Assembly (NCBI GenBank): GCA_001303185.1
Contig: LJNP01000001.1
Span: 1 to 62,749 of the forward strand
Length of the DNA: 62,749 bases
From: Parcubacteria bacterium SG8_24
GTDB taxonomy: Bacteria; Patescibacteriota; Patescibacteriia; SG8-24
Direction: 5' to 3'
Numbering within the stretch: position 1 is the stretch's first letter; the number at the start of each line of letters is the position of its first letter. This document shows positions 1-62,749 of this stretch, piece after piece. The notes under the pieces are model-generated. The model made no database searches, had not been told where the DNA came from, and saw nothing but the letters and a program-made list of their open reading frames with translations. The position numbers were made by a program, and so were the translations under genes.

Positions 1-1238
1 ACCGAATTGTTGGCCATGACGATGCCCGATCCGGCCACGGCCGTGGCCCCGGCGTTCTGTTCGAGCATGATATAACCGCTGCCCAGGGCGTAGTAGAGCA
101 CGCCGGTGGCGTTGTTCTTGATGTAGATGGAGGGGCTGATGTTCGAGGTCGAGACGACCAGGACCCAGCTGCCCTCTTCCCCGGACCCGTTGATGGCCAC
201 GTTGGAGTCCAGGTTGACCGTACCCTTGAAGTTCTCCTGGCCGGGAGCGTCGGCCAGCAGCACCGAGCCGTACTGGCCGAAGGAGGCGTCCAGGGTGATC
301 GTGGCGTTCTCTCCGGCCGTGATGTTGCCGACCACCCAGATCGGGCCGTCCATGATGATGTCGATGCCGTTCCCCAGCGTCAGGTTGCCGTTGATCCGGA
401 TCGGCCCCATCCGTTCCCCGGCGGTCGGGGAATAATTGCCCTCGATGATCCCTCCGGACTCGGCCTGTTGGCGCCAGTAGGCGATATCGAAGGTCGGCAG
501 GTCCTGCCGGGACGGGGTCGGCCGGCCGGACAGGGCGTAGCCGCCGCAGGTGCTCAGGTACAGCGAGTAGTCGTAGAAGCAGTTGCCGGCCACGGTCGAC
601 CGCTGGATGCGGTCGGCAAAGCCGTCTCCGGCGATGGTGCACTGGTTGATCCGGCCGTCTTGCAGGGCGACAATCACGTCATGCCGGATATCGGCCTGGC
701 CGCCGCATTCCACGCTGACCTCGGAGTAGATCGGCCCGTCGATGATGGCGGCATTGTTGTTGATGATCAGGTAGTTGGTGACCATCATGGCGTAGTCGAA
801 ATAGGTATCGAGATAGGGCGCCGACATCTTGATCAGGGCGACCTTGAGGGTGGTTTTCTGGCCGTCGGCGCTCCGTCCGGTGGAGGTGACCTGCCGGTCG
901 CTGCCGCTGCCGGTCAGGGTCACGGTGAACTGGCCGTCGCCGAAAGGCACGTTGGTCTCGCCGGCGTAGTCGTCGCCGTAGGTGCCGCCGCAGTTGACGC
1001 CGCTCTCGGCGTTGAGGCAGTAGAGCGCCTTCTGGATGCCAGCCTCGGCGTACTGCAGGGTATTGACGTCGGTCTCGAAGAATTTGGCGGCGCGGCGGCT
1101 GGAGAGCATGTAGCTGATCAGGCTCACCCCCAGGGCGAAGATCACCGTGACCATCACCGCGGCCGAAATCAGGGCTAGGCCGCGTCGTCGGGCGGCCCCG
1201 GCCGGTCGGTGCCGGGTTATGGCGGGGTCGGTCATCAT
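1..1238 (-). CDS. Large pilus-associated minor-pilin-like protein (PilX/GspK-like N-terminus); 3' end runs off the window
   Basis: Manual minus-strand translation from ATG at 1236-1238: MMTDPAITRHRPAGAARRRGLALISAAVMVTVIFALGVSLISYMLSSRRAAKFFETDVNTLQYAEAGIQKALYCLN... It was checked stop-free from 1238 down to ~660 and read more loosely beyond that to position 1. It is absent from the ORF track because it has no in-window stop. It has a single N-terminal hydrophobic pilin-type helix with no Glu at +5, and starts 5 nt downstream of the preceding pseudopilin gene. Confidence 0.6.
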   Translation of the reverse strand, partial: MMTDPAITRHRPAGAARRRGLALISAAVMVTVIFALGVSLISYMLSSRRAAKFFETDVNTLQYAEAGIQKALYCLNAESGVNCGGTYGDDYAGETNVPFGDGQFTVTLTGSGSDRQVTSTGRSADGQKTTLKVALIKMSAPYLDTYFDYAMMVTNYLIINNNAAIIDGPIYSEVSVECGGQADIRHDVIVALQDGRINQCTIAGDGFADRIQRSTVAGNCFYDYSLYLSTCGGYALSGRPTPSRQDLPTFDIAYWRQQAESGGIIEGNYSPTAGERMGPIRINGNLTLGNGIDIIMDGPIWVVGNITAGENATITLDASFGQYGSVLLADAPGQENFKGTVNLDSNVAINGSGEEGSWVLVVSTSNISPSIYIKNNATGVLYYALGSGYIMLEQNAGATAVAGSGIVMANNS

Positions 1239-1243
1239 CGGCC

Positions 1244-1843
1244 TCAGCGGTTACGCAGGAAGATCGAGGTCCAGGCCCGGGTGGTCACCGTGGCGCCCCG
1301 GGTCACCTGCTGGTTGACCATATAGACCGAGACGCGGCTGGCGTCGGTGATATCGGCGTTGTTGTAGCGGAAAGCGATCTGGATGTTGTTGTCGGCGACC
1401 AGCTTCTGGCCGGTGATCCGATAGCTCCCGGTGGCTGCCTCCGTGTCGGAGAAGATCTTCTCCGGTTCCGTGCCGTCGCGGTAGAAGGCGATGTAGTCGT
1501 AGCTCCCGTCGATGATCTCCCAGGAGGAGTTGATCGCCGGCATCTCCAGTACCAGCTGATCGTCCGACGAGGCGTAGGCGGTGCCGTTGATCGTCTTGGT
1601 TTCGAGCACCTGCGAGGCGCCGCGGGCCATTTCCGAGATGACCCGGCTGGCCAGGATGGCACTGGTTTCGTTGTCGTTGCGGGCGGTCAGTTTGGCGTAG
1701 AGGTCGGTGCTTGAGGCGAAGACCTGGGAGAAGAGCAGCATGATGATGGCGACCACGCCGATCACCACCAGCGTCTCGATCAGCGAGACGGCGCGGGCCC
1801 CCCGGCCGTAGCGTCGTGGCCGGTCCGGTCCGCATCCTTTCAT
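1244..1843 (-). CDS. Pseudopilin (prepilin-type N-terminal cleavage/methylation domain protein)
   Basis: ORF 1244-1876. It contains the motif RAVSLIETLVVIGVVAIIMLLF (hydrophobic helix with Glu at +5). The likely start is the internal MKG at 1843. It lies in the pilB-pilC operon. Confidence 0.7.
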   Translation of the reverse strand: MKGCGPDRPRRYGRGARAVSLIETLVVIGVVAIIMLLFSQVFASSTDLYAKLTARNDNETSAILASRVISEMARGASQVLETKTINGTAYASSDDQLVLEMPAINSSWEIIDGSYDYIAFYRDGTEPEKIFSDTEAATGSYRITGQKLVADNNIQIAFRYNNADITDASRVSVYMVNQQVTRGATVTTRAWTSIFLRNR

Positions 1844-1880
1844 GTCAGGTCTTCCAGGCATAGCTTCAGCGGGCATAGCT

Positions 1881-2861
1881 TCAGTCGGTGATGATGGTCG
1901 ATTCCATGGCGCTCCGGGTGCGGGTCAGGTCGGACCAGGTGACCGTCACCGTGGCCTTCTTCATGTCGGTCTGACCCAGGTAATCCTCGATGGTCAGGGT
2001 GCCGTCACCGTCCGGCATGTCGAAGATGGAGAACCGGCGCCATTCGGCCGGTAACACGCCGGTCGGGTCGGAGTTGAAGTTCCAGGAGTCGCTTTCGGCC
2101 AGGGTCACCACGGCGACGTCATCGAAATCGACGATCGCCCCGTCCAGGGCCAGCAGCGCCAGGTCGCCGGCGGTGAAGGTGTCGTCGACTTCGGTAGTCA
2201 GGACCAGGCTGTTCTTGAGCAAGGCGATGATTTCGTTGTCGGCGTCGATTTCGAGTTCATACCAGACGCCAGTGGAGTAGGTGACGCTCTGCGACCAGAT
2301 CGTGGTGACCGTTCCCTGGACCACCTTGTCCAGGGCGATGCCGTTGGCGGTGAAGCGGTAGCGGTAGTGGTTCTCGGCGTCACGGTAGCGGAAGGCCAGA
2401 CCGACGCCCCAGCCGACGGGCGAGGTGCTCCGGGCCCGGATCTTGGCGGTGAAAGTGAAGTTGTCGCGGTAGTTGCCGGGCAGCACGGCCAGACCGGACT
2501 CGTCGATGAATTCCTCGTCGGTCGCCGTGCCCAGTCTCAGGGCGTTGTTGCCGGAATAGTTATAGACCTGCCAGTCGCCCCGGGTGAAGGGGATGCCCAG
2601 GAAGAGGCCGTCGGTCCGGTTGAGCAGTTCGGTGAAGGGCAGGGTGCGCAGGGTGTCGAGCTCCTCCTGGATGAAGTCGATCGCCTGGACGTCGTGTTCG
2701 GTGCGGCGCAGGAAGAAGGAGGCTACGATCATCGTGGTGAAGATGCCCAGGAGCATGGCGCTCAGGGTGATGGCGATAATCGCTTCGAGCAGGCTGAAGC
2801 CGGCCGGGACGGTCCCGGTCCGGTCCGGTTTACGGAAGGTCCTCATCAGTCGGGAGTCCAT
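1881..2861 (-). CDS. Pseudopilin with C-terminal ConA/LamG-like (DUF1080-type) jelly-roll domain
   Basis: The N-terminus has the canonical G|FSLLE motif: VPAGFSLLEAIIAITLSAMLLGIF. The C-terminal half (GWGVGLAFRYRDAENHYRYRF...VWYELEIDADNEIIALLKNSLV...GDLALLALDGAIVDFDDVAV) resembles the concanavalin-like lectin/glucanase fold signature. Confidence 0.75.
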   Translation of the reverse strand: MDSRLMRTFRKPDRTGTVPAGFSLLEAIIAITLSAMLLGIFTTMIVASFFLRRTEHDVQAIDFIQEELDTLRTLPFTELLNRTDGLFLGIPFTRGDWQVYNYSGNNALRLGTATDEEFIDESGLAVLPGNYRDNFTFTAKIRARSTSPVGWGVGLAFRYRDAENHYRYRFTANGIALDKVVQGTVTTIWSQSVTYSTGVWYELEIDADNEIIALLKNSLVLTTEVDDTFTAGDLALLALDGAIVDFDDVAVVTLAESDSWNFNSDPTGVLPAEWRRFSIFDMPDGDGTLTIEDYLGQTDMKKATVTVTWSDLTRTRSAMESTIITD

Positions 2862-2911
2862 AGGCAGGAAAGAAAGACGCTCGGCCCGTCAGCCGAGCGT
2901 CGCTCCGTAGG

Positions 2912-4009
2912 TCAGGATTCGGCTAGGGCTTGGGTGAGCGTGTACATCGGCTGGATGACCGCCAGGGCCACGCCGCCGACCATGCCGCCCAAGAGCAGGA
3001 TGAGTATCGGTTCGATGATCGAGGACATGCTGTTCAGCGTGTTGTCCACCTGGGCCTCGAAGAAATCGGCGATGTCGCCGAGCATCTCGTCGACCGTGCC
3101 GGAACGTTCGCCGACCAGCGTCATCTGCACCACCAGCGGCTGGAACAGCTTCCCGTGGGCCCCCAGGCTGTCGGCGATCGTCCCGCCCTTCTTGATCTTC
3201 TCGCCGGCGTCGATCAGGGCCGTCTTGTAGTGCACGTTACCGACCACCTCGGCGGTGACCTGGAGGGATTGGACGATCGGGATGTCGGTCTTGAGCAGGC
3301 CGGCCAAGGTCCGTGAGAAGCGGGCCAGGTTGACCTTGCGGGCGATGGGACCGATGATCGGGCTGCGGATGATCCCCAGATGGAAGACGCGCCGGCCGAC
3401 ATCGGTCCGGCTGAAGGAGACGATACCGGCCACCAGGACGCCGAACATCACCGCCACCAGCAGTCCGTTGTTCTGCACGAAATCGCTCACCACGATGAGC
3501 AGCCGCGTGGCCAGCGGCAGCTGGATGTCCTCGCCGAACTCCTTGAATATCCCCAGCAGCCGTGGCAGCACGAAGACGATCATGCCGGTGGTGATGCCGA
3601 GCATGGCCAGTAGGATGACGATCGGATAGGTCATGGCCCCCTTCACCTTGGAGCGCAGCTTGTAGTCTTTCTTCATCTGCTGAGTCAGCTCGTCGAGCGA
3701 CGTCTCCATGGTCCCGGACATCTCGCCGATTTGGACCATGCTGACGAAGATGTTGGGGAAGATCGCCGGGAACTTGGCCAGGCCGGAAGAGAGCAGCTTA
3801 CCGCCCTCGACATCCTCCTTGATGCACATGATGACCTTACGGAAGGTCTTCGATTCCGACTGTAACGCCAGCGTGTTGAGCGCTTCGGAGATGGAAAGGC
3901 CGGCGTGGATCATCACGCGGAGGTTCTCGGTGAAGAAGACCTTGTCGGTCAGCTTGACCGGGGAATGGTACAGCAGCCACTCGTCGATCCTTTCGATGAG
4001 GTTAGGCAT
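2912..4009 (-). CDS. pilC: Type IV pilus / T2SS platform protein PilC/GspF
   Basis: 365 aa with a duplicated T2SSF-type domain and three TM segments. The family-typical C-terminus is LGGMVGGVALAVIQPMY. Its start overlaps the pilB stop at 4009. Confidence 0.9.
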   Translation of the reverse strand: MPNLIERIDEWLLYHSPVKLTDKVFFTENLRVMIHAGLSISEALNTLALQSESKTFRKVIMCIKEDVEGGKLLSSGLAKFPAIFPNIFVSMVQIGEMSGTMETSLDELTQQMKKDYKLRSKVKGAMTYPIVILLAMLGITTGMIVFVLPRLLGIFKEFGEDIQLPLATRLLIVVSDFVQNNGLLVAVMFGVLVAGIVSFSRTDVGRRVFHLGIIRSPIIGPIARKVNLARFSRTLAGLLKTDIPIVQSLQVTAEVVGNVHYKTALIDAGEKIKKGGTIADSLGAHGKLFQPLVVQMTLVGERSGTVDEMLGDIADFFEAQVDNTLNSMSSIIEPILILLLGGMVGGVALAVIQPMYTLTQALAES

Positions 4010-5766
4010 CAGTCCTTGGTTACGCGTAAGACCTCTTCGATGGTGGTCATCGCCTTGACCGCCTTGAAGAATCCGTCCTCGATGAGCTTGACCATGCCGT
4101 TCTCGATGGCCTTCTTGGCCAGTTTGTCGGCATCGGCGTTCTGGTTGATCAGTTCAGCGACATCCGGCGTCACTTCCAGCACCTCATAGATACCCATCCG
4201 GCCCTTGTAGCCCTCGTTGCTGCACTGTGAGCAGCCGGAGCCCCGCCAGAAGGTCGTCTCCTCGACGGTCTGGTCCTTGGTCACCGCTCCGATCCGCTGC
4301 AGCGTCTGCCAGATGGTGTCGAGATCGACCTGTTCCCGCAGGTTGTCCAGGGCGCGTTTCTGCAGCCGGTAGGAACGGACGCAGTTCTGGCAGACCTTGC
4401 GGACCAGACGCTGGGCCACGATCATGTTGGCGGTGAAGGCGATGAGGAACGGTGGGACGTCCATGTCGGACAGACGCGGCAGGGTGGTGGCGGCGTCGTT
4501 GGTGTGCAGGGTGCCGAGCACCAGGTGGCCGGTCATGGCGGCCTGGACGGCGATACCGGCCGTCTCCTCGTCGCGGATCTCGCCGACCATGATGATGTTC
4601 GGGTCCTGACGGAGTAGGGCGCGCAGGCCGCCGGCGAAGGTGAAGCCGATTTTCGGGTTGACCTGGCTCTGGTTGATGCCGGGCATGCGGTACTCGATGG
4701 GGTCCTCGATCGTCGAGATGTTCACCTGCGGCGTATTGAGTATCCCCATGATTGAATACAGCGTGGTCGTCTTTCCGGAACCGGTCGGTCCGGTGACCAT
4801 GATGATCCCGTGCGGCTTGTCGATGTTGCGTTGGACTATCTCCTTGGAAGCCTCGCTCAGTCCGAGCTGGTCCAGGGTCAGGGCGCGGGTCGTCTCGGCC
4901 AGCAGGCGGATGACGATCTTCTCGCCGTCATAGACCGGCAGGACCGAGACGCGGGCGGAGAATTTATAGTTGGGGTTCTCGATCTTGAAACGTCCGTCCT
5001 GCGGCAGCCGGTGCTCGTCGAGCTTGAGCACGGAGAGGATCTTGATGCGGGCCACGATGCCGGGCGCCACCAACTTGGGGAAGGTCATGACCGGCCGGAG
5101 CACGCCGTCGACGCGGAAACGGACGACCACTTCCAGTTCGGCCGGCTCGATATGGATGTCCGAAGCCCCTTCCAGGATGGCGTGTTCCAGGATCGAGTCG
5201 ACCACGCGGACGATGGGGATGTCCTCGGCCAGCTTGGAGAGCTCCTGTTCCTCCTCGGCCGAGGTCTTGTCGCCCTTCTTGGGGATGGAGGTAAGCGAGC
5301 CCAGTTCGGCGCGCAGGCTCTGGCGGTACTGCTTGATCGCCGCGTCGAAGGAGGCGGGATTGGTGTAATAGACTTTGACCCGGAGGTTCGACTTGCGTTT
5401 GATGAACTCGAAGGTCTGGAGGTCGGTCGGCTCCATGGTGGCGATGCGCAGCTCCTCGGGCGTCTTCTCGAAGGCGATGACCTTATGGGACTGGGCGATC
5501 GGCTCGGGGATGAGGAAGAGGATGTCCTGCCTGATCGGCTGGTCGCGCAGGTTGACGTAAGGCAGCTTATAGTACTGTGCGGCGATGCGATAAAGCATCT
5601 CCTCAGGCATCTTCTTGACCTTGAGCAGGTAGGATTCGAGCGATATCTTGGCGTCGTGCTCCTTGGCCTCCTTGACCAGGGCGGCGACACCCTCCTTGTT
5701 GAAGGTGCCGGTCTCCAGGAGGATATCCTTGAGGAGTTTGTCGTCCAACATAATAGGTATATTCAT
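4009..5766 (-). CDS. pilB: Type IV pilus assembly ATPase PilB/GspE
   Basis: Walker A GPTGSGKTT, Walker B/Asp box IIMVGEIRD, His box GHLVLGTLHTNDA and the tetracysteine motif CQNC...CSQC. Confidence 0.93.
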   Translation of the reverse strand: MNIPIMLDDKLLKDILLETGTFNKEGVAALVKEAKEHDAKISLESYLLKVKKMPEEMLYRIAAQYYKLPYVNLRDQPIRQDILFLIPEPIAQSHKVIAFEKTPEELRIATMEPTDLQTFEFIKRKSNLRVKVYYTNPASFDAAIKQYRQSLRAELGSLTSIPKKGDKTSAEEEQELSKLAEDIPIVRVVDSILEHAILEGASDIHIEPAELEVVVRFRVDGVLRPVMTFPKLVAPGIVARIKILSVLKLDEHRLPQDGRFKIENPNYKFSARVSVLPVYDGEKIVIRLLAETTRALTLDQLGLSEASKEIVQRNIDKPHGIIMVTGPTGSGKTTTLYSIMGILNTPQVNISTIEDPIEYRMPGINQSQVNPKIGFTFAGGLRALLRQDPNIIMVGEIRDEETAGIAVQAAMTGHLVLGTLHTNDAATTLPRLSDMDVPPFLIAFTANMIVAQRLVRKVCQNCVRSYRLQKRALDNLREQVDLDTIWQTLQRIGAVTKDQTVEETTFWRGSGCSQCSNEGYKGRMGIYEVLEVTPDVAELINQNADADKLAKKAIENGMVKLIEDGFFKAVKAMTTIEEVLRVTKD

Positions 5767-5886
5767 TTTACCATATTTTCAGCCGGTCTTGCACTGTGGA
5801 CGACCGGGCCGGTCAGGCTCATGGTACCCATCGGGCGACCTTGCCTCCGGCCCCTTCAAGTGGTACCGTGCCAGCCGTAAGGGACT

Positions 5887-6264
5887 ATGTCAGGGACACT
5901 GCAGAGATGGCGTCAGCGTTTCGGCCTCAAGGACCGTCCGTCCAGGATCATGGCGGCCGTCGCTTTGGCGATTCTGGCCTTCCACTGGATCGCGATCTTC
6001 TCCTTCATCCTGCCCCGGACCGGACGCCTGGATTTCCTGCGCCTGCACTATACGGCCGCCCTCGGGGTGGACTGGGTCGGCGTCTGGTGGATGATTTTCG
6101 TCTTTCCGCTGCTCGGTCTGCTGACGCTATTAATCAACGGGCTGTTGTCGGGTATACTTTCAAGGAAGCAGCCGCTCTACGGCTTGATGATCCTCGGGGC
6201 GACCGTCTGCCTGGAGATCGTCCTGGCGATAGGCGGCGGCGCGGCAGTGCTGCTGAACAGCTGA
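5887..6264 (+). CDS. Small polytopic membrane protein, unknown function
   Basis: 125 aa with 3-4 hydrophobic helices (AAVALAILAFHWIAIFSFIL, VWWMIFVFPLLGLLTLLINGLL, LMILGATVCLEIVLAIGGG). It is more protein-like than the overlapping Arg/Pro-rich N-terminal extension of ORF 5796-7376. Confidence 0.45.
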   Translation: MSGTLQRWRQRFGLKDRPSRIMAAVALAILAFHWIAIFSFILPRTGRLDFLRLHYTAALGVDWVGVWWMIFVFPLLGLLTLLINGLLSGILSRKQPLYGLMILGATVCLEIVLAIGGGAAVLLNS

Positions 6265-6323
6265 TCGGATCCTGGCCAGGCGGCTTTGGCCGGCGTGATA
6301 GGCGGCCTCTGACCTTATCGTCG

Positions 6324-7376
6324 ATGGAACTCCTCTCCATAATCAAGATCTTCTTCCTGACGTCGCTGTCCTTCCTGACGGCCTTCCTCTGGACGCCGGC
6401 CCTGACCCATGTCCTGTACAAGTACCGGCTGGGCAAGCAGATCAGGGATGGTGGAGCGGCCCCCATCTTCTACAAGCTGCACAAAGGCAAGGCCGGGACC
6501 CCGACCATGGGCGGCATACTGGTGTGGCTGACCGTCCTGCTCCTGGCCCTGTTTTTCTATTACGGGGAGATGCTCGGTGGCGGGGGATTCTTCTCCGTGT
6601 TCAATTTCCTGTCGCGTCAACAGACGCTCCTGCCGCTCGGCGCGTTAGTCGCCTCGGCGCTGGTCGGCCTGCTCGACGACTACTACAACGTCAAACGGAT
6701 CGGTCCGAACGGCGGCGGCCTGAAGATGCGGCACCGCCTGATCGTCTATACGCTGATCGCTGCCGTCGGCGCCCTCTGGTTCTATTATAAGCTGGATTGG
6801 GACCTGTTGCGGGTGCCGTTCGTCGGCAATTTCAACATCGGCTGGTGGTATATCCCGGCGTTCATCCTGGTCATCGTGGCCACGGCCTTCTCGGTCAATG
6901 AGACCGACGGTCTGGACGGGCTGGCCGGCGGCGTCCTGCTGTCCTGTTTCGCCAGCTACGGGGCGATAGCCTTCCTTCAGGGTCGGGTGGACCTGGCCGC
7001 CTTCTGCGGGGTCATCGTCGGGGCGCTTCTGGCTTTCCTGTGGTTCAACATCAACCCGGCACGTTTCTTCATGGGCGACACCGGAGCGATGTCCCTCGGC
7101 GTGACTTTGGGGGTCGTGGCCATGCTCACCAACATGGCGCTGCTCCTGCCGATCATCGGCTTCGTCCTGGTGCTGGAGTCCCTGTCGGTGATCATCCAGG
7201 TGAGCTCCAAGAAGCTGCGCGGCAAGAAGGTGTTCCGTTCGGCGCCGATCCATCATCATCTCGAGGCCATCGGCTGGCCGGAGCCGAAGATCGTCATGCG
7301 CTTCTGGATCATCACCGCCGTGACTGCGGTCGTCGGTCTCATCGCGGCCCTCATTGACATCGGCTTCTTCTCCTGA
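6324..7376 (+). CDS. mraY: Phospho-N-acetylmuramoyl-pentapeptide transferase MraY
   Basis: In-frame internal start MELLSIIKIFFLTSL of ORF 5796-7376. Motifs NETDGLDGLA, MGDTGAMSLG and PIHHHLE. Confidence 0.92.
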   Translation: MELLSIIKIFFLTSLSFLTAFLWTPALTHVLYKYRLGKQIRDGGAAPIFYKLHKGKAGTPTMGGILVWLTVLLLALFFYYGEMLGGGGFFSVFNFLSRQQTLLPLGALVASALVGLLDDYYNVKRIGPNGGGLKMRHRLIVYTLIAAVGALWFYYKLDWDLLRVPFVGNFNIGWWYIPAFILVIVATAFSVNETDGLDGLAGGVLLSCFASYGAIAFLQGRVDLAAFCGVIVGALLAFLWFNINPARFFMGDTGAMSLGVTLGVVAMLTNMALLLPIIGFVLVLESLSVIIQVSSKKLRGKKVFRSAPIHHHLEAIGWPEPKIVMRFWIITAVTAVVGLIAALIDIGFFS

Positions 7377-7409
7377 AGACGTCACTACCGATGAATTAAT
7401 CCAGCCATC

Positions 7410-9800
7410 ATGCAGAACAAGGACAACGAAATCTCACGGGAATTCTTCGGCGGCAAGTCCTCCAAGGAGGCGCCGCTCATCCCGTTGCGCGACACCGTGG
7501 TCTTTCCGCATATCGCCCTGCCCATCATCGTCAAGCGTCAGATCTCGGTCCGGGCCCTGGAGGAGGCGATGCGGCGGAACCGCACCCTGGTGATGGTGGC
7601 CCAGCGCGACGAGGATTCGGACAGTCCGGAACGGTCGGACCTGCATGACGTCGGGACCCTGGTCAAGGTCCGGGAACTGGTCAAGCAGAAGGACGACACG
7701 GTCCGCGTCCTGGTGGAAGGGCTGTTCCGGGTCCGGGTCAAGGATTTCGTCGTCGCCGAACCGTTCATCAACGCATCGGTGGAGCCGTTCCCGCCGCCGT
7801 CGGTCAAGAAGACCGAACGGATCGAGGCATTGATGTACAGCGTGCTCAATCAGTTCCGGCGGATCGTCAACATGGGAGCCAACGTGCCCTTCGACGTGCT
7901 GCTGGTGATCCTGAACGTGACCGATCCCTGGATGCTCGGTGACCTGATCGGCGCCAACGTCGACATGAAGGTCGCCGAGAAGCAGGCCATCCTGGAGGCG
8001 GCCACCATCGAGGAGAAACTCGACCGGGTCGGTCAGGCGCTGAACCGTCAGGTCAAGGTGCTGCAGATAGCCTCGAAGATCCAGGCCGAGACCGGGAAGG
8101 AGTTGGATAAGATGCAGCGGGAGATGTTCCTGCGGGAGCAGATGAAATCGATCGAGAAGGAACTGGAGAACCTCGGCACCAAGGCCGAGGCCGACGACAT
8201 CAAGGAGAGGATCGAACAGGCCCAGATGCCGCCCGAGGTCAAGGAGAAGGCGCTCAAGGAATACGGGCGCCTGCAGGGCATGCCGTCCTTCAGTCCAGAG
8301 ATCTCCTATATCAGGACCTATCTGGAATGGCTGTGTGATCTGCCTTGGTCGGTGAAGGACCGGTCGGAGATCGACATCAAGGAAGCCAAAAGGATTCTCG
8401 ACGAGGACCATTACGGACTGGACAAGCCCAAGGAGCGGGTCACCGAGTATTTGGCGGTACAGAAACTGGTCGGCAAGATCCGAGGACCGATTCTCTGTTT
8501 CGTCGGGCCGCCGGGCACCGGTAAGACCTCCATCGGCAAGTCGATCGCCCGGTCGCTGGGACGTAAGTTCCATCGGATCAGTCTGGGGGGCATCCGGGAC
8601 GAGGCCGAGATACGCGGACACCGCCGCACCTATGTAGGGGCCCTGCCCGGCCGCATCATCCAGGGCATCGCCACGGTCAAGACCAGCAATCCGGTGTTCA
8701 TGCTCGACGAGATCGACAAGGTCGGAGCCGATTTCCGGGGTGACCCTTCGGCGGCGCTGCTCGAAGCCCTTGACCCGGAGCAGAACAACGCCTTCTCCGA
8801 CCATTATCTCGAGGTACCGTTCGACCTGTCGGATACCATGTTCATCACCACGGCCAACGTGCTGGATACGGTCCCGCCGGCGCTCCGCGATCGGATGGAG
8901 GTGATCGAGTTCCCCGGCTATACCGAGGAAGAGAAACTCCATATCGCCAAGGACCACCTGATACCCAAGGTGCTGAAGGACAACGGGCTGACCGACGGCC
9001 AGTGCCGGTTTACCGACCAGGCGATCCGTGAGATCATCCGGTTCTATACGCGGGAAGCCGGAGTGCGCAACCTGGAGCGGTCACTCTCGTCGGTCTGCCG
9101 TAAGATCGCCAAGAAGGTCGCCGGCGGCGGCAAGGTCGGACGGAAGGTCGGTCTCAAGGAGATCGAGAGGTATCTCGGCCCCCACAAGTTCAGTCATCTG
9201 CTGGCCGAAGAACACGATTCCGTGGGCGTGGTCACCGGACTGGCCTGGACCGAGAGCGGCGGCGAGATCATCCAGATCGAGGCGACCCGGATGCCCGGCA
9301 AGGGCGAACTGATCCTGACCGGCCATCTGGGTGACGTGATGCGCGAATCGGCCCGGGCCGCCCACTCCTTCGCCCGCAGCCTGACCGACGGGCTCAGGGT
9401 GAAGGGTGATTTTCCCAAGGACAGCGATATCCATATCCACGTCCCGGCCGGCGCCATACCCAAGGACGGACCTTCAGCCGGTATCGCCATGGCCACGGCG
9501 CTGGTCTCCATACTGTCGGGTCGCCAGGTCGACCGGACCGTCGGCATGACCGGAGAGATCACGTTGCGCGGACGGGTATTGGAGATCGGCGGCATCAAGG
9601 AGAAGGTCCTGGCCGCCCACCGCGCCGGGTTGAAGAAGGTCCTGTTGCCGGAGGATAACCGCAAGGACCTGGTCGACGTTCCGGAAGAGATCCGTGAATC
9701 CCTCAAGTTCGTCTTCGTGAAGGAGATGAAAGAGGTGTTGGATGCCGCCCTGAGACAGCCGAGGAAATCGGCCGGACGGAAGACGGGCGGCCGTAAGTGA
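7410..9800 (+). CDS. lon: ATP-dependent Lon protease
   Basis: 796 aa with a LON N-domain, AAA+ Walker A GPPGTGKTS, a protease domain with the catalytic Ser motif PKDGPSAG, and TGEITLRG. Confidence 0.97.
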   Translation: MQNKDNEISREFFGGKSSKEAPLIPLRDTVVFPHIALPIIVKRQISVRALEEAMRRNRTLVMVAQRDEDSDSPERSDLHDVGTLVKVRELVKQKDDTVRVLVEGLFRVRVKDFVVAEPFINASVEPFPPPSVKKTERIEALMYSVLNQFRRIVNMGANVPFDVLLVILNVTDPWMLGDLIGANVDMKVAEKQAILEAATIEEKLDRVGQALNRQVKVLQIASKIQAETGKELDKMQREMFLREQMKSIEKELENLGTKAEADDIKERIEQAQMPPEVKEKALKEYGRLQGMPSFSPEISYIRTYLEWLCDLPWSVKDRSEIDIKEAKRILDEDHYGLDKPKERVTEYLAVQKLVGKIRGPILCFVGPPGTGKTSIGKSIARSLGRKFHRISLGGIRDEAEIRGHRRTYVGALPGRIIQGIATVKTSNPVFMLDEIDKVGADFRGDPSAALLEALDPEQNNAFSDHYLEVPFDLSDTMFITTANVLDTVPPALRDRMEVIEFPGYTEEEKLHIAKDHLIPKVLKDNGLTDGQCRFTDQAIREIIRFYTREAGVRNLERSLSSVCRKIAKKVAGGGKVGRKVGLKEIERYLGPHKFSHLLAEEHDSVGVVTGLAWTESGGEIIQIEATRMPGKGELILTGHLGDVMRESARAAHSFARSLTDGLRVKGDFPKDSDIHIHVPAGAIPKDGPSAGIAMATALVSILSGRQVDRTVGMTGEITLRGRVLEIGGIKEKVLAAHRAGLKKVLLPEDNRKDLVDVPEEIRESLKFVFVKEMKEVLDAALRQPRKSAGRKTGGRK

Positions 9801-9835
9801 TCGCCGGGCGGACCCGGCCGACGCCCCCGTCAGCC

Positions 9836-10951
9836 ATGCGCCAAAAGAAACCCGATCTGACTTTCACGATACTCCTCGGCGTCCTGATCCTGCTGGGTCT
9901 GGTGGTCCTGACTTCGGCTTCCGGTCCGGTGGCCTATCAGAAATTCGGCGATTCCTATTGGTATCTCAAGCACCAGGTGCTCTACGGGTTGTTGCCGGGC
10001 CTGGTGCTTTTTCTGTTGGCCTCGCGTATCGATTACCGGCTCTGGCGGCGCTGGTCCAAGGTTCTCTTCGTGATAGCGGTGACGGCGCTGCTTCTGGTCT
10101 TCGTGCCGGGGCTCAGTGCCGAGTGGGGCACGTCAAAAAGCTGGATCAGCCTGGCCGGCCTCTCCTTCCAGCCGGCCGAAATGGCCAAACTCTCCACGGT
10201 GTTCTTCCTGGCGACGCTCTTCGAACGGCAGCGCGACCGTGAAGGCGAGGTCGACGGGAGCCTCTGGCCCTTCCTGGCCGTCATCGGGTTGCTGGCGGCG
10301 CTGATCATGGCCCAGCCGGATCTCGGTTCGCTGTCCGTCATCATCGCCGCCTCTTTCCTGATCTATTTCCTGGCCGGCGCTCCCTGGAGGCACGTGGCCG
10401 GCCTGGTCGCCGGCGGTTTGTTGTCCATCGGCATCCTGGTCAAGACCGCGCCCTATCGGGCCGCCCGTCTGACCACCTTCCTGCATCCGGAACTCGATCC
10501 CCAGGGCATCGGTTATCACATCAACCAGGCTTTCCTGGCTATAGGTTCGGGCGGGCTCTTCGGGGTCGGTCTGGGCCACTCCCGTCAGAAATACCTCTAC
10601 TTGCCTGAGGTCGTCGGTGATTCGATCTTCGCCGTGCTGGCGGAGGAATTGGGATTCATCTTCACCCTGGCGGCGATCATGGTCATCATGGCCTTTGTCT
10701 GGCGCGGATTGACCATCGCCAAGAACGCCCCGGACACGTTCGGCCGGCTGGTCGCCGTCGGAATCATCGGTTGGGTATTCTTCCAGACGGTCTTCAATAT
10801 AGGGTCGATGGTCGGCATATTGCCGGTGACCGGCCTGCCCCTGCCGTTCGTCAGTTACGGAGGTACGGCCCTGGCTGTCCTTTTGGGGGCCATGGGAGTG
10901 GTAGTCAACATATCGAGGCAGTCCGCTACCCGGACCGTCCGTCGGATCTGA
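9836..10951 (+). CDS. ftsW: SEDS-family peptidoglycan polymerase FtsW/RodA
   Basis: Ten-TM SEDS pattern with C-terminal LPLPFVSYGGTALAV. It lies between mraY and murG. The start is taken at ATG 9836; the ORF track starts at GTG 9797, overlapping the lon stop. Confidence 0.85.
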   Translation: MRQKKPDLTFTILLGVLILLGLVVLTSASGPVAYQKFGDSYWYLKHQVLYGLLPGLVLFLLASRIDYRLWRRWSKVLFVIAVTALLLVFVPGLSAEWGTSKSWISLAGLSFQPAEMAKLSTVFFLATLFERQRDREGEVDGSLWPFLAVIGLLAALIMAQPDLGSLSVIIAASFLIYFLAGAPWRHVAGLVAGGLLSIGILVKTAPYRAARLTTFLHPELDPQGIGYHINQAFLAIGSGGLFGVGLGHSRQKYLYLPEVVGDSIFAVLAEELGFIFTLAAIMVIMAFVWRGLTIAKNAPDTFGRLVAVGIIGWVFFQTVFNIGSMVGILPVTGLPLPFVSYGGTALAVLLGAMGVVVNISRQSATRTVRRI

Positions 10952-10952
10952 T

Positions 10953-12026
10953 ATGGGTCGTGAAGCGCCGCACATCCTATTCGCCGGCGGCGGGACCCTG
11001 GGTCCAGTGACACCGCTCTTGGCCGTCGCCCAGTACCTGAAGGACCGGGGGGCGCGGTTTTCCTGGGTCGGTACGTCCGGGGGTCCGGAGAAGGGGATCG
11101 TGGAGGGTCAGGGCATCGCTTTCCACGCCATCCGTTCCGGCAAGCTTCGCCGCTACCTGTCCTGGAGGAACCTGAGCGACCCCTTCCTGGTCCTGGCCGG
11201 GACCTGTGATGCCTGGCGGCTGCTCGGCCGGCTGAGACCCGATGTGGTGGTGAGCGCCGGGGGTTTCGTAGCCGTGCCGGCGGTCTGGGCCGCCTGGCTC
11301 AGGCGCATCCCAGTCCACGTCCATCAGCAGGATTACCGTCCTGGTCTGGCCAACCGGCTTTCCGCCCCCTTCGCCGCTTCGATATCCGTGGCCTTCGAGA
11401 AATCGTTGGTCGATTTCGGCCAGGCCAAGACCGTCTGGACCGGCAATCCGGTGCGGCCGGCTGTCCGGCGCGGGGAGCGTGACCGGGCGATTCATCGGTT
11501 CGGACTCGACCCGTCGCGACCGACCGTCCTGGTGCTGGGAGGCGGCGGCGGTTCGGCCTCACTCAACGATCTGCTGAAGGCGTCCCTGGATACCGTCGGC
11601 GGCGTGGCGCAGGTCATCCATCTGACCGGCCGGGGCAAGGAAGCGGCCGCTGCCGCCCCGGGATACCACGCCTTCGAGCTCCTGGGGGAAGAGATGGCCG
11701 ACGCTTACGAGGCGGCGGATCTGGTGGTCTCGCGGGCCGGTATGGGCACCCTTTCCGAGATCGCCGCGTTGGGTAAGCCGGCGCTGATCATCCCCCTGCC
11801 CGGCACCCATCAGGAGGAGAACGCCCGTCATTTCGCCGATCAGGGCGGCGTGGCCTACCTGGACGAGTCGGGGCTGACGCCGCAGGAGTTCGGCCAGGCG
11901 GTCCGCCGGCTCATCAGGGACCGGGATCGTTTGCGGACACTGGCCGACAAGGTGAGTCGGGTGATGAAGCAGGAGGCCGAGCGGCGTGTAGCCGAGATGA
12001 TATTGGCGGCGGCACGGCCGGATTGA
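10953..12026 (+). CDS. murG: UDP-GlcNAc:lipid I N-acetylglucosaminyltransferase MurG
   Basis: N-terminal G-loop GGGTLGPVTPLLAV and C-terminal PLPGTHQEENARHF. It starts 2 nt after ftsW. Confidence 0.93.
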   Translation: MGREAPHILFAGGGTLGPVTPLLAVAQYLKDRGARFSWVGTSGGPEKGIVEGQGIAFHAIRSGKLRRYLSWRNLSDPFLVLAGTCDAWRLLGRLRPDVVVSAGGFVAVPAVWAAWLRRIPVHVHQQDYRPGLANRLSAPFAASISVAFEKSLVDFGQAKTVWTGNPVRPAVRRGERDRAIHRFGLDPSRPTVLVLGGGGGSASLNDLLKASLDTVGGVAQVIHLTGRGKEAAAAAPGYHAFELLGEEMADAYEAADLVVSRAGMGTLSEIAALGKPALIIPLPGTHQEENARHFADQGGVAYLDESGLTPQEFGQAVRRLIRDRDRLRTLADKVSRVMKQEAERRVAEMILAAARPD

Positions 12027-12044
12027 GTCACTGCGGCGGCCGGA

Positions 12045-12073
12045 TTGACAGGCAGCCCGGCCCGTGCTAACAT
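12045..12073 (+). promoter_or_regulatory. Candidate sigma70-type promoter (TTGACA-17-TAACAT)
   Basis: TTGACA at 12045-12050, a 17-nt spacer and TAACAT at 12068-12073, upstream of CDS 12137. Confidence 0.35.
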
Positions 12074-12136
12074 GGGCGGTTCATTAAACCGCCCTCAGGT
12101 TCCGTGAGGTTATCATCCGGACCATAAGGAAAGGAC

Positions 12137-12427
12137 ATGATCAAGGATAAGGTAAAAGACGATTCAGCCGACGCGCCGGTCCTTCAGGAGACATTGGATC
12201 GGTTGGTGGGGATAATCTATTCCTCGTACCGTTGTACCGATCCCGACCTGATGCTGTCCGCGGCCCGCCGCATCCTGGGCCGTCCCGGATTGAAGCACGG
12301 GATGCTGGAGAGTCTCACCGAACCCGAGGCTCAACGGCTCATCCAGGCGCTGGATGAAGCCTACCCGGACCGGCGTCAAAGCATGGTCGAGCGGGCCAAG
12401 AAGCACATCGTCCGCCGCATCTCCTAG
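12137..12427 (+). CDS. Hypothetical protein (96 aa)
   Basis: A good RBS (AAGGAAAGGA) precedes the ATG. The composition is protein-like. No motif was recognised. Confidence 0.6.
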   Translation: MIKDKVKDDSADAPVLQETLDRLVGIIYSSYRCTDPDLMLSAARRILGRPGLKHGMLESLTEPEAQRLIQALDEAYPDRRQSMVERAKKHIVRRIS

Positions 12428-12441
12428 GAGCGGCGGTCTTT

Positions 12442-12470
12442 TTGACACTTCAGACGTAAAATCGGATACT
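12442..12470 (+). promoter_or_regulatory. Candidate promoter (TTGACA-17-GATACT)
   Basis: TTGACA at 12442-12447, a 17-nt spacer and GATACT at 12465-12470, upstream of CDS 12502. Confidence 0.35.
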
Positions 12471-12501
12471 GAAGCCGACCCTAAATTATCCTAAAAGCGA
12501 T

Positions 12502-14838
12502 ATGACTGTGGCCGACGAAGAGAAAATGGGCAGTGCCCAGACCGAAAGTCGGGAGACCGGAGGAGGTAGGGGTGATTTCGGCATGCTGGGCGCCGAAGAG
12601 CTGAAACATCATCAGGCGGAGGTGGTCAAGTGGGATCAGGCCGTCCAGGCCGGAGACCCGGACGCCGCCCAGCAGCTGGAGCTGGCCAAGTTGCGTCAGG
12701 AGCTTTTCCTGAACGAGCACGACAACGCCGGCGCCTTCAAGTTCAAGCGGTTCGGCCGCGAGACTCGGGAGCTCTTCGAGGAACAGCACGACGATCAGGG
12801 TAATGTGGAACGACCCAAGGTATTGGAGTTCAAGGAGGGTGAGTTGAAGCTCCATCCGGACCACGAGAACCGTCGGATGGTCTTCATCAACATGGGTGAG
12901 CTCGATCGGTTCAATAAGGAAGGCGGCGGTCATGCCGCCGGGGACGCCGCCCTTACCGAGACGGCCCATATCATCGAGCAGAAGGTCCGGGAGGCCCTAG
13001 GCGAGGATGGTGGAAGCTATGAGATGTTCCGGTTCAGCGGTAACGAGTTTGCGGTCAGCTTCGACAACATCGACGACGACAAGCTGAACGAACTGATGGC
13101 GACGATCGAGCGGCAGGAACCGCGGGTGCCCGGCGTGGGCGAACCGGCACCACTGGTGGCTACCCGACTGGACATGGCCGACGTGGTGGAGATGGTCAAT
13201 GACGTCCAGAAGGAGATCGATCCGGCCTACCGGATCAAGGATGAGGACGACGCCAATCGCGAACTGATGGAGGTCCTCAAGAAGGGCGCCAATTACGATC
13301 TTGACGTCAGCAAGTTCAGTGCCCGGGTCGATCGGGTCAAGAACAAGCTACAGCGGGACGGCGTTGCAGGTACAGAGGCCTTCTACAAGAACTACATGGC
13401 CAAGATGTTCCGGGACACCAAGCTCAGTGTGGTCGACGAGGCCACTGGTGAGGTCGACGTGAAGAAGACCCTGGAGCGGTTCAGCGAATTGAGCGACGAA
13501 GAATCCCGTGAACTGGCCCTGGAATCGGCCCGCAACAAGCTCACTCAAGAGGCGGAGATCCAGGATCGCAAGGGTGCCATCATCAACGGTCGGGTCAAGG
13601 AAATCCGGCTCAAACAGCTGGCCGAAGCGCAGAAAGCGGAACGGGTCGAGGCTCCGGCCGTGGCTGAGGCCGCCGAAGTGTCGGCGGCGGAGAAGAAGCT
13701 GGCTCGGGTACCTGAAAAGACCGTCGGGCAACGTGTCCTGGATGAAACGGAGAAGGCCTGGAAAGAGGCCGAGGCGGCCGGGGACGAGTTCCGGGCGGAG
13801 AAGGCCAAACTGGAATATCAGATCGAAGTGGCCCGGCGGGACGCCGGCACCGGTCTATTGGAGAGGGGCGTGCATTATGAGGATTTGGAGAAATCGATCG
13901 AGGACGGTCAGGAGACCTCGACGGTCTTCATTGACATGGGTTTCCTCAAGTATTTCGATCAGCGAGGCGGGACCGATGTCGGTGATAACGCCCTGAAACT
14001 GGCAGCCAGCCTGATGGAGGAGGCGGTCGGCCGGGCAGCTGTCGACGCCAAGGTCTATCGTTATGGCGGCGACGAGTTCACCGTGCAGGTCCAGGGCGGT
14101 GAGGCTGAGATCGCCAAATACAAGAAGGCGCTCGCCGAACTGAAGAATGAGGCCGGCGCCGTGCCGACCGGGGCCCGGGGTACGGAAGACGGCTATATCC
14201 CGTCGGAGCTGGTGTTCAATTACGGTACGGCCGACCATGGGGTGATGGAAGCGGCTTTCGAGGACATGAAAGAGGCCGGACTGATCCCGGAGGACGACCT
14301 GACCGATCCGGACCGGGTCAATAACATCAAGGCTGAGATACTGACTACTATCGCCGACAAGGGTATCGAGCACGAGAAGGCGGTCGACCGGTTCCTGTTG
14401 TTGATCGAGGGACTGAGGAGCGAGGAATATGCCGCCGGCGGCGACCGGACCACTCAGGTCGATCAGCAGATCACCTTCTCCAACAAGGCGATTTTCGCCG
14501 AGGCCGGAGGCGAGGAAGAGTTGCGCCAATGGGCCAAGTCCGAGAAGAGTCCGGATGAGCTGAAACAGGATATCCAGGAATGGGTCGAACAACGCTCATT
14601 GGAGAAGGAGCAAGGCGACCAGGAGAAACGGGACAAGATGAACGAGATCATTGAGGCCCGGGGCCAGATCAGGTTCTATCAGGCGGAGATACGTCAGCTG
14701 GAAGAACAGAACAAGGAGTTGGGTGAGGAGAACCAGGAACTGCAGGGCCGGATCGGTCTCTATCAGAAGAAGATGAAGGACGCTGAGAGCCGTCTGGCGG
14801 ATATCGTCGAAGCACGTAGCGCCATTGACGAAGCCTGA
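12502..14838 (+). CDS. Twin GGDEF-like (diguanylate cyclase fold) protein with coiled-coil linker and tail
   Basis: Domain 1 is FINMGELDRFNKEGGGHAAGDAAL...YEMFRFSGNEFAVSF (degenerate SGNEF). Domain 2 is FIDMGFLKYFDQRGGTDVGDNALKL...KVYRYGGDEFTVQVQ (canonical GGDEF). The segments between and after them are Glu/Lys-rich and helical. Confidence 0.8.
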   Translation: MTVADEEKMGSAQTESRETGGGRGDFGMLGAEELKHHQAEVVKWDQAVQAGDPDAAQQLELAKLRQELFLNEHDNAGAFKFKRFGRETRELFEEQHDDQGNVERPKVLEFKEGELKLHPDHENRRMVFINMGELDRFNKEGGGHAAGDAALTETAHIIEQKVREALGEDGGSYEMFRFSGNEFAVSFDNIDDDKLNELMATIERQEPRVPGVGEPAPLVATRLDMADVVEMVNDVQKEIDPAYRIKDEDDANRELMEVLKKGANYDLDVSKFSARVDRVKNKLQRDGVAGTEAFYKNYMAKMFRDTKLSVVDEATGEVDVKKTLERFSELSDEESRELALESARNKLTQEAEIQDRKGAIINGRVKEIRLKQLAEAQKAERVEAPAVAEAAEVSAAEKKLARVPEKTVGQRVLDETEKAWKEAEAAGDEFRAEKAKLEYQIEVARRDAGTGLLERGVHYEDLEKSIEDGQETSTVFIDMGFLKYFDQRGGTDVGDNALKLAASLMEEAVGRAAVDAKVYRYGGDEFTVQVQGGEAEIAKYKKALAELKNEAGAVPTGARGTEDGYIPSELVFNYGTADHGVMEAAFEDMKEAGLIPEDDLTDPDRVNNIKAEILTTIADKGIEHEKAVDRFLLLIEGLRSEEYAAGGDRTTQVDQQITFSNKAIFAEAGGEEELRQWAKSEKSPDELKQDIQEWVEQRSLEKEQGDQEKRDKMNEIIEARGQIRFYQAEIRQLEEQNKELGEENQELQGRIGLYQKKMKDAESRLADIVEARSAIDEA

Positions 14839-14857
14839 ACGGTCGGAGCCGGCAGTC

Positions 14858-14886
14858 TTGACATCAGCGGCCGACCGGCCGATAGT
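14858..14886 (+). promoter_or_regulatory. Candidate promoter (TTGACA-17-GATAGT)
   Basis: TTGACA at 14858-14863 and GATAGT at 14881-14886. The downstream CDS has the RBS AAGGAG 7 nt before its ATG. Confidence 0.4.
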
Positions 14887-14945
14887 GTATTGTTGTCCGT
14901 CAGACGCATACGGATCCAGGAACGTTCCTTTCAAGGAGTACATTC

Positions 14946-15473
14946 ATGGCATGGTGGATCTATCTGATCATCTTGATTCTTTTCGCGCTCGCCGTCCTGG
15001 CCCTTCTGGCTTTCATGGACCGTCGGGCTGCCCGGCGCCGGGCCTGCCGGGATGACGCGTCGTCGTCGGAGGAGGTCGCTGGCAACGGTGAGACGGCTCC
15101 AGTCAATTTCTGGGAGGAGATGAACGCCTCGCTCGAGATGCTCAACCGGAGCGTCCGGGTCCTCCGTGAAGCCAACGCCAAGATGCGCCGGTCCGGCGCC
15201 GAATACCGGGATTCCGCGGCCCGATTGCGCGAGGCCGACCGTCGGATGAAGGAGGCCAACGTGACCCTGGAAGAGGCCAATTCCCGCCTGGAGGAGGCCG
15301 GGGCCCGACTCAGGGCGGTCACGTCGCGTATCGACCGTCCGGGGGCGACATCAGCCGATCCGGTCCGGACCTTCGAGGAATATCAGCGCCAGCAGGCCGA
15401 CGAAGCGATGAAGAAGTTCGAGGAGGCGGCCAAGAGCGGCCGGGTCGAGACCGACCCCGACAGGCTTCATTGA
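14946..15473 (+). CDS. N-terminally membrane-anchored coiled-coil protein
   Basis: TM helix WWIYLIILILFALAVLALLAFM followed by heptad-like repeats (EANAKMRRSGAEYRDSAARLREADRRMKEANVTLEEANSRLEEAGARL). Strong RBS. Confidence 0.7.
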   Translation: MAWWIYLIILILFALAVLALLAFMDRRAARRRACRDDASSSEEVAGNGETAPVNFWEEMNASLEMLNRSVRVLREANAKMRRSGAEYRDSAARLREADRRMKEANVTLEEANSRLEEAGARLRAVTSRIDRPGATSADPVRTFEEYQRQQADEAMKKFEEAAKSGRVETDPDRLH

Positions 15474-15477
15474 CGAC

Positions 15478-15503
15478 AGCGCCTATCCGGCGCTTTTTTT
15501 TTG
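15478..15503 (+). terminator. Rho-independent terminator
   Basis: Stem AGCGCC/GGCGCT with loop TATCC, followed by a 9-nt T run. Confidence 0.85.
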
Positions 15504-15520
15504 GTCGGACCGGGCTTATC

Positions 15521-15549
15521 TTGACTCGGTCGGGAAACGATGGTATCCT
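15521..15549 (+). promoter_or_regulatory. Candidate promoter (TTGACT-17-TATCCT)
   Basis: TTGACT at 15521-15526, a 17-nt spacer and TATCCT at 15544-15549. Confidence 0.4.
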
Positions 15550-15623
15550 GAGCTGTTCTTTAGATTACGTTTAGGCCCCGTTTCGGGTGCCTGACAGATA
15601 CGGTACCCAAACGGAGGTGCGCG

Positions 15624-16085
15624 ATGTCCCTTGAGTCGCGTTGTCAAATCCTGCCTTTTCCGGTCTCGGACCGATTGTATCTCGGCAAGCTGCACCGCAC
15701 GGTGCCCTGCCTGCGCCCGGTGCTCGGCCTGCTGGACCGTACTGACCCCGGCCGACGCGGACTCTTCGAAGAGGTGTTCGCTCAGGCCATGATGTTCCTG
15801 CCCCGACTTCCGGCGATGTCCGAAGGTGAGGCGCGGCAGATGGTGGCTGAGGCCCTGGCGGACGATACGGCCGTAGATGGGGAGCTCATCAGACAGGAGT
15901 TTCTCCTTCTGGCCTGTCGTGACGAGTGGCTGGCCGGTCGGTGGAACCGCCTGGTCCTGGAACGTCTCTCGGAGAGACCCTCCGGCGACCATCGCGACCT
16001 TCGGGTATACTTGGCTCTGGTGGCGCGGTTGCTGCGTCTGGACCGGGAGCGGCGTCACGCCGCCCTTCTGGGCACGGCTTCCTGA
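15624..16085 (+). CDS. Hypothetical protein (153 aa)
   Basis: RBS GGAGG lies 7 nt upstream of the ATG. Its helical, Leu/Arg-rich sequence is more protein-like than the overlapping minus-strand ORF 15516-16157. A terminator follows. Confidence 0.6.
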   Translation: MSLESRCQILPFPVSDRLYLGKLHRTVPCLRPVLGLLDRTDPGRRGLFEEVFAQAMMFLPRLPAMSEGEARQMVAEALADDTAVDGELIRQEFLLLACRDEWLAGRWNRLVLERLSERPSGDHRDLRVYLALVARLLRLDRERRHAALLGTAS

Positions 16086-16094
16086 AATCTCATC

Positions 16095-16122
16095 AGCACC
16101 GGCTTCCCCCGGTGCTTTTCTT
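16095..16122 (+). terminator. Rho-independent terminator
   Basis: Stem AGCACCGG/CCGGTGCT with loop CTTCCC, followed by TTTCTT. A second perfect 11-bp hairpin (GACACGGCCCC/GGGGCCGTGTC, about 16130-16156) follows. Confidence 0.7.
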
Positions 16123-16179
16123 ATAATCTGACACGGCCCCCGGAGGGGCCGTGTCATGTCTTTCGTTCGGGTATGTCGT

Positions 16180-17454
16180 TCAGGCTGCGGCGCGGCGGGC
16201 CGGAGGGGTCTTCTTGCGCAGCTTCTTCAGTTCGGCCGGCTTCTTCAGGGCCTCCTGCAGCCGCCGGATGAAGTCGCCGGCAGCGGCATCGGAATCCTTC
16301 CGTGTTGACGCGTCTTGGCGCCGGGCCGACAGGATGATCTCTTCGCGCAGGATCTCGGCACCGCCGTCCAGTACCAGGTTCTTCCATTCCTGCTGTTCGT
16401 CAGGGTTCTGTCCTTGCTCCAGCAGGTTACGGTAGGACTCCTGGACCCGTTTACGGAGATCGTCGACCTGATCCTTGGTCGCCTCGTCGGCGCCGACGTA
16501 GGATATCAGGCTGTCGGCCATCTCGTCGAGACCCTGCTCCAGGAACCATTCCACGTACTGGCGCCGGTCCTGGAGCGAATCTTCGGCTGGGCGATCCCAA
16601 GTCTTACGTCGGGCCTCCTGGAACATGCGGAGCATCTCGGTATCGTTCTGCAGGACCTCAATCGCCCTCTTGTCGCCTCTGACCTCGGCCCTCTCGGCCC
16701 GTTTTCCGGTCTTCTTTTCGACGCCGAGGTCCTTGGACATCCGCTTGAACAGCTGCTCCATCGCCTGTTCGCCGCTGAATTTGGCGCCCAGGAAGGCGTC
16801 AAAGGCGCTGCCTTGGTGTCCGGCCATGGCTTCTGCCGCGTATTCCGCCAGGGTCCGCGGACCCTTTTCCGGATCCTTGATCGTCTGTTCGACGCTGGGT
16901 TTGTCCTTCAGCCGGTCCAGGTGCCGCTCCCAGGCCTTGCGGAAATCGGCGTCCTTGAGGGCGAACAGCTCAATCAAGTCACTGATCCGTTCGCGGGTCG
17001 GCGCGCCGTGGACCGAACGGGTATCCATGCCGAGCTTCGTCTCCTGGTCATATATCTTGACCTGATCGTCCCACCAGCGCGCGAAATCCTTCTCCATCGA
17101 TTCGATCAGCCTCTCCCGCCCCCGCTCCTCCTCCTGTTTTTCTTGGAGCCAGCCCTTGGTCTCAGCCTCCATCCGACGTTTGGTAGACTCGTCAGGGTCA
17201 CCTTTCAGCTCAGTGAGCTTTTCGGTCGTGACAGGACTTTCGGTCCCGGCTGGACCGATTTCATCTGCTGCAGCGTCTTCGGCCGGTCGCGCCGCCTCGG
17301 CAGCCGACGCTTCGCTGGCCCGTTTGGCCTGTCTTGACCGAGCGCGGTCCCCGACCGTGGTCTGTATCTCGTCTTCTGCGATGGGTTCGGTACGACCCTT
17401 ATCCTCTTCGAGGTCCAGGTCACCGAACAGTTCTTGTCCCAGGTTCCTTTCCAT
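16180..17454 (-). CDS. Hypothetical highly charged helical protein (424 aa)
   Basis: Long ORF with coherent acidic/basic helical composition. No motif was recognised. The overlapping plus-strand ORFs are low-complexity. Confidence 0.7.
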   Translation of the reverse strand: MERNLGQELFGDLDLEEDKGRTEPIAEDEIQTTVGDRARSRQAKRASEASAAEAARPAEDAAADEIGPAGTESPVTTEKLTELKGDPDESTKRRMEAETKGWLQEKQEEERGRERLIESMEKDFARWWDDQVKIYDQETKLGMDTRSVHGAPTRERISDLIELFALKDADFRKAWERHLDRLKDKPSVEQTIKDPEKGPRTLAEYAAEAMAGHQGSAFDAFLGAKFSGEQAMEQLFKRMSKDLGVEKKTGKRAERAEVRGDKRAIEVLQNDTEMLRMFQEARRKTWDRPAEDSLQDRRQYVEWFLEQGLDEMADSLISYVGADEATKDQVDDLRKRVQESYRNLLEQGQNPDEQQEWKNLVLDGGAEILREEIILSARRQDASTRKDSDAAAGDFIRRLQEALKKPAELKKLRKKTPPARRAAA

Positions 17455-17640
17455 ATGGTGATGAACTCACTTAGTACTCGGTATAATCATAGCATATCCG
17501 GACGTTTTTGTCAAGCTCTTTTTGCTGTAAATTAAGTGAAAAAATGGTTTCATTGTTAGCTATTTCGGTCAGACGTGGATTAAGCTATAATATGCTGAGA
17601 ACGGACACGTCTAAATCCGAGTTGTTCGGACCCTCACCAT

Positions 17641-17865
17641 ATGGAGATAGTCGGTCATGACGCCGGAGAACTGTATGAGGAACTGAAAGGCCGCGCCTTC
17701 GAGGCCGGCGCCTTCTCACGCGAGGCCTGGAACGAATTGGCCGAGCAGCTGCTCGAAGAGAAGCGGGAAGATCAGGAAATGGACGATGACGATCCGTGGA
17801 AAGGTCTGCTTGAGCAGTTGCAGGACCGGTACGGCGATTTCGCGAGGGAAATCAGGGAGATGTGA
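17641..17865 (+). CDS. Hypothetical small acidic protein (74 aa)
   Basis: Protein-like acidic helical sequence. The RBS is weak. Confidence 0.4.
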   Translation: MEIVGHDAGELYEELKGRAFEAGAFSREAWNELAEQLLEEKREDQEMDDDDPWKGLLEQLQDRYGDFAREIREM

Positions 17866-17875
17866 GGTACCGGTC

Positions 17876-17904
17876 TTGTCAGCTTCATCGGCGGCTGGTA
17901 TCTT
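17876..17904 (+). promoter_or_regulatory. Candidate promoter for tRNA-Lys (TTGTCA-17-TATCTT)
   Basis: TTGTCA at 17876-17881, a 17-nt spacer and TATCTT at 17899-17904, about 20 nt upstream of the tRNA 5' end. Confidence 0.4.
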
Positions 17905-17925
17905 GGGTCTGCATAATTCCATCTC

Positions 17926-18001
17926 GGGTCGGTAGCTCAGTCGGCAGAGCAGCAGCCTTTTAAGCTGACGGTCCTGGGTTCGAGCCCCAGCCGACCCACC
18001 A
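17926..18001 (+). tRNA. tRNA-Lys (anticodon UUU), CCA encoded
   Basis: Cloverleaf folded by hand: acceptor GGGTCGG/CCGACCC, D arm GCTC...GAGC, anticodon loop CTTTTAA, T arm CTGGG-TTCGAGC-CCCAG, discriminator A, CCA. Confidence 0.95.
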
Positions 18002-18005
18002 TGAG

Positions 18006-18040
18006 AAAACCCCACCGCGAGGTGGGGTTTTCTCTTCTTT
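18006..18040 (+). terminator. Rho-independent terminator after tRNA-Lys
   Basis: Stem AAAACCCCACC/GGTGGGGTTTT with a GCGA tetraloop, followed by a T-rich tract. Confidence 0.8.
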
Positions 18041-18136
18041 CGGGTCGGATGGGCGAGCCAGGTCTTCAGTCGGGACTGGACCGATTGCGTAAATTCCGGT
18101 AGAATTAAAGCAGGAATCAAGCTAATAACGCCTCGT

Positions 18137-18448
18137 ATGGCAGAGACAAATCTTACTGAAAATCTCATTTCCGCGCTCGGTCTGGAATCGCTTCCCGAAG
18201 AGCGTCGTGTCGCCATGGTCAACCGGATGGCCGACATCGTCCAGAAGCGGGTGATACTGCGCATCATGGATTCGCTTTCCGAGGAAGATGCGGTCGAAGC
18301 GGAAAAGCTGGCCGACGATCCGGAGAAGCTGCTCGGTTTCCTGATGACCCGGGTCGACGATATCGGCGCCCTCCTGGCTCATGAGGTGGACCGGCTGAGG
18401 AACGAATTGGTTTCAGAGGCGGGGGTCGAACCTCCCGTCCAGGAATGA
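18137..18448 (+). CDS. Hypothetical protein (103 aa)
   Basis: Helical acidic protein. It is the first gene of a tight three-gene set (gaps of 3 and 13 nt). Confidence 0.65.
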   Translation: MAETNLTENLISALGLESLPEERRVAMVNRMADIVQKRVILRIMDSLSEEDAVEAEKLADDPEKLLGFLMTRVDDIGALLAHEVDRLRNELVSEAGVEPPVQE

Positions 18449-18451
18449 GTT

Positions 18452-18658
18452 ATGGCCGCCAAGGCGAAACAAGATATCCAGCCGGTCGATACTGAAGAGC
18501 TGCTCCGGGAGATGGCGCGGATCCATGAGGAATACCTTGCTCAGATGCGGCAGCTGCAGCAGAGACAGAACGCGCTGCTCAAGGAAGTGGTGCGTCGTAT
18601 CGAGGTCGCCAAGGCTGAGAGGCTGACCGAAGAGATAAAGGAGGACGAAGACAAGTAA
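18452..18658 (+). CDS. Hypothetical coiled-coil protein (68 aa)
   Basis: Heptad-like sequence EELLREMARIHEEYLAQMRQLQQRQNALLKEVVRRIE. It lies between two co-oriented genes. Confidence 0.55.
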   Translation: MAAKAKQDIQPVDTEELLREMARIHEEYLAQMRQLQQRQNALLKEVVRRIEVAKAERLTEEIKEDEDK

Positions 18659-18671
18659 TCCGTCGTTAGCT

Positions 18672-21600
18672 ATGGCCAGTCAATCCGAAAGTCATAAAGA
18701 GATCATCCCACCGCCATCCGAGGCCGGCGCAGAAGGCGCTCCGGAGACCGCGGAATCGGGCGGGCAGGCGGCGGATCGCATGAAAGAGGAGGCGGCCCGC
18801 AGCTTTCAGGTGATCGAGGGCGGCGCCAGGCAGGTCGAGGAGAAGATCGGCGAGGGCGAGGTCGAGGGTATCCCCGTCGACGATCTGATGATCGAAAAGG
18901 AGGAGATAGTCCAGACGGCCGCTACCGAGACTCGGGAGCATGATGAGGCGGTCGATCGGATCGGTCGGGATATCGAAGAGGCTTTGGGAGGTGAGGTACC
19001 GGAGGCGCCGGAAATCAAGCCGGAAGAGTTCGTCGATGAGGAGGCCGAGAAGAGGCGGGCCGAACAGGACCGCGAGAAGAGGAAGGAAATCGCCGAGAAG
19101 GAGAAGAAGCAGCTGGAGCGCAAACAGCAGATGGAGGAGGCCGGTCGCGAATGGGCCCGGCTGCAGACCCAGCAGAAGAAGTACTCCGGCCTGACCGGGA
19201 AGCTGCGTCTGATGAGGGACAACGTGAACATCTACGACCTCAAGGTCAAGATCCTGGAGGCCAAGGAGAGATATCAGGAGCTGCGTGCCGAGTATGTCGG
19301 CGAGAACGTGGAGCGGATGCTTCTGGAACAGGAGCGCCAGCTCGAGGACCTGCGGACGTTCATGGAACAGGAGAAGCCGGCGCTGGCCAAGGTCCTGAAC
19401 GCCGCGTACCGCGGATACAAGAAGCTGGGCGAGATGAATCTGGGCAAGGTCTTTGACGCGGTGGGGTATCAACCCAAGTCGAAGATCATGCGTTTCGTCG
19501 CCCGGGCGGCGTCGGTACGTACCCTGATCAGCGTCGGTCTGGTGGCCGGCGGCGCGGTGTTCGCCAGTCCCACGGTGGCGATCGGGGCCCTGGCTATGAG
19601 GCGCGCCCTGGGCGGTGTCGGCGGCGCCGTCGGTTCCTACGACATCATGAAGATGGTGGCTGACAAGACAGCTGGTCGTTTCACCGAAGAGGAGTTGGAC
19701 AAGATGAGCCGGGAGGACGTGATGCAGCGGATGGAGAAGATCTCGGCCCAGGCCATGATGGACGGCAAGAGTTTCGGCGAGATAGAGTCGTACCAGAAGC
19801 TCAAGGCGCGGCTCGGTGAGATGCTTAAGGAGGAGCGGGAGACCGGGCCGGGTGCGGGCGTCGAGAGGAAGTTGGCCCAGCTCATGTCCGAGACCGACGA
19901 GCGTTTCGAGACGATGCGGCAGAAGACCGAGAAGAACGACAAGATCATGAAGGGAGCGGCGGCGGCGATTGGTGTCTTCGTCGGTTCCGGCGCTCTGGCC
20001 AAGGGGATAACCTCGCTTTACGGGTACGTCGGCGGCGGTGGTGAGGCCGCAGTCGGCGTCCAGGCGGCGGCGCTCGAGAAGGTGCCACCGGTCGATCAGG
20101 CGCCGGCGCCGATGGCGGGGACCCTGGAGACCGAGCAGCTGGTCGACGTCGATGAGGCCGGCGACCTGAAGCTCGTCGAAGCGGAGATCGCCCAGACTCC
20201 CGCTGACAGTTTCGCGGCCGATTATAAAGCAGGCCTGATAGAGCGGGGATTCGAGGGCGACGCCTCAGCCAAAGCCGAGCAGGTGCTGGAAGCGGCCCGG
20301 GTCAGCAAGCGGGAGGGCCTGACGCACGTCATCAGGCGGCAGGTCGTCGCTGATCCGGAACGGTTCGGTTGGGACACCGCCAAGCGTCCCTGGGATCCGG
20401 AACATCTGACGCCTCGGCAGGAGCGGTGGGCCACCAACCTCTGCGCCAAGATCGCCCGCGACAACGGGATGCTCTCGCGGACCAGCGAGTGGCGTCTGAC
20501 CGGTTTCGATCCGGCCGATCAGGAGCAGTACGTCTTCGTCAAAGACGACGGCGCCGGCGGATTTAGGGTCGAACTGGAGGGTATCGAACACAAGGTCTTC
20601 CACCGACCGACGGAGTTCAATTTTAGTGAAGGCGGCGCCAAGTGGGGCGCTGATCTCCAGTACAGCCGGAACGGGCTGCTGCGTTCCGTCCGCATCGAGG
20701 GTCCGCCGCCCAAATTCAAGATGGACGCTCTGGTCGGACACTTCGCCGAGAGCAAGCAGCTTCAGGTCGACGCCGATACCCTTTTGGCCCGGCCCGATGC
20801 CGCCGCTTTTGAGCACCAGCTCAGCAAGATCTATCAGCAGGAAGAGATCTTGGAGCGCCTGCAACGGCGCGGCCTGGGCAATTCTCTCGGTGCCCGGGAG
20901 CTCCGGGATTCCATCCGGCAGGATTACGGCGTCATCAACAATTGGGCGACCAAAGGCGCTGATCTGGTCAGGTCCGAGAAACTGACCGATTATGTGACCA
21001 AATTCAGGGAGGCAGGAGTCGGTCGAGACCAACTCGAGAAGTACGCTTTCAGCGTCCAACATGACGATGTTCATGTGCTGGGCGGCGCGGGCGGACAGGT
21101 CGCGGTCGATTCCGGGAGCGAGCAGGCCCGCGAGGCGGCCCGGGCGATTATCGATAGTACCAAGCAGGACATCTTCAATAAGACCAGGATGCTGTTCGAT
21201 TACGATCCGGCTACCGGTCGGGTCGTTGACGTCCATTCCAGGTTCCTGAAACTGGATGTGGCCGCGGAGCGCATAGGAGTCAGGAAAGATTTCCTGACGA
21301 TCTTGCAGGACCAGGGACTGAACCCGGAACAGCGTCAGGAGGCCGCGCGTCTCATCCGGGATATCGCCAACGAACAGACCGGTCTCACCAAATTCGAGCA
21401 GGGCGGCCTGTCCCATCTTCCCGAATACCGGTTCCTGGCGGGCGATATCGCAGAGAAGGTGCGGCGGCTCCGTGAATTGGCGGGTTCTGACAGTGACATG
21501 TGGGCCAAGGTCGACCTGGACACGGCGACCCAAGAGACGGCCCGACTCACGCGCGGACTCTCCCTCAAGATCGAGGCGCCGAAGATCCTGCCCATCGAAG

Positions 21601-21995
21601 GTCCGGTGGACATCTCGCAGGATGCCGCTGCGGCCATCCAGGAGGGCCGCCCCTTCAATATCGCTGACGGGGTCACGGCCCACTATACCGAGAAGGGTCT
21701 GATGCTCCACTGGAAGGGCGTGGATCCGCAGATCGCCGAAAAGGCCATCTTCCGCGACAACTGGGAAGAACTGCTGATCGATCCGTCCGACGAGGAAGCC
21801 AAACGGATGATGTCGCTCATGGCTCGGCAGGTCTATTATCTCGACCAGGCAGCCGACAAGTTCTACGAGGCCGGTGTCCAGGAAGAAATACGCACCAGTA
21901 TCGCCAAACAGATCGCCTGCATCAAACTGGAGGCCTTGGCCAGGCACACCACAGGATCCCACGAGCTGGCTGAAGCGATCTTCCGGAAGGATTGA
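18672..21995 (+). CDS. Giant hypothetical protein (1107 aa): acidic coiled-coil N-terminus, two central hydrophobic segments, large C-terminal region
   Basis: The ORF is uninterrupted. The TM-like segments are LISVGLVAGGAVFASPTVAIGALAM and GAAAAIGVFVGSGALAKGI. No catalytic motif was recognised. Confidence 0.8.
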   Translation: MASQSESHKEIIPPPSEAGAEGAPETAESGGQAADRMKEEAARSFQVIEGGARQVEEKIGEGEVEGIPVDDLMIEKEEIVQTAATETREHDEAVDRIGRDIEEALGGEVPEAPEIKPEEFVDEEAEKRRAEQDREKRKEIAEKEKKQLERKQQMEEAGREWARLQTQQKKYSGLTGKLRLMRDNVNIYDLKVKILEAKERYQELRAEYVGENVERMLLEQERQLEDLRTFMEQEKPALAKVLNAAYRGYKKLGEMNLGKVFDAVGYQPKSKIMRFVARAASVRTLISVGLVAGGAVFASPTVAIGALAMRRALGGVGGAVGSYDIMKMVADKTAGRFTEEELDKMSREDVMQRMEKISAQAMMDGKSFGEIESYQKLKARLGEMLKEERETGPGAGVERKLAQLMSETDERFETMRQKTEKNDKIMKGAAAAIGVFVGSGALAKGITSLYGYVGGGGEAAVGVQAAALEKVPPVDQAPAPMAGTLETEQLVDVDEAGDLKLVEAEIAQTPADSFAADYKAGLIERGFEGDASAKAEQVLEAARVSKREGLTHVIRRQVVADPERFGWDTAKRPWDPEHLTPRQERWATNLCAKIARDNGMLSRTSEWRLTGFDPADQEQYVFVKDDGAGGFRVELEGIEHKVFHRPTEFNFSEGGAKWGADLQYSRNGLLRSVRIEGPPPKFKMDALVGHFAESKQLQVDADTLLARPDAAAFEHQLSKIYQQEEILERLQRRGLGNSLGARELRDSIRQDYGVINNWATKGADLVRSEKLTDYVTKFREAGVGRDQLEKYAFSVQHDDVHVLGGAGGQVAVDSGSEQAREAARAIIDSTKQDIFNKTRMLFDYDPATGRVVDVHSRFLKLDVAAERIGVRKDFLTILQDQGLNPEQRQEAARLIRDIANEQTGLTKFEQGGLSHLPEYRFLAGDIAEKVRRLRELAGSDSDMWAKVDLDTATQETARLTRGLSLKIEAPKILPIEGPVDISQDAAAAIQEGRPFNIADGVTAHYTEKGLMLHWKGVDPQIAEKAIFRDNWEELLIDPSDEEAKRMMSLMARQVYYLDQAADKFYEAGVQEEIRTSIAKQIACIKLEALARHTTGSHELAEAIFRKD

Positions 21996-22028
21996 GCGGC
22001 GGAATCTAGCATATGAAAAACCCCGGCC

Positions 22029-23144
22029 TCAACGGTCGGGGTTTCGTTCTGAGCCAGGGAACAGATGGCGGTAAACCGTCCGGAATGTCCGGACATAGCG
22101 GCGGGTCTCGCGCGGCAGTCCGTATCCTTCCTCGGTCCAGCGTTCCGGATCCCGGGCCAGGGCCCGATAGGCGGCGACCTCGCCGGCATTGTAGGCGGCG
22201 GCGATGAAGGCACCGAGATCCTCCTCGCGGTCGGCCCGCATCAGTTCCTCGAGCGTCTCGTCGGGCAGCATGCGCAGGATCCAGTCGACCAGGCAGTACT
22301 GGGCCATCACGGCATTGCCATGGTCCATCATGCCGGAGGTGAAGTCGCGGCGCAGCCGGGCCCGGGGATAGCGACGGCGGATGGAGCGGTAGGTGCCCGG
22401 GATGAACTGGGCCAGACCGCGGGCGCCGGCGTAGGACATGGCGTAGCCGTAGGTGTCACCGCGGTTGAGTGCCAGGGTCACCAGGACCCGTTCCACTACC
22501 GCGGCGACTCCCTGCCTCTCGAGTTCGGACGGCGTGATGTGCTCGATGAGCAGTATGGTCAGCAGGACGCGAACCGATGGCACCGCGGAGACGGCGGTAT
22601 CCTCCTGAGAGGCCGACAACACCCGGAGCTCGTCCAGCCGGTCCGCGGCCGAGTCGAGCAGGTCGAGCAGGTAAGCGCGGCCGTCACGCACCAGCTGCGG
22701 CGAATGCAGGCCGGTCGAATAGGGGACATAGATCACCGGCAGGGTCCGGCGTCGGTTCCAGGGATGGTGGACGTTGGTCTTGATGGCCAGGACGACCCAC
22801 CCCGCAGGTTCCAGGATGCGGTATTCGGAGTTGACGCCGTTGCGTCGGATCAGGGTCACTTCGAACCCGGCGGTACGGGAGATGCCGCCACGGACCCTGA
22901 CCAGGTCGATACCGTCATCGGCCGCCGGGTCCCAGAGGGCCAGCACGGCGTACTGTCCGCCCAATCGGGTCGTGCCGATCGGCTCGTCCTTGAGCCGATC
23001 CTTGGCTTCGGCGATGCGTTCGAGCAGCCGGGCGTGCGCGTCCTCAGCGGGATCGACACAGACATCCTGGGCCCGGAGCGGTGTCGTCGGCAATGATACG
23101 AAAAAGAAAAGGGCGGCGAGGGTGGCGCAAGGCCTTGTCATCAT
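22029..23144 (-). CDS. Secreted lytic transglycosylase (SLT domain)
   Basis: Signal peptide MMTRPCATLAALFFFVSLPTTPLRAQD. SLT motifs YAGARGLAQFIPGTY and AAYNAGEVAAY. The start is taken at the internal Met (the ORF track extends to 23204). Confidence 0.85.
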   Translation of the reverse strand: MMTRPCATLAALFFFVSLPTTPLRAQDVCVDPAEDAHARLLERIAEAKDRLKDEPIGTTRLGGQYAVLALWDPAADDGIDLVRVRGGISRTAGFEVTLIRRNGVNSEYRILEPAGWVVLAIKTNVHHPWNRRRTLPVIYVPYSTGLHSPQLVRDGRAYLLDLLDSAADRLDELRVLSASQEDTAVSAVPSVRVLLTILLIEHITPSELERQGVAAVVERVLVTLALNRGDTYGYAMSYAGARGLAQFIPGTYRSIRRRYPRARLRRDFTSGMMDHGNAVMAQYCLVDWILRMLPDETLEELMRADREEDLGAFIAAAYNAGEVAAYRALARDPERWTEEGYGLPRETRRYVRTFRTVYRHLFPGSERNPDR

Positions 23145-23269
23145 CTTTTTTCTCCCTTGGCCTGTCGCGATAGGGGCCCTAGGGCCGCAGGACGATCGTC
23201 CCATGGTCGGGACGTTTGTTCAAGTCGGACCGGGTCGCGGCACCGGTCGGTCCGTGCTAGACTGGTCTC

Positions 23270-24415
23270 ATGTCGACCGGAATCTCCAAGAGATTCACCG
23301 TAGCCATGATCGGCCTCAAGGGTCTGCCGGTCCGAAAGGATTCGGGCGGCGTGGAGCGGCACGTCGAGGAGCTGGCCTCCCGTCTGGTCCAGGCCGGTCT
23401 TGACGTCCTGGCTTACGTCCGGCCGCGCCATACGCACACCAGGAAGTCCGAATGCCGGGGTATCCGGCTCCAGCGTATGCCTTCCATCCCGACCAAGAGT
23501 CTCGACACCCTGACCCACACCCTCCTCTCAAGCCTCTCGGTCCTGTTCAAGAAGGTCGACATCATCCATTACCACGGTATCGGACCGTCCACCCTGGCCT
23601 GGATACCGCGGCTGTTCAAACCGCGGTCTCGGGTAGTGGTCACCTTCCACAGCATCGACCGCTTCCATCAGAAATGGGGTCCGCTGGCCCGGGCCTACCT
23701 CCGTTTCGCCGAATGGACCGCGCTCAGGTATCCGCACGCCACTATCGCCGTCTCCCGCTCGATCCAGGGATACTGTCGGGAACATTACGGCAGCGAACCG
23801 ACCTATATACCGAACGGAGCCACGGTGCGGTCGGTTCATCCGGGCCGGGACCGGCTTAAGGAGTGGTCCCTCGAACCGGACGGTTATATCCTGACCGTGG
23901 CCCGGCTGGTCCGTCAGAAGGGCATCCACCATCTGATTGAAGCCTACGGTCGTCTCAAGACCGACAAGAAGCTGGTGATAGCCGGAGCGGCCGGGTTCGG
24001 GACCGGGGAATACGCCGCCTACCTGCGCGACTTGAGCCGCGGCAATTCATCGGTCGTCTTCACCGGGTTCCAGTCCGGCGAGTCCCTGGCGCAGCTTTAC
24101 GCCAATGCCTACCTGTACGTCCATCCTTCGGAGGCCGAGGGGCTGTCCGTGTCGATCCTGGAGGCGATGTCCTATGGCCGTTGTGTCCTGGTCTCGGATA
24201 TCCCGGAGAACCTGGAGTCGATCGACCACAGCGGCCTGACCTTCCATAACGCCGATCCGGACGATCTGGCTGAGAGACTGACCGCCCTGCTGAACCATCC
24301 CGAGATCGTCCGGGAGCGCGGTGAGCGGGCCCGGAAATGGGTCTCTTGGGAATATGATTGGGGCACGATCGCCGACCGCACGGCGGCGCTTTATCTGGAT
24401 CTGCTGATGCGGTGA
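23270..24415 (+). CDS. Glycosyltransferase family 4 (GT-B)
   Basis: EX7E-type motif PSEAEGLSVSILEAMSYGRCVLVSDIPEN, with an N-terminal GT4 donor-acceptor domain pattern. Confidence 0.9.
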   Translation: MSTGISKRFTVAMIGLKGLPVRKDSGGVERHVEELASRLVQAGLDVLAYVRPRHTHTRKSECRGIRLQRMPSIPTKSLDTLTHTLLSSLSVLFKKVDIIHYHGIGPSTLAWIPRLFKPRSRVVVTFHSIDRFHQKWGPLARAYLRFAEWTALRYPHATIAVSRSIQGYCREHYGSEPTYIPNGATVRSVHPGRDRLKEWSLEPDGYILTVARLVRQKGIHHLIEAYGRLKTDKKLVIAGAAGFGTGEYAAYLRDLSRGNSSVVFTGFQSGESLAQLYANAYLYVHPSEAEGLSVSILEAMSYGRCVLVSDIPENLESIDHSGLTFHNADPDDLAERLTALLNHPEIVRERGERARKWVSWEYDWGTIADRTAALYLDLLMR

Positions 24416-24452
24416 AGTCTGTCGCGTACGTGTCATATAAGGGGCGGGACCT

Positions 24453-24481
24453 TTGACAGGGCCCGTTTTTTCGGCTATGGT
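24453..24481 (+). promoter_or_regulatory. Candidate promoter (TTGACA-17-TATGGT)
   Basis: TTGACA at 24453-24458, a 17-nt spacer and TATGGT at 24476-24481. These are the same hexamers as the promoter predicted at 34606. Confidence 0.45.
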
Positions 24482-24552
24482 GTCTTGATGGCCGAAGGTC
24501 ATCCCTTTCATGATCGAGTCCATCCGTTCCTTAAATATCAGGAGGTAGTGAC

Positions 24553-26106
24553 ATGGGAACACCGGAAAAGTCTGAGTTCGGGCTCTCCGGTGTGGGGGCC
24601 GGTGAGGAGACCTGTTGCGATGAAGTGCATGTGGTCGTGGGCGACCTGCACCTTTCCGAGGGCCGGACCATCCGCGTCCCGAAGAGGCTCTCCTGGTTCA
24701 AGCGGCTCCGGCGGTTCGTCCGCGGCCTTCGCGGTGCCGTCAACCCGCCGCTCGAGATGGTGGAGACCGACAATCCGCTGGAGGATTTCCATTTCGACAG
24801 GGAGTTCGCCCGCTTCCTCGACCTGGTCGAGGAACGTTTCCGGGAATGCGTTTCCCTCCGGCTGCGGCTGTTGGGCGACACTTTCGATCCCCTGGCCGTT
24901 CCCAATCGGGAGGGCAAGTTCGAACCGGCGCCTTACGAGGACGCGGCGGTGGACGAGATGCGGCGGATCATCGGCGGTCATCCGGCATTCTTCGACGCCT
25001 TGGCCGCTTTCGTCGGCCGGCCGGGGCGTCATATCGATTTCTTCATCGGTAACCACGACCTGACATTGGAGTGGCCGGCGGTAAGGCAGGAGCTGATTCG
25101 TCGCCTGGTCGGTGAGGACAAGGTGGCAGCCCGACGTATCCGGTTCATCGGTCATGAGCAGGACTACGAGGAGCTGCATCGTGACGTGCTGTACCTGCAT
25201 GGCCAGGATGCCGAACCGCACAACGGCGTGGATCCGAAGCAGATCTTCATCACCAGGAGGTTCGGTGCCCGGCTGCGCCGTCCGGTGCTCAACATGTCCT
25301 ACGGTTCCTACATGACGGTCAAGCTGGTCAACCGACTCAAGCTACGCAACCATTTGGTCGGTCGGACCCGCCGGGAAAGCGACTTGTGGAACAACGCGCT
25401 CAAACACCGCTGGGGCTGGGGTCTCTATGCCGCCCTGGTCCTGGTCTGGAGCTATTTCCACAGCCTGCTCTTCTCCTTCTGGGATCTCCGGCGCAAGACC
25501 AGTATCCGCCGGCTCTTCCGGACGGTCCTGTCGACCGCCACCAGGAATCCGGTGGACCGTTTCGCCAAGAGACTGCTGGAACAGCGCCAGGACGCCCGGG
25601 TGGTCATCGCGGCCCATTCGCACAACTGGCGGCGTGAATCCAGTGAGGGCGGGACGTACATCAACTGCGGTACCTGGGTCAAGAAGTTCCGCTTGGTGGA
25701 GCGGCAGATCGATCTCCGCTGGAACCGCCTGCGTTGGCTGGAACTCTTCTGGCGCTGCCTCCTCCATTTCCTGAAGACCGGTGAGGTGCCCATGCGGCGC
25801 CAGATGACCAAGATCGCCGGCTTCATCGCGGCGGTTGCGGCGATGGCTACCTTCCTCTTCACCAGCTTCCCGCGGGAGGAATGGGGCGACTGGTCGGTCA
25901 CCATGTCCGACTTCAAGATCCCGATCGCCATCTTCTGCGTCTTCCTGGTGCTGGCCGGCCTGTTCCGCATCTTCGCGGTCCGGCCGCTGATTGTGCCGGA
26001 TGACCGTCTGACCTTCGGTCTGGTCAGGCACTTCCGGAACGGCGATCTCAAGGCGGAACTCATGGAGTACCTGCCGGCAGAGGATACGTTCAGGGAATGC
26101 GTCTGA
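24553..26106 (+). CDS. Calcineurin-like metallophosphoesterase with C-terminal membrane region
   Basis: Motifs GDLHLS, GDTFD, GNHD, HGQD and AAHSH. The C-terminal TM helices are IAGFIAAVAAMATFLFTSF and IAIFCVFLVLAGLFRIFAV. RBS GGAGG. Confidence 0.8.
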   Translation: MGTPEKSEFGLSGVGAGEETCCDEVHVVVGDLHLSEGRTIRVPKRLSWFKRLRRFVRGLRGAVNPPLEMVETDNPLEDFHFDREFARFLDLVEERFRECVSLRLRLLGDTFDPLAVPNREGKFEPAPYEDAAVDEMRRIIGGHPAFFDALAAFVGRPGRHIDFFIGNHDLTLEWPAVRQELIRRLVGEDKVAARRIRFIGHEQDYEELHRDVLYLHGQDAEPHNGVDPKQIFITRRFGARLRRPVLNMSYGSYMTVKLVNRLKLRNHLVGRTRRESDLWNNALKHRWGWGLYAALVLVWSYFHSLLFSFWDLRRKTSIRRLFRTVLSTATRNPVDRFAKRLLEQRQDARVVIAAHSHNWRRESSEGGTYINCGTWVKKFRLVERQIDLRWNRLRWLELFWRCLLHFLKTGEVPMRRQMTKIAGFIAAVAAMATFLFTSFPREEWGDWSVTMSDFKIPIAIFCVFLVLAGLFRIFAVRPLIVPDDRLTFGLVRHFRNGDLKAELMEYLPAEDTFRECV

Positions 26107-26112
26107 CACTCT

Positions 26113-26141
26113 CCGCACCCTTCGGGTGCGGATTTTTCTTT
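26113..26141 (+). terminator. Rho-independent terminator
   Basis: Stem CCGCACCC/GGGTGCGG with loop TTC, followed by ATTTTTCTTT. Confidence 0.85.
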
Positions 26142-26169
26142 GGTACACCGCGGGTCAGAGCCGCCTGAC

Positions 26170-26198
26170 TTGCCTTTAGGCCGCGGATATCGGATACT
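26170..26198 (+). promoter_or_regulatory. Candidate promoter (TTGCCT-17-GATACT)
   Basis: TTGCCT at 26170-26175, a 17-nt spacer and GATACT at 26193-26198. Confidence 0.3.
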
Positions 26199-26218
26199 TT
26201 CCTGGTAATCATCGACTT

Positions 26219-26374
26219 ATGGGCCGGAAAAAAGGTAAAACGTCTCGGGTGCCGCGCGGTCTGCGCAAGCATATCCGGATGCAGAAGGCCCGCATCAGGG
26301 CCGCCGAACCCGACCGGGAGGCGCGGGACAGGCTCATCGCCGAGCTTTACGCGAGGCTGAACGTCGTTTCCTGA
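26219..26374 (+). CDS. Possible small basic protein (51 aa), below the ORF-track cutoff
   Basis: Manual translation gives MGRKKGKTSRVPRGLRKHIRMQKARIRAAEPDREARDRLIAELYARLNVVS. Its stop (TGA, 26372-26374) abuts the start of the translin-like gene (GTG 26376). No SD was seen. Confidence 0.3.
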   Translation: MGRKKGKTSRVPRGLRKHIRMQKARIRAAEPDREARDRLIAELYARLNVVS

Positions 26375-26375
26375 A

Positions 26376-26954
26376 GTGCCTATGGCCGACCAGGCTTTCT
26401 TCAACGGACTGCATCAGGCCAACAGCGGGTATGCACAGGCCCGTCGTCAGGTCATCTCTCAGGCCGACGAGGCGCGCAATCTTTCGAAGCGGGCCATTTT
26501 CGCGCTGCATCGGGACGATCGTGCGGCCGCAGCCGACCTGTTGGGTCAGGCCCGGGTCAGGTTGGGTGAGGTCCGTCAGGCGGCGGAAGAGTTGCCGAAC
26601 CTCGTCCATGAAGGCGCTTACCGGGCCGGACTCGAGGAATTCGTCGAGGCTAGGCTCTTTCAGGATTTTCTGGAGAAAGGGGCGGTCGGGGATATCGGCG
26701 AGCCGGGTGTCAGATTCGATACCTATCTGGCCGCGCTGGCCGATCTGACCGGCGAGCTTCAGCGTCGTCAGGTCAGGCTGGCCACGGAACGGGACATGGA
26801 GGGTGTCCGGGCGGTCAAGGAGGTTGTCCAGGAGATCGTCGGTCAATTGCTCATGATGGACCTGAGCGGTTATCTGCGCACCAAGTTCGATCAGGCCAAG
26901 AATTCCTTGCGTCGGGCCGAAGAAGTGCTTTATGAACTGTCGCTCCGTTCCTGA
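26376..26954 (+). CDS. Translin-family protein
   Basis: TYLAALADLTGELQRRQV and the C-terminal KFDQAKNSLRRAEEVLYELSLRS closely mirror the translin/TRAX signatures (DLTGEL..R; K.D..K..L.K.EEVVYDLSIR). The start may be ATG 26382. Confidence 0.8.
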   Translation: MPMADQAFFNGLHQANSGYAQARRQVISQADEARNLSKRAIFALHRDDRAAAADLLGQARVRLGEVRQAAEELPNLVHEGAYRAGLEEFVEARLFQDFLEKGAVGDIGEPGVRFDTYLAALADLTGELQRRQVRLATERDMEGVRAVKEVVQEIVGQLLMMDLSGYLRTKFDQAKNSLRRAEEVLYELSLRS

Positions 26955-26975
26955 GAGCGGCAGGCGTCATGACCC

Positions 26976-27671
26976 ATGGATAAGCTGACCGCGGCCGCCG
27001 TGGTGCCGGCCTACAACGAGGAGAAGACCATCGGGGAGGTCGTCCGGACGCTGATCGCTTCCGGACTTTTCGAGGACGTCATCGTGGTGAGTGACGGGTC
27101 GACCGACGGGACGGCCCGGGAAGCCCATCGGGCCGGCGCCACCTTGGTCCCGCAGTTCCCGGTGAAGCACGGTAAGGGCGCGGCCATGGGGCACGGGGTG
27201 GCCCACACGGACGCTCCGGTGGTCTGTTTCTTCGATGCCGACCTGAAGGGCCTGACCGCGGAACACGCGCGTCAGGTGCTGGAACCGGTCATCACCGGTC
27301 GGCGATACATGAACGTGGGACTGAGGGATCGGGGTCCTTTCTGGACGAGGGTGGCGATGTTCCTGCCCCTGGTGGGTGGAGAGAGGGCTATCCGACGGGA
27401 GATTTTCGACCTGATCCCCGACAAGTACCTGGAGGGTTTCAAGGTGGAATCGGCCCTGAACTATTTCTGCCGCATCAACCGTCTGCCCTACGGGTTCACT
27501 GTCCTGCCAGGCCTGACCATCGTGCGCAAGATGCAGAAGGTCGGCATCTGGCGCGGTTTCCGGCAGTATGTCCGGATGTGGAAGCAGGTCTTCTGGGCCA
27601 TGTTACAGGTGCGTCTGGCCCGCCGCGAGTTCGCCGAACACGGGACACACATGGGCCATCATCACGGCTGA
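26976..27671 (+). CDS. Glycosyltransferase family 2 (soluble, 231 aa)
   Basis: AAVVPAYNEEKTIGEVV...VIVVSDGSTDGT...FFDADL (DXD). Confidence 0.85.
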   Translation: MDKLTAAAVVPAYNEEKTIGEVVRTLIASGLFEDVIVVSDGSTDGTAREAHRAGATLVPQFPVKHGKGAAMGHGVAHTDAPVVCFFDADLKGLTAEHARQVLEPVITGRRYMNVGLRDRGPFWTRVAMFLPLVGGERAIRREIFDLIPDKYLEGFKVESALNYFCRINRLPYGFTVLPGLTIVRKMQKVGIWRGFRQYVRMWKQVFWAMLQVRLARREFAEHGTHMGHHHG

Positions 27672-27672
27672 T

Positions 27673-29145
27673 ATGCTACACCCCACTTGGTTCCGGGGCC
27701 GGCGGGTCACCGTCATGGGATTGGGCACGTTGGGAGGTGGGCTCGGTGTCGCCCGCTGGCTGTTGCGTCACGGCGCGCGTCTCACCGTCACCGACCTGCG
27801 CGATCGGCACGCCCTGGCCGGATCCGTGGAGGCGCTGGAGAAGGAGTACGCCCGGCGGCGACGCGGCCGGAAAGGGATCGTGTACAAGCCAAGATACGTG
27901 TTGGGCCGCCATGAACCGGCGGATTTTTCCGGTGCCGATATGGTCGTCCGTAATCCGGCGGTGCCGCGCGAGCACGAACTGCTGCGTCTGGCCCGTCGAC
28001 GGAAGATCGCCGTCGAGACCGACATTAGCCTCTTTTTCCGGCTCTGTCCCTTTCCGATAACCGCCGTGACCGGCACTAAAGGCAAGAGCACCACCACTGC
28101 CCTGCTCGGCGCGATGGTCCGACGGCACGATTCCCGGACGGTCATCGGCGGCAACATCAGGATCTCACCCTTCGATCACCTGGATGGTCTGCTGGCCGCG
28201 GCCGGTCAGGACGTACCGCCGCCAGTGGTTCTGGAACTCTCTTCCTGGCAACTTGAGGGTCTGGTGCCGCATCGTCTGAGTCCTCACATCGGCGTTCTCA
28301 CCAATATCATGGAGGATCATCTGAACCGGTATCGTGACCTCGATGATTATGCCCGGGCCAAGGCGACGATCGTCGCCTATCAGCGGCGGCAGGACATCGG
28401 CGTGTTCAATGCCGATGACGCGAGGGTCCGTAAGATCGCGGCTCAGGGGCGCGGTCGCCGGAAGCCCGCCGGACGGCGTTTCTGGTTCGGCAGCCGGGTC
28501 CGCTCCGGCGACGGCTGTTATCTGGACCGGGGCCATATCGTCATCCGGGATCGGGGCGTGAGGCGCCGGGTGATGCCGGTTTCCGGGCTGCCGCTGCCCG
28601 GCAGCCATAACGTCAGCAACGTCCTGGCGGCCTGTGCGGCGGCCCATCATCTGGGCATCCCGATTCCGACGATGCGGGCAGCGATCAGGTCGTTCCGCGG
28701 TGTTCCGGATCGGCTGGAGATATTGAGGCGCCATCGGGGAGTCCTATACGTCAATGACACCACTGCCACCATGCCGGAGGCCTGCGTGGCGGCGCTTCGG
28801 GCTTACGGCACCGGCCGGAAGAGACGGATCATCCTGATCGCCGGCGGCGCCGACAAGGAACTGCGTTTCGACGATTGGTCTGGCGAGGTCGGGCGGACGG
28901 TCAAGCATCTTATACTGTTCCGCGGTTCGGCCACGCCCAAGATGGAGGAGGCCCTGGAGCGGGCCGGCGTTTCGGTGCCGACCTACAGCGCCGGTTCCAT
29001 GTCCGAAGCGGTCCGCGAGGCCCGGAGACACGCCGAGCGCGGCGATGTCGTACTGCTTTCGCCGGCCTGCGCCAGCTTCGGCCTGTTCCGCAACGAGTTC
29101 GACCGAGGCGACCGTTTCCGGGCGGCAGTCCGCCGTCCCCGATGA
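27673..29145 (+). CDS. murD: UDP-N-acetylmuramoylalanine--D-glutamate ligase MurD
   Basis: Internal start MLHPTWFRGRRVTVMGLGTLGGG (Rossmann-like N-domain). P-loop VTGTKGKSTT. Mur ligase C-domain. It starts 2 nt after the GT2 stop. Confidence 0.92.
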   Translation: MLHPTWFRGRRVTVMGLGTLGGGLGVARWLLRHGARLTVTDLRDRHALAGSVEALEKEYARRRRGRKGIVYKPRYVLGRHEPADFSGADMVVRNPAVPREHELLRLARRRKIAVETDISLFFRLCPFPITAVTGTKGKSTTTALLGAMVRRHDSRTVIGGNIRISPFDHLDGLLAAAGQDVPPPVVLELSSWQLEGLVPHRLSPHIGVLTNIMEDHLNRYRDLDDYARAKATIVAYQRRQDIGVFNADDARVRKIAAQGRGRRKPAGRRFWFGSRVRSGDGCYLDRGHIVIRDRGVRRRVMPVSGLPLPGSHNVSNVLAACAAAHHLGIPIPTMRAAIRSFRGVPDRLEILRRHRGVLYVNDTTATMPEACVAALRAYGTGRKRRIILIAGGADKELRFDDWSGEVGRTVKHLILFRGSATPKMEEALERAGVSVPTYSAGSMSEAVREARRHAERGDVVLLSPACASFGLFRNEFDRGDRFRAAVRRPR

Positions 29146-29194
29146 GCCAATTATTCAGGGGGCGTCGGGCGGAGTCTACCTGAAGGATGAACAC

Positions 29195-29233
29195 AAAAAA
29201 CCGGCCTCTCCCACAACCATTGGCCGGTTTTTT
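29195..29233. terminator. Bidirectional rho-independent terminator
   Basis: An A run, then stem CCGGCC/GGCCGG with a 15-nt loop, then a T run. It lies between convergent murD and the minus-strand gene 29308-29841. Confidence 0.8.
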
Positions 29234-29307
29234 GCGTCGTGATGCTAGGCAGCGTGGCGCATCCTTCCGTATCGGGACGGTTCCCGTCACGCCGACGATA
29301 GCCGTCT

Positions 29308-29841
29308 TCAGTTTTCTATTTTGATTTCATCGAAGGCGATCCTTCTCCATCCCGATTCGAAAGTCAGGTCATTGAGGGCGACGCTGCTGATGCGGTACAG
29401 CCTCTGTCCCCAGGCCAACGGTACCCACTGGTCGTAATAGACGTACTGGTCGACGTAGGAGGTGTTGGTGGAGACATAACCATAACTCACGGTGTAGGGC
29501 GCGTTGCGCGTGGTGGCGTTACGGCGGGGGATGAAGGCGTAAGCCTGCGAATAGTAGCCGACCGGCTGGATGCTCCAGCGAGCGTGATTCACCGGATAGT
29601 TGCCGTAAGGGTTGTTGTAGGTCCATTGGAAATGACGCGGTGAACACCAGGCGCCGTACTTGCCGCAGTAACCCTCGCCCCAATCGTAGTGCCAGTACTG
29701 ACCTGGTCCGTAGGCGGAGAAATACCGGCCGCCGTTGGCGTATATTTCGGTCGCTCCGGCCGTACCGGGCCAGGCCAGCATGAGTACGGTCATGAACGCC
29801 CCCGAGCAGGCGAATAGCCTTAGCGCTTTCGTCATAGTCAA
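29308..29841 (-). CDS. Secreted Tyr/Trp/Gly-rich protein, unknown function
   Basis: Signal peptide ...MLAWPGTAGATE. The mature part is very rich in Y, W, N and G (GQYWHYDWGEGYCGKYGAWCSPRHFQWTYNNPYGNYP). Confidence 0.7.
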   Translation of the reverse strand: MTMTKALRLFACSGAFMTVLMLAWPGTAGATEIYANGGRYFSAYGPGQYWHYDWGEGYCGKYGAWCSPRHFQWTYNNPYGNYPVNHARWSIQPVGYYSQAYAFIPRRNATTRNAPYTVSYGYVSTNTSYVDQYVYYDQWVPLAWGQRLYRISSVALNDLTFESGWRRIAFDEIKIEN

Positions 29842-29846
29842 GGCGG

Positions 29847-30659
29847 TTAGAGACCGAGTGTATTAGTGAAGGTCACCACCGTACCGTCGGCCATGATGCC
29901 CACCTGGACGAACGGGGCGACGCGGGACTCCTCGAGCGGTTCCCGGTGGTCTTCCCAGCGGAAGAAATAGACCTCCCGGTTCCGGTTGTCCTCGAGGGGG
30001 TGCAGCGAACTCATCAGGTTCCGGAAATCGGGCAGTTCACGGGCTATCTGCGCCAGCGCCAAATCACGGAGTTCATGCACGGAAAGGCGGATATCCGGTC
30101 CAGTCTGGTGTGTCTTCGGATAAGGACCCGCCACCGGACCCATCTGGACAAGAGTATCGTTCCGGGGATCGATCCAGTATTCGATACCGTCGTCGTCCTG
30201 GTAGCTCTCGATGAGTCTCTCGTCATCGTCGTCGGCATAGGGATTCGGATTAGTCGAACGGTAGTCCAGTCTCAGACCGTCTTTTGCCCGGAAGCGCCGG
30301 ATCCTCTCTTGGGCCTTTATCCGGCTTTCCGCCGGCCGGGCTTTCTGGATGTCGATCCTCTGGGCCGTCTCGGCGTGCAGTTCCTTCACCTTCTCTTTTG
30401 AGAAACCACAGAAGCGGAGCCGTCCCTGACCGTCTTTCTTGACGCAACCGAGCTCCAGTTCCTGGCGCAGTGAATGATCGAGGTGGCGGATCAGGTCGTC
30501 AATCGTCTCGGCAATGGGAATCATAAGGGGTCGCTCCTTGGCGGTGACCGCGACGGCCGAGACCCCGATGACGCACAGGACCGCCGCCGCGATGGCGAAT
30601 GTCTTCGCGTGCCGCATACAGGATGAGATAGTTGAGTTATGAAGGAACCCGCGGGTCAT
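29847..30659 (-). CDS. Membrane-anchored/secreted hypothetical protein
   Basis: N-terminal hydrophobic segment FAIAAAVLCVIGVSAVAV. It ends 5 nt upstream of the downstream co-oriented gene. The true start may be the internal MRHAKTF. Confidence 0.65.
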   Translation of the reverse strand: MTRGFLHNSTISSCMRHAKTFAIAAAVLCVIGVSAVAVTAKERPLMIPIAETIDDLIRHLDHSLRQELELGCVKKDGQGRLRFCGFSKEKVKELHAETAQRIDIQKARPAESRIKAQERIRRFRAKDGLRLDYRSTNPNPYADDDDERLIESYQDDDGIEYWIDPRNDTLVQMGPVAGPYPKTHQTGPDIRLSVHELRDLALAQIARELPDFRNLMSSLHPLEDNRNREVYFFRWEDHREPLEESRVAPFVQVGIMADGTVVTFTNTLGL

Positions 30660-30789
30660 GGGGGACCATAGAGGATACTTAAAAAAGTGTCAAGTGACCG
30701 ACACTTTTTCTGTTCCAGCCTTATTTTCTCGCCAGCAATCAGGATATCGACACCAGCTACCGCATGATTTGTCAGGCAGCCCCCGGATA

Positions 30790-30834
30790 AATAAAAAAGG
30801 TGCCCCCGACCCGGCAGATGCCGAATCGGGGGCA
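30790..30834 (-). terminator. Rho-independent terminator (minus strand)
   Basis: Stem TGCCCCCGA/TCGGGGGCA, followed on the minus strand by CCTTTTTTATTT. It lies just downstream of the gene ending at 30859. A second hairpin (AAAAAGTGTC/GACACTTTTT) lies at about 30682-30709. Confidence 0.75.
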
Positions 30835-30858
30835 GGAGGAGGAGGAGAGGAGTCTCGT

Positions 30859-31506
30859 CTAGTCGAAGTGCGGCGTGTGGCGGCGGTGGCGCAGGAACTG
30901 GCAGACCTGACGGGTCATGCGCTTCCAGGACTGGTCGGCCTCGGTCCGGCGGAGCATGAGGGCGTCGGTGTCCGTGATCACGGCCAGCCGCCGGCTGCCG
31001 ACCCGGCTGGGGGCGTTCTCGAGCGCCTGGGCGCCGGGGGTGTCGGTCGACCCGTCGACTCCCGACTGACCGGCCGGCGCGTCGTCGCAGTAGGCGTACA
31101 GCTTGTCGCGCCACTCCATCTCGTCGTAGACCGCCTCACCGTCGTAGTCGTCGCCGTCGATCCAGTCGCACGGCACGGTGACACCCTCCTCGGTGACGAA
31201 GAAGTCGTCGTAGCCGTCGTCGTCGTAGAGACCGAGCTCGTCGTCGCCCTCGTCGTCGTACTCCCCGCGCGCGATGGCGCGGCAGGCGTCGAGGTGGGCG
31301 ATCATCTCGTCCTCGACACCGAAGACGTCCTCGACCTCGCGGTCGCTGAGCATGGGGAGGGTGCCGCGGTAGACGCCGTCATGCCTGGTTCCGTAGAAAC
31401 CCGCGTGACATCCGTCGTCCCCTTGGTGGTTCTCCCAGTTCTCGATGACCGTCAGGGCCAGCCCGACATCGTCGAGCGTGAAAGCGAATGCCTGCAGGTG
31501 ATTCAT
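30859..31506 (-). CDS. Hyper-acidic hypothetical protein
   Basis: The start is chosen at MNHLQAF because GGAGGA lies 7 nt upstream. The core is EYDDEGDDELGLYDDDGYDDFFVTEEGVTVPCDWIDGDDYDGEAVYDEMEW. Confidence 0.65.
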   Translation of the reverse strand: MNHLQAFAFTLDDVGLALTVIENWENHQGDDGCHAGFYGTRHDGVYRGTLPMLSDREVEDVFGVEDEMIAHLDACRAIARGEYDDEGDDELGLYDDDGYDDFFVTEEGVTVPCDWIDGDDYDGEAVYDEMEWRDKLYAYCDDAPAGQSGVDGSTDTPGAQALENAPSRVGSRRLAVITDTDALMLRRTEADQSWKRMTRQVCQFLRHRRHTPHFD

Positions 31507-31722
31507 CTCTTGATCCTCCGGATTCCGTTGATGGTTGCGGTGAAACTCCAAACTTCACTTTAAAAGGACTAATCACTATAGCATAGAATGAAGCTTTTGT
31601 CAAGGGTTTCAGGCAGCTCACGGCTCATTTTATTTAGCCAACTTTAGCGAAATCATGCTTAAGTTCAGGGTCAGCGTAAAATGCTTTATTCTTTGTCTGG
31701 GGCGGTATATACTTGATGCCGT

Positions 31723-32736
31723 ATGACGGACACCGGAAATTCAACCAAGGACATTTTCCAAGCTCGGGAGTCGGGAGTGATCGGGCACGACCGGATCCTG
31801 GACTTCCTGCAGACGGCCGTGGACAAGGATCGGTTGGCCCATGCTTATCTCCTGGTGGGACCGGAACATGTCGGCAAGACGACTCTGGCCCGGATTTTCG
31901 CCCGGCACCTGCTCGGTCACGGGGGTCACCTCGATACCCACCCCGATTTCTTCCTGATCAGGCGCGAATGTGATGCCAAGTCGGGCAAACCCCATCAGGC
32001 GATCGTCATCGGTCAGGTGCGGGCGCTCTGTGAGAAGCTGGCCATGGGGGCCTTCATGGGCGGCTGGAAGGTCTGCATCATCGCCGAAGCCGAGGCCCTG
32101 AACCAGGAAGCGGCCAATGCGCTGCTCAAGACCCTGGAGGAACCTCACCCCAAGACACTGCTCCTGCTCGTCGCCACCTCGGCGGAGAACGTGATGCCGA
32201 CCATCAGGTCGCGTTGTCAGGTAATCAGTTTCGGCCGGGTGGCCGCCTCGAGGATACGCGATGCCCTGCGGGAGCGGGGTGTGAACGAGCCCGAGGCGCA
32301 GCTCTTCTCCCGGCTGGCCGACGGCTGCCCGGGACGTGCCTTCCGGTTCGTCGAGGACGCGGAAACCTTGGAGGATATGCGTAAGATGCGCCGCCGGATC
32401 CTGGGTCTGCACCGGCAGGACACGGCCGAGCGATGGCGCGCTCTCGACGGGCTGTTGCCGAACCGCGCCACCTTCATCGAGACTGCCGCCCGCGCCGGTC
32501 AGGTGATGGATCTGATGGCTGAACTGCTGCGGGACACGCTATTGATCGGCCAGGGGCGGCGCGACGACGTCGTCCATGTGGACGTGCGCGACGAGGTCGA
32601 GGCGTGGGGTCGGGAACTGGGTACGGACAGGGTGCTGAGCGCGCTGGAGTCCCTGGAGACGGCCCGTTCCAGAGTGCGGTCCAATGTCGGGCCACGGGCC
32701 GTGCTGGAACATCTGGCGCTGGCCCTACCTCTTTGA
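31723..32736 (+). CDS. holB: DNA polymerase III delta-prime subunit
   Basis: GHDRILDFLQTAVDKDRLAHAYLLVGPEHVGKTTLA, a clamp-loader AAA+ module with SRC-like RSRCQ. Confidence 0.9.
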   Translation: MTDTGNSTKDIFQARESGVIGHDRILDFLQTAVDKDRLAHAYLLVGPEHVGKTTLARIFARHLLGHGGHLDTHPDFFLIRRECDAKSGKPHQAIVIGQVRALCEKLAMGAFMGGWKVCIIAEAEALNQEAANALLKTLEEPHPKTLLLLVATSAENVMPTIRSRCQVISFGRVAASRIRDALRERGVNEPEAQLFSRLADGCPGRAFRFVEDAETLEDMRKMRRRILGLHRQDTAERWRALDGLLPNRATFIETAARAGQVMDLMAELLRDTLLIGQGRRDDVVHVDVRDEVEAWGRELGTDRVLSALESLETARSRVRSNVGPRAVLEHLALALPL

Positions 32737-32824
32737 AGGCCGGTGACGGCGTGGTAAATTGGAACCATCCGGCCGCGACCCGCATCCGGCTGGCGACAAC
32801 CGATAAGTCATAATCTTCAGGAAC

Positions 32825-33889
32825 ATGGGATCAGGCAAATATTTGACGGTTCTCCTGGGCAGCCTGTTGCTGCTGGGAGTAGGGTGCGTCAGTTTCTCGA
32901 CCGGCGGCACCAGCACCATGGCCGACGGCGGTCTGTTCAAGTCCGGCGATCGGGGCGAGACCTGGCAGCAGAAGACGGCGGTCCTGACCGTCGGCGGCGA
33001 GGCCAGGAATTTCAGCAACACCAATGCGGCCACGATCGTCCAGGATCCGGCTGACGCCCGTGCGCTGTACATGGGCACCTCCGAGAACGGCCTGTTCTAC
33101 AGCCATGACGCCGGAGAGTCCTGGTCACAGCCGGCACAACTCAACCGCGGCCGGATCGCTTCCGTAACCGTGAACCCCAAGGACAAGTGCGACATCTATG
33201 TCACCACCGAGAACAAGGTCATGAAGAGCCGGGACTGCGCCCGCTCCTGGACCACGACCTATCTCGATCCGCGTCCGGAGAAGAAGATGGTGGCGGTGGT
33301 GGTCGACCATTTCAATCCGAATATCGTCTGGACCGCCAACGACGCTGGCGACGTGCTCAAGAGCACGGATGCCGGTGAGTCCTGGGCTAACGTGGTAACG
33401 ATGAAGAGTCCGGTGATGCGCATCCTGATGAACGCCGTGGAGAGCCGCCGCCTCTACGTGGCCACCAAGAACACCGGCATCTGGCGCACCGACGACGGCG
33501 GGGCCAATTGGCAGGACCTGAGCGAGGTCTATCGCAGCTTCAGCGGCTCGATGGAATTCATGGACATGGTTCTCGGCGTGTCCGATCCCAACACCGTGAT
33601 TTTCGCTTCCAAGTACGGACTGCTGCGCTCGACCAATGGCGGCGACGAGTGGGAATCCATCGAATTGCTGACCACGCCGGGATCGACCGCGATCTATTCG
33701 GTGACCGTGGATCCCAAGGACGTCAACAACATCTATTACGGGACGGCGACGACCTTCTATCGCTCACAGAACGGCGGCGTCAATTGGGTGCCGAAGAAGC
33801 TGCCCTCCTCCCGCGCCGCCACCTTCCTGCTGGTCGACAGCCTCAACCCATCGACCGTCTATATGGGGGTGACGCGATTCAAGAAATAA
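32825..33889 (+). CDS. Lipoprotein with BNR/Asp-box beta-propeller repeats
   Basis: Lipobox LLLLGVGC. There are seven SxDxGxxW-type boxes (SGDRGETW, SHDAGESW, SRDCARSW, STDAGESW, TDDGGANW, STNGGDEW, SQNGGVNW). Confidence 0.8.
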   Translation: MGSGKYLTVLLGSLLLLGVGCVSFSTGGTSTMADGGLFKSGDRGETWQQKTAVLTVGGEARNFSNTNAATIVQDPADARALYMGTSENGLFYSHDAGESWSQPAQLNRGRIASVTVNPKDKCDIYVTTENKVMKSRDCARSWTTTYLDPRPEKKMVAVVVDHFNPNIVWTANDAGDVLKSTDAGESWANVVTMKSPVMRILMNAVESRRLYVATKNTGIWRTDDGGANWQDLSEVYRSFSGSMEFMDMVLGVSDPNTVIFASKYGLLRSTNGGDEWESIELLTTPGSTAIYSVTVDPKDVNNIYYGTATTFYRSQNGGVNWVPKKLPSSRAATFLLVDSLNPSTVYMGVTRFKK

Positions 33890-33896
33890 GATTCCT

Positions 33897-34454
33897 ATGG
33901 CAGAAGATTTCATCACGCCGTACCGGACGGAGTTCGAGAAGGTGATCGAGTTCCTTAAGGCCGAGATGGCCCAATTGCGGACCGGACGGGCCAATCCGGC
34001 GCTGGTCGAGGGTATCCAGGTCGAAGCCTATGGCGCCAGGACCCCCCTGGTCGGATTGGCTTCCATCACCACGCCTGACGCCCGGACGATAACCATCGAG
34101 TCCTGGGACAAGAGTGTCGTCAAGGATATCGAGAGGGCCATACTCGAAGCCAATATCGGCCTGACTCCCAATGTCGCCGGACAGGTCATCCGGATATCGC
34201 TGCCCCCGCTGACCGAAGAGGGCCGCAAGGACCTGCTCAAGGTCCTGGGCGATAAGTTGGAACACGCCCGGATCGGTATCCGTAAGGTCAGGGACGAGAT
34301 CAAGTCGGAGATCGTCGAGGCGGAGAAGGAGAAACTCATCGGGGAGGACGAGAAGTACAAGAGCCTGGAGGATCTGGACAAGCGGGTAGGGGAATGGAAT
34401 CAGAAGATCAGGGAAATGGGAGAGGAGAAGGAGAAGGAGATCATGACTATCTGA
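33897..34454 (+). CDS. frr: Ribosome recycling factor
   Basis: 185 aa, LRTGRANPALVEGIQVEAYG...NIGLTPN...IRISLPPLTEE.R..L.K. Confidence 0.95.
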   Translation: MAEDFITPYRTEFEKVIEFLKAEMAQLRTGRANPALVEGIQVEAYGARTPLVGLASITTPDARTITIESWDKSVVKDIERAILEANIGLTPNVAGQVIRISLPPLTEEGRKDLLKVLGDKLEHARIGIRKVRDEIKSEIVEAEKEKLIGEDEKYKSLEDLDKRVGEWNQKIREMGEEKEKEIMTI

Positions 34455-34514
34455 TACTGGTCGGCGACGGAGCCGGGCACGGATCGGACCACGTCCCGTA
34501 AGTATAATTACGAA

Positions 34515-34543
34515 GACCTCGACGGTTATGTCGGGGTCTTTTG
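34515..34543 (+). terminator. Rho-independent terminator after frr
   Basis: Stem GACCTCGAC/GTCGGGGTC (one G-U pair) with loop GGTTAT, followed by TTTTG. Confidence 0.7.
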
Positions 34544-34605
34544 ACGTACCTGTTTCTAATTTTAAGCTCAACTGGTCGGATTTAATCACTATTTGTCAGT
34601 GACCA

Positions 34606-34634
34606 TTGACAAAAATAGGAAGGTATGGTATGGT
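34606..34634 (+). promoter_or_regulatory. Near-consensus sigma70 promoter (TTGACA-17-TATGGT)
   Basis: TTGACA at 34606-34611, a 17-nt spacer and TATGGT at 34629-34634. It lies between the frr terminator and an ORF-free structured region. Confidence 0.5.
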
Positions 34635-34728
34635 ACCAGGTCATCGTTCGGTACAACCTGTCCCGGCCAGAGGAATGGAGGGGGGTCTACCCCGTGATCC
34701 AGGGCTTCAGTCCGCGGGTCACGGGGCG

Positions 34729-34839
34729 GCGCCGACATCGGTTACCACCGGTCTCGACTGGAGGTATCCCATGGAAGCGCCACACCGGGGAACCACATAA
34801 CGGTCACCCTCGGTCCCGTCTCCAGCCCTCTTTCCGGGA
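34729..34839 (+). repeat. Module copy 1 of an internal ~110-nt duplication
   Basis: The 55-nt core at 34729-34783 matches 34960-35014 at 52/55 positions. The following ~55 nt show about 70% identity and end in the shared CCGTCTCCAG....TTTCCGGGA. Confidence 0.85.
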
Positions 34840-34959
34840 GCAGAAAGTCACGGCGACACATTTTTCGCCGGACTCGTTCATTAAACACGCTTCCCGGGAA
34901 GCGTCATGGAGGGGGACTCGCCTTGCGGGGACGGACAGCGGTCCGCATCCTGCAGGCAG

Positions 34960-35069
34960 GCGCCGATATCGGTTACCGCCGGTCACGACTGGAGGTATCC
35001 CATGGAAGCGCCACGCTCGGGCGCCTTGACCGGCTACCCTGAGCTCCGTCTCCAGGACGTTTTCCGGGA
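34960..35069 (+). repeat. Module copy 2 of an internal ~110-nt duplication
   Basis: See copy 1. The offset is 231 nt in the same orientation. Confidence 0.85.
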
Positions 35070-35482
35070 ATGGGGAAAATCGGAAGAGGTGAGGGCCTTG
35101 GGTCGACCGGGGCGGTGCGGCCCGTTGACGAGGGCTCGCTGAGCGAGCTTGACGTCCAGGTCAGGCATCGACGGCACGACCGTCTGGCTCAAGCCTCATC
35201 CAGAAGTCAGTCTGCGGGACATCCCGCGCCAGATACGGCGGTCCGCCGGAGATCGGCCGCCCGGAGGCCGCAGAGTATGAGTCATACTCTGTGCCTGATC
35301 GGGCCTGCCGACGGCGTTATGGCCGCCGACCGGACTGCGGAGTACAGGCACTCGTGGGCTCCGGATGGGCCCGTGCCGACCGCAGACTGACTTCACCTTC
35401 GGGCGGAGCGCCCACCAAACCCAAGCCGGGTAATAATGCCCGAGCGTGGCGCTCCGCCCCCCCCCACGACTTGAATAGAATT

Positions 35483-35525
35483 GACCCCGCGGCCGCGGTA
35501 CTTGGCTGCGGGGTCTTTCCTTTTG
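35483..35525 (+). terminator. Rho-independent terminator ending the non-coding unit, 75 nt upstream of glyQS
   Basis: Stem GACCCCGC/GCGGGGTC (35483-35490 / 35508-35515), followed by TTTCCTTTTG. Confidence 0.8.
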
Positions 35526-35599
35526 TCCGGTCTGTTCGAACATCCTTGTCGCGGACGCCGCCTTATGGTACCGTCTTTTAAGCTGACCGTTAGCGTCGT

Positions 35600-36994
35600 A
35601 TGGCCGACATCGAAACCCGCCCGGAACTGATGGAGAAGATCGTCGCTCTGGCCAAGAGGCGCGGTTTTTTGTATCCCGGTTCCGAGATCTACGGCGGCGT
35701 CGGCTCGACCTACGACTACGGACCGCTTGGGGCGCTGCTCAAGATGAACGTCAAACAGGCCTGGTGGAAGTCGGTCGTGGAGCGGCGCGACGACGTCGTC
35801 GGTATCGATTCGGCGATCATCATGCATCCCAAGACCTGGGAGGCTTCGGGGCATCTGCAGGGCTTCACCGACCCCCTGGTCGACTGCAAGGGGTGCCGTA
35901 AGCGGTTCCGGGCCGATCATCTGCTGGAGGGAGAATCGGCCGGTATGCCCGGACTGAAGGAACGACCCAAGGACATCAAGGAGGTCCGCTGTCCGGAGTG
36001 CGGCGGCGAGCTTACCGACGTCCGCCAGTTCAACCTGATGTTCAAGACCTTCATGGGGCCGGTCGAAGACGAGGCTGCGGCGACTTATCTGCGTCCGGAG
36101 ACGGCCCAGGGGATATTCGTCAACTTCGCCAACGTGCTGCAGACCTCGCGGCTGAGGGTGCCTTTCGGTATCGCCCAGATGGGCAAGTCCTTCCGTAACG
36201 AGATCACGCCCGGCAATTTCATCTTCCGCACCCGCGAGTTCGAGCAGATGGAGATGGAGTATTTCGTCAAGCCGGGCACCGACGAGGAATGGTTCGAATT
36301 CTGGAAGGGCTTCATGATGGATTGGTTCGTCTCCCTCGGCGTCAAGGAAGAGAATCTCCGTTTCCAGGAGCACGACAAGGAGGAGCTGTCGCATTACTCC
36401 AAGCGCACGGTCGACCTGGAATACCGCTTCCCTTGGGGCTGGGCCGAACTCTGGGGTTGTGCCAACCGGACCGATTTCGACCTGAAGCAGCACGCCGCGC
36501 TCAGCGGCAAGGACCTGAGTTATCGCGATCCGGTCACCGGCGAGAGTTACGTGCCCTACGTAGTGGAACCGGCCTTGGGCACCGACCGGGCGGTGTTGAC
36601 TTTCCTACTCGACGCCTACGAGGAGATCGAAGGCGGCCGGACGACCACTACCGAGTCGGTCAAGGAGGTGGAAACGGTCCTGCGGCTCCATCCGGCCCTG
36701 GCTCCGGTCAAGGCGGCGATACTGCCGCTCTCGAAAAAAGAGCCGTTGGCGGCCCTGGCCCGGGAGATCCGCGACAGCCTAGCCGGACGACATTCAGTCC
36801 AGTACGACGACACCGGTTCCATCGGCCGACGCTACCGGCGTCAGGATGAGATCGGTACGCCGTACTGCATCACGGTCGATTTCGACACGCCACAGGACCG
36901 GAAAGTGACGGTCCGCGACCGCGATACCATGGAGCAGGAGCGGGTGCCGATAGACGACCTCGGGCCGATGCTCGCCGAGAAGGTCGGTATCTGA
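35600..36994 (+). CDS. glyQS: Glycine--tRNA ligase (alpha2 type)
   Basis: GFLYPGSEIYGG..STYDYGPLG and the class II motif FRNEITPGNFIFRTREFEQMEMEYF. 464 aa. Confidence 0.95.
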   Translation: MADIETRPELMEKIVALAKRRGFLYPGSEIYGGVGSTYDYGPLGALLKMNVKQAWWKSVVERRDDVVGIDSAIIMHPKTWEASGHLQGFTDPLVDCKGCRKRFRADHLLEGESAGMPGLKERPKDIKEVRCPECGGELTDVRQFNLMFKTFMGPVEDEAAATYLRPETAQGIFVNFANVLQTSRLRVPFGIAQMGKSFRNEITPGNFIFRTREFEQMEMEYFVKPGTDEEWFEFWKGFMMDWFVSLGVKEENLRFQEHDKEELSHYSKRTVDLEYRFPWGWAELWGCANRTDFDLKQHAALSGKDLSYRDPVTGESYVPYVVEPALGTDRAVLTFLLDAYEEIEGGRTTTTESVKEVETVLRLHPALAPVKAAILPLSKKEPLAALAREIRDSLAGRHSVQYDDTGSIGRRYRRQDEIGTPYCITVDFDTPQDRKVTVRDRDTMEQERVPIDDLGPMLAEKVGI

Positions 36995-37025
36995 GCGCCG
37001 ATCGGGGCCATCGCCAGTTCTGATT

Positions 37026-38309
37026 ATGTCCGTCTGCCGGAAACTCAAGATGTCCAACGGGATGCGGGCGCTGTTCGTGCCGAGCGGGGGAACCGAGGCC
37101 GTGACCCTGCTCGTTCTTTTTGAGGTCGGTTCGCGTTATGAGGCGCGGCGGACCCATGGCGCCTCGCATTACATCGAACATCTGATGTTCAAGGGCACCT
37201 CTCGCCGACCTAACACCACGGCCATCTCACGTGAACTGGATTCGGTCGGCGCCGACTACAACGCCTTCACCGGCAAGGACTATACCGGTTATTACATCAA
37301 GTTGCGGGCTGACCGCCTGACCTTGGCCGTGGACATGCTGGAGGACATGTTGTTCCATTCGCTTTTCCGCAAGGCCGACCTGGAATCGGAGCGCGAGGTG
37401 ATCATCGAGGAGATCCGCATGTATCAGGACAATCCCCTGATGCTGATCGGCGACCTGTTCGAAGAGGGCCTGTATCGCGGTTCGACGCTCGGCTGGCGCA
37501 TCGGCGGCAGCGTGGAGAGCATGCGGGCCATGAGCCGTCAGGACCTGTCGGCGTACCGCAGCCGGTATTACATACCGCAACGCACCGTGGTGGCCCTGGC
37601 CGGCCGGTTCGACGGCACTGAGGCGATCCGGCGGCTCGAGTCGAGCTTCGGCAAGAGGCGGAAGGCCCGCCGGACGGGCGGTTTCCGTCCTTTCCGTCCG
37701 GCCGGATCCCGGGGGTCGCGACTCAACCTGGAGCGGCGGGAGACCGAACAGGTCCAGCTGGCGCTGGGTTTCCCGGCGTTCTCGTTGACCGACCGCCGTC
37801 GGCCGGCGCTGATGCTGCTCAATACGATACTGGGCGGCAATATGAGTTCCCGTCTGTTCATCAAGGTCCGGGAGCGGGAGGGGCTCTGTTATCACATCCG
37901 CTCCTCGGTTTCGGCCTATCAGGATACCGGCAGCCTGGTCGTTCAGGCCGGACTGGCCAAAGACCGATTGGATGATGCTCTGCGCATCATCATGAGGGAG
38001 CTGGCCCGTATCAGGGATAAGGGCGTGGCCGCCGGGGAACTGCGGCGGGCCAAGGAATACGCCCGGGGTAAGATGGCCCTGCATCTCGAGGATTCCAGCC
38101 ATCTGGCCGATTGGTACGCCCGGCAGGAGCTGCTCCAGGGCCGGTTGGAGACGCCGGAAGAGCGGTTACGGCGGCTGGATGCCGTGTCCGCCGAGGCCGT
38201 AAGGCGGGTCGCCGGTGCTATAATCAGGAAGGACCGGCTGACCCTGGCGGCGATCGGTCCCTGCGACGACGACAAGCCACTTCTCGATCACGCTAAACTG
38301 TTAACCTGA
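37026..38309 (+). CDS. M16-family (pitrilysin-like) zinc peptidase
   Basis: Inverted zinc motif HYIEHLMFKGT (HxxEH) and two M16 halves. The start may be the internal MSNGMRALFV. Confidence 0.85.
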   Translation: MSVCRKLKMSNGMRALFVPSGGTEAVTLLVLFEVGSRYEARRTHGASHYIEHLMFKGTSRRPNTTAISRELDSVGADYNAFTGKDYTGYYIKLRADRLTLAVDMLEDMLFHSLFRKADLESEREVIIEEIRMYQDNPLMLIGDLFEEGLYRGSTLGWRIGGSVESMRAMSRQDLSAYRSRYYIPQRTVVALAGRFDGTEAIRRLESSFGKRRKARRTGGFRPFRPAGSRGSRLNLERRETEQVQLALGFPAFSLTDRRRPALMLLNTILGGNMSSRLFIKVREREGLCYHIRSSVSAYQDTGSLVVQAGLAKDRLDDALRIIMRELARIRDKGVAAGELRRAKEYARGKMALHLEDSSHLADWYARQELLQGRLETPEERLRRLDAVSAEAVRRVAGAIIRKDRLTLAAIGPCDDDKPLLDHAKLLT

Positions 38310-38313
38310 GACT

Positions 38314-39096
38314 ATGGAGATATTCGCCATCGCTAACTGGAAGATGCAGCTCAATGAGGCTGAGAGCATGAGCCTGGCCAAGGAAGTGGTCCGCCTGTGG
38401 GCCGGTCAGGGTGCCGAGGTATCGGAATTGAAAGTCGTTCTCTGCCCTTCGCACGTGTCGCTCAACGAGGTCAGCGAGGCGATACATGGCACGCCGATCG
38501 AACTCGGCGCCCAGGACGTCTTCTGGGAGGACCGCGGCGCCTTCACCGGCGAGGTCTCGCCGGTGACGCTCAAGGAGCGGGGTTGCCGTTATTGCATCGT
38601 CGGCCATTCCGAGAGGCGGCAATACCTGAGCGAGACCGACGAGATGGTGCGCCACAAGGTGGCGGCCCTGATGAGACACGACATCAATCCCGTACTCTGC
38701 GTCGGCGAGACCTTCGAGGAGCGGGAGGCGGGACGGCGCGATGCGGTGGTGATCGGTCAGGTGCGGGCCGCCCTTGAGGATATCCGGCCGGTCGGCAACC
38801 AGCGCCTGATCATAGCCTACGAGCCGCGTTGGGTGATCGGTACCGGCACGGCGGTCCAGCCGGATGACGCCGCGTCCATGCACTACCTGATAAACGAGAC
38901 GCTGCGCGAGCTCTATCCCGAGGACGTGGTGGAGCGGCAGTGTGCCGTGATTTACGGCGGTTCCGTCGATTCCGGGAACGTCAAGGATTTCATCGCCTCT
39001 CCGGTTATCCAGGGTGTGCTGGTCGGCGGCGCGGCGCTCAAGGCGGCGGAGTTCGTCAGGATGCTCGAGGTGGCGGCGGACGCCTCCCGGGCCTGA
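38314..39096 (+). CDS. tpiA: Triosephosphate isomerase
   Basis: ANWKM, VGHSERR, IAYEPRWVIGTG and YGGSV. Confidence 0.95.
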   Translation: MEIFAIANWKMQLNEAESMSLAKEVVRLWAGQGAEVSELKVVLCPSHVSLNEVSEAIHGTPIELGAQDVFWEDRGAFTGEVSPVTLKERGCRYCIVGHSERRQYLSETDEMVRHKVAALMRHDINPVLCVGETFEEREAGRRDAVVIGQVRAALEDIRPVGNQRLIIAYEPRWVIGTGTAVQPDDAASMHYLINETLRELYPEDVVERQCAVIYGGSVDSGNVKDFIASPVIQGVLVGGAALKAAEFVRMLEVAADASRA

Positions 39097-39100
39097 ACCT

Positions 39101-39991
39101 ATGTTCTATTACGGCATCTTTTTCCTGATCATCGTCTTGAGTGCGGTCGCCTTGGGTTATATCATCGGACGTAAGCTGCCGCAGTTGACGCTGATCGACA
39201 CCGAGTCGTTGCCGAGCGAGCGCGAGGCCGAGAAGAAGAAGGAACTGATGCGTCGGCGCGTCGATCGGGCAGCCCAGGAGAAGGCCAGGAGGATGTGGTC
39301 CTCGATCGTGCCTTATCTGGAGCGTCTGCGGGAAAGGTTCCGGAGGCTCTACCGGAAGGTGGCTACGCTCGATCAGCAGTTCCGGCGGGAGCGTCAGCTG
39401 ACGCCGGAACTGCTGCAGGAAAAGGTCGATAAGCTGGTAGTCAGGGCGGAGGAACTGGCGGCGGAAGGACGCCATCAGGACGCTGAGAAGGCTTATATCG
39501 AGGCGGTCAGTCTCGACCGGAAAAGCGTCGCCGCTTACCGCGGACTGGGCGAGCTCTATCTCACCATGAAGCGCTACAAGCAGGCCCGTGAGACCTTCGC
39601 TTTCCTGGTGAAGATGAGCCTCCTCAAGCACTGTCAGGCGACGGGCAGCGTCCGCGATGTCGACCGGATCGATCCCGGGACCTGTGACCTTTCCGAGGTC
39701 AAGGCCGCCGAGATAGCCGGCAATTACACCAGACTTGGGAGGGCCTGCCGCTCCGGAGACGACCTTAAGGCGGCCAAGGTCGCCTTCCGGAAGGCGACGC
39801 AGTTCGAGTCGGCCAACCCGCGACACCTTGATTTACTGATCGAGACCTGTATACTGGAAGGCGATCGTCAGGGGGCCAGTGACGCTTTGGAGCGTCTGAA
39901 GGAGGTCAACCCGGAGAACCAGAAAATCGCCGGATTCGCCGAGGACATAGCGTCGCTCCAGGAGGAGTCGAAACGTCCGGTCAGGTCCTGA
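39101..39991 (+). CDS. N-terminally membrane-anchored TPR-like repeat protein
   Basis: Internal start MFYYGIFFLIIVLSAVALGYII (TM). TPR-like helices follow (AEKAYIEAVSLDRKSVAAYRGLGELYLTMKRYKQARETF). Confidence 0.7.
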   Translation: MFYYGIFFLIIVLSAVALGYIIGRKLPQLTLIDTESLPSEREAEKKKELMRRRVDRAAQEKARRMWSSIVPYLERLRERFRRLYRKVATLDQQFRRERQLTPELLQEKVDKLVVRAEELAAEGRHQDAEKAYIEAVSLDRKSVAAYRGLGELYLTMKRYKQARETFAFLVKMSLLKHCQATGSVRDVDRIDPGTCDLSEVKAAEIAGNYTRLGRACRSGDDLKAAKVAFRKATQFESANPRHLDLLIETCILEGDRQGASDALERLKEVNPENQKIAGFAEDIASLQEESKRPVRS

Positions 39992-40007
39992 AGGCGGTCA
40001 GAGTCAC

Positions 40008-40083
40008 GCCGACGTAGCTCAGCTGGTAGAGCAACTCCATGGTAAGGAGTAGGTCACCGGTTCGATCCCGGTCGTCGGCTCCA
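40008..40083 (+). tRNA. tRNA-Thr (anticodon GGU), CCA encoded
   Basis: Acceptor GCCGACG/CGTCGGC, anticodon stem ACTCC/GGAGT with loop ATGGTAA, T arm ACCGG-TTCGATC-CCGGT. Confidence 0.93.
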
Positions 40084-40163
40084 CCCCCCAGCGCTTCGAT
40101 TCATCTGGAGCCTTGGGGGGTGTCTCATCCGACCAGATCGGTTTGAGGCGTTCGTTCCAACAA

Positions 40164-40248
40164 GGGCAGGTTCCGGAGCGGTCAAACGGGGCAGACTGTA
40201 AATCTGCTGGCTTCGCCTTCCCAGGTTCGAATCCTGGCCTGCCCACCA
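40164..40248 (+). tRNA. tRNA-Tyr (anticodon GUA), long variable arm, CCA encoded
   Basis: Acceptor GGGCAGG/CCTGCCC, anticodon loop CTGTAAA, a 13-nt variable arm, T arm CCAGG-TTCGAAT-CCTGG. Confidence 0.93.
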
Positions 40249-40249
40249 T

Positions 40250-40325
40250 GCCGACGTAGCTCAGCTGGTAGAGCGGCGCTTTTGTAAAGCGTTGGTCGTG
40301 GGTTCGAGTCCCTCCGTCGGCTCCA
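40250..40325 (+). tRNA. tRNA-Thr (anticodon UGU), CCA encoded
   Basis: Acceptor GCCGACG/CGTCGGC, anticodon stem GCGCT/AGCGT with loop TTTGTAA. The T arm has one U-U mismatch. It starts 1 nt after tRNA-Tyr. Confidence 0.88.
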
Positions 40326-40397
40326 TTCGCGTCGAGACTGGACATCCCACCCCGGATGGTATAGGCTCCCGATGTCCAGGATAGAACGAAGAAAAGT

Positions 40398-40553
40398 ATG
40401 TCACAGGATAATCTCATCAAACTGGAATGCACCGAATGCAAGCGGGTGAATTACCATTCGCATAAGAACAAGAAGACGCTCAAGGCAAGGCTGGAGATGA
40501 AGAAGTTCTGCAAGTGGTGCAAGAAGCATACTATGCATAAGGAGACCAAATAG
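40398..40553 (+). CDS. rpmG: 50S ribosomal protein L33
   Basis: Manual translation gives [51 protein letters not shown] (CxxC...CxxC zinc ribbon, 51 aa). It is below the ORF-track cutoff. Confidence 0.9.
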
Positions 40554-40655
40554 GGCTCCTGGTCATGGTGTGCTAGAAACGGCGGCCGTGAGGCCGCGTT
40601 TGCTTATAGGCCCGGTGGACAAGGTGCCGGTTTCCGGTTATCATCAGACAGGCAT

Positions 40656-40729
40656 GGGGGCGTAGTTAAATGGTATAACTGCGGTCTCCAAAACCGCTGT
40701 CGGGGGTTCGATTCCCTCCGCCCCTGCCA
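40656..40729 (+). tRNA. tRNA-Trp (anticodon CCA), CCA end encoded
   Basis: Acceptor GGGGGCG/CGCCCCT (G1-U72 wobble), anticodon stem GCGGT/ACCGC with loop CTCCAAA, T arm GGGGG-TTCGATT-CCCTC. Confidence 0.9.
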
Positions 40730-40736
40730 CCATGAA

Positions 40737-40764
40737 AAAACAGTCGTGAAAGCGGCTGTTTTTT
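40737..40764 (+). terminator. Rho-independent terminator after tRNA-Trp
   Basis: Stem AAAACAGTCG/CGGCTGTTTT with loop TGAAAG and a trailing T run. Confidence 0.8.
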
Positions 40765-40844
40765 CGTCTATGCAGCCGTTTTCGTCGAGTTCTAACCTTT
40801 CTTCCGCCTTTTTTGGTATATTGAACCGGTAATACCTATAGAAA

Positions 40845-42509
40845 ATGCCTATGAGGAAAATTATGTATTCGTTGGTCGCGGCCGCAGTAGTCATGGCGGG
40901 CGGTGCCGCCCTGGCGACAACGGTCGACACCTATATTGAGCCGCCGGACAAGTGGGGTGGACCGACCGGACAGGTGGAGATGGTCGAGGCACACTGTCAC
41001 CGGTTCAAGTTCATGGGCGGACATGCCATAGCCAACATCGAAGCGGCGCACGAAGTGCTCGATGCGGAGCTCAAGACCTTCGACGTGCTGGGAATGAACG
41101 TTCGGTTGTCGGATTACGCCGATAATGCAGACAGCCTACGTGACATCATCGACGATTCCTGCATCGAACCAACGCTCGATCAGGCGAAGTGGCACCACGC
41201 GGTGTTCCGTGCCGAGGCCGAAAGGATCCGTAATCAGTTTGCCGGGTTGCAGGACCTGATTAAGGGTGATCTGGAGAGTTACATCGTCGACCATCAGGAA
41301 CAGATTCGCGTCGCGTACGAGGAGGAATTAAGAAAAGAGGTCGAAGACCTGGAAAGCGAAGCATATGCCAGGCTTGAGGCACAGTTGCGGGCTGAGGCCG
41401 AATCCCGGAAGGCCGAGATGATGGACCGGATCCAGAAGCAGGTCGAAGCGGAACTCATCGCGGAGTACGGCGGGCAGGAAGATCCGGACATCCCGTACTT
41501 GAGGCAGCTCGGCGAACAGCGTGGGAGGGCAAGGGGAGAGGCCGAAGCGGCTTCGATCGAAGCAGAACTGCGTGCCAAGTACGACAAGCTGGCCGGGACC
41601 GAGGTGGAGAAGCTGAAGGCGGCCGCCGAAGAGAAGGCCAAGGAGAAGGAGGCTGAGATGAGGGAGATGATGACCGGCCTCTACGGCGTCGGAGACCGGA
41701 TTAACGAGGCGACTGAGCGGAAGTTCGCGGAAGAGTGGGCTGCTTATGAGGATTCAGCCGACGAGATTGGCCAGCAGGTCTACAAGGCGTTCGTCGAAGA
41801 GGAGTTCGCTAGAGCGCGCAACCTAATAGAGGCAGAATCCGGCCTGGTGGAGCAGGTGCCACAGGAGATACGCGACAGGTACGGGCTACGGACTACAAAG
41901 GACCTGCTCGATGAATTGGATGCCGACAAGGCCGAGGTTCTGGCCACGCTCGCCAACGTGACCGACATTGCGGACACCGATACCGAGGCGTTCCGTGAGC
42001 AGTTCTCCAAGAAGTGGACCGATCTGCGCGAAAAGTTCGACTACCTGAAGGCGCGGTCGGCCTCTATTGTCATGCGGCGTATTGAACAGGCGCTGGAGCG
42101 CGAGCCTGGCGCATCTTCCGGCCGGGTCGAGAATTACATGGCCAGCACCAGGAAAGCGATGCTTGACCGCAAGGCCAAACTGGATTACGCCGGTGTCAAG
42201 TGTTCGACCGACTCCGATTATGCCGTCGCGAACTGTGCCATGTGCAACAGCCTGATCGAGTACAGGGATATGGCTGACTACGGCATGCGGGTCGTCAGTA
42301 AGATCGACGAATGCACCGGTATCCTGTCTGAATTCGGCGACAAGAGGGCTATGGCGGACGCCGGGGCGCTGTCGGTCGAACAGGCCATGGAGTACAGCAG
42401 GCGCGTCGAGGCCTGTCTGACCGGGTTGCGCGCCATGCACGATCCGTACGTCGAGTACAAGGCGCTTTATGACAACAGCTGGGAGAATCAGCAGAAGTCC
42501 TGCCGCTAA
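40845..42509 (+). CDS. Secreted coiled-coil protein with Cys-containing C-terminal region
   Basis: Signal-like N-terminus YSLVAAAVVMAGGAALA, a long Glu/Ala/Lys-rich helical core and six Cys residues in the last ~150 aa. Confidence 0.75.
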   Translation: MPMRKIMYSLVAAAVVMAGGAALATTVDTYIEPPDKWGGPTGQVEMVEAHCHRFKFMGGHAIANIEAAHEVLDAELKTFDVLGMNVRLSDYADNADSLRDIIDDSCIEPTLDQAKWHHAVFRAEAERIRNQFAGLQDLIKGDLESYIVDHQEQIRVAYEEELRKEVEDLESEAYARLEAQLRAEAESRKAEMMDRIQKQVEAELIAEYGGQEDPDIPYLRQLGEQRGRARGEAEAASIEAELRAKYDKLAGTEVEKLKAAAEEKAKEKEAEMREMMTGLYGVGDRINEATERKFAEEWAAYEDSADEIGQQVYKAFVEEEFARARNLIEAESGLVEQVPQEIRDRYGLRTTKDLLDELDADKAEVLATLANVTDIADTDTEAFREQFSKKWTDLREKFDYLKARSASIVMRRIEQALEREPGASSGRVENYMASTRKAMLDRKAKLDYAGVKCSTDSDYAVANCAMCNSLIEYRDMADYGMRVVSKIDECTGILSEFGDKRAMADAGALSVEQAMEYSRRVEACLTGLRAMHDPYVEYKALYDNSWENQQKSCR

Positions 42510-42514
42510 CGCAT

Positions 42515-43144
42515 ATGATTATGAAGAACGAAAACAGGGGAATCACGTCATTGGTCATCGCGATCATCATCGGCGTCGTCGTGGCGGCAGCTGGAGTCGG
42601 CGGTTACTTCGGCTGGAGGGTTTATAAGGCGAAGAAGGCCGAGACGTTCTCGGTCGTCACCGAAGACGGATCATTGGAGTGGGCCGATGAGTTCGGCAGT
42701 CTGGATTTTTCGGTCTCCGGTCTGGGTGCCGCGGACGTCCCTGACCTGGCGCTCTCCGGGGACCTGGATTTCGCCTTGCCGGATATCGACCTGTCCGGGT
42801 TGTCGGGGGTCGACTTGGATCTGACCGCGCCCGATGTCGGTATTACCGCTCCGGAGCCTGATCTTGGGACGTTAACCTTCGACCTCACGGGGTTGTCGGC
42901 GTTGACCGAGCAGGCCGGTCCGCCATCGGGCGCCGGTCCGCCGGCTGATGTCTCGACGGTAGAGGATGAACCGACCGGGGAGCCTCCCGCCGAGGAACCA
43001 TCGTCCGAACCGTCGCCCGAGTCACAGGCTAATGCCGGTAACTGCGCGCCGTTCGCAGCGATGCCGTCGGCATCGTATTGTTCGCAGGTGGGTGATCCGA
43101 ACGGGCGGGAATTGTGTGAGGACTGCAAGGCGGCAGGGTACTAG
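42515..43144 (+). CDS. Membrane-anchored low-complexity acidic protein
   Basis: TM helix ITSLVIAIIIGVVVAAAGVGGYF. Repetitive DL/PD-rich middle. C-terminal Cys cluster CAPF...YCSQ...CEDC. Confidence 0.7.
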   Translation: MIMKNENRGITSLVIAIIIGVVVAAAGVGGYFGWRVYKAKKAETFSVVTEDGSLEWADEFGSLDFSVSGLGAADVPDLALSGDLDFALPDIDLSGLSGVDLDLTAPDVGITAPEPDLGTLTFDLTGLSALTEQAGPPSGAGPPADVSTVEDEPTGEPPAEEPSSEPSPESQANAGNCAPFAAMPSASYCSQVGDPNGRELCEDCKAAGY

Positions 43145-43200
43145 TTTTCATTACCAGCTGAGACACAAGAGTAGTTCCAACAACGCCCACGAGCCCTTGC

Positions 43201-43251
43201 CACAAAATCTGGCCACCATTCGGTAGCCAGATTTTGTGTGTTGTGACCGCG
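43201..43251 (+). repeat. Hairpin plus TGTTGTGACCG motif, copy 1 (probable terminator)
   Basis: A 13-bp stem CACAAAATCTGGC/GCCAGATTTTGTG (43201-43213 / 43226-43238), directly followed by TGTTGTGACCG. Confidence 0.7.
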
Positions 43252-43326
43252 AAGAGTGGACTGTTCTCGCCACGAAGAGGCGACTCTCCTTGTGATGACC
43301 GCCTTCCCGTGTTAGAGTGCCCGTCT

Positions 43327-43662
43327 ATGAAAAAGATCTCCTGGCAAGATTTCGAGGATGTCGAGCTCCGCGTCGGCACGATTCTGGAAGTAGAGAATTT
43401 TCTTGGGGCGAAGATTCCCGCCTACAAGGTCATGGTTGATTTCGGGGAATATGGCATCAAACGATCGAGTGCGCGGATCACCGACCTGTACACGTCTGAT
43501 GGGCTGGTCGGGAAACAGGTCATCGGCGTTATCAATTTCGCCCCGAAAAAGGTAGGGCCGTTCATTTCCGAAGTGTTGATCACCGGTTTCTATCGGGAAG
43601 ACGGTCGGGTGGTCTTGGCCGTGCCGGACAAGCCTGTAAAGAACGGTTCTAAGCTCGGATAG
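43327..43662 (+). CDS. tRNA-binding domain protein (CsaA/Trbp111-like)
   Basis: Internal start MKKISWQDFEDVELRVGTILEVENF...AYKVMVDFG...GKQVIGVINFAPKK, the OB-fold tRNA_bind signature. Confidence 0.85.
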   Translation: MKKISWQDFEDVELRVGTILEVENFLGAKIPAYKVMVDFGEYGIKRSSARITDLYTSDGLVGKQVIGVINFAPKKVGPFISEVLITGFYREDGRVVLAVPDKPVKNGSKLG

Positions 43663-43852
43663 ACGTCAGAGTTCCGACGATATCCCCGAATCTCTGCTAG
43701 ATACGGCCGATACGCCTTATGGGTGTCGGCCGGATTTGATTTGGGATGGATAAGGAATCGAACGGGCGCGAGAGGACGCGAGCTGGCGCAGCGTCCGGTG
43801 CGTAGCGCCCCGGAGCCCGGGCGGAGCGAGGGACGATTACCTCCGTCCCTGC

Positions 43853-43899
43853 CAGAAAACGGCATCCCTTTGGGGAGGCCGTTTTCTGTGTTGTGACCG
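43853..43899 (+). repeat. Hairpin plus TGTTGTGACCG motif, copy 2 (probable terminator)
   Basis: An 11-bp stem CAGAAAACGGC/GCCGTTTTCTG (43853-43863 / 43878-43888), directly followed by the same 11-mer TGTTGTGACCG. Confidence 0.7.
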
Positions 43900-43976
43900 G
43901 GAGGGGGAAACGAACGGGAACAAGGTCTCACCTGTCGGCATTGGTCACAGACCGCCATTTATTTTGGACGGCACTG

Positions 43977-43985
43977 TGCTATAAT
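43977..43985 (+). promoter_or_regulatory. Extended -10 promoter element (TGcTATAAT)
   Basis: A perfect TATAAT at 43980-43985 preceded by TGn, about 50 nt upstream of CDS 44036. Confidence 0.4.
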
Positions 43986-44035
43986 GTGCGTCAGCCCGAT
44001 CTAATCAATATCATAAGTCTATACTCGAACATCAT

Positions 44036-44377
44036 ATGGAAGTGCTTTCAGCCGGAGAGAAGGTCCACATCATCGAAAGGCGGGTTTTCGCCGGTCAGCC
44101 GCGCCGTCATTTCATAGGTGAGATCAAGGTAGCCACCCCTCACGCCATCAGGATCAGTGGTTATGCCTGGCTCTATGACATCAAGAGCGGCACGTATGTA
44201 AGGCGGCCGGGATTGCGGCTGCGCGTCATTTACCTGGGTGCGGGAATGATCATCAACCTCATCCCTCAAGAGGTCGATATCGATTCCATCCGATATACCA
44301 AGGACGAGTCCGGTATCGCGCGCATCACCGACGGCAAGGAATATGGACTGGATCTCAATGAATTGATAACCGACTGA
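44036..44377 (+). CDS. Hypothetical protein (113 aa)
   Basis: Beta-rich, protein-like sequence. No confident motif was found. Confidence 0.6.
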   Translation: MEVLSAGEKVHIIERRVFAGQPRRHFIGEIKVATPHAIRISGYAWLYDIKSGTYVRRPGLRLRVIYLGAGMIINLIPQEVDIDSIRYTKDESGIARITDGKEYGLDLNELITD

Positions 44378-44465
44378 GGACCTTGATGTTTGTCGCGAAC
44401 CCCCGCCGGATATTGAATCGATATCAGACGAATCCCGACTTGAACGGTAAACACCGACGACATCT

Positions 44466-45503
44466 ATGAAGAATATTCAAAAGATCATGGTCGGAGGCGG
44501 TATCGCGGTGATCGTCATCATCGCGGCTTGGTTGATTTGGCCCGATGGTCGTTCCGGCGAGGGGGTGATGACCGTCACCTCAGACGACGGGCTGGCGGAA
44601 CTGAGCATACCGCCGGGGGCCTTACCCGCTGATGTGGCGATCGGGGACATCGGGGTCGTACCGGCGACCGAGGCGGACCTGCGAGCTGAGCTCGGACTTG
44701 AGGACCTCGCCGAAGGCGAAGAATCCACGCTGCTGGCCTACGACCTGCTCCCGGATGGGATCGAGTTCCGCGTTCCGGTCACCGTGACCATCACGCATGA
44801 GACCAACGAGGGCGGGGTGATCCCAGCGCTGTTCCACGTGGCCGACGGCGAATTCGAGCTCATCGCGGATACGGAGGTATCCATCGATGCCGAGACCGGA
44901 CGGACCAGCGTTTCGGGTGATATCTCGCATTTCAGCTATGTCGGTTCCGACATAGACACGCTCTATCAGGAAGGCGGAGGGATGTTCAATTACGAATTGA
45001 CGTCCGGCGGTCAGGGAGAGGTCGGCGACACCTTCCCGTATCATCTGACGATCACGCCGAACCAGAATTTCTCCTGGTTCAAGAGCGGCGGGGGCCCCGA
45101 TAAGTTATGGGGCTACAACTACAGGATGGCGCCGATGACCACCTGGAAGGTCCGCGGCTTCAACGTCATGACCAGACACGACGGGGTGATCGAGCCCATG
45201 ACCCTGTCGAGTAACGGCGGTGATTTCAAGGGGTCGGAGTCTTTCGTGCTCGAGGGAGAGCATACCTGCATAGAGGACGGGGAGAACTCGCTTTTCATTC
45301 CCCCGCCGGATTCCTATATCAAGATCGAGTATCGGATGGAAAAGGAATTCCGCAGGGGCAAGAGTTATCGTAACGCGACCACCAGGATCTATATCGAGGG
45401 CGGTCGCTTCGTCTGTGAAGAGCTGGAGGGGGGGTGGGTCCGGGTGCAGGTACCCCCCATGTGCATCGATGAGGCGACCGGTACGCAGGTGCCCTGTGAT
45501 TGA
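44466..45503 (+). CDS. N-terminally anchored extracytoplasmic hypothetical protein
   Basis: TM helix VGGGIAVIVIIAAWLIW followed by an acidic beta-rich ectodomain. Confidence 0.7.
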   Translation: MKNIQKIMVGGGIAVIVIIAAWLIWPDGRSGEGVMTVTSDDGLAELSIPPGALPADVAIGDIGVVPATEADLRAELGLEDLAEGEESTLLAYDLLPDGIEFRVPVTVTITHETNEGGVIPALFHVADGEFELIADTEVSIDAETGRTSVSGDISHFSYVGSDIDTLYQEGGGMFNYELTSGGQGEVGDTFPYHLTITPNQNFSWFKSGGGPDKLWGYNYRMAPMTTWKVRGFNVMTRHDGVIEPMTLSSNGGDFKGSESFVLEGEHTCIEDGENSLFIPPPDSYIKIEYRMEKEFRRGKSYRNATTRIYIEGGRFVCEELEGGWVRVQVPPMCIDEATGTQVPCD

Positions 45504-45558
45504 TCCGATACAGGCCGGATTAACGCCGATATTTTGAAATTAGTGACCGCGAATCATT

Positions 45559-45981
45559 ATGGATAAGCGATTTTTATCCGCTTCGATCATCATGACGGCT
45601 TTCGTCCTGTTGGGGGCGGGGTGCGTCGAAACCACGACGCCGGCGGCCCCCGGACCGGAGGAGGCGGCCGGGCCGGCCTCGTACGTCGGCACCTGGGTGC
45701 GACAGGCGACCTACACCGACGGCCAGCTGATGCATACCACGCCGGCCAGGCTGGAGCTGAGTGCCGATACCTATATCTCGTCAGCCTCCTGCGTCGCTTC
45801 GGGTACGGTCGCGGTCCAGGATAACGCCATCACCATGACGCTCGATTCCACCGACTGCCCGACCGGGGTCATTCCCGACGTCTATCACTCCACTTTCGAG
45901 ATATCGGAGGACGGCAACAGCATGACGCTGATCAATACGGAGTTCGGCGCCGAGGTGCGCGAAGACTATATCCGGCAGTGA
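45559..45981 (+). CDS. Small lipoprotein
   Basis: Lipobox FVLLGAGC. 140 aa. Confidence 0.7.
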   Translation: MDKRFLSASIIMTAFVLLGAGCVETTTPAAPGPEEAAGPASYVGTWVRQATYTDGQLMHTTPARLELSADTYISSASCVASGTVAVQDNAITMTLDSTDCPTGVIPDVYHSTFEISEDGNSMTLINTEFGAEVREDYIRQ

Positions 45982-46068
45982 TCGGCCAGAATCAAGTCGT
46001 GCTGAAGAATCCCGGACGTCCGTCCGGGATTTCTCGTGCAGGAGATCGTGGGTCTCGCCGTTCCTCGA

Positions 46069-49000
46069 TCAGGGTTGCTGTCCTTCGGGGTCGGTTTCGA
46101 CGGTGAGAAGGGTGTCGGGCGACGACAGGGAGGCGCGGCGCCTGTTTTTCCGGCCGGATATCCTGTCATCCATCGTCTGTCCGCCGATCGGAATGTAGAA
46201 ATCGAGATTGCTCTTGAGCATCCTGACCAGCCGGTAGCGCACCCGCTCCAGGGTCAGGGTGGCTCCGGGGAGCATCGATCGCACTTGGGCCTCGAAGCTC
46301 GGCACGGTCCCCCGGTAGTCGAGGAACAGCGGAAAGTTCATCCGATCGTAATACGGGGCGAAAGATACGTAAGTGGGTCGGACCGGACCGTCCGTCACAT
46401 CGGCCATGATCACATAGCGGGGCAGGTCGCGGGCCACCGGGATGCCGTTCCAGGGATTGTCGATGGCATAGTCGACGGCCAGCTCCAGTACGTAGCGTCC
46501 CTCCGGAAAAGTAGGCAGGGTGAAGGTCCGCCCGTCGGTGATGGGCAGCTCCCCGTGCCAGATGTCGTCGGGTCGCGTCCAGGGCGTCCGGCGCCGGGTC
46601 CAGATGGCCCCCTTACTGTCCTGTTCCCGGAACTCGTAGTTGGCCAGCAGGAGCCGGTACATGTCCCAGTGGGTGCTGGTCAGCCAGTACTCATAGGGGG
46701 TCTTGTTGTTGAGCGTCCGGATAACCGGGGGACGCGTCTCGTCGAACGCCGCGGCGTATGCGGCCCGGCGTTCCGGTCCGAGGGCGTGGATGATGTAATC
46801 ACTGGCCGGGTTGAAGATACCGAGCTCCGCTTCCGGGATGCTGGAGTAGGTCGACCAGATATCGGCGGCGCGCTGTCCGATCGGGCCCGTACCTGGCAGG
46901 GCCACATAACGGATAAGCGCCTCGCGGTGCTCGGCCCAGGCCTCGTCGAGCGTCACGCCCAGCGTAGTCATGCCCGAGGTGCGTTCGTCGGCCTTCCGGG
47001 CGATGGCGATGGCACGGTCGGTGTTTTCGTAGGCCGAGAGACAGAAGTGGAAGATCAGGTGCGCCGCCAGCACCGACAGGCCGAGTACTGCGACAACGGC
47101 GATCAGGCCGCGTTTCGACCGCAATGTCGTTTCCTCCAGGACCTCGCGACGCAGGTTCTCACGTACCCAGTCGATCGTCGGCTGGAGCAGCAGGGTGACG
47201 AAGACCAGAAGCAGTACCCAGGAGAGCGCGTGGAAGTATTCCTTCTTGATATAGCCCAGTATACTGACGGTGGAGAGCAGACCGTAGGTGAGCAGGAAAG
47301 TGACCGCAGCCTTGAGTCGCCGGTCGGTCCGTCGGCGCAGCAGGAAAGCGGCCAGGACGGCCAGCAGGACGCCTCCGAAGCCCCAGGCCCCATGGCGCTC
47401 CGTCACCACGCCGAGGATCGATTCATGGAAGCCGCCCGGCCAGGCGCCGAAATACCAGAACTGGTCCGGCCGGGCTTCGGTCAGGTGGAACCGCAGGGCT
47501 GTTATGGCGTGACCGAGGGTGGCCAGCTCGAGCATGATTGCGCCGCCGAGCAGGGCCAGAGCCGCGAACATGGAGCCGTTGCGGACAGCGTGTCGCCAGT
47601 TGCCTGACCAGAGGGTCAACATGATGAGCAGGGCGCCGACGGTCATGGCCCCCTGTTCGGGACTGATTGTGAAGGCCGTTGCGGCCAGCAGCGAGAGCGG
47701 CAGTATGCCGATCAGGGAACTCCGCAGATCCGGAGACCTCCAGCGCCTAGGCAACCCCTTCCGCCAGAGCAGCAGGCCGAATATCGCCACCGGCAAGGCG
47801 GCCCGGACGCCGAGTTGGTGGTGCGTGTCCATGAAGACGCTGGGGAAATGCGTCGTGGCCAGTCCGGCGGCGGCGGCAGTGAGGAAAGTCGACAGGCCCA
47901 GGCGGCGAGTCAGGGCCAGGAAGGCCACGAAGGTCACGCCGAGGAAGAGCGCCGGTTGGACGACCAGCTTGGCCGTCTCGGAGGCCAGGAGGTCGCCGCC
48001 GAGCAGGGAGAAGAAGGGGTAATGGATGAGCAGAGCCCCCGCGCCATAGAAGTACTGGAAGTCCCGTCCGACCAGCTGTCCGGCGGCCAGCCGGCGGAGC
48101 GGATCGAACATCTGGAAACAGCCGTTGAGCGGCAGGCAGTCGAAGGCCGTGGCGGCGACGTATATTCGGCTGCCCACGACCGCCGCGAAGGAGAGTAGCG
48201 ACAGCAGTCCCAGGGGTCCGAGCAGCCAGCCGCCGTACCGACGGGCCCGAGCCGACCATTTGGAGAGTTGTCGGCTGGATCTCTTCCGTAGGCCGGCCTC
48301 TCCGGCAGGTCCGTCGGGCGGCGGATCATAATGGTGGTGACCGGCCCTCCAAAGCAGCCTCAGTAGGCCGAATTTCGCGCTGAACGAACCGATTTTCGTG
48401 GGTGTCCGACCCATTGCGGGATAGACCCGGGATACGGGAATCTCGCAGGTACGGAAGCCGAGCTCCGGGGCGCGTATGGCGAGATAATAGTGCAATTCGT
48501 AGGTGGTGAAGACATCACGGAACGGGTCGACCCGAGGGTCGGTGATGAGGCGCCGGCTATAGGCGCGGAACCCGTTGGTCGTGTCGGTATAGCGGAAGCC
48601 GGAGAATGACCGCATGAGCGGCGCGTGCAGCAGACGGACGGCCAGCAGCCGGGAGAGAGGGGTGTTCTCGTGGTGGCCGTCCTTAATGAAACGGGAGCCC
48701 TGGATATGGTCCCAGCCGCCCTCGAGTCTCCGGACGAATTCGGGCAGGGCAGCCGGATCGTCCTTGTCGTTACCGTCCATGACGATCATTCCGTCATATC
48801 CCTCATCGACGGCGTAGGCCAGGGCCATCCGCATCTGCGCCGACAGCCGGCCGGGACCGGTCTTGGTGAGCAGCGTGCGGATACCGGATTGCTGCAAGGT
48901 CTCGGGCGCGAGAGAGCCGTCATCGCTTCCCCCGTCGGCGATGATGATGTCGACCAGGTCCGCGTAGGGCCGCATCTTCCTGAGCTGTCGGGCGATCCGC

Positions 49001-49122
49001 TCGCCCTCATTGATGACGAACACGCACCAACACCAGCGGCTGCTTTTGCCGCTGAATTCTTTCACCTCGTATTCGGGAACCTGTCGCCCGCCCACGCCTT
49101 CAGCCATAGGTCCTTTCATCAT
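46069..49122 (-). CDS. Fusion protein: N-terminal GT2 glycosyltransferase plus a ~750-aa polytopic membrane domain
   Basis: The N-terminus (VFVINEGERIARQL...IIIADGGSDDGS...VMDGNDKDDP) is GT-A/GT2-like. It is followed by more than 12 hydrophobic helices and a C-terminal soluble region. It is the last gene of the operon. Confidence 0.8.
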   Translation of the reverse strand: MMKGPMAEGVGGRQVPEYEVKEFSGKSSRWCWCVFVINEGERIARQLRKMRPYADLVDIIIADGGSDDGSLAPETLQQSGIRTLLTKTGPGRLSAQMRMALAYAVDEGYDGMIVMDGNDKDDPAALPEFVRRLEGGWDHIQGSRFIKDGHHENTPLSRLLAVRLLHAPLMRSFSGFRYTDTTNGFRAYSRRLITDPRVDPFRDVFTTYELHYYLAIRAPELGFRTCEIPVSRVYPAMGRTPTKIGSFSAKFGLLRLLWRAGHHHYDPPPDGPAGEAGLRKRSSRQLSKWSARARRYGGWLLGPLGLLSLLSFAAVVGSRIYVAATAFDCLPLNGCFQMFDPLRRLAAGQLVGRDFQYFYGAGALLIHYPFFSLLGGDLLASETAKLVVQPALFLGVTFVAFLALTRRLGLSTFLTAAAAGLATTHFPSVFMDTHHQLGVRAALPVAIFGLLLWRKGLPRRWRSPDLRSSLIGILPLSLLAATAFTISPEQGAMTVGALLIMLTLWSGNWRHAVRNGSMFAALALLGGAIMLELATLGHAITALRFHLTEARPDQFWYFGAWPGGFHESILGVVTERHGAWGFGGVLLAVLAAFLLRRRTDRRLKAAVTFLLTYGLLSTVSILGYIKKEYFHALSWVLLLVFVTLLLQPTIDWVRENLRREVLEETTLRSKRGLIAVVAVLGLSVLAAHLIFHFCLSAYENTDRAIAIARKADERTSGMTTLGVTLDEAWAEHREALIRYVALPGTGPIGQRAADIWSTYSSIPEAELGIFNPASDYIIHALGPERRAAYAAAFDETRPPVIRTLNNKTPYEYWLTSTHWDMYRLLLANYEFREQDSKGAIWTRRRTPWTRPDDIWHGELPITDGRTFTLPTFPEGRYVLELAVDYAIDNPWNGIPVARDLPRYVIMADVTDGPVRPTYVSFAPYYDRMNFPLFLDYRGTVPSFEAQVRSMLPGATLTLERVRYRLVRMLKSNLDFYIPIGGQTMDDRISGRKNRRRASLSSPDTLLTVETDPEGQQP

Positions 49123-50131
49123 CAGCGCGTTCGCTCCGGTCGATCACGTTCAGCTTCTGTTCGTCGGCCAGCAGCGTCGAGCTGGTCAGGTCTTCGATGA
49201 CCGTATCCGTGTCATGGGGCACGACCTGGTTCATCAGCTTACCCAGGTACTCCGCGAATACCGTCAGGATGACGAAGACCAGGAAGAACATCACCGCCGA
49301 CTGCATCGAGCTGGTGGTCCAGCCGGGCTGGACGTCATCCTTCAGCAGATAGACGGCGACGATATAGGTCATCGACAGCAGGTTGATCGCTCCGGCGATC
49401 AGTCCGAGATAGGTTACCGCCCTCAGGGGATGGGTGGAGTTGGATACCGCGATGTCAGTGGCCGTCTCCAGTTTGCGCCAGAACCCGTCCGGCGAAGTGG
49501 CCTTGCCGGAGGCGCCGGGACGCGGCGCCTGTACGTGCTCGATCTCACGATGGTCCAGTCCGGTGTATTTGGTGAAAAGGCGCAGATAGCTGCCCTTGCC
49601 TTTGACGCGCACCAGGGAATTGATCGCCTGCCGGCTCAGGACAGCCATACCGGAAAGTCGGGTCGGCAGCGTGAAACCCAAGAACCTACGGCAGTACCAG
49701 CGGAAGGCCCGCCCGCCCCATCGCGAGGCCAGTGATTCCCGGCTATCGGGTCCGCGGACACCCAACACGACGCCGTTGCCACGGGCCGCCTCGGCGACCA
49801 TCGCCGGGATACGGTCGACCGGATCCAGTGACGCGGACATGATGACCGCATAGTCACCGATCACCGATTCCAGTCCGGTCATGACCGCCGCTTCACGGCC
49901 GGCCCGCCGGGCCAGACGCAGGTAACGGAGACATTTGTATGTGGCCAGGAGCCCCCCGATCTCGTCGCGGGTCCGGTCACGGCTCCCGTCGTCGACCAGC
50001 AGCAGCTCGTAGTTGGCATAGGACGAGTCCAGGACCGCTGACGCCTCGTCGACGAACCCTTTGATGGCGCCGGCCTCGTCCTGCAGCGGCGCGACGACCG
50101 ACACGAACAGTTCGGCTTTCTTGACGCTCAT
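49100..50131 (-). CDS. GT2 polyprenyl-phosphate glycosyltransferase (GtrB/ArnC/DPM1-like)
   Basis: VSVVAPLQDEAGAI...YELLLVDDGSRDRT plus two C-terminal TM helices, the GtrB/ArnC architecture. Confidence 0.8.
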   Translation of the reverse strand: MSVKKAELFVSVVAPLQDEAGAIKGFVDEASAVLDSSYANYELLLVDDGSRDRTRDEIGGLLATYKCLRYLRLARRAGREAAVMTGLESVIGDYAVIMSASLDPVDRIPAMVAEAARGNGVVLGVRGPDSRESLASRWGGRAFRWYCRRFLGFTLPTRLSGMAVLSRQAINSLVRVKGKGSYLRLFTKYTGLDHREIEHVQAPRPGASGKATSPDGFWRKLETATDIAVSNSTHPLRAVTYLGLIAGAINLLSMTYIVAVYLLKDDVQPGWTTSSMQSAVMFFLVFVILTVFAEYLGKLMNQVVPHDTDTVIEDLTSSTLLADEQKLNVIDRSERADDERTYG

Positions 50132-51264
50132 ATGACTTTGTCCCTTTCGCGCTCCTTATCGATCTCCTCGAGCGCGTCGTAAACGTTGTCCAGCTTGCCG
50201 CCCATGACGCAGGTCAGGCCCTTGAGTCCGTGGTCCGACCGGAAGAGGATCGGTCGGCCATCGTCGTTCTCGTTCATCGGCAGCACCGTCTTCACTTCCC
50301 AGAGCGAACCCCGGTAGGTCAGGCTGGCCAGTTCCGGCAGGTAGCGTTCCGCGTCCTTCTTCATGTGCATGAACGACGTGTGCAGGTCCAGGCGGGACAT
50401 GCGGCTGTGCGCGTCGATGCCGTCACCGTCCGTCCAGGCGCAGTGCGGCGTGTGCCGCACGTGGCTCAGGGTATGCAGGTTCTCGGCCGGGAAGGGCATG
50501 CAGGAGAAGAACGGTCCGCACATCACGGTCACTCCGAGATTACGCATCGACTCCGGCACCCCCACCAGGGCCAGTTCCGTCGCTTCATGCTTCATGGGTA
50601 TCTCCGGCAGTCCGGAGGCCCGGAGTAACCCGTTGATCATCGAATAGGTACAGACGATCACTTGAGGGGCGGAAATCCGTTCCGATACGCCCGGACCGGT
50701 GATCCGCACGGATATCCCCCCGCCGTCCTTTTCCAGGCACTTCACTTCGGTCGAGGTCCGTACCTCGACGCCGGTGTCCTGCAGGCGCCGCCACATCAGT
50801 CCGCGGAGCTTGGCCGCATCCAAAGCGTATTCCTGGCAGAGGAAGACCTCCTCGATATAGGTGGGATCGAAGCGGTCGCGTATCCGGGCCGGGGCCGGCT
50901 CGATCGGCGCGCCGATCCGCACGCAGAAATCCCTGAACTGGACGCTGGTGACCTTGCTGTGCGTCTTGGCGATGGCGTAGACCTTCTCGAAGGAGTCGTC
51001 CACGCACTCGTGGAACTCCTCGACGAACCTGGGGAAATTGACGCGCGACCTGAAGGCGGTGACGATGTTGCGTGGATAATGATAGCCGTTATGGATGCGG
51101 GCCTGGTTGCGGTAGCTGGCGCGGGTCAACAGTTCGGCCTCCTTCTCCAGGACCACGACTCGCTTCCGGCCGCGCTCCCGGAGCCGCGCGGCGATCACGG
51201 CACCGAAGAAGCCGCCGCCGACGATGATGGTATCGTAGGTTCGGTCAGAGGTCATAAGCTTCAC
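50128..51264 (-). CDS. FAD-dependent oxidoreductase (DAO-type)
   Basis: N-terminal dinucleotide motif YDTIIVGGGFFGAVIAARL..G..V.VLE. Confidence 0.8.
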   Translation of the reverse strand: MKLMTSDRTYDTIIVGGGFFGAVIAARLRERGRKRVVVLEKEAELLTRASYRNQARIHNGYHYPRNIVTAFRSRVNFPRFVEEFHECVDDSFEKVYAIAKTHSKVTSVQFRDFCVRIGAPIEPAPARIRDRFDPTYIEEVFLCQEYALDAAKLRGLMWRRLQDTGVEVRTSTEVKCLEKDGGGISVRITGPGVSERISAPQVIVCTYSMINGLLRASGLPEIPMKHEATELALVGVPESMRNLGVTVMCGPFFSCMPFPAENLHTLSHVRHTPHCAWTDGDGIDAHSRMSRLDLHTSFMHMKKDAERYLPELASLTYRGSLWEVKTVLPMNENDDGRPILFRSDHGLKGLTCVMGGKLDNVYDALEEIDKERERDKVI

Positions 51265-52051
51265 GCACGAAATTCACCGCCGTCGTCACGCCGGCCATCG
51301 GATCTTCCGGTTGGCGCATCTCGATCGAGACCCAACCTTCATAACCGGCCTTCCGGAGCGCCGCCGCCGCCTTCCGGTGGTCCATCCCTGGCGCGGTAAA
51401 GTCACCGAGCTGCGGTTCGCTGGCATGGAAATGTGCCAGGATATCCGCGTTGGCCGTAATCGCCTCCCCGATGTCGTCACCGGCCAGTGTCATGCAGGTG
51501 ATATCCAGGTGCAGGCGGCATCCGGGGGAATCTACGGCCCGCACCAGTTCGGCCGCCTCAGCGGCATTTGAAGCGAAATCGCAAGAATAGGCAGGAGGAT
51601 TCGGTTCAAGACAGAATATCGTATCACGGCTCGCGGCATAGCGGCTGATATCCCGGAAAGCTTCGGTGGCGATACGGAGGCATTCCTCTTCCGGTCGGCC
51701 GCCGGTGGCGCGGGATTTGGGCGCCCCGTAGACGATCCGCCGCGCGCCGCACCAGGAGGCCAGGTCAAGCGCCCGCTTGGTGTAGGCGATGAAGTCATCA
51801 CGGGCGTCATCGACGAACAGCTGGAGTTCGGGACGGCCGAACAGATAGGCCTGGAAAGCGACGATCTCCAGACCTGCCGACCGGACCTTCTCCCGGTAGT
51901 CGCGGGCTTGCTCTTCGGTACCGGTCCGGAGGTCGCCGAACAGCTTGGCTGGCGCCAACTCCAGGCCGGTCACGCCGAGCTCGGCGAGCCGGCCGAGCAT
52001 CCGGTCGTCGTCGGCGAAATCCCAGGCCAGGTTGGAGACGGCGAGGTTCAT
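51245..52051 (-). CDS. Sugar phosphate isomerase/epimerase (xylose isomerase-like TIM barrel)
   Basis: 268 aa with the alternating beta-alpha pattern, conserved His/Glu/Asp positions (LEPNP, HLDITCM, HFHASE, WVSIEM) typical of the AP_endonuc_2 family. Confidence 0.6.
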   Translation of the reverse strand: MNLAVSNLAWDFADDDRMLGRLAELGVTGLELAPAKLFGDLRTGTEEQARDYREKVRSAGLEIVAFQAYLFGRPELQLFVDDARDDFIAYTKRALDLASWCGARRIVYGAPKSRATGGRPEEECLRIATEAFRDISRYAASRDTIFCLEPNPPAYSCDFASNAAEAAELVRAVDSPGCRLHLDITCMTLAGDDIGEAITANADILAHFHASEPQLGDFTAPGMDHRKAAAALRKAGYEGWVSIEMRQPEDPMAGVTTAVNFVREAYDL

Positions 52052-52824
52052 GTGTCTTTCCGGGCAGCGTCGACATAACGACGCAGCGCCTTCATCACCC
52101 CGGTCTTATCCATCAGGTAGCCGCCGCGGCCGCCGAACAGTCCGGCATGTCTGGTCCGGAAGTCATAGCCCGGCGGTTCGGCCGACGGTTCGGCTACGCT
52201 CGAGAGCTTGTCCGGAAAGAGCTCCTCGATGATCTCTCGGGTGGTCACGGGTTCCGTGGCCAGGTTCACGGTTCGCAGGTCAGCGGCCATGATCTTTCCG
52301 ATGTCGTCCCACAGGCGGTCGAGCGGGTACCACTGGAAGGACGCTGCCGGATCTATCTTCTCCAGACCGTTGTCGTTCAGCAGATCGTAGATGACGTTCT
52401 TCTTTAGCCCCGGTCCGAACAGCCCGGGCAGACGCAGGATATGGTGCTGCGGATAGCGCCGCCGGACGAATTCCTCCACGGCGTAGCGGTGCTTACCGTA
52501 GGCATGATTGATCTCCGGATCGATGGACGTATCCTCATCGACTTCCACGGGGAAGGGGTAGACGTCGACCGTGGAAATCAGGACGAAGCGTCCGGCTTCA
52601 GCCTCACCCAGCGGATCGAGCAGCGCTTCGACACCTTTCCAATCGGTTTCCGGATCCCGGTTGGCTTTCCATTTGACCGCCGACACTCCGGCGCAGACGA
52701 TGAGGTCGAAACTCTCGCCCCGGATACTCCCTATGTTCCGCGAGTTGAAGCGGTCGGTGAACTTATTCTGACTGTCCAGATTCGAGCCGACGAAGCCGGT
52801 ATGGCCGATAAGCGCGGTACGCAT
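52048..52824 (-). CDS. NAD-dependent epimerase/dehydratase-family protein
   Basis: Internal start MRTALIGHTGFVGSNL (Rossmann GxxGxxG). It is the first gene of the five-gene operon. Confidence 0.7.
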   Translation of the reverse strand: MRTALIGHTGFVGSNLDSQNKFTDRFNSRNIGSIRGESFDLIVCAGVSAVKWKANRDPETDWKGVEALLDPLGEAEAGRFVLISTVDVYPFPVEVDEDTSIDPEINHAYGKHRYAVEEFVRRRYPQHHILRLPGLFGPGLKKNVIYDLLNDNGLEKIDPAASFQWYPLDRLWDDIGKIMAADLRTVNLATEPVTTREIIEELFPDKLSSVAEPSAEPPGYDFRTRHAGLFGGRGGYLMDKTGVMKALRRYVDAARKDT

Positions 52825-53063
52825 GACAACAAAAGTCAGGGCGGCCCAATCGCCGCAATATAATAAGGAGTATAGCAACCGGCGCATTTAAGGGAAATAC
52901 AGCCTTGAGCGACCCGGTCGCCGGGTATCCGGGGCATTTTTCATGGATTGAGATGGACACCGGATGTGATCTGTGTCTAGATACAGCGACGGACTGCGGT
53001 CCGCGTTCATTCCATGAGCCCTGCGGGGCGAACAGACCGGCTGAGGCCGGAAGGAGGTACGAG

Positions 53064-54191
53064 ATGAGGTACCGAATCGGTGATCCCTACACGCCGCTGA
53101 TCGAGGAGCTGGAACGGGCCAGACAGTGGGCCATGGTTCAGCTGTTGGAGAATCAGGGTGCCGGCGAGAGGCTGGACGCGGTCCGCCGGCTCTTTCTGAC
53201 GGCAACCGAGCGGCGTGATGACGAACAGGCCGAAACCTGCTTCCGCTGGCTGTTGAAGGCGGTCGACGACTTTCACCTGGGCGATTTCCTGGGAGAGACG
53301 ATGCGGGGGAAGGTGCTGGATCGGACCGACGGGCTGGATGAGGCCCGCGAACAGCTGGTCCGGTGCCGGGCCGCCGAGGCGGTCGACCTGTGGTCGAAGC
53401 TGCCGTCCAAGGGCGTCGGCAAGTGTCGGGTTCAGGTGGCCGAGGATGAGAGCTATCTGGAAGACTGCGACGCGCCGACCCTACTCAAGACCAAGAAGGC
53501 GGTCCTCGAGGAGGTGGCCCGCCGGTGGCGCGACACCAAGGACGAGGACGAGGCCGACCGTTTGTTCGGATTCATCGTCCAGATCGACAGCCGGTTCGAG
53601 GAGGAGCGCAAGCTGGTCGAGACCGTGGTCCGGGAGGCTACCGGCCCCGGGTTCCCGACGGGCCGGGCGGTCCGCTGCTACCTGTCGCTCGCCGACCGGA
53701 TGGAGCGTTTCGGCTGCCGGCTGATCGACCGCATCGCCAGGACCTTGGCCATCAGTTGGGCCCGGAACAGCGATTCCAACGACCTGCTTCAGGTCTTCGG
53801 TGCGGTCCGGCCTCTACTCAAGGAGAAGAAGGATCCGACCTATCCGGAATTCGCCTGCCTGCGGGAGACAGCCGACCGTCTGGCCGATCTGGAAGCCAAG
53901 GTCGAAGTCCTGCGGGCAGCTCTTTACCCGCCCGACTCCTTCTGGAAGAAGTGGCACGTCCTCTTCCGGTTCCCGGCCGTAGACAGGGTCGAAGTCGTCG
54001 AGACGCTTCAATCGGGTCACGGCACCCGGGACGAGAACGGTCTCCATGACCGGTTCGGCATCCTGCGCGACCTGGTCCAGGAGTGGCACGACCGGTACCC
54101 GGAGATCGAGGTCCTGGTGCGACTCGAGGTACCGCATTCGTTCAAGGAGGGTGAATTCACCTTCGAGCGTGAGCAGCGACTGGATCGCTAG
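53064..54191 (+). CDS. Hypothetical helical protein (375 aa)
   Basis: The start is chosen at MRYRIGDPY because GGAAGGAGG lies 6 nt upstream. No motif was recognised. Confidence 0.65.
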   Translation: MRYRIGDPYTPLIEELERARQWAMVQLLENQGAGERLDAVRRLFLTATERRDDEQAETCFRWLLKAVDDFHLGDFLGETMRGKVLDRTDGLDEAREQLVRCRAAEAVDLWSKLPSKGVGKCRVQVAEDESYLEDCDAPTLLKTKKAVLEEVARRWRDTKDEDEADRLFGFIVQIDSRFEEERKLVETVVREATGPGFPTGRAVRCYLSLADRMERFGCRLIDRIARTLAISWARNSDSNDLLQVFGAVRPLLKEKKDPTYPEFACLRETADRLADLEAKVEVLRAALYPPDSFWKKWHVLFRFPAVDRVEVVETLQSGHGTRDENGLHDRFGILRDLVQEWHDRYPEIEVLVRLEVPHSFKEGEFTFEREQRLDR

Positions 54192-54306
54192 ACGATCGAT
54201 ATCCGATACTTCATCTGAGCGCCGACCCGGGTCGGCGCCTTTTTTGTCCAATCGTCGGAACCGGATGTTTCTGGTATCCTGTATGTGGACAATATCGTCG
54301 AAGGAT

Positions 54307-54861
54307 ATGAACCGGAACCCCATTCTCAAGAACGGCAAACGGAGCAAGGCAAGCGGCATCTACAAATGCAGCAGGTGCGGCAATCTGCACGCGCTCATCG
54401 AAGGAGAGGTGGCATCGGAATGCGAGATCTGCCGTGAGAAGGGGCGTGAGCAGCACTGGCTGGTCACCAAGAGGGAGCTGCTCATCGTCACCAGGAACGT
54501 CCGTCAGGAGGTGGACCGGCGGAAGTCCAGGACGGACCGGATATCGGACACCATCACCGATTTCTGCGGCAACATCTATTTCGTGTACGTTCACGCGGTC
54601 TGGTTCACGGCCTGGTTAGTCTACAACAGCGTCGTCGACGAACCGTTCGATCCCTATCCTTTCGGCATGCTGACCCTGGTGGTCTCTTTAGAAGCGATAA
54701 TCCTGGCCACGTTCATCCTGATGTCGCAGAACCGCCAGGGTGAGATATCGGAACTGCGTTCCGAGCTGGATTATCAGACCGACCTGAAGGCCGAGAAGAA
54801 CACGGCGGAGATATTGGCGCTACTCAAGAAGATCTATCAGAAGAGCCGGGAAGACCGCTGA
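54307..54861 (+). CDS. Zinc-ribbon plus DUF1003-like membrane protein
   Basis: N-terminal CSRCGN...CEIC. The C-terminal FDPYPFGMLTLVVSLEAIILATFILMSQNRQ matches my recollection of the DUF1003 signature. Confidence 0.75.
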   Translation: MNRNPILKNGKRSKASGIYKCSRCGNLHALIEGEVASECEICREKGREQHWLVTKRELLIVTRNVRQEVDRRKSRTDRISDTITDFCGNIYFVYVHAVWFTAWLVYNSVVDEPFDPYPFGMLTLVVSLEAIILATFILMSQNRQGEISELRSELDYQTDLKAEKNTAEILALLKKIYQKSREDR

Positions 54862-55019
54862 ATCGACGCCTCTTCCAGGCATCGTCGCCCGACGGCCCCG
54901 TCCGTCGGGTCTTTCGTTCGGTCGGTCCGTCGGGATACCGGACAGGGCGCTTTACATCAGCCGTCATCTGTAGGAAGGTGACGTCAGGTCATTACGATAG
55001 CATTTGAGGAGGCATACCG

Positions 55020-55925
55020 ATGTCGGGCGATATTTGGGTTCCCGAGAAGGTTTTCGTCGAAGTCCATACCGGCTGTTCCGGGCACTGCCGGCAGTGTTAT
55101 CAGGTGCAGGGGAACCTGCCGCGCGGCCGGTCGTTGTCGGTCGAAGACGCCATTCGGCGTATCCGTCTGCTGCAGCGCGATACCGGATCGCAGGTCATAC
55201 CGGTGACCGGTGAGGTGCTGGACCATCCGGCCTACCTGGAGACGTATCGCGTGGCCCGGTGGACTGAGTACCTGGTGACCAACGGGCGACGTCTTCTGGA
55301 CGACCCCTCCATAGGCTGCCTCATCGCCGGTTACGGTTTTCGGCGCCTGCGCATCTCGGCGCACTATTTCTGTTCGCCGGAAGGGCTGAGTCTGGCACCC
55401 TGCGGATCGTCCGAAGTGTCGGAGATAGTGCGGGCTGCAGGGCGGCATAGTCTCGGGGTCGAGGCGTTCTGCCTCATCGGCACTTTCAATTTCCGGATGA
55501 TCCGCGAGATATACGCCCAAGCTGAGGCGGACGGACTGGAGCGGCTGTGGCTGCTCAACCTGATGCCGGTCCATCCGGAGCTCCGTCAGTATTGCCTGTC
55601 GGCCAGACAGACCCAAGAGGTGTTCCGGCAGGCCGCAGCGATAAGGTCCCGGAGCGATGAGGTCCGTCGCCGCCTGCGTTTCGTAGGCAACTTCGGTCCG
55701 CGACCCGGATCCCCGGTCGGCCAGGGACTGGCCGCGGCCGGACGCTACTGTCCGGCCGGTGTCGAGAAGGCCTATGTCACCGTGGACGGCTCGGTCTACG
55801 GCTGTCATTTCCTGCTCGAACCGCGGATGCGGCTCGGCCGGCTCGAGGGCGGTCACATCATCCGGGAGGCCGGCACCTTCGATTTCGACCGCAGCAACTG
55901 CTATCATCTTCTGGAGGGCGAATGA
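55020..55925 (+). CDS. Radical SAM protein with C-terminal twitch/partial-SPASM-like Cys motif
   Basis: CX3CX2C motif GCSGHCRQC near the N-terminus. The C-terminal YCPAGVEKAYVTVDGSVYGC has the C...GX4C pattern. RBS GGAGG. Confidence 0.85.
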   Translation: MSGDIWVPEKVFVEVHTGCSGHCRQCYQVQGNLPRGRSLSVEDAIRRIRLLQRDTGSQVIPVTGEVLDHPAYLETYRVARWTEYLVTNGRRLLDDPSIGCLIAGYGFRRLRISAHYFCSPEGLSLAPCGSSEVSEIVRAAGRHSLGVEAFCLIGTFNFRMIREIYAQAEADGLERLWLLNLMPVHPELRQYCLSARQTQEVFRQAAAIRSRSDEVRRRLRFVGNFGPRPGSPVGQGLAAAGRYCPAGVEKAYVTVDGSVYGCHFLLEPRMRLGRLEGGHIIREAGTFDFDRSNCYHLLEGE

Positions 55926-56087
55926 CCACCCCCCGCTCAGATACCGGACCGACAGGGTCCGGTTTTTGTTTGCCCCAAGTCCGCTGCCGGACCACGATTA
56001 CGCTCATTTCCGTCCCGACCATCTTGACAGCGGCCCGGATTCGTGGCATCCTAGGCGGTTCTTTCGATATCGAGAAAGGGGTATGCG

Positions 56088-56933
56088 GTGAAGGAATTCA
56101 TCACCAGTGACCTGCATCTGCATCCGGGGGATCGGTCCGCGGATGCGGTACGGTCCTTGGCCGCCTATGTGACGGCGGTTGGCAGGCCGCAGGACGTACT
56201 GATCATCGGCGGCGACCATGCCGGCGACGATGACGGTATCAGGGAATGTCTGACCTTGTTCGCGGGATTCCGGGGTCGCCGGTTGGCCATCTCCGGGAAC
56301 CACGACGTCTGGGTCCCCTCATCGGGGCGCGATTCCTGGCAGCGCTATCTCGATCTGCGGTCGCTCTATCGGGGACTCGGTTTCAGTCCGCTGGAGGACC
56401 GACCGGTAGCGGTCGGCGACACGGCCTATATCGGTCTCATGGGATGGTATGACTATTCTTTCCATGACCCACGGCTGGGTCATCCGGCCGAGGCCTACGT
56501 CGGCAAGACCGATCCGGGGACCGGCCGACCTGTCTGGGCCGATTCCGTTTTCGTGCGCTGGAACTTCTCTGACGACGAGATGACCCGGTTCCAGGCCCGC
56601 CGCCTCGAGCGGCACCTGGTCCTAACCGATGGCGCGCGACGCCGTCTGGTGGTGATGCATCATGTCCCGACCCGGCGACTGCTCTTCCGGCCCCGGTGTT
56701 TCGTCCCCCGGAAGTGGCGTGTCGCCAACACTTTCCTGGGCAGCGACGTCTTCGCCGAGATCATCGGTTCCCGGACTGCCATACCGACCGCGGTCGTCTG
56801 CGGGCATATCCATACCGGCAAGAGGGTAGCGGTCGGCGGCGTGGACTATACCAGCATCGGCAGCAGCCGGTACGGACGCGAACTGCTCATCCGGCACGGC
56901 GACCGGACAGAACGGAAGATCTTCAGGGCCTGA
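56088..56933 (+). CDS. Metallophosphoesterase
   Basis: GTG start. Motifs DLHLHPGD, GGDHAGDDD, SGNHD, MHHVP and CGHIH. Confidence 0.8.
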   Translation: MKEFITSDLHLHPGDRSADAVRSLAAYVTAVGRPQDVLIIGGDHAGDDDGIRECLTLFAGFRGRRLAISGNHDVWVPSSGRDSWQRYLDLRSLYRGLGFSPLEDRPVAVGDTAYIGLMGWYDYSFHDPRLGHPAEAYVGKTDPGTGRPVWADSVFVRWNFSDDEMTRFQARRLERHLVLTDGARRRLVVMHHVPTRRLLFRPRCFVPRKWRVANTFLGSDVFAEIIGSRTAIPTAVVCGHIHTGKRVAVGGVDYTSIGSSRYGRELLIRHGDRTERKIFRA

Positions 56934-57017
56934 AGCCTCGACCGAGGTATCCGGGCCCTTTCTTTTTTACCTTAAATAAGGTAAACTTGAGAGACGGGTA
57001 AACAGTCACGACAAATT

Positions 57018-57263
57018 ATGGAAAAGGAAAGATTCTATCGCGAGGTCAATGAACGGATTCTGGACGGTCTGAGCCAGACCGACATACCTATGGAACGCAT
57101 GAAGGAGCTGGCCCGCAGGGCTTTGGACGTGTCTTCCGGTCCTGACCCCGATGTCCCCGAAGAGCGGCTTCAGGAGCTGCGGTCCAGCTATCCTGACGTT
57201 TTCGAGTCAGACCGGGGCGTGCCGGATGCCGAAAGGCGGACACCCAAGTCCGGCCGAAGATGA
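57018..57263 (+). CDS. Small hypothetical protein (81 aa) translationally coupled to the Fic-like gene
   Basis: Its stop overlaps the next start in ATGA (57260-57263). The sequence is helical and acidic. The RBS is weak. Confidence 0.5.
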   Translation: MEKERFYREVNERILDGLSQTDIPMERMKELARRALDVSSGPDPDVPEERLQELRSSYPDVFESDRGVPDAERRTPKSGRR

Positions 57264-58756
57264 CTATGAATCTTGACACGCCCAGATTTATGCAGGAACC
57301 ACAACCGCCACCGCCTCTCGAGGGCAGCGGAATTCCTGGGCCGGTCGAGTCGGCCCCGCCTTCGGGTGGGCCGGAAGGGTCTCCGGAGGCCCGCGAACGA
57401 AGGGAGCGTGAGTTGGCTGAGCGGCGGGTGATGCTCGAGGCCTTGACCACGCGCGGCCTGTCCGATGAAGCGGCCCTTGAGGTCGTGGCCGGGTATGACA
57501 GCGAGAAGATCGACGGCCCGGAACTGGCCGAGGAATTCGGTATCATCACGGAAGAATACGGATTGCCGCTGGATCAGGTACCGGAGCAAGAACGCCGGCG
57601 TCTGCTGGTCCTGTATAACGGCCTCAAGGAAGGTGCACACACCTCGGCCCAGGACAACATCGGCGAGGTGCTGGAGACGGCTATCCAGGAACGGGTCCTG
57701 GATCAGGCCCTCGCACGTATCGATGCCCTGCGGGAAGCCATGGAGAGCTCCGCCAGTATCGAGCAGATTGTGGAGCGGGTCCGCGACTCCATGCATTCGT
57801 TGGATGCCATCGCGCGGACGGTGGAGGGGGCGGACCCCAGCGACAGAATAAAGGAAGAGGTATTTCAGCGGTTCAATTCCATCGCCCGCCTGAAGAGCCG
57901 GGCCGTCAAACCGGAGCTGCGCCGGGCCTTCAACGAGATCTTCGACGAGTTCGGTGAGTTCATCGAGGGTGACATGGTGCCCTTCCGCATCGATCAGGGC
58001 ATTCGCGACGCCAACCTGCCGGAGGGCGAGGATATGGGCCGGGAGAGGCTGGTTCCGACGACCGTGGAGCAAGCCATGCATGAGATGTATGGACGCAGTC
58101 CCGCTGAGGTTAAGGAGCTCAAGGTGCGTAACCGCCAGGAGGTGGCGGCTGAAATCATCCGCTTGGCCCGAGAGCCGTACGTGACCCTCGACATGCTGCT
58201 GGAGCTGCACCGGATCAACAATCAGGGAATCGTACCCAAGGAAGCGTCGCGCTTCCGGACCCAGGAAGAGGTGGTGGCCTTCGGCATGCGGGCCGGTCTG
58301 TTGGGTGAGGATGTGGGTCCGGAGATGGAGCGCCTGGTGGAGCGGGCCAATGACCTGATCGATCGGGATGCCCTCAAAGGCCTGTCCACGCTGCGCTACG
58401 AGATCGAGGTGGCCTCCCTGCATAACGACATGCTCGACATCCATCCCTTTCCGGACCGTAACGGCAGCACCTCGCTGCTTTTCCTGGAACTGATGATGAC
58501 CCGGAAGGATTATGAGCCGCCGACCGAACGGGCTGATGACTATTACGGTCAGTTGGCCAGGATTCTCGGATACAATCCCGCGGCCGTGGCCGTGGTCGGT
58601 TTCGAACAGGCCAAGATCGCCCATGTACCGGGATTCTTTCAGGGCGAGACGATATCCAAGGAGCGGAAGAGGCAATACATCGATGAGATCAACAAGGCGG
58701 CCGAGCATTTCGTGCAGCTGAAACTGAAGCGGGGTAAGGCTGAGACAGCACATTGA
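57260..58756 (+). CDS. Fic/DOC-fold protein with degenerate active-site motif
   Basis: LELHRINNQGIVP..ASRFRT.EV and EVASLHNDMLDIHPFPDRNGSTSLLFLELMM. The core motif reads HPFPDRNGSTSL where the canonical motif is HxFx(D/E)GNGRxxR. Confidence 0.8.
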   Translation: MTMNLDTPRFMQEPQPPPPLEGSGIPGPVESAPPSGGPEGSPEARERRERELAERRVMLEALTTRGLSDEAALEVVAGYDSEKIDGPELAEEFGIITEEYGLPLDQVPEQERRRLLVLYNGLKEGAHTSAQDNIGEVLETAIQERVLDQALARIDALREAMESSASIEQIVERVRDSMHSLDAIARTVEGADPSDRIKEEVFQRFNSIARLKSRAVKPELRRAFNEIFDEFGEFIEGDMVPFRIDQGIRDANLPEGEDMGRERLVPTTVEQAMHEMYGRSPAEVKELKVRNRQEVAAEIIRLAREPYVTLDMLLELHRINNQGIVPKEASRFRTQEEVVAFGMRAGLLGEDVGPEMERLVERANDLIDRDALKGLSTLRYEIEVASLHNDMLDIHPFPDRNGSTSLLFLELMMTRKDYEPPTERADDYYGQLARILGYNPAAVAVVGFEQAKIAHVPGFFQGETISKERKRQYIDEINKAAEHFVQLKLKRGKAETAH

Positions 58757-58883
58757 GCCGTCGGCCATCAGCGGGTCACCATGAGACAGGACGCCCATCA
58801 TGACGATGGGCGTTTGGATTCCAGGACAGCGTTGTTGACCTCCTTATCTCGCGGTGGCAGGCTGGTGTCGTAGGAGGTGTTCC

Positions 58884-59807
58884 GTGAACGATGACCTGAC
58901 GATTCATCATGATGCGGTTCTTTTCTTCGGGGACCGTGACGACGGCGTCATCGGCCTGCCCGGCCTGACTCATGACGGCCATGTCATCGAGATCAGCTAT
59001 TTCTTCGGCCTGACCCGGCCGAAGAACATCATCGTGATCTCTTCGCAGGTCGGTTGCCCCCTCGGTTGTTCTTTCTGCGAACTCGACGGATTTGTACGTA
59101 ACCTGACGGCGCGGGAGCTGCACGATCAGGCCCGACTCATGATCGGAGAGGCATTCCGGTACGGATTCGACCCCACCGGAACGCCGCACAAGGTGACGGT
59201 CGCCGACAGCGGGGAACCCCTGTTGAATCCCTTTTTGGTGAGCGGACTGGAATCGCTGCGCGATCTGCCGGTCTCCTTCAAGGTTTCGACGGTCCTGCCG
59301 GCGGCCCGGGCGGCCTGGCGGAACCTGGAGCGATTGGCCGATTTCGCCGCCGGCTATGAGCGGCCGGTGCAGCTGCAGATATCGCTGATCTCCACGTCGG
59401 AAGAGCGGCGCTTGCGGTCCTGTCGCGGCCGCATCGCCGGTTTCGATCGGGTCAGGGAGGCGGGGGAGCTGTGGCGCTCCCGGAATCCCCGCGGCCGCCA
59501 GGTCAACCTGAGCCTCATCGTCACGGATGACATGCCTTGTGAGGCGGCTCGGGTCGTCCGGATCTTTCCGCCGGAACTGTTCCGCTTCCGCTTCCGGGAG
59601 TATGTACCGACGCGGCATGGGGCGGCGGCCGGTCATGTCGCCGTCTCACCGGAGCGGCTCAGGAGGATCAAGCGCGACTTCGCCAGCCGCGGTTACCAGG
59701 TGGGGGATTGGGCCAGCCCGTCGCCGGTCGAACGGCGCTTCGGTCTGGCGGCCAACACCATCCGCCGGATGTATCTGGAGGCGATCGGATTCAGTCGTAA
59801 AGACTGA
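58884..59807 (+). CDS. RlmN/Cfr-like radical SAM protein, truncated and lacking the mechanistic cysteines
   Basis: GTG start 6 nt after AGGAGG. SSQVGCPLGCSFC (RlmN/Cfr-type CX3CX2C context), SGEPLLNP, KVSTVLP and LQISLIS. There is no Cys 7 residues before the cluster, and no C-terminal CGQL. Confidence 0.7.
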   Translation: MNDDLTIHHDAVLFFGDRDDGVIGLPGLTHDGHVIEISYFFGLTRPKNIIVISSQVGCPLGCSFCELDGFVRNLTARELHDQARLMIGEAFRYGFDPTGTPHKVTVADSGEPLLNPFLVSGLESLRDLPVSFKVSTVLPAARAAWRNLERLADFAAGYERPVQLQISLISTSEERRLRSCRGRIAGFDRVREAGELWRSRNPRGRQVNLSLIVTDDMPCEAARVVRIFPPELFRFRFREYVPTRHGAAAGHVAVSPERLRRIKRDFASRGYQVGDWASPSPVERRFGLAANTIRRMYLEAIGFSRKD

Positions 59808-59910
59808 GGACGCTGGATGGACTTTCCAGCAACCGCCCACCCGGGCGGTTTTTCTTCAGTCAACCCGATTTCTGCTATACTCCATCCAGTCAATCCCCAA
59901 CGCTTCTCTT

Positions 59911-60414
59911 ATGGAAAACCGATTACCCGAATACGATTACGACAACAGTGAGACCGGCTGCTGCCCCAAGTTCGATCCCCAGCCCTGGGACGGCAAGGAG
60001 TTCCGGTTCGAGGACAAGCTGTTCGCCGAGGCTTCGACCGTCAATTTCCTGCACATGCCGCTGAATATGGGTTCGGTCATCACCAAAAGCTGGAAAAGGA
60101 TCGAAGCGGCCGACGCCAGACCCGACGACTTCCTGCTGCTTTCTTATGATCCCTCACCGTGGCGTGGTAAACACTATTTCGCCGTCACCAAAGATGTCCC
60201 GGGGATGGAGATGGTACGGCTCACTGGCACCTTCCTGACCAAGGTTTTCGAAGGTCCCTATAAGGACGCCGGTAAATGGGTCAAGCAGACCGAGGAGTAC
60301 GTCAAGCGACAAGGTAAGGAGATACGACGGCTGTATTTCTTTTATACGACCTGTCCGAAGTGCGCCCAGCATTACGGCAAGAACTATACGGTGGCCTTTG
60401 CCCAGATCGTCTGA
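59911..60414 (+). CDS. Conserved-looking hypothetical protein with CC and CPKC motifs (167 aa)
   Basis: Internal start MENRLPEYDYDNSETGCCPKFDPQPWDGKEF... and C-terminal YFFYTTCPKCAQHYGKNYTVAF. Confidence 0.7.
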   Translation: MENRLPEYDYDNSETGCCPKFDPQPWDGKEFRFEDKLFAEASTVNFLHMPLNMGSVITKSWKRIEAADARPDDFLLLSYDPSPWRGKHYFAVTKDVPGMEMVRLTGTFLTKVFEGPYKDAGKWVKQTEEYVKRQGKEIRRLYFFYTTCPKCAQHYGKNYTVAFAQIV

Positions 60415-60421
60415 CTGTCAT

Positions 60422-60658
60422 ATGAGGGAGAGCGAAAGACCGCCTATTCCGGAGGAACGGCGCGAGGGCCGCACGCTTGAGGGTGAGGAAAGGGAAAGGT
60501 TTGCCGCCGATCTCCGGGAATATATCGACGGGCTTGAGGCCGCGTCGGCTGATCCTGACCTGGATGAAGAGACCAGAGACGAGCTGCGGCGGCAGTTGGA
60601 CGAGTTCAAGGATTCATCGGAAGCCATCGAGGAGGGGAGAGAGATCAAGGAGTACTGA
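60422..60658 (+). CDS. Small acidic hypothetical protein
   Basis: MRESERPPIPEERREG...DELRRQLDEFKDSSEAIEEGREIKEY. It starts 8 nt after the preceding gene. Confidence 0.45.
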   Translation: MRESERPPIPEERREGRTLEGEERERFAADLREYIDGLEAASADPDLDEETRDELRRQLDEFKDSSEAIEEGREIKEY

Positions 60659-60844
60659 CATCCGACGCGGCAGTTTACTGGAGAAATACCGCCGGGGGGC
60701 GGTATTTCTGATTGGGTCGTGACTCCCGTATTTGAGTCCGGGACAAACGGCCGGACGGATTGACGTGACCGAGGGTTGCTGCTATGGTCAAGCGCCGTAT
60801 TCAGGCACGTCCTTTCGACAACTTTTCCAGAAGAGGAGAGGTTC

Positions 60845-62749
60845 ATGAGACTCATGACTATCCTGATCGGTTCGATCCTGTCGTTGGCCTTTCTCGGTGA
60901 GGTGGCGGCAGCGCCCCTGTCCATCCCCGAATGGCGGGAGGGGCAGCACGTCTATGTGGTGCCCGAGGGGTGGCGGCCGCCGCTCTTCGGTCCGCGCGAC
61001 CTCCAGGAGCTGGAACGGGCCGCGGCAGCACTCCGCTTTCCTTTCTATGTCATCATCGCCCAGAGACTGGAGGGTGGGGGTGACGGCGACCGTCTGGCGG
61101 CGGAGGCGATCGATACGATCGCCCAGCGTTGGACCGAACGGGCTGCCGATTTCGACGTCTCGCAGTCCCAGTTGTTCCTCCTGTCGTTCGAGCCCAGGAA
61201 GTACCGTTTCCTGACCGGCACCCGATGGAAGGCGGAGCTCGGTTTCGAGCGTTCCGCCCACCGCCCGCATACCGCGCTTTTCGAGCGGTCGGTGAAAGGG
61301 ACCCCCAAGGATCCCAAGGGGGGCATCCTGGCCCTGATGCGTTCGGTAGATGCGTACCTGGTCGATCAGACCGATCCGGCGCGCATCGCGGCGCGCCAGG
61401 AGGCGGAACGACGGGCCGTCGAGGCCCGACGTCTCCGTGACGCCCGAGGCGCCCTGGATTCGCGTATCCTGACGCTCGCCGGACTGCTGGACGGGCCAGC
61501 GGATTACTTGCCGGCCGATACGGCTCCGTACCGTGACCTGCTGGCCAAGGCCAAGCGGATCCGCCAGGCCGACGATCCCGGCGAGATGCTGGCCTTCGCC
61601 GATTCCATGCGATCCAGCATCGATACGCTCTCGACCTACGTCGGCGAGCGTCGCGGCGAAGCCCGAGCCCGCTGGTGGGCCGGTTTCGTCAAGCTGCTGG
61701 TCGGCGGTCTCCTGCTGTTCGGCCTGATCTTCTTCCTGGTCCGGCGTTGGCGGAAGTACGCCTCGCTCAAGGCCTCTTTCGTGCGTTCGTGCGCCGAGTG
61801 GAAAGAGCGAGTCGGCAACGCCTCGGTCAAGTACGTCGAGTTCCACAACGAACTCAGCGAGATGAGATCTTATCTCACCCTCGAGGGTGAGACCAAGGAG
61901 CTGGCCGACCGGGTGGCCCAGGAGGTCGACCGTATCTTCATGGCCGTCAAGGCGATGGAGTCACACGTCGGCCGTTGTCAGCTGCTCGCCGTCAAGGCGG
62001 GATTCTTTCGGATAGACCCCCTCAAGCGGGCGACCGAACGGCTGGAGGGGGAGTTCTCCTTCGACACGGAACAGCTCAATCCGGAGGAGCTGTTCGGCGG
62101 CAGCACCAAGGTGATCACCGTGGTGCCGCAGCGGTTCGTCGAGGAGCTGAAGGAACGTTTCCGCAAGAGCATGGCCGACTGGAAGACGCTCAAGGAGGCG
62201 ACCCGCCTGTGGCGGGTGCCGGCCAAGAAGCTGTTTCCGCAGGACAGGCTCGACGAGATGATCATCCAGGCCACCGAGCACGGCATCCCGTTGCGCTGGT
62301 TGCAGGATCACCCGCTGTTCGGTGACGATGCTGCGGACCAGGAGGTCTACGACCGACTCGACAGGAAGAACGATTCCGATCCGGTCGCCTTCTTCCGGGG
62401 GCTCGAAGAGCTGCGGGACAAGGAGCGACAGGTCGGGGAGCGTTTGGACCGGCTGGTCGAGGCAGTCGGGCTGGCCGCTGACCGCCGTCTTTCGGCACCG
62501 GCCGATCCAGGTATCGCCCTGGAGCCGGATGACGATCCGGCCGTGACCTACGATAAGGCGTTGCGCGAAGACCACGTGTTCGCCGGCCTGCTGGCCAGTC
62601 GGGACGATCCCGAAGAGGTCATGTCCCAGGCCCGCGCCGTCCGCGCCTTCTACGTGAAGTGTGCCGAGCAGACGGCGACGATCCTCAAGGCCAAGGAGAC
62701 GGTCGAGACGGTCATGGCCCAGGCGCTGAGCGCGCAGAATGCAGCAGAA
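60845..62749 (+). CDS. TPM-domain-like membrane protein with large cytoplasmic helical region; 3' end runs off the window
   Basis: Manual translation from ATG 60845 (RBS GGAGAGG): signal peptide MRLMTILIGSILSLAFLGEVAAA, a TPM-like segment (FPFYVIIAQRLEGGGDGDRLAAEAIDTIAQRW...LFLLSFEPRKYRFLTG) and TM helix FVKLLVGGLLLFGLIFFLV. The frame appears open to 62749 by manual reading, and no in-frame stop was seen. It is absent from the ORF track because it has no stop. Confidence 0.7.
   Translation, partial: MRLMTILIGSILSLAFLGEVAAAPLSIPEWREGQHVYVVPEGWRPPLFGPRDLQELERAAAALRFPFYVIIAQRLEGGGDGDRLAAEAIDTIAQRWTERAADFDVSQSQLFLLSFEPRKYRFLTGTRWKAELGFERSAHRPHTALFERSVKGTPKDPKGGILALMRSVDAYLVDQTDPARIAARQEAERRAVEARRLRDARGALDSRILTLAGLLDGPADYLPADTAPYRDLLAKAKRIRQADDPGEMLAFADSMRSSIDTLSTYVGERRGEARARWWAGFVKLLVGGLLLFGLIFFLVRRWRKYASLKASFVRSCAEWKERVGNASVKYVEFHNELSEMRSYLTLEGETKELADRVAQEVDRIFMAVKAMESHVGRCQLLAVKAGFFRIDPLKRATERLEGEFSFDTEQLNPEELFGGSTKVITVVPQRFVEELKERFRKSMADWKTLKEATRLWRVPAKKLFPQDRLDEMIIQATEHGIPLRWLQDHPLFGDDAADQEVYDRLDRKNDSDPVAFFRGLEELRDKERQVGERLDRLVEAVGLAADRRLSAPADPGIALEPDDDPAVTYDKALREDHVFAGLLASRDDPEEVMSQARAVRAFYVKCAEQTATILKAKETVETVMAQALSAQNAAE

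Follow-up and report, generated by a model that had tools for sequence, protein, structure and literature searches.

The window, i.e., the whole stretch of 62,749 nt that was analysed, contains frr (33897-34454) and glyQS (35600-36994), which are separated by a gap of 1,145 nt (34455-35599). GC content is 0.60-0.70 over 34600-35500 and 0.58-0.65 in the flanking genes, and none of the four gap ORFs (34625-35029, 35070-35390, 35196-35543 on the minus strand and 35291-35581) has a match in Pfam. Coordinates, composition and ORFs agree with the initial annotation, which described the gap as non-coding and GC-rich. The sole other checked stretch above 1 kb without an ORF of at least 150 aa (43144-44466) holds plausible smaller genes. 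As had also been proposed, the peptide repeat encoded by ORF 34625-35029 (GRRRHRLPPVSTGGIPWKRH / GRRRYRLPPVTTGGIPWKRH) mirrors a duplication in the DNA, since we find a direct repeat with a spacing of 231 nt. For 34640-35525, the MFE z-score relative to shuffled sequences is -10.3 on the plus and -8.6 on the minus strand. That is, the region folds much better than shuffles, as expected from the many helices and the structured RNA claimed for it.

The features of the gap are collected in Table 1. Its promoter is the only promoter-like site within 34000-36000, and both RNA modules presumably share it. A near-consensus promoter had been predicted there before; in 21/21 loci, we observe a promoter of the type TTGACA-17-TGnTATAGT that precedes the first RNA copy by 44-71 nt. 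The overlapping palindrome, a putative operator site to which a dimeric regulator may bind, has a single exact match in the whole 62.7-kb window, and most relatives, too, have the arrangement TTGTCA...TTGACAA upstream of the RNA. The predicted leader (GUCAUCGUUCGGUACAA) is similar to GUUGAUCGUUAGAA in relatives, and we infer a transcription start near 34641, as well as the RNA's ends and stability, from sequence. Terminators had been proposed for frr (34515-34543) and for the end of the unit (35483-35525), and both can be recognized. The former aligns with the terminator hairpin portion of an unrelated Rfam model, is missing from the list of the terminator scan because its T-run is short, and likely sets frr apart from the RNA unit. 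The latter ends 75 nt before glyQS.

Table 1. Features of the frr-glyQS gap (window positions).
Feature	Position	Strand	Description and basis
Likely frr terminator	34516-34543	+	9-bp stem GACCUCGAC/GUCGGGGUC, then UUUU; read from sequence
Candidate operator	34594-34611	.	inverted repeat TGTCA-N8-TGACA; overlaps -35 hexamer
Sigma-70-type promoter	34606-34634	+	TTGACA-17-(TG)TATGGT; TG extension, 10/12 matches
Predicted 5' leader	34641-34656	+	start inferred ~7 nt past -10 hexamer; upstream sequences of 21 loci
RNA module 1	34657-34847	+	~190 nt; covariance models, single-sequence fold, covariation
Module 1 P1b	34676-34681 / 34819-34824	+	UGGAGG pairs with UCUCCA; inner segment of closing helix P1
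Module 1 hairpins	P2 includes 34690-34726; P3 34728-34782; P4 ~34787-34815	+	P3 long
Linker hairpin	34852-34869	+	GGCGA/UCGCC between modules; MFE fold
RNA module 2	34888-35077	+	architecture as module 1; covariance models, fold
Module 2 elements	P1b 34907-34912 / 35049-35054; P3 34959-35013	+	
3' extension (tail)	35078-35482	+	self-complementary; three sub-domains, unconserved
Tail sub-domains	35082-35201; 35203-35394; 35401-35459	+	second with perfect 15-bp, third with perfect 12-bp closing helix
Inverted 16-nt segment	35438-35453	+	perfect reverse complement of module 2 core 35007-35022
Intrinsic terminator	35483-35525 (stem 35483-35515)	+	closes unit; 13-bp stem, 10 G-C pairs, then TTTCCTTTTG

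The initial annotation of one ~0.9-kb structured RNA has to be replaced: the conserved and covariation-supported entity is a module of ~190 nt that is present twice, i.e., the duplication in the gap, which the initial annotation had mentioned only in passing, consists of two tandem module copies. On the plus strand, module 1 scores 183 bits with covariance model (CM) R1 and 139.6 bits with CM R2 (reverse complement 44 bits); the respective values of module 2, which has an aligned identity of 67% with module 1, are 185.6 and 140 bits (reverse complement 46 bits). In the module fold, a long closing helix P1 joins the 5' and 3' ends and leads into a four-way junction with the hairpins P2, P3 and P4, each capped by a stable tetraloop. 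Invariant nucleotides concentrate on the strands of the junction and in the inner P1, where UGGAGG pairs with UCUCCA and includes a G-U pair; the purine-rich GA/GA internal loop of P3, the ACC bulge of P4 and the CGG/CUG box, which contains a G-U pair and is located below the tetraloop of P3, are invariant as well. Inter-module linkers are not conserved across the family and measure 5-138 nt in relatives, or 488 nt in locus L089, where the linker contains an ORF. Regarding the helices pointed out earlier, the hairpin 34690-34700/34716-34726 exists, but with 10 of the supposed 11 base pairs, and the 18-nt palindrome (34887-34904) is confirmed, yet within the conserved fold it serves as 5' strand of copy 2's P1 instead of a hairpin. 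The 15-bp (35203-35217/35380-35394), 12-bp (35401-35412/35448-35459) and 10-bp (35271-35291) helices are all perfect. Most of the helices that had been listed as perfect fall into the unconserved tail.

RNAalifold predicts 46 base pairs for a sequence-only MAFFT alignment of 32 copies, 36 of them with compensatory changes. Given the 53-pair structure, 88.9% of the cells of the sequence-only alignment pair, compared to 30-49% in controls with slid partners, and compensatory double changes are found in 42/53 pairs; none of 500 shuffles matches any of these measures. That is, the module shape is maintained by compensating mutations. Invariant G-U pairs fix the RNA strand (G99-U108 is G-U in 32/32 copies, G25-U181 in 28/32), and the copies reach CM scores of 96-175 bits on the plus strand versus 22-60 bits for the reverse complements. 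Among unpaired columns, pseudoknot or tertiary covariation was seen only for pairs with near-invariant G's, none of which is convincing.

Counting the window, the covariance models detect 33 copies that are distributed over 21 distinct loci. All loci belong to Uhrbacteria-like Patescibacteria, the strand of the RNA is invariably that of frr/glyQS, and both tandem and singlet forms occur. Across the whole window, R2 detects two copies only. We define a family member as a closed four-way junction of ~190 nt with AUGGAGG ... CUCCA in the inner P1, the P3 CGG/CUG box and at least ~95 bits for R2. Both window copies fall within this definition with 140 bits, a value that is not independent since they are among the sequences that built R2. 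Locus L118, which was left out of model building, scores 95.8 bits with R2 and has G-C in place of A-U within P1b, which is invariant elsewhere. Clustering groups the copy 1 sequences of nine genomes together, and likewise their copy 2 sequences, which suggests that two paralogues have been retained over the long term, in fixed order and in many species. The closest relative by GlyRS has 80% identity. A GlyRS search of genome contigs listed matches of at most 61% identity from other phyla, none of which carries the RNA, and 80 unrelated glyQS loci gave no match to the family RNA. A metagenome pattern scan returned 28 matches; 13 are chance matches inside coding sequences, mostly within one conserved gene, by eye presumably an anaerobic ribonucleotide reductase. 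A 27-bit R2 match in L110 is one of these chance matches and was rejected as a family member. Conservation in relatives, on which the earlier proposal was to be judged, is therefore seen for the modules (21 loci including the window) but not for the tail, for which blastn finds no match in any relative.

Rfam 15 yields nothing at gathering score within the gap and only chance-level matches of 13-17 bits at E<=10, in accordance with the earlier failure to assign the RNA to a known family. The loci of six relatives have no Rfam match, and in four further ones none covers the RNA at E<=5. Neither the tRNA nor the tmRNA model of Rfam reports anything in the gap, and the five tRNAs reported by ARAGORN are all elsewhere in the window. 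Phage, plasmid and viral-contig collections contain no match to the RNA. The module RNA is a family that is in no RNA-family database (Rfam 15) and undescribed in the literature that we searched.

We also compared the module RNA with known systems. The raiA motif (RF03072) is a covariation-supported multi-helix junction RNA of ~200 nt, located upstream of genes, apparently with its own promoter and terminator and restricted to certain lineages; the module RNA resembles it in size, junction fold, covariation, self-containment and restricted distribution. It differs in that it matches neither RF03072 nor another Rfam family at E<=10, is found in Patescibacteria, i.e., another phylum, in two tandem paralogous copies, and has a sequence-invariant helix segment (UGGAGG/UCUCCA). 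Glycine riboswitches (RF00504) combine homologous domains in series, tandem and singlet versions, conserved junction cores and variable stems, all of which also hold for the module RNA on its one transcript. However, their aptamer is a three-way junction of ~100 nt in contrast to a four-way junction of ~190 nt. The module RNA does not match RF00504, is followed by hypothetical small ORFs or glyQS instead of glycine-metabolism (cleavage/transport) genes, and its adjacency to glyQS is broken by terminators or other genes in relatives. A glyQS T-box leader (RF00230) would likewise be located upstream on the same strand, measure ~180-200 nt and be followed by an intrinsic terminator. Here, the module RNA differs by the missing RF00230 match even at E<=10, by having neither the Stem I specifier loop nor the T-box sequence, by its closed four-way junction with paired ends (versus serial stems), and by its presence in two copies and also away from glyQS (L107). 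Finally, 6S RNA (RF00013) is a stand-alone gene of ~190 nt with a strong promoter, a long closing helix that pairs its ends and, in some bacteria, two paralogues, i.e., features shared by the module RNA. While 6S RNA has a large single-stranded central bubble, the junction strands of the module comprise only ~2-6 nt, and each side of the would-be 'bubble' is a long hairpin with a tetraloop cap, with P2 and P4 stable and covarying; moreover, the module RNA has no RF00013 match and is missing from close outgroups. The identity with a template or spacer RNA of a diversity-generating retroelement was rejected, as a reverse transcriptase with TR/VR pair is present in 1/21 loci only (L118) and uses a separate 121-nt repeat. 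Such a template origin was also discarded for the window copies, whose differences include C>T, A>G and T>A and are hence not adenine-specific.

The tail shows MFE z-scores of -7.4 (plus strand) and -5.6 (minus strand), i.e., it folds nearly as well on the other strand because its long helices are without G-U pairs. It is not repeated elsewhere in the window, its ORFs are without Pfam match, and R2 does not detect a third, divergent module within its 192-nt sub-domain 35203-35394. Its inverted segment is complementary to the P3 3' strand, the junction and the P4 5' strand of module 2 with 100% identity over 16 nt, for which we estimate a chance expectation of ~1e-4 in ~1 kb; it may have arisen as a partial copy in inverted orientation, or it could pair as an antisense segment. 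We are evenly divided on whether the tail is no functional part of the RNA but debris of a small-ORF cassette plus an inverted partial duplication of module 2, with its hairpins as by-products of GC-rich palindromic DNA. The lack of conservation in relatives, the position exactly at that of their small acidic ORF, the inverted core copy (approximate over ~31 nt) and the perfection of the long helices argue for debris. On the other hand, no residual likeness to the relatives' small proteins is found, a z-score of -7.4 is extreme for a decaying sequence, the tail is inside the transcription unit ahead of its terminator, and the conservation comparison is limited to relatives with at best 80% GlyRS identity. 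A decayed small ORF in the tail (PEVSLRDIPRQIRRSA vs PEGVSVEEFLDALRRAA), suggested by a by-eye likeness, was dropped given E>0.01 for HMM/phmmer on a tiny database.

A small ORF preceded by a strong Shine-Dalgarno sequence begins 13-136 nt past the last module in at least 15/21 loci, such that the RNA is also a 5' UTR there. P1 is directly followed by a U-run (>=4 U) in 19/33 copies, while GC-rich members are without it. The downstream proteins are acidic, fast-evolving and hypothetical, and they are absent in 5/21 loci. The small ORF family has 19 homologues, all hypothetical, and no Pfam match, and an AlphaFold model (pLDDT 77) has no PDB match at E<0.1. Intrinsic terminators are found directly 3' of the RNA in L118, L101 and L087, and promoter-like sites precede glyQS in L081-L083 (scan) as well as in L101 and L102 (by eye). 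In the window, no sigma-70-like promoter was found between terminator and glyQS, so glyQS might rely on read-through there. The initial annotation had named a giant cis-acting leader of glyQS as an alternative. This is weakened by the terminators, small genes and even a retroelement between or beside RNA and glyQS in relatives, but it keeps some probability for the window, where no separate glyQS promoter was detected. We note that the layout (RNA as 5' UTR, U-run after P1) counts against a stand-alone RNA in so far as it equally fits an attenuator, and that the invariant GGAGG/CUCC helix could perform Shine-Dalgarno/anti-Shine-Dalgarno switching instead of binding.

Overall, we lean, if only slightly, towards reading the gap as an autonomous gene whose product is a structured, lineage-specific non-coding RNA. 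Comparative data support the strand, the promoter and the autonomy from frr that had been proposed for the unit. Autonomy is further supported by the terminators and promoter-like sites of relatives, by the different gene context of the RNA in L107, by the retroelement between frr and the RNA in L118, and by the outgroups L119 and L122, in which frr and glyQS are almost adjacent and the RNA is absent. The RNA would act in trans as a stable RNA, and its conserved core would bind a protein or small ligand. P1 would shield the RNA ends and, in AT-richer relatives, may additionally serve as terminator stem, with optional read-through expressing the small acidic protein encoded just downstream, whose gene would be missing or decayed in the window. 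The frr-glyQS location would be an inherited insertion site without functional link to glyQS.

A cis-acting, riboswitch-like sensory leader is an explanation that we take seriously but doubt. Here, each of the tandem or singlet aptamer modules would bind a ligand or factor, and either P1 (often with its U-run) or a downstream terminator would form and attenuate transcription, or UCUCCA, the invariant strand, would mask the Shine-Dalgarno sequence ahead of the small ORF or govern read-through to glyQS. The constant strand and position upstream of an ORF or glyQS are in accordance with this, as are the U-runs, the strong Shine-Dalgarno sequences within 13-40 nt in many loci, and the window's undetected glyQS promoter. 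The same holds for conserved nucleotides within junction and internal loops next to variable, tetraloop-capped stems, i.e., the usual anatomy of aptamers, and for the coexistence of tandem and singlet forms, which is known from glycine riboswitches. Such a leader is, however, hard to reconcile with the functional incoherence of what follows (hypothetical acidic proteins, glyQS, or nothing) and with the full conservation of the RNA where no ORF follows (window, L087, L101, L102, L118). Furthermore, terminators and promoter-like sites separate RNA and glyQS in relatives, GC-rich members do without the U-run, and an alternative (anti-terminator) pairing was not found.

It is somewhat less probable still, and thus suggested tentatively, that the two-module RNA represents a new functional RNA class of Uhrbacteria-like Patescibacteria, i.e., a tandem ligand sensor or a ribonucleoprotein or ribozyme core. 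A sensor may be tandem, cooperative or heterodimeric; for a ribonucleoprotein or ribozyme, the Shine-Dalgarno-like GGAGG/CUCC helix and the GA-rich loop may engage the translation apparatus or another partner. Two distinct paralogues in fixed order and the operator-like promoter element fit such a class.

We consider it distinctly unlikely that the RNA belongs to a variable accessory island, be it as type III-like antitoxin, as partner RNA of the small protein, or tied to a retroelement or other mobile DNA that targets frr-glyQS as a hotspot. The idea draws on the gap itself, which spans 1.1 to 3.1 kb with non-homologous small ORF cassettes in the clade, while frr and glyQS are 3-10 nt apart without RNA in the outgroups L119 and L122. 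Furthermore, a complete diversity-generating retroelement is located between frr and the RNA in L118, RNA and small ORF occur together in another gene context in L107, and L089 holds two promoter-RNA-ORF units. The order of promoter, repeated RNA, U-run or terminator and ORF on one transcript also recalls type III toxin-antitoxin loci, in which a promoter, repeated RNA and a terminator-like element precede an ORF. Nevertheless, ToxI-type repeats are pseudoknots of ~34-40 nt and no ~190-nt four-way junctions, the acidic proteins downstream of the module RNA are unrelated to ToxN/AbiQ and unlike ToxN-type RNases, they lack Pfam and PDB fold matches, and the RNA persists where they are missing, including the window. 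None of ten island proteins matches PADLOC, PHROGs matches are at chance level only, and neither an integrase or transposase in the island nor a phage or plasmid match supports mobility; the retroelement is restricted to 1/21 loci.

A decayed pseudogene or unannotated small protein gene, e.g., an ORF from the AUG of AUGGAGG, retains next to no probability and is effectively refuted for the modules: the AUG is invariant in 33/33 copies and the window gap has open frames of 41-134 codons, but the frame from the AUG to the conserved block is 0, 1 or 2 depending on the copy, ORFs from the AUG span 7 to >57 codons, 14/33 copies have stops in all three frames, module lengths (182-199 nt) differ by non-multiples of 3, helix substitutions are compensatory, and Pfam matches are absent.

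Patescibacteria (candidate phyla radiation) have tiny genomes and are almost all uncultured; to our knowledge, little has been reported on their non-coding RNAs. For such genomes, one or two copies of a ~190-nt junction RNA under a near-consensus, apparently regulated promoter are unusually costly to keep, and this implies a genuine role in the cell. Time and again, orphan RNAs of large size and intricate fold have proved to be riboswitches, ribozymes or the cores of ribonucleoproteins. With the alignment and the covariance model, the RNA family can be searched for, and a construct for further study is defined. Finally, we observe that the 'hypothetical proteins' called by annotation pipelines across these gaps overlap the RNA gene.

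The gap between frr and glyQS carries a new structured RNA family that is supported by covariation, has a defined strand, a conserved promoter and tandem paralogues, and is independent of coding. The family is real and apparently undescribed, i.e., no description of it was found in the searched literature. Coordinates of all main features are listed in the table.

The 1,145 nt between the two genes hold no credible ORF. Open frames are Arg/Pro/Gly-rich, none of the four tested has a Pfam match, and the repeated peptide in the longest one (34625-35029) mirrors a direct DNA repeat with a spacing of 231 nt, just as the initial annotation had read it. Its remark on a coding-like base composition also holds (GC of 0.60-0.70, matching coding DNA). 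The promoter and terminator that it had placed around a transcription unit were both found by scan. Folding of 34640-35525 yields an energy of -491 kcal/mol, with z = -10.3 for the plus and -8.6 for the minus strand compared to dinucleotide shuffles. The reported lack of a match to known RNA families was reproduced on the gap, i.e., Rfam 15 gives no match at gathering score and chance-level ones at E<=10, and ARAGORN detects neither tRNA nor tmRNA.

The best GlyRS homologues (75-80% identical) belong to Patescibacteria, several of them labelled Candidatus Uhrbacteria; the window's GlyRS itself has no database record. The respective contigs share the gene order BNR protein, frr, gap, glyQS, M16 peptidase and TIM; the gap measures 1.3-3.1 kb. 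When folded separately, both repeat halves of the window adopt one shape, namely a long closing helix P1 of three segments that leads to a four-way junction with three hairpins (P2 to P4), and two stretches of the relative L084 show the same fold with differing stem sequences. A first covariance model built on these four sequences finds two copies in the window, one or two in every syntenic relative (without exception on the frr/glyQS strand) and none among 80 glyQS loci of other phyla. The coordinates and the transcription unit initially proposed are correct, but the functional unit is a module of about 190 nt, present twice, instead of a single 0.9-kb fold. The helices listed for that fold are present in the sequence, with an "11-bp" hairpin that really pairs 10/11 and an 18-nt palindrome that belongs to a longer helix.

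For metagenomes, we scanned with a three-block pattern drawn from invariant positions, which added 15 true loci; four of these repeat contigs already covered (L104 and L113 duplicate L084 and L101). The remaining 13 pattern matches are chance hits within coding genes. Seven of these (L090, L103, L106, L110, L112, L114, L117) all span 139 nt of one conserved coding sequence (...NRAFCEVMMEGDASGRIFSFPIPTYNI...), so the DNA pattern alone is unspecific; L110 reaches 27 bits with the second covariance model, R2. By eye, this coding sequence is anaerobic ribonucleotide reductase-like. The total amounts to 33 copies at 21 distinct loci, counting the window's two copies and L118, a locus of Ca. Uhrbacteria GCA_016929435.1 (JAFGIV010000017.1).

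Coordinates of the main features in the window and at selected loci of relatives
Feature	Location	Coordinates	Remark
frr	window	33897-34454	intact gene
Operator-like inverted repeat	window	34594-34611	overlaps -35 hexamer; unique in window
Sigma-70-like promoter	window	34606-34634	TTGACA-17-TATGGT with TG extension; sole site in 34000-36000 (promoter scan)
Module 1	window	34657-34847	first model
Module 2	window	34889-35077	first model
Terminator	window	35483-35515	13-bp G+C-rich stem; scan
glyQS	window	35600-36994	intact gene
Small ORF	L081	1370-1939	
Small ORF	L083	1518-2054	
Small ORF	L084	2446-2805	
Small ORF	L107	1361-1792	minus strand
Diversity-generating retroelement	L118	1093-3560	complete; between frr and RNA
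Retroelement target gene	L118		195 aa; variable repeat 1553-1673
Template repeat	L118	2004-2124	82% identical to variable repeat
bAvd gene	L118	2133-2501	
Reverse transcriptase	L118	2532-3560	

Within the module, the outer helix P1a comprises about 14 covarying pairs and is followed by P1b with the invariant UGGAGG/UCUCCA, including a G-U pair, and then GGA. P2 varies in length and ends mostly in a UUCG-type loop. P3 is a long hairpin whose base is G+C-rich; it has an internal loop rich in purines (GA on each strand) and, beneath a UNCG-type tetraloop, an invariant CGG/CUG box (C-G, G-U, G-C) flanked by covarying pairs. P4, in two segments, has an ACC bulge that is conserved. The apical loops are all stable tetraloops that vary, and the information is concentrated in the junction, inner P1 and the internal loops. 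The module alignment shows no convincing pseudoknot covariation.

Covariation was assessed on a sequence-only MAFFT alignment of 32 copies, for which RNAalifold gives 46 pairs; compensatory double changes occur in 36 of these. A 53-pair structure written by hand (P1a, P1b, base of P2, P3a-d, P4a-b) has standard pairs in 88.9% of the cells versus 30-49% after shifting the 3' partners by 1-3 columns. Both sides are changed in 42 of its pairs, and none of 500 column shuffles reaches any of the five measures, such that the structured RNA initially suspected here is confirmed by covariation. The strand is fixed since G-U pairs (G99-U108 in 32/32 copies, G25-U181 in 28/32, others frequent) would be A-C mismatches on the opposite strand; R2 scores are 96-175 bits for the plus strand versus 22-60 bits for the reverse complement. 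L118, which is outside R2's building set, scores 95.8 bits and shows an A-U to G-C change within the inner P1 helix, elsewhere invariant. A coding reading is ruled out because stops interrupt all three frames in 14/33 copies, module lengths (182-199 nt) vary by steps that are not multiples of three, the frame in which the conserved blocks follow the invariant AUG (in AUGGAGG) is 0, 1 or 2 depending on the copy, and ORFs from this AUG range from 7 to >57 codons.

All 21 loci show a TTGACA-17-TGnTATAGT-type promoter 44-71 nt 5' of the first module. At most of them, a TTGTCA half-site lies some 8 nt further upstream and, with the -35 hexamer, makes up the inverted repeat TTGTCA-N8-TGACAA, which resembles an operator. 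Second modules are without a promoter of their own, L089 excepted, and follow after linkers of 5-138 nt (488 nt including an ORF in L089). In nine genomes first copies group together and second copies group together, i.e., the duplication is old and both paralogues were retained in fixed order; the two copies of the window, L089 and L101 are each nearer to one another (63-67% identity). Seven loci show a single copy, in L092 and L098 with a contig end downstream of it. In L082, the whole promoter is duplicated (870-910 and 1695-1735, 93% identical) and one copy drives a separate small ORF (972-1364), which suggests a small co-regulated gene set in the island. The 128-138-nt linkers at L081:1038-1165, L082:1949-2080 and L108:860-997 (minus strand) form a long, conserved hairpin whose changes look compensatory by eye; 41 nt of this hairpin occur again directly behind frr (L081:149-189), and the L083 linker is a perfect 34-bp palindrome instead.

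We infer that the RNA would be autonomous, stable and trans-acting via a conserved binding core. P1 would protect the ends and often double as terminator stem, and read-through would allow optional small-ORF expression. At least four U directly follow P1 in 19/33 copies, and L118, L101 and L087 have a classical terminator after the RNA. The main rival is a riboswitch-like cis-acting sensor, for which speak the conservation centred on the junction, the tandem and singlet forms, the U-runs, the nearby Shine-Dalgarno sequences and, in the window, the lack of a detected sigma-70-like promoter of glyQS (35526-35599). In relatives, however, terminators and promoter-like sites precede glyQS, the latter in L081-L083 (scan) and in L101 and L102 (by eye). 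In L081-L083 this site, of the type TTGCCT-17-TATATT, ends some 9 nt ahead of the start codon, and glyQS may thus have a very short leader there or none. Furthermore, the genes downstream of the RNA are incoherent or missing.

In at least 15/21 loci, the gene downstream is a small ORF coding for an acidic protein; it has a strong Shine-Dalgarno sequence and starts 13-136 nt past the last module. The respective proteins (108-190 aa) are fast-evolving and homologous inside sub-groups, match no family in Pfam, PADLOC or PHROGs, and in a set of 5.8 billion proteins show no more than 19 homologues; an AlphaFold model (pLDDT 77) matches nothing in the PDB. A role bound to the variable island, i.e., a type III-like RNA-protein pair or a retroelement, is the weaker rival with little positive support: RNA and small ORF do occur together within another gene context (L107), and the L118 retroelement adjoins the RNA's promoter on its upstream side. 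By the respective defining tests, the RNA is no T-box, glycine riboswitch, 6S RNA or tRNA/tmRNA, nor is it an antitoxin RNA of type III or a template RNA of a DGR. Tandem glycine riboswitches are similar in layout, whereas raiA and like orphan structured ncRNAs are closest in mode of working to the trans-acting RNA that we favour; it is a member of neither.

In the outgroup Patescibacteria L119 and L122 (GlyRS 67-68% identical; one is labelled Magasanikbacteria), only 3-10 nt separate frr from glyQS (L119:3449-4001, L122:3442-4001), so the whole 1-3-kb gap is an insertion in the Uhrbacteria-like clade. The RNA is absent from L119, L120, L121 and L122. Given these RNA-free outgroups and the context exceptions, RNA and island are derived in one clade and no universal housekeeping RNA. 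In these minimal-genome bacteria, the RNA is complex, duplicated and apparently regulated.

The window is without the small ORF, whose place is taken by the 3' 400 nt (35078-35482). Searches give no similarity of this tail to the relatives' small proteins, no counterpart in relatives (blastn) and no further copy in the window. Its folding is unusually strong, with z of -7.4 (plus strand) and -5.6 (minus strand), and gives three sub-domains with perfect closing helices. Over 16 nt, its positions 35438-35453 match the reverse complement of 35007-35022 in the core of module 2 perfectly (about 31 nt with mismatches). This stretch arose by inverted partial duplication or else serves as a built-in antisense element. 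The tail as a whole is about as likely to be rearrangement debris as an extension that is functional and specific to this lineage, which might act as an antisense switch on module 2; the closest relative for comparison has a GlyRS of 80% identity.

Elsewhere in the window, the sole Rfam/ARAGORN matches are five tRNA genes, namely a cluster of Thr-GGT, Tyr-GTA, Thr-TGT and Trp-CCA (40008-40729) and a lone tRNA-Lys (17926-18001). In another apparently "empty" stretch, a 142-aa ORF (43234-43662) resembles by eye a CsaA/EMAP-type tRNA-binding domain protein.

Follow-up and report, generated by a model that had tools for sequence, protein, structure and literature searches.

Lineage-restricted bacterial RNAs that combine an intricate fold and strong covariation with a partly conserved gene neighborhood are exemplified by the raiA motif RNA, OLE, ROOL and GOLLD, none of which has a known biochemical job. 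A different arrangement is found in tandem riboswitch aptamers (glycine, TPP and others), in which two homologous domains with conserved junction nucleotides are placed on one transcript and both copies are kept by selection. Tandem sibling sRNAs such as PrrF1/PrrF2 and OmrA/OmrB are adjacent, co-oriented paralogues with one near-identical segment and an otherwise diverged sequence; they are marked by recurrent duplication and homogenization, and read-through produces a longer composite RNA. These are short Hfq-type base-pairing sRNAs, each driven by its own promoter. In type III toxin–antitoxin arrays (ToxI and relatives), a promoter is followed by tandem RNA repeats, with units of ~36 nt in the known antitoxins, and by a small protein gene. 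The CPR/Patescibacteria constitute a large share of bacterial diversity and have tiny genomes; to our knowledge, almost no regulatory RNAs have been described in them.

Here, we describe a locus of Parcubacteria bacterium SG8_24 that almost certainly carries two tandem copies (W1 and W2) of a real, conserved and hitherto undescribed structured RNA. The locus lies in a stretch of 62,749 nt, the whole of which is referred to as the window. The RNA shares with raiA, OLE, ROOL and GOLLD the restriction to one lineage, the intricate fold, the strong covariation, the partly conserved neighborhood and the lack of a known biochemical job, the raiA motif RNA (~200 nt) being nearest to it in size and gene-like behavior. 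It differs from all four in having no sequence or structure match in Rfam 15, in belonging to another phylum, the Patescibacteria, and in its simple four-way junction with tetraloop-capped arms, which habitually occurs in two or three tandem copies. With tandem riboswitches it has in common the two homologous domains on one transcript, the conserved junction nucleotides and the selection on both copies, but it is set apart by the absence of an Rfam match, a 21-bp closing stem (P1/P1b), the lack of a coherent regulated gene set, the absence of any ORF before glyS in one third of the genomes of its family, and a copy number that varies from one to three between close relatives. The likeness to tandem sibling sRNAs extends to the adjacent co-oriented paralogues, the single near-identical segment, the recurrent duplication and homogenization and the composite read-through RNA; unlike these sRNAs, the modules have one visible promoter between them, and each forms a closed junction fold of 178 nt with no obvious single-stranded seed. 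Many relatives show the order promoter, tandem RNA repeats and small protein gene known from ToxI arrays, but the present unit is five times as long, the protein lacks conservation and is missing from this genome, and single-copy loci are common.

The two modules reside in a gap of 1146 nt without genes, between frr and a class-II tRNA synthetase gene that is read as glyQS/glyS from its sequence, the Pfam matches being limited to tRNA-synt_2b and the anticodon-binding domain (Table 1). A repeat search of the window revealed three collinear direct-repeat pieces in this gap, with offsets of 230–231 nt. The direct repeat noticed in the initial annotation is real, its 55-nt core being identical at 52 positions as claimed. 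The boundaries given there, enclosing a unit of ~110 nt, cover only the 3′ two-thirds of each copy and miss the 5′ third. Since the three collinear pieces include this 5′ third, the unit is ~178 nt long (177–179 nt, ~179 nt in the first copy) rather than ~110 nt, and the second copy is offset by 231 nt. A genome-wide search identified W1 and W2 as the sole copies in the 1.1-Mb genome. Both match a covariance model built from orthologues at 135–136 bits, with an E-value of ~1e-33 that lies far beyond chance, even though E-values from the models built here are rough.

Table 1. Features of the non-coding unit and its surroundings in the window, followed by examples, among others, of the small ORF in related loci (positions within the locus named). 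E-values from covariance models built here are rough.
Feature	Positions	Strand	Remarks
frr	33897–34454		Pfam RRF, E 1e-52
TTTTAAGCT, upstream occurrence	34561–34569
Promoter of the non-coding unit	34594–34634	+	−35 TTGACA 34606–34611; 17-nt spacer with TG; −10 TATGGT 34629–34634
Palindrome TGTCA-N7-TTGACA	34594–34611		overlaps the −35 box
Repeat piece, 5′	34661–34684 / 34892–34915		offset 231 nt; 79% identical
Repeat piece, middle	34728–34790 / 34959–35021		63 nt; 90% identical
Repeat piece, 3′	34801–34839 / 35031–35069		offset 230 nt; 74% identical
Module 1 (W1)	34661–34839	+	covariance model R3, 135.3 bits, E 1e-32
W1 P1	34661–34673 with 34827–34839
W1 P1b	34676–34685 with 34815–34824
W1 P2	34692–34725
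W1 P3	34728–34781		apical hairpin 34748–34761
W1 P4	34786–34812
Linker	34840–34891	+	52 nt; small hairpin and leader-like GTTCATTAAA
Module 2 (W2)	34892–35069	+	covariance model R3, 136.2 bits, E 6e-33
W2 P1	34892–34904 with 35057–35069
W2 P1b	34907–34916 with 35045–35054
W2 P2	34923–34955
W2 P3	34959–35012		apical hairpin 34979–34992
W2 P4	35017–35042
3′ extension of the same transcription unit	35070–35482	+	GC-rich, very stable fold
Long-range helices in the 3′ extension	35203–35217 / 35380–35394; 35401–35412 / 35448–35459		perfect
Intrinsic terminator	35483–35525	+	13-bp GC-rich stem, then U-run; ends the unit
TTTTAAGCT, downstream occurrence	35577–35585
Class-II tRNA synthetase gene	35600–36994		Pfam tRNA-synt_2b and anticodon-binding domain only
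Small ORF, locus L010	1815–2273
Small ORF, locus L011	887–1369	−
Small ORF, locus L012	1748–2101
Small ORFs, locus L018	1736–2200; 2352–2831
Small ORF, locus L021	2075–2509
Small ORF, locus L022	1729–2118
Small ORF, locus L034	1719–2114

By alignment and RNAalifold, each module adopts the same four-way junction, composed of P1, P1b and the arms P2, P3 and P4. P1 (13 bp) is made by the two ends of the module and is separated by a 2×2 internal loop from P1b, an invariant helix of 9 bp with the strands UGGAGGRGGA and UCCGUCUCCA (5′ UGGAGG-R-GGA, 3′ UCC-G-UCUCCA). The three arms, P2, the three-segment P3 and P4, usually each carry a UUCG-type tetraloop as a cap, and within the apical P3 hairpin, CGG-YUYCGR-CUG, an invariant G·U adjoins an invariant G–C. 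Conserved nucleotides concentrate at the junction, and no pseudoknots are predicted in the module. The four-way junction is obtained for both modules by MFE alone (z = −6.1 for W1 and −6.6 for W2), and both are still predicted to adopt it within the full transcript of 885 nt. The reverse complement of the module fold is also module-like.

The fold is borne out by homologues. In an alignment of 34 copies, drawn from 23 related genomes, standard pairs fill 91.3% of cells as opposed to 35–50% in slid controls, compensatory changes on both sides occur at 44 of the 55 pairs, and none of 500 shuffles reaches any of the pairing measures, with the proviso that this alignment was fitted to the covariance model and leans to the model structure, which somewhat inflates pairing. 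Earlier alignments made with MAFFT only had already yielded 30 compensatory pairs out of 54 and 34 out of 55, and 45 copies from outside the family, absent from model building, show 87% pairing. Every helix covaries with the exception of P1b. Throughout the class, the P1b strands UGGAGGRGG / YCUCCA are invariant, as are, in the apical P3 hairpin, the G·U (40 of 41 copies) and the G–C (41 of 41). The initial annotation had proposed that compensatory changes be sought in homologues, and these are found at the 44 pairs just mentioned, in a fold other than the one it had drawn. Its two helices, ATCGGT/rCCGGT and CTGGAG/CTCCAG, have at most one compensatory pair among the 34 homologues, which is not above shuffles. 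The supported fold assigns these strands other partners: CCGGU joins ACUGG in the apical hairpin, AUCGG is matched to the CCCAU side of P3, and CUCCAG to an upstream AUGGAG (34675–34680 and 34906–34911) that lies outside the segment originally considered.

A comparison of W1 with W2 yields ten base pairs that are changed on both sides; all ten still pair, with no pairing lost through a double change. It follows that selection for the fold acts on each of the two copies and that, taken as a whole, the duplication is not a recent one. Together with the covariation in homologues, this upholds the earlier suggestion of tandem structured-RNA domains as opposed to a recent neutral duplication. Identity between the two copies is distributed unevenly, amounting to 0.93 in P3, 0.83 in P1b, 0.69 in P1, 0.53 in P4 and 0.42 in P2, and outside P3 it is 0.60, compared with 0.62–0.66 to copies from other genera. 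Mosaic identity of this kind is also found in other tandem pairs: in genome G014, P3 is identical (1.00) and P2 diverged (0.17), and in genomes G010 and G018, P2 reaches ~0.9 and P1 ~0.35–0.4. The near-identical segment had been taken for a strictly conserved core; its reading as a selected core is not supported, since P3 evolves no slower than the other arms between orthologues and other genomes homogenize different arms. In a tree of the copies, two old paralogue clades are common to six genomes, and at least four lineage-specific pairs exist besides, W1/W2 being one of them. This is most simply read as repeated duplication, or as two copies that have long coexisted, accompanied by patchy gene conversion. 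The pair in the window would represent an old duplication whose P3 arm either was recently homogenized by gene conversion or has kept its identity because both copies fit the same partner. To judge from the sequences, patchy gene conversion looks to explain the P3 identity at least as much as the alternative, selection for arms fitting the same partner, two copies alone being insufficient to separate these. In this family, the concerted and patchwise evolution of tandem RNA paralogues can be seen in a clean natural setting.

The promoter upstream of W1 scores 10/12 against the consensus and is the sole such site within 34300–35750; transcription presumably starts near 34641. The same TTGACA / TGnTAtAgT promoter, often with the palindrome, is also located upstream of the first copy in orthologous loci. 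Neither a promoter nor a terminator was detected in the linker between W1 and W2, and the two modules are probably co-transcribed. The leader-like GTTCATTAAA of the linker is found 5′ of P1 in orthologues. Downstream of W2, the same transcription unit continues into a 3′ extension with a fold of −257.7 kcal/mol (z = −7.7), in which perfect long-range helices occur, and ends at a strong intrinsic terminator that stands ~410 nt 3′ of the second module. The extension has no homologue in relatives, BLASTN matches being limited to the modules, and contains no convincing ORF (an ORF at 35070–35390 lacks a Pfam match); it sits in the slot that holds a small ORF in relatives. A third, degenerate or antisense module was searched for in 35070–35525 and is absent even with the search filters off. 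An inverted match of 16 nt (35007–35022 / 35438–35453) does not form in the MFE structure of the full transcript. The palindrome TGTCA-N7-TTGACA at the −35 box of the module promoter occurs once in the 62.7-kb window, at one of the six consensus-like promoters present there, and recurs at ~13 orthologous promoters in the family (L003, L012, L013, L015, L018, L027, L034, L036 and others); as read from the sequence, it may serve as the operator of a dimeric regulator.

In total, 79 copies were found in 52 loci from 52 genomes, all belonging to one class of Patescibacteria (Candidatus Uhrbacteria and relatives). Two or three copies are present at roughly half of the loci, and the copies are co-oriented in every multi-copy locus. 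Within the family of the window's genome, the RNA is present in 23 of 24 genomes, including all 20 of high quality, and in the sister family of the order it is present in 11 of 13. Strict filters recovered it from 22 further genomes of the class, representing at least 13 families; detection beyond the order is patchy, and this spread is a lower bound given the strict filters and a model biased to one family. In a phylum-wide sample of 400 genomes, matches to this model are confined to genomes of the same class. The module occurs singly in other genomes, a point that the initial annotation had raised: BLASTN of the unit against 60 relatives returned the module only, as a single copy, in eight genomes of the same family, nearly all of these loci being placed between frr and glyS. 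In locus L102 (genome G279), from a distant family of the class, three co-oriented copies occupy positions 1501–1671, 1700–1867 and 2434–2597, so arrays can exceed two. All loci examined from genus g18 of the sister family (L039–L045) contain a heterodimer that is fixed in composition and made of two diverged types of module, in which copy A begins with ..AUGGUGGGUU.. and copy B with ..UUGGAGGAGUGC... One consensus promoter precedes the two, which lie 7–30 nt from each other, and downstream comes a hypothetical protein of ~310–345 aa with a low-complexity tail.

The novelty of the RNA rests on searches of Rfam 15, IMG/VR and the literature. With Rfam 15, tRNAs alone reach the gathering score anywhere in the window, the region of the modules has no match at E-values up to 10, and 20 + 6 homologous loci have none at the gathering score or at E-values up to 5. 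IMG/VR holds no copy detectable by a pattern that recovers most family copies, the positive control having worked, and a phage or mobile origin was rejected on the basis of this lack of a match. Exact-pattern scans of metagenome contigs returned no closer relatives and one chance match inside a coding region. The literature searches made on RNA motifs of CPR/Patescibacteria, Uhrbacteria and Parcubacteria yielded nothing relevant.

With respect to the genes that follow the RNA, the 24 family genomes fall into two groups. In 16 of them, a member of a small, divergent ORF family lies within 5–400 nt downstream. The encoded proteins, of 117–185 aa, have the N-terminal motif ..GET.E..L.A.A.. and an acidic C-terminus and lack a Pfam match. 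In the other eight, which include the window's genome, no small ORF of this kind comes after the RNA, and in most of these a dedicated terminator directly after the RNA precedes glyS; no homologue of the small ORF family was found in the window's genome. Taken more broadly, an RBS-bearing ORF is located 5–150 nt downstream, with no promoter in between, in about two thirds of the family genomes and in most other families, where the downstream ORFs encode unrelated hypothetical proteins that belong to no Pfam family. The frr/glyS synteny is limited to one family, and no glyS is found within 1.5 kb in other families. Its neighbors being unrelated or absent, the RNA is far more conserved than anything adjoining it.

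Because eight of 24 genomes lack the small ORF, the downstream ORFs are unrelated and synteny is limited to one family, we favor the view that the module RNA is a stand-alone, strongly transcribed non-coding RNA and would not sense signals on behalf of a single downstream gene. The complete statement, comprising the tandem RNA family, a stand-alone partner-binding mechanism and the history proposed above, is assigned a probability of roughly 0.5. The invariant P1b and the apical P3 hairpin would provide the surface that is recognized by a partner in the cell, for which a protein is the likeliest candidate. With one binding unit per module, the tandem pair would supply two sites per transcript. 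The 5′ and 3′ ends would be locked in the 21-bp P1/P1b stem, which would make the RNA more stable and would also end transcription at loci with a U-run after it. A closing stem of 21 bp seems too stable for the P1 of a ligand-switched riboswitch; in the predicted fold, it looks constitutive rather than switchable. Some observations run against this mechanism. The RNA is physically a 5′ leader in those loci where an RBS-bearing ORF follows without an intervening promoter, the P1b strands resemble a Shine–Dalgarno sequence paired with its complement, as would befit a switch acting on translation, and the U-run after P1 is confined to part of one family.

The main rival, possible but unlikely, is a cis-regulatory leader, which could be a tandem riboswitch, could bind a protein or could switch by sequestering the SD sequence. 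The junction of each module would be the site at which a signal is sensed, and the presence of two would sharpen the response. In one version, the upstream GGAGG would hold the CCUCC-like 3′ strand of P1b, which when free could mask the RBS of the downstream ORF; in another, P1 together with a U-run would terminate transcription. The order promoter, module(s), RBS and ORF, seen with the spacing given above at many loci, would fit such a leader, as would the clustering of conserved nucleotides at the junction and the known use of tandem aptamers in riboswitches. A U-run stands directly after P1 in many family copies, but only in part of one family. The leader would also explain why P1b is invariant whereas all other helices covary, since an SD-like strand would be paired with its complement. 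However, the downstream genes share neither a function nor a Pfam family, and the eight family genomes without a downstream ORF before glyS, most of them with their dedicated terminator, still keep the fold by compensatory changes. The closing stem, at 21 bp, is far above the length of a switchable riboswitch P1; P1 and P1b (13 + 9 bp) are predicted to be closed both in the isolated module and in the full transcript. Neither a short switchable P1 nor a coherent downstream gene set, as expected of a riboswitch, is seen. No conserved alternative anti-terminator or anti-sequestor pairing was found, and no Rfam riboswitch matches even at E-values of 5–10. The special case of a T-box leader of glyQS was rejected: RF00230 has no match, the terminator stands between the unit and glyS, other ORFs intervene in relatives, and there is no linkage to glyS outside one family.

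It is improbable that the RNA is a new, abundant, self-contained class of one CPR class whose two-domain tandem particle normally binds a core machine of the cell, such as RNA polymerase, the ribosome or the SRP/translation apparatus, and thereby replaces a 6S/SRP/tmRNA-type RNA missed by standard models in these genomes. Distinctly improbable is the related proposal of a lineage-specific stand-in for an undetected housekeeping RNA such as 6S or SRP RNA. This proposal draws on the lack of any match to the Rfam models of 6S, small SRP and large SRP RNA in the 24 family genomes, 22 of which yield RNase P RNA, and on the absence of a tmRNA, by ARAGORN, from the window's genome; the RNA, moreover, is near-universal in the order, ~180 nt long and equipped with a consensus promoter. 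6S RNA is a rod with a large central bubble, whereas the module folds into a four-way junction, and RF00013 is empty in the 24 genomes. Neither the module nor its class-wide consensus contains the helix-8 motif of SRP RNA, in which a GNRA loop is combined with AGCA-type internal loops; the motif did not turn up in regex scans of the genome, and RF00169 and RF01854 are empty in the 24 genomes. An identity with 6S, SRP RNA or tmRNA was rejected, the fold and motifs being unfit. The patchy detection beyond the order speaks against a replacement as well, and several RNAs missed at once suggest general divergence or limits of tool sensitivity instead. The 6S and SRP RNAs of the 24 genomes and the tmRNA of the window's genome are either highly divergent or missed by the searches.

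A two-component cassette, in which the RNA would operate with the small downstream protein either in the manner of a type III toxin–antitoxin system or as an RNP with the GET.E..L.A.A protein, is very improbable. It is recommended by the succession of promoter, tandem RNA repeats, weak terminator and small ORF in the 16 family genomes and by genome G007, in which the RNA–ORF unit itself is duplicated, but the protein is absent from the window's genome and from seven others that keep the RNA, the downstream proteins of other families are unrelated, many genomes have a single copy, and a unit of 177 nt with a complex fold contrasts with the ~36-nt units of known type III antitoxins. Finally, the probability is negligible that the repeat is protein-coding, is a piece of some dispersed or mobile repeat, or arose by recent neutral duplication in tandem: the offset of 231 nt equals 77 codons and is thus a multiple of 3, a mechanical ORF of 134 aa covers both repeat cores and P3 is 93% identical, but the other arms are only 42–69% identical with 10/10 double changes compensatory, the genome has two copies, syntenic in the family and with none in viral contigs, and the ORFs lack Pfam matches. 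A coding repeat was rejected in particular because conserved-anchor spacings in homologues are not multiples of 3 but spread evenly over all residues mod 3, the frame from a conserved AUG hits a stop within the module in 37 of 54 copies, and none of the mechanical ORFs across the non-coding unit matches Pfam. A dispersed repeat of the MITE/REP type was rejected on account of the two genome copies, the syntenic frr–glyS position across the family and the empty IMG/VR search. The initial annotation was therefore right to treat the unit as non-coding and to set it apart from coding sequence and dispersed repeats.

Present in nearly every genome of the order and detectable across the class, the RNA is folded as precisely as a riboswitch or ribozyme. 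Driven by a consensus promoter and repeatedly duplicated in tandem with both copies maintained, it is unlikely to be idle in a genome of 1.1 Mb. For the favored stand-alone RNA, the identity of the partner could expose a layer of RNP biology or gene control specific to this lineage, whose members are very hard to study. As a minor observation, the word TTTTAAGCT flanks the non-coding unit on both sides, and akin words such as TTAAGCT(T) are found upstream of the promoter in several relatives.
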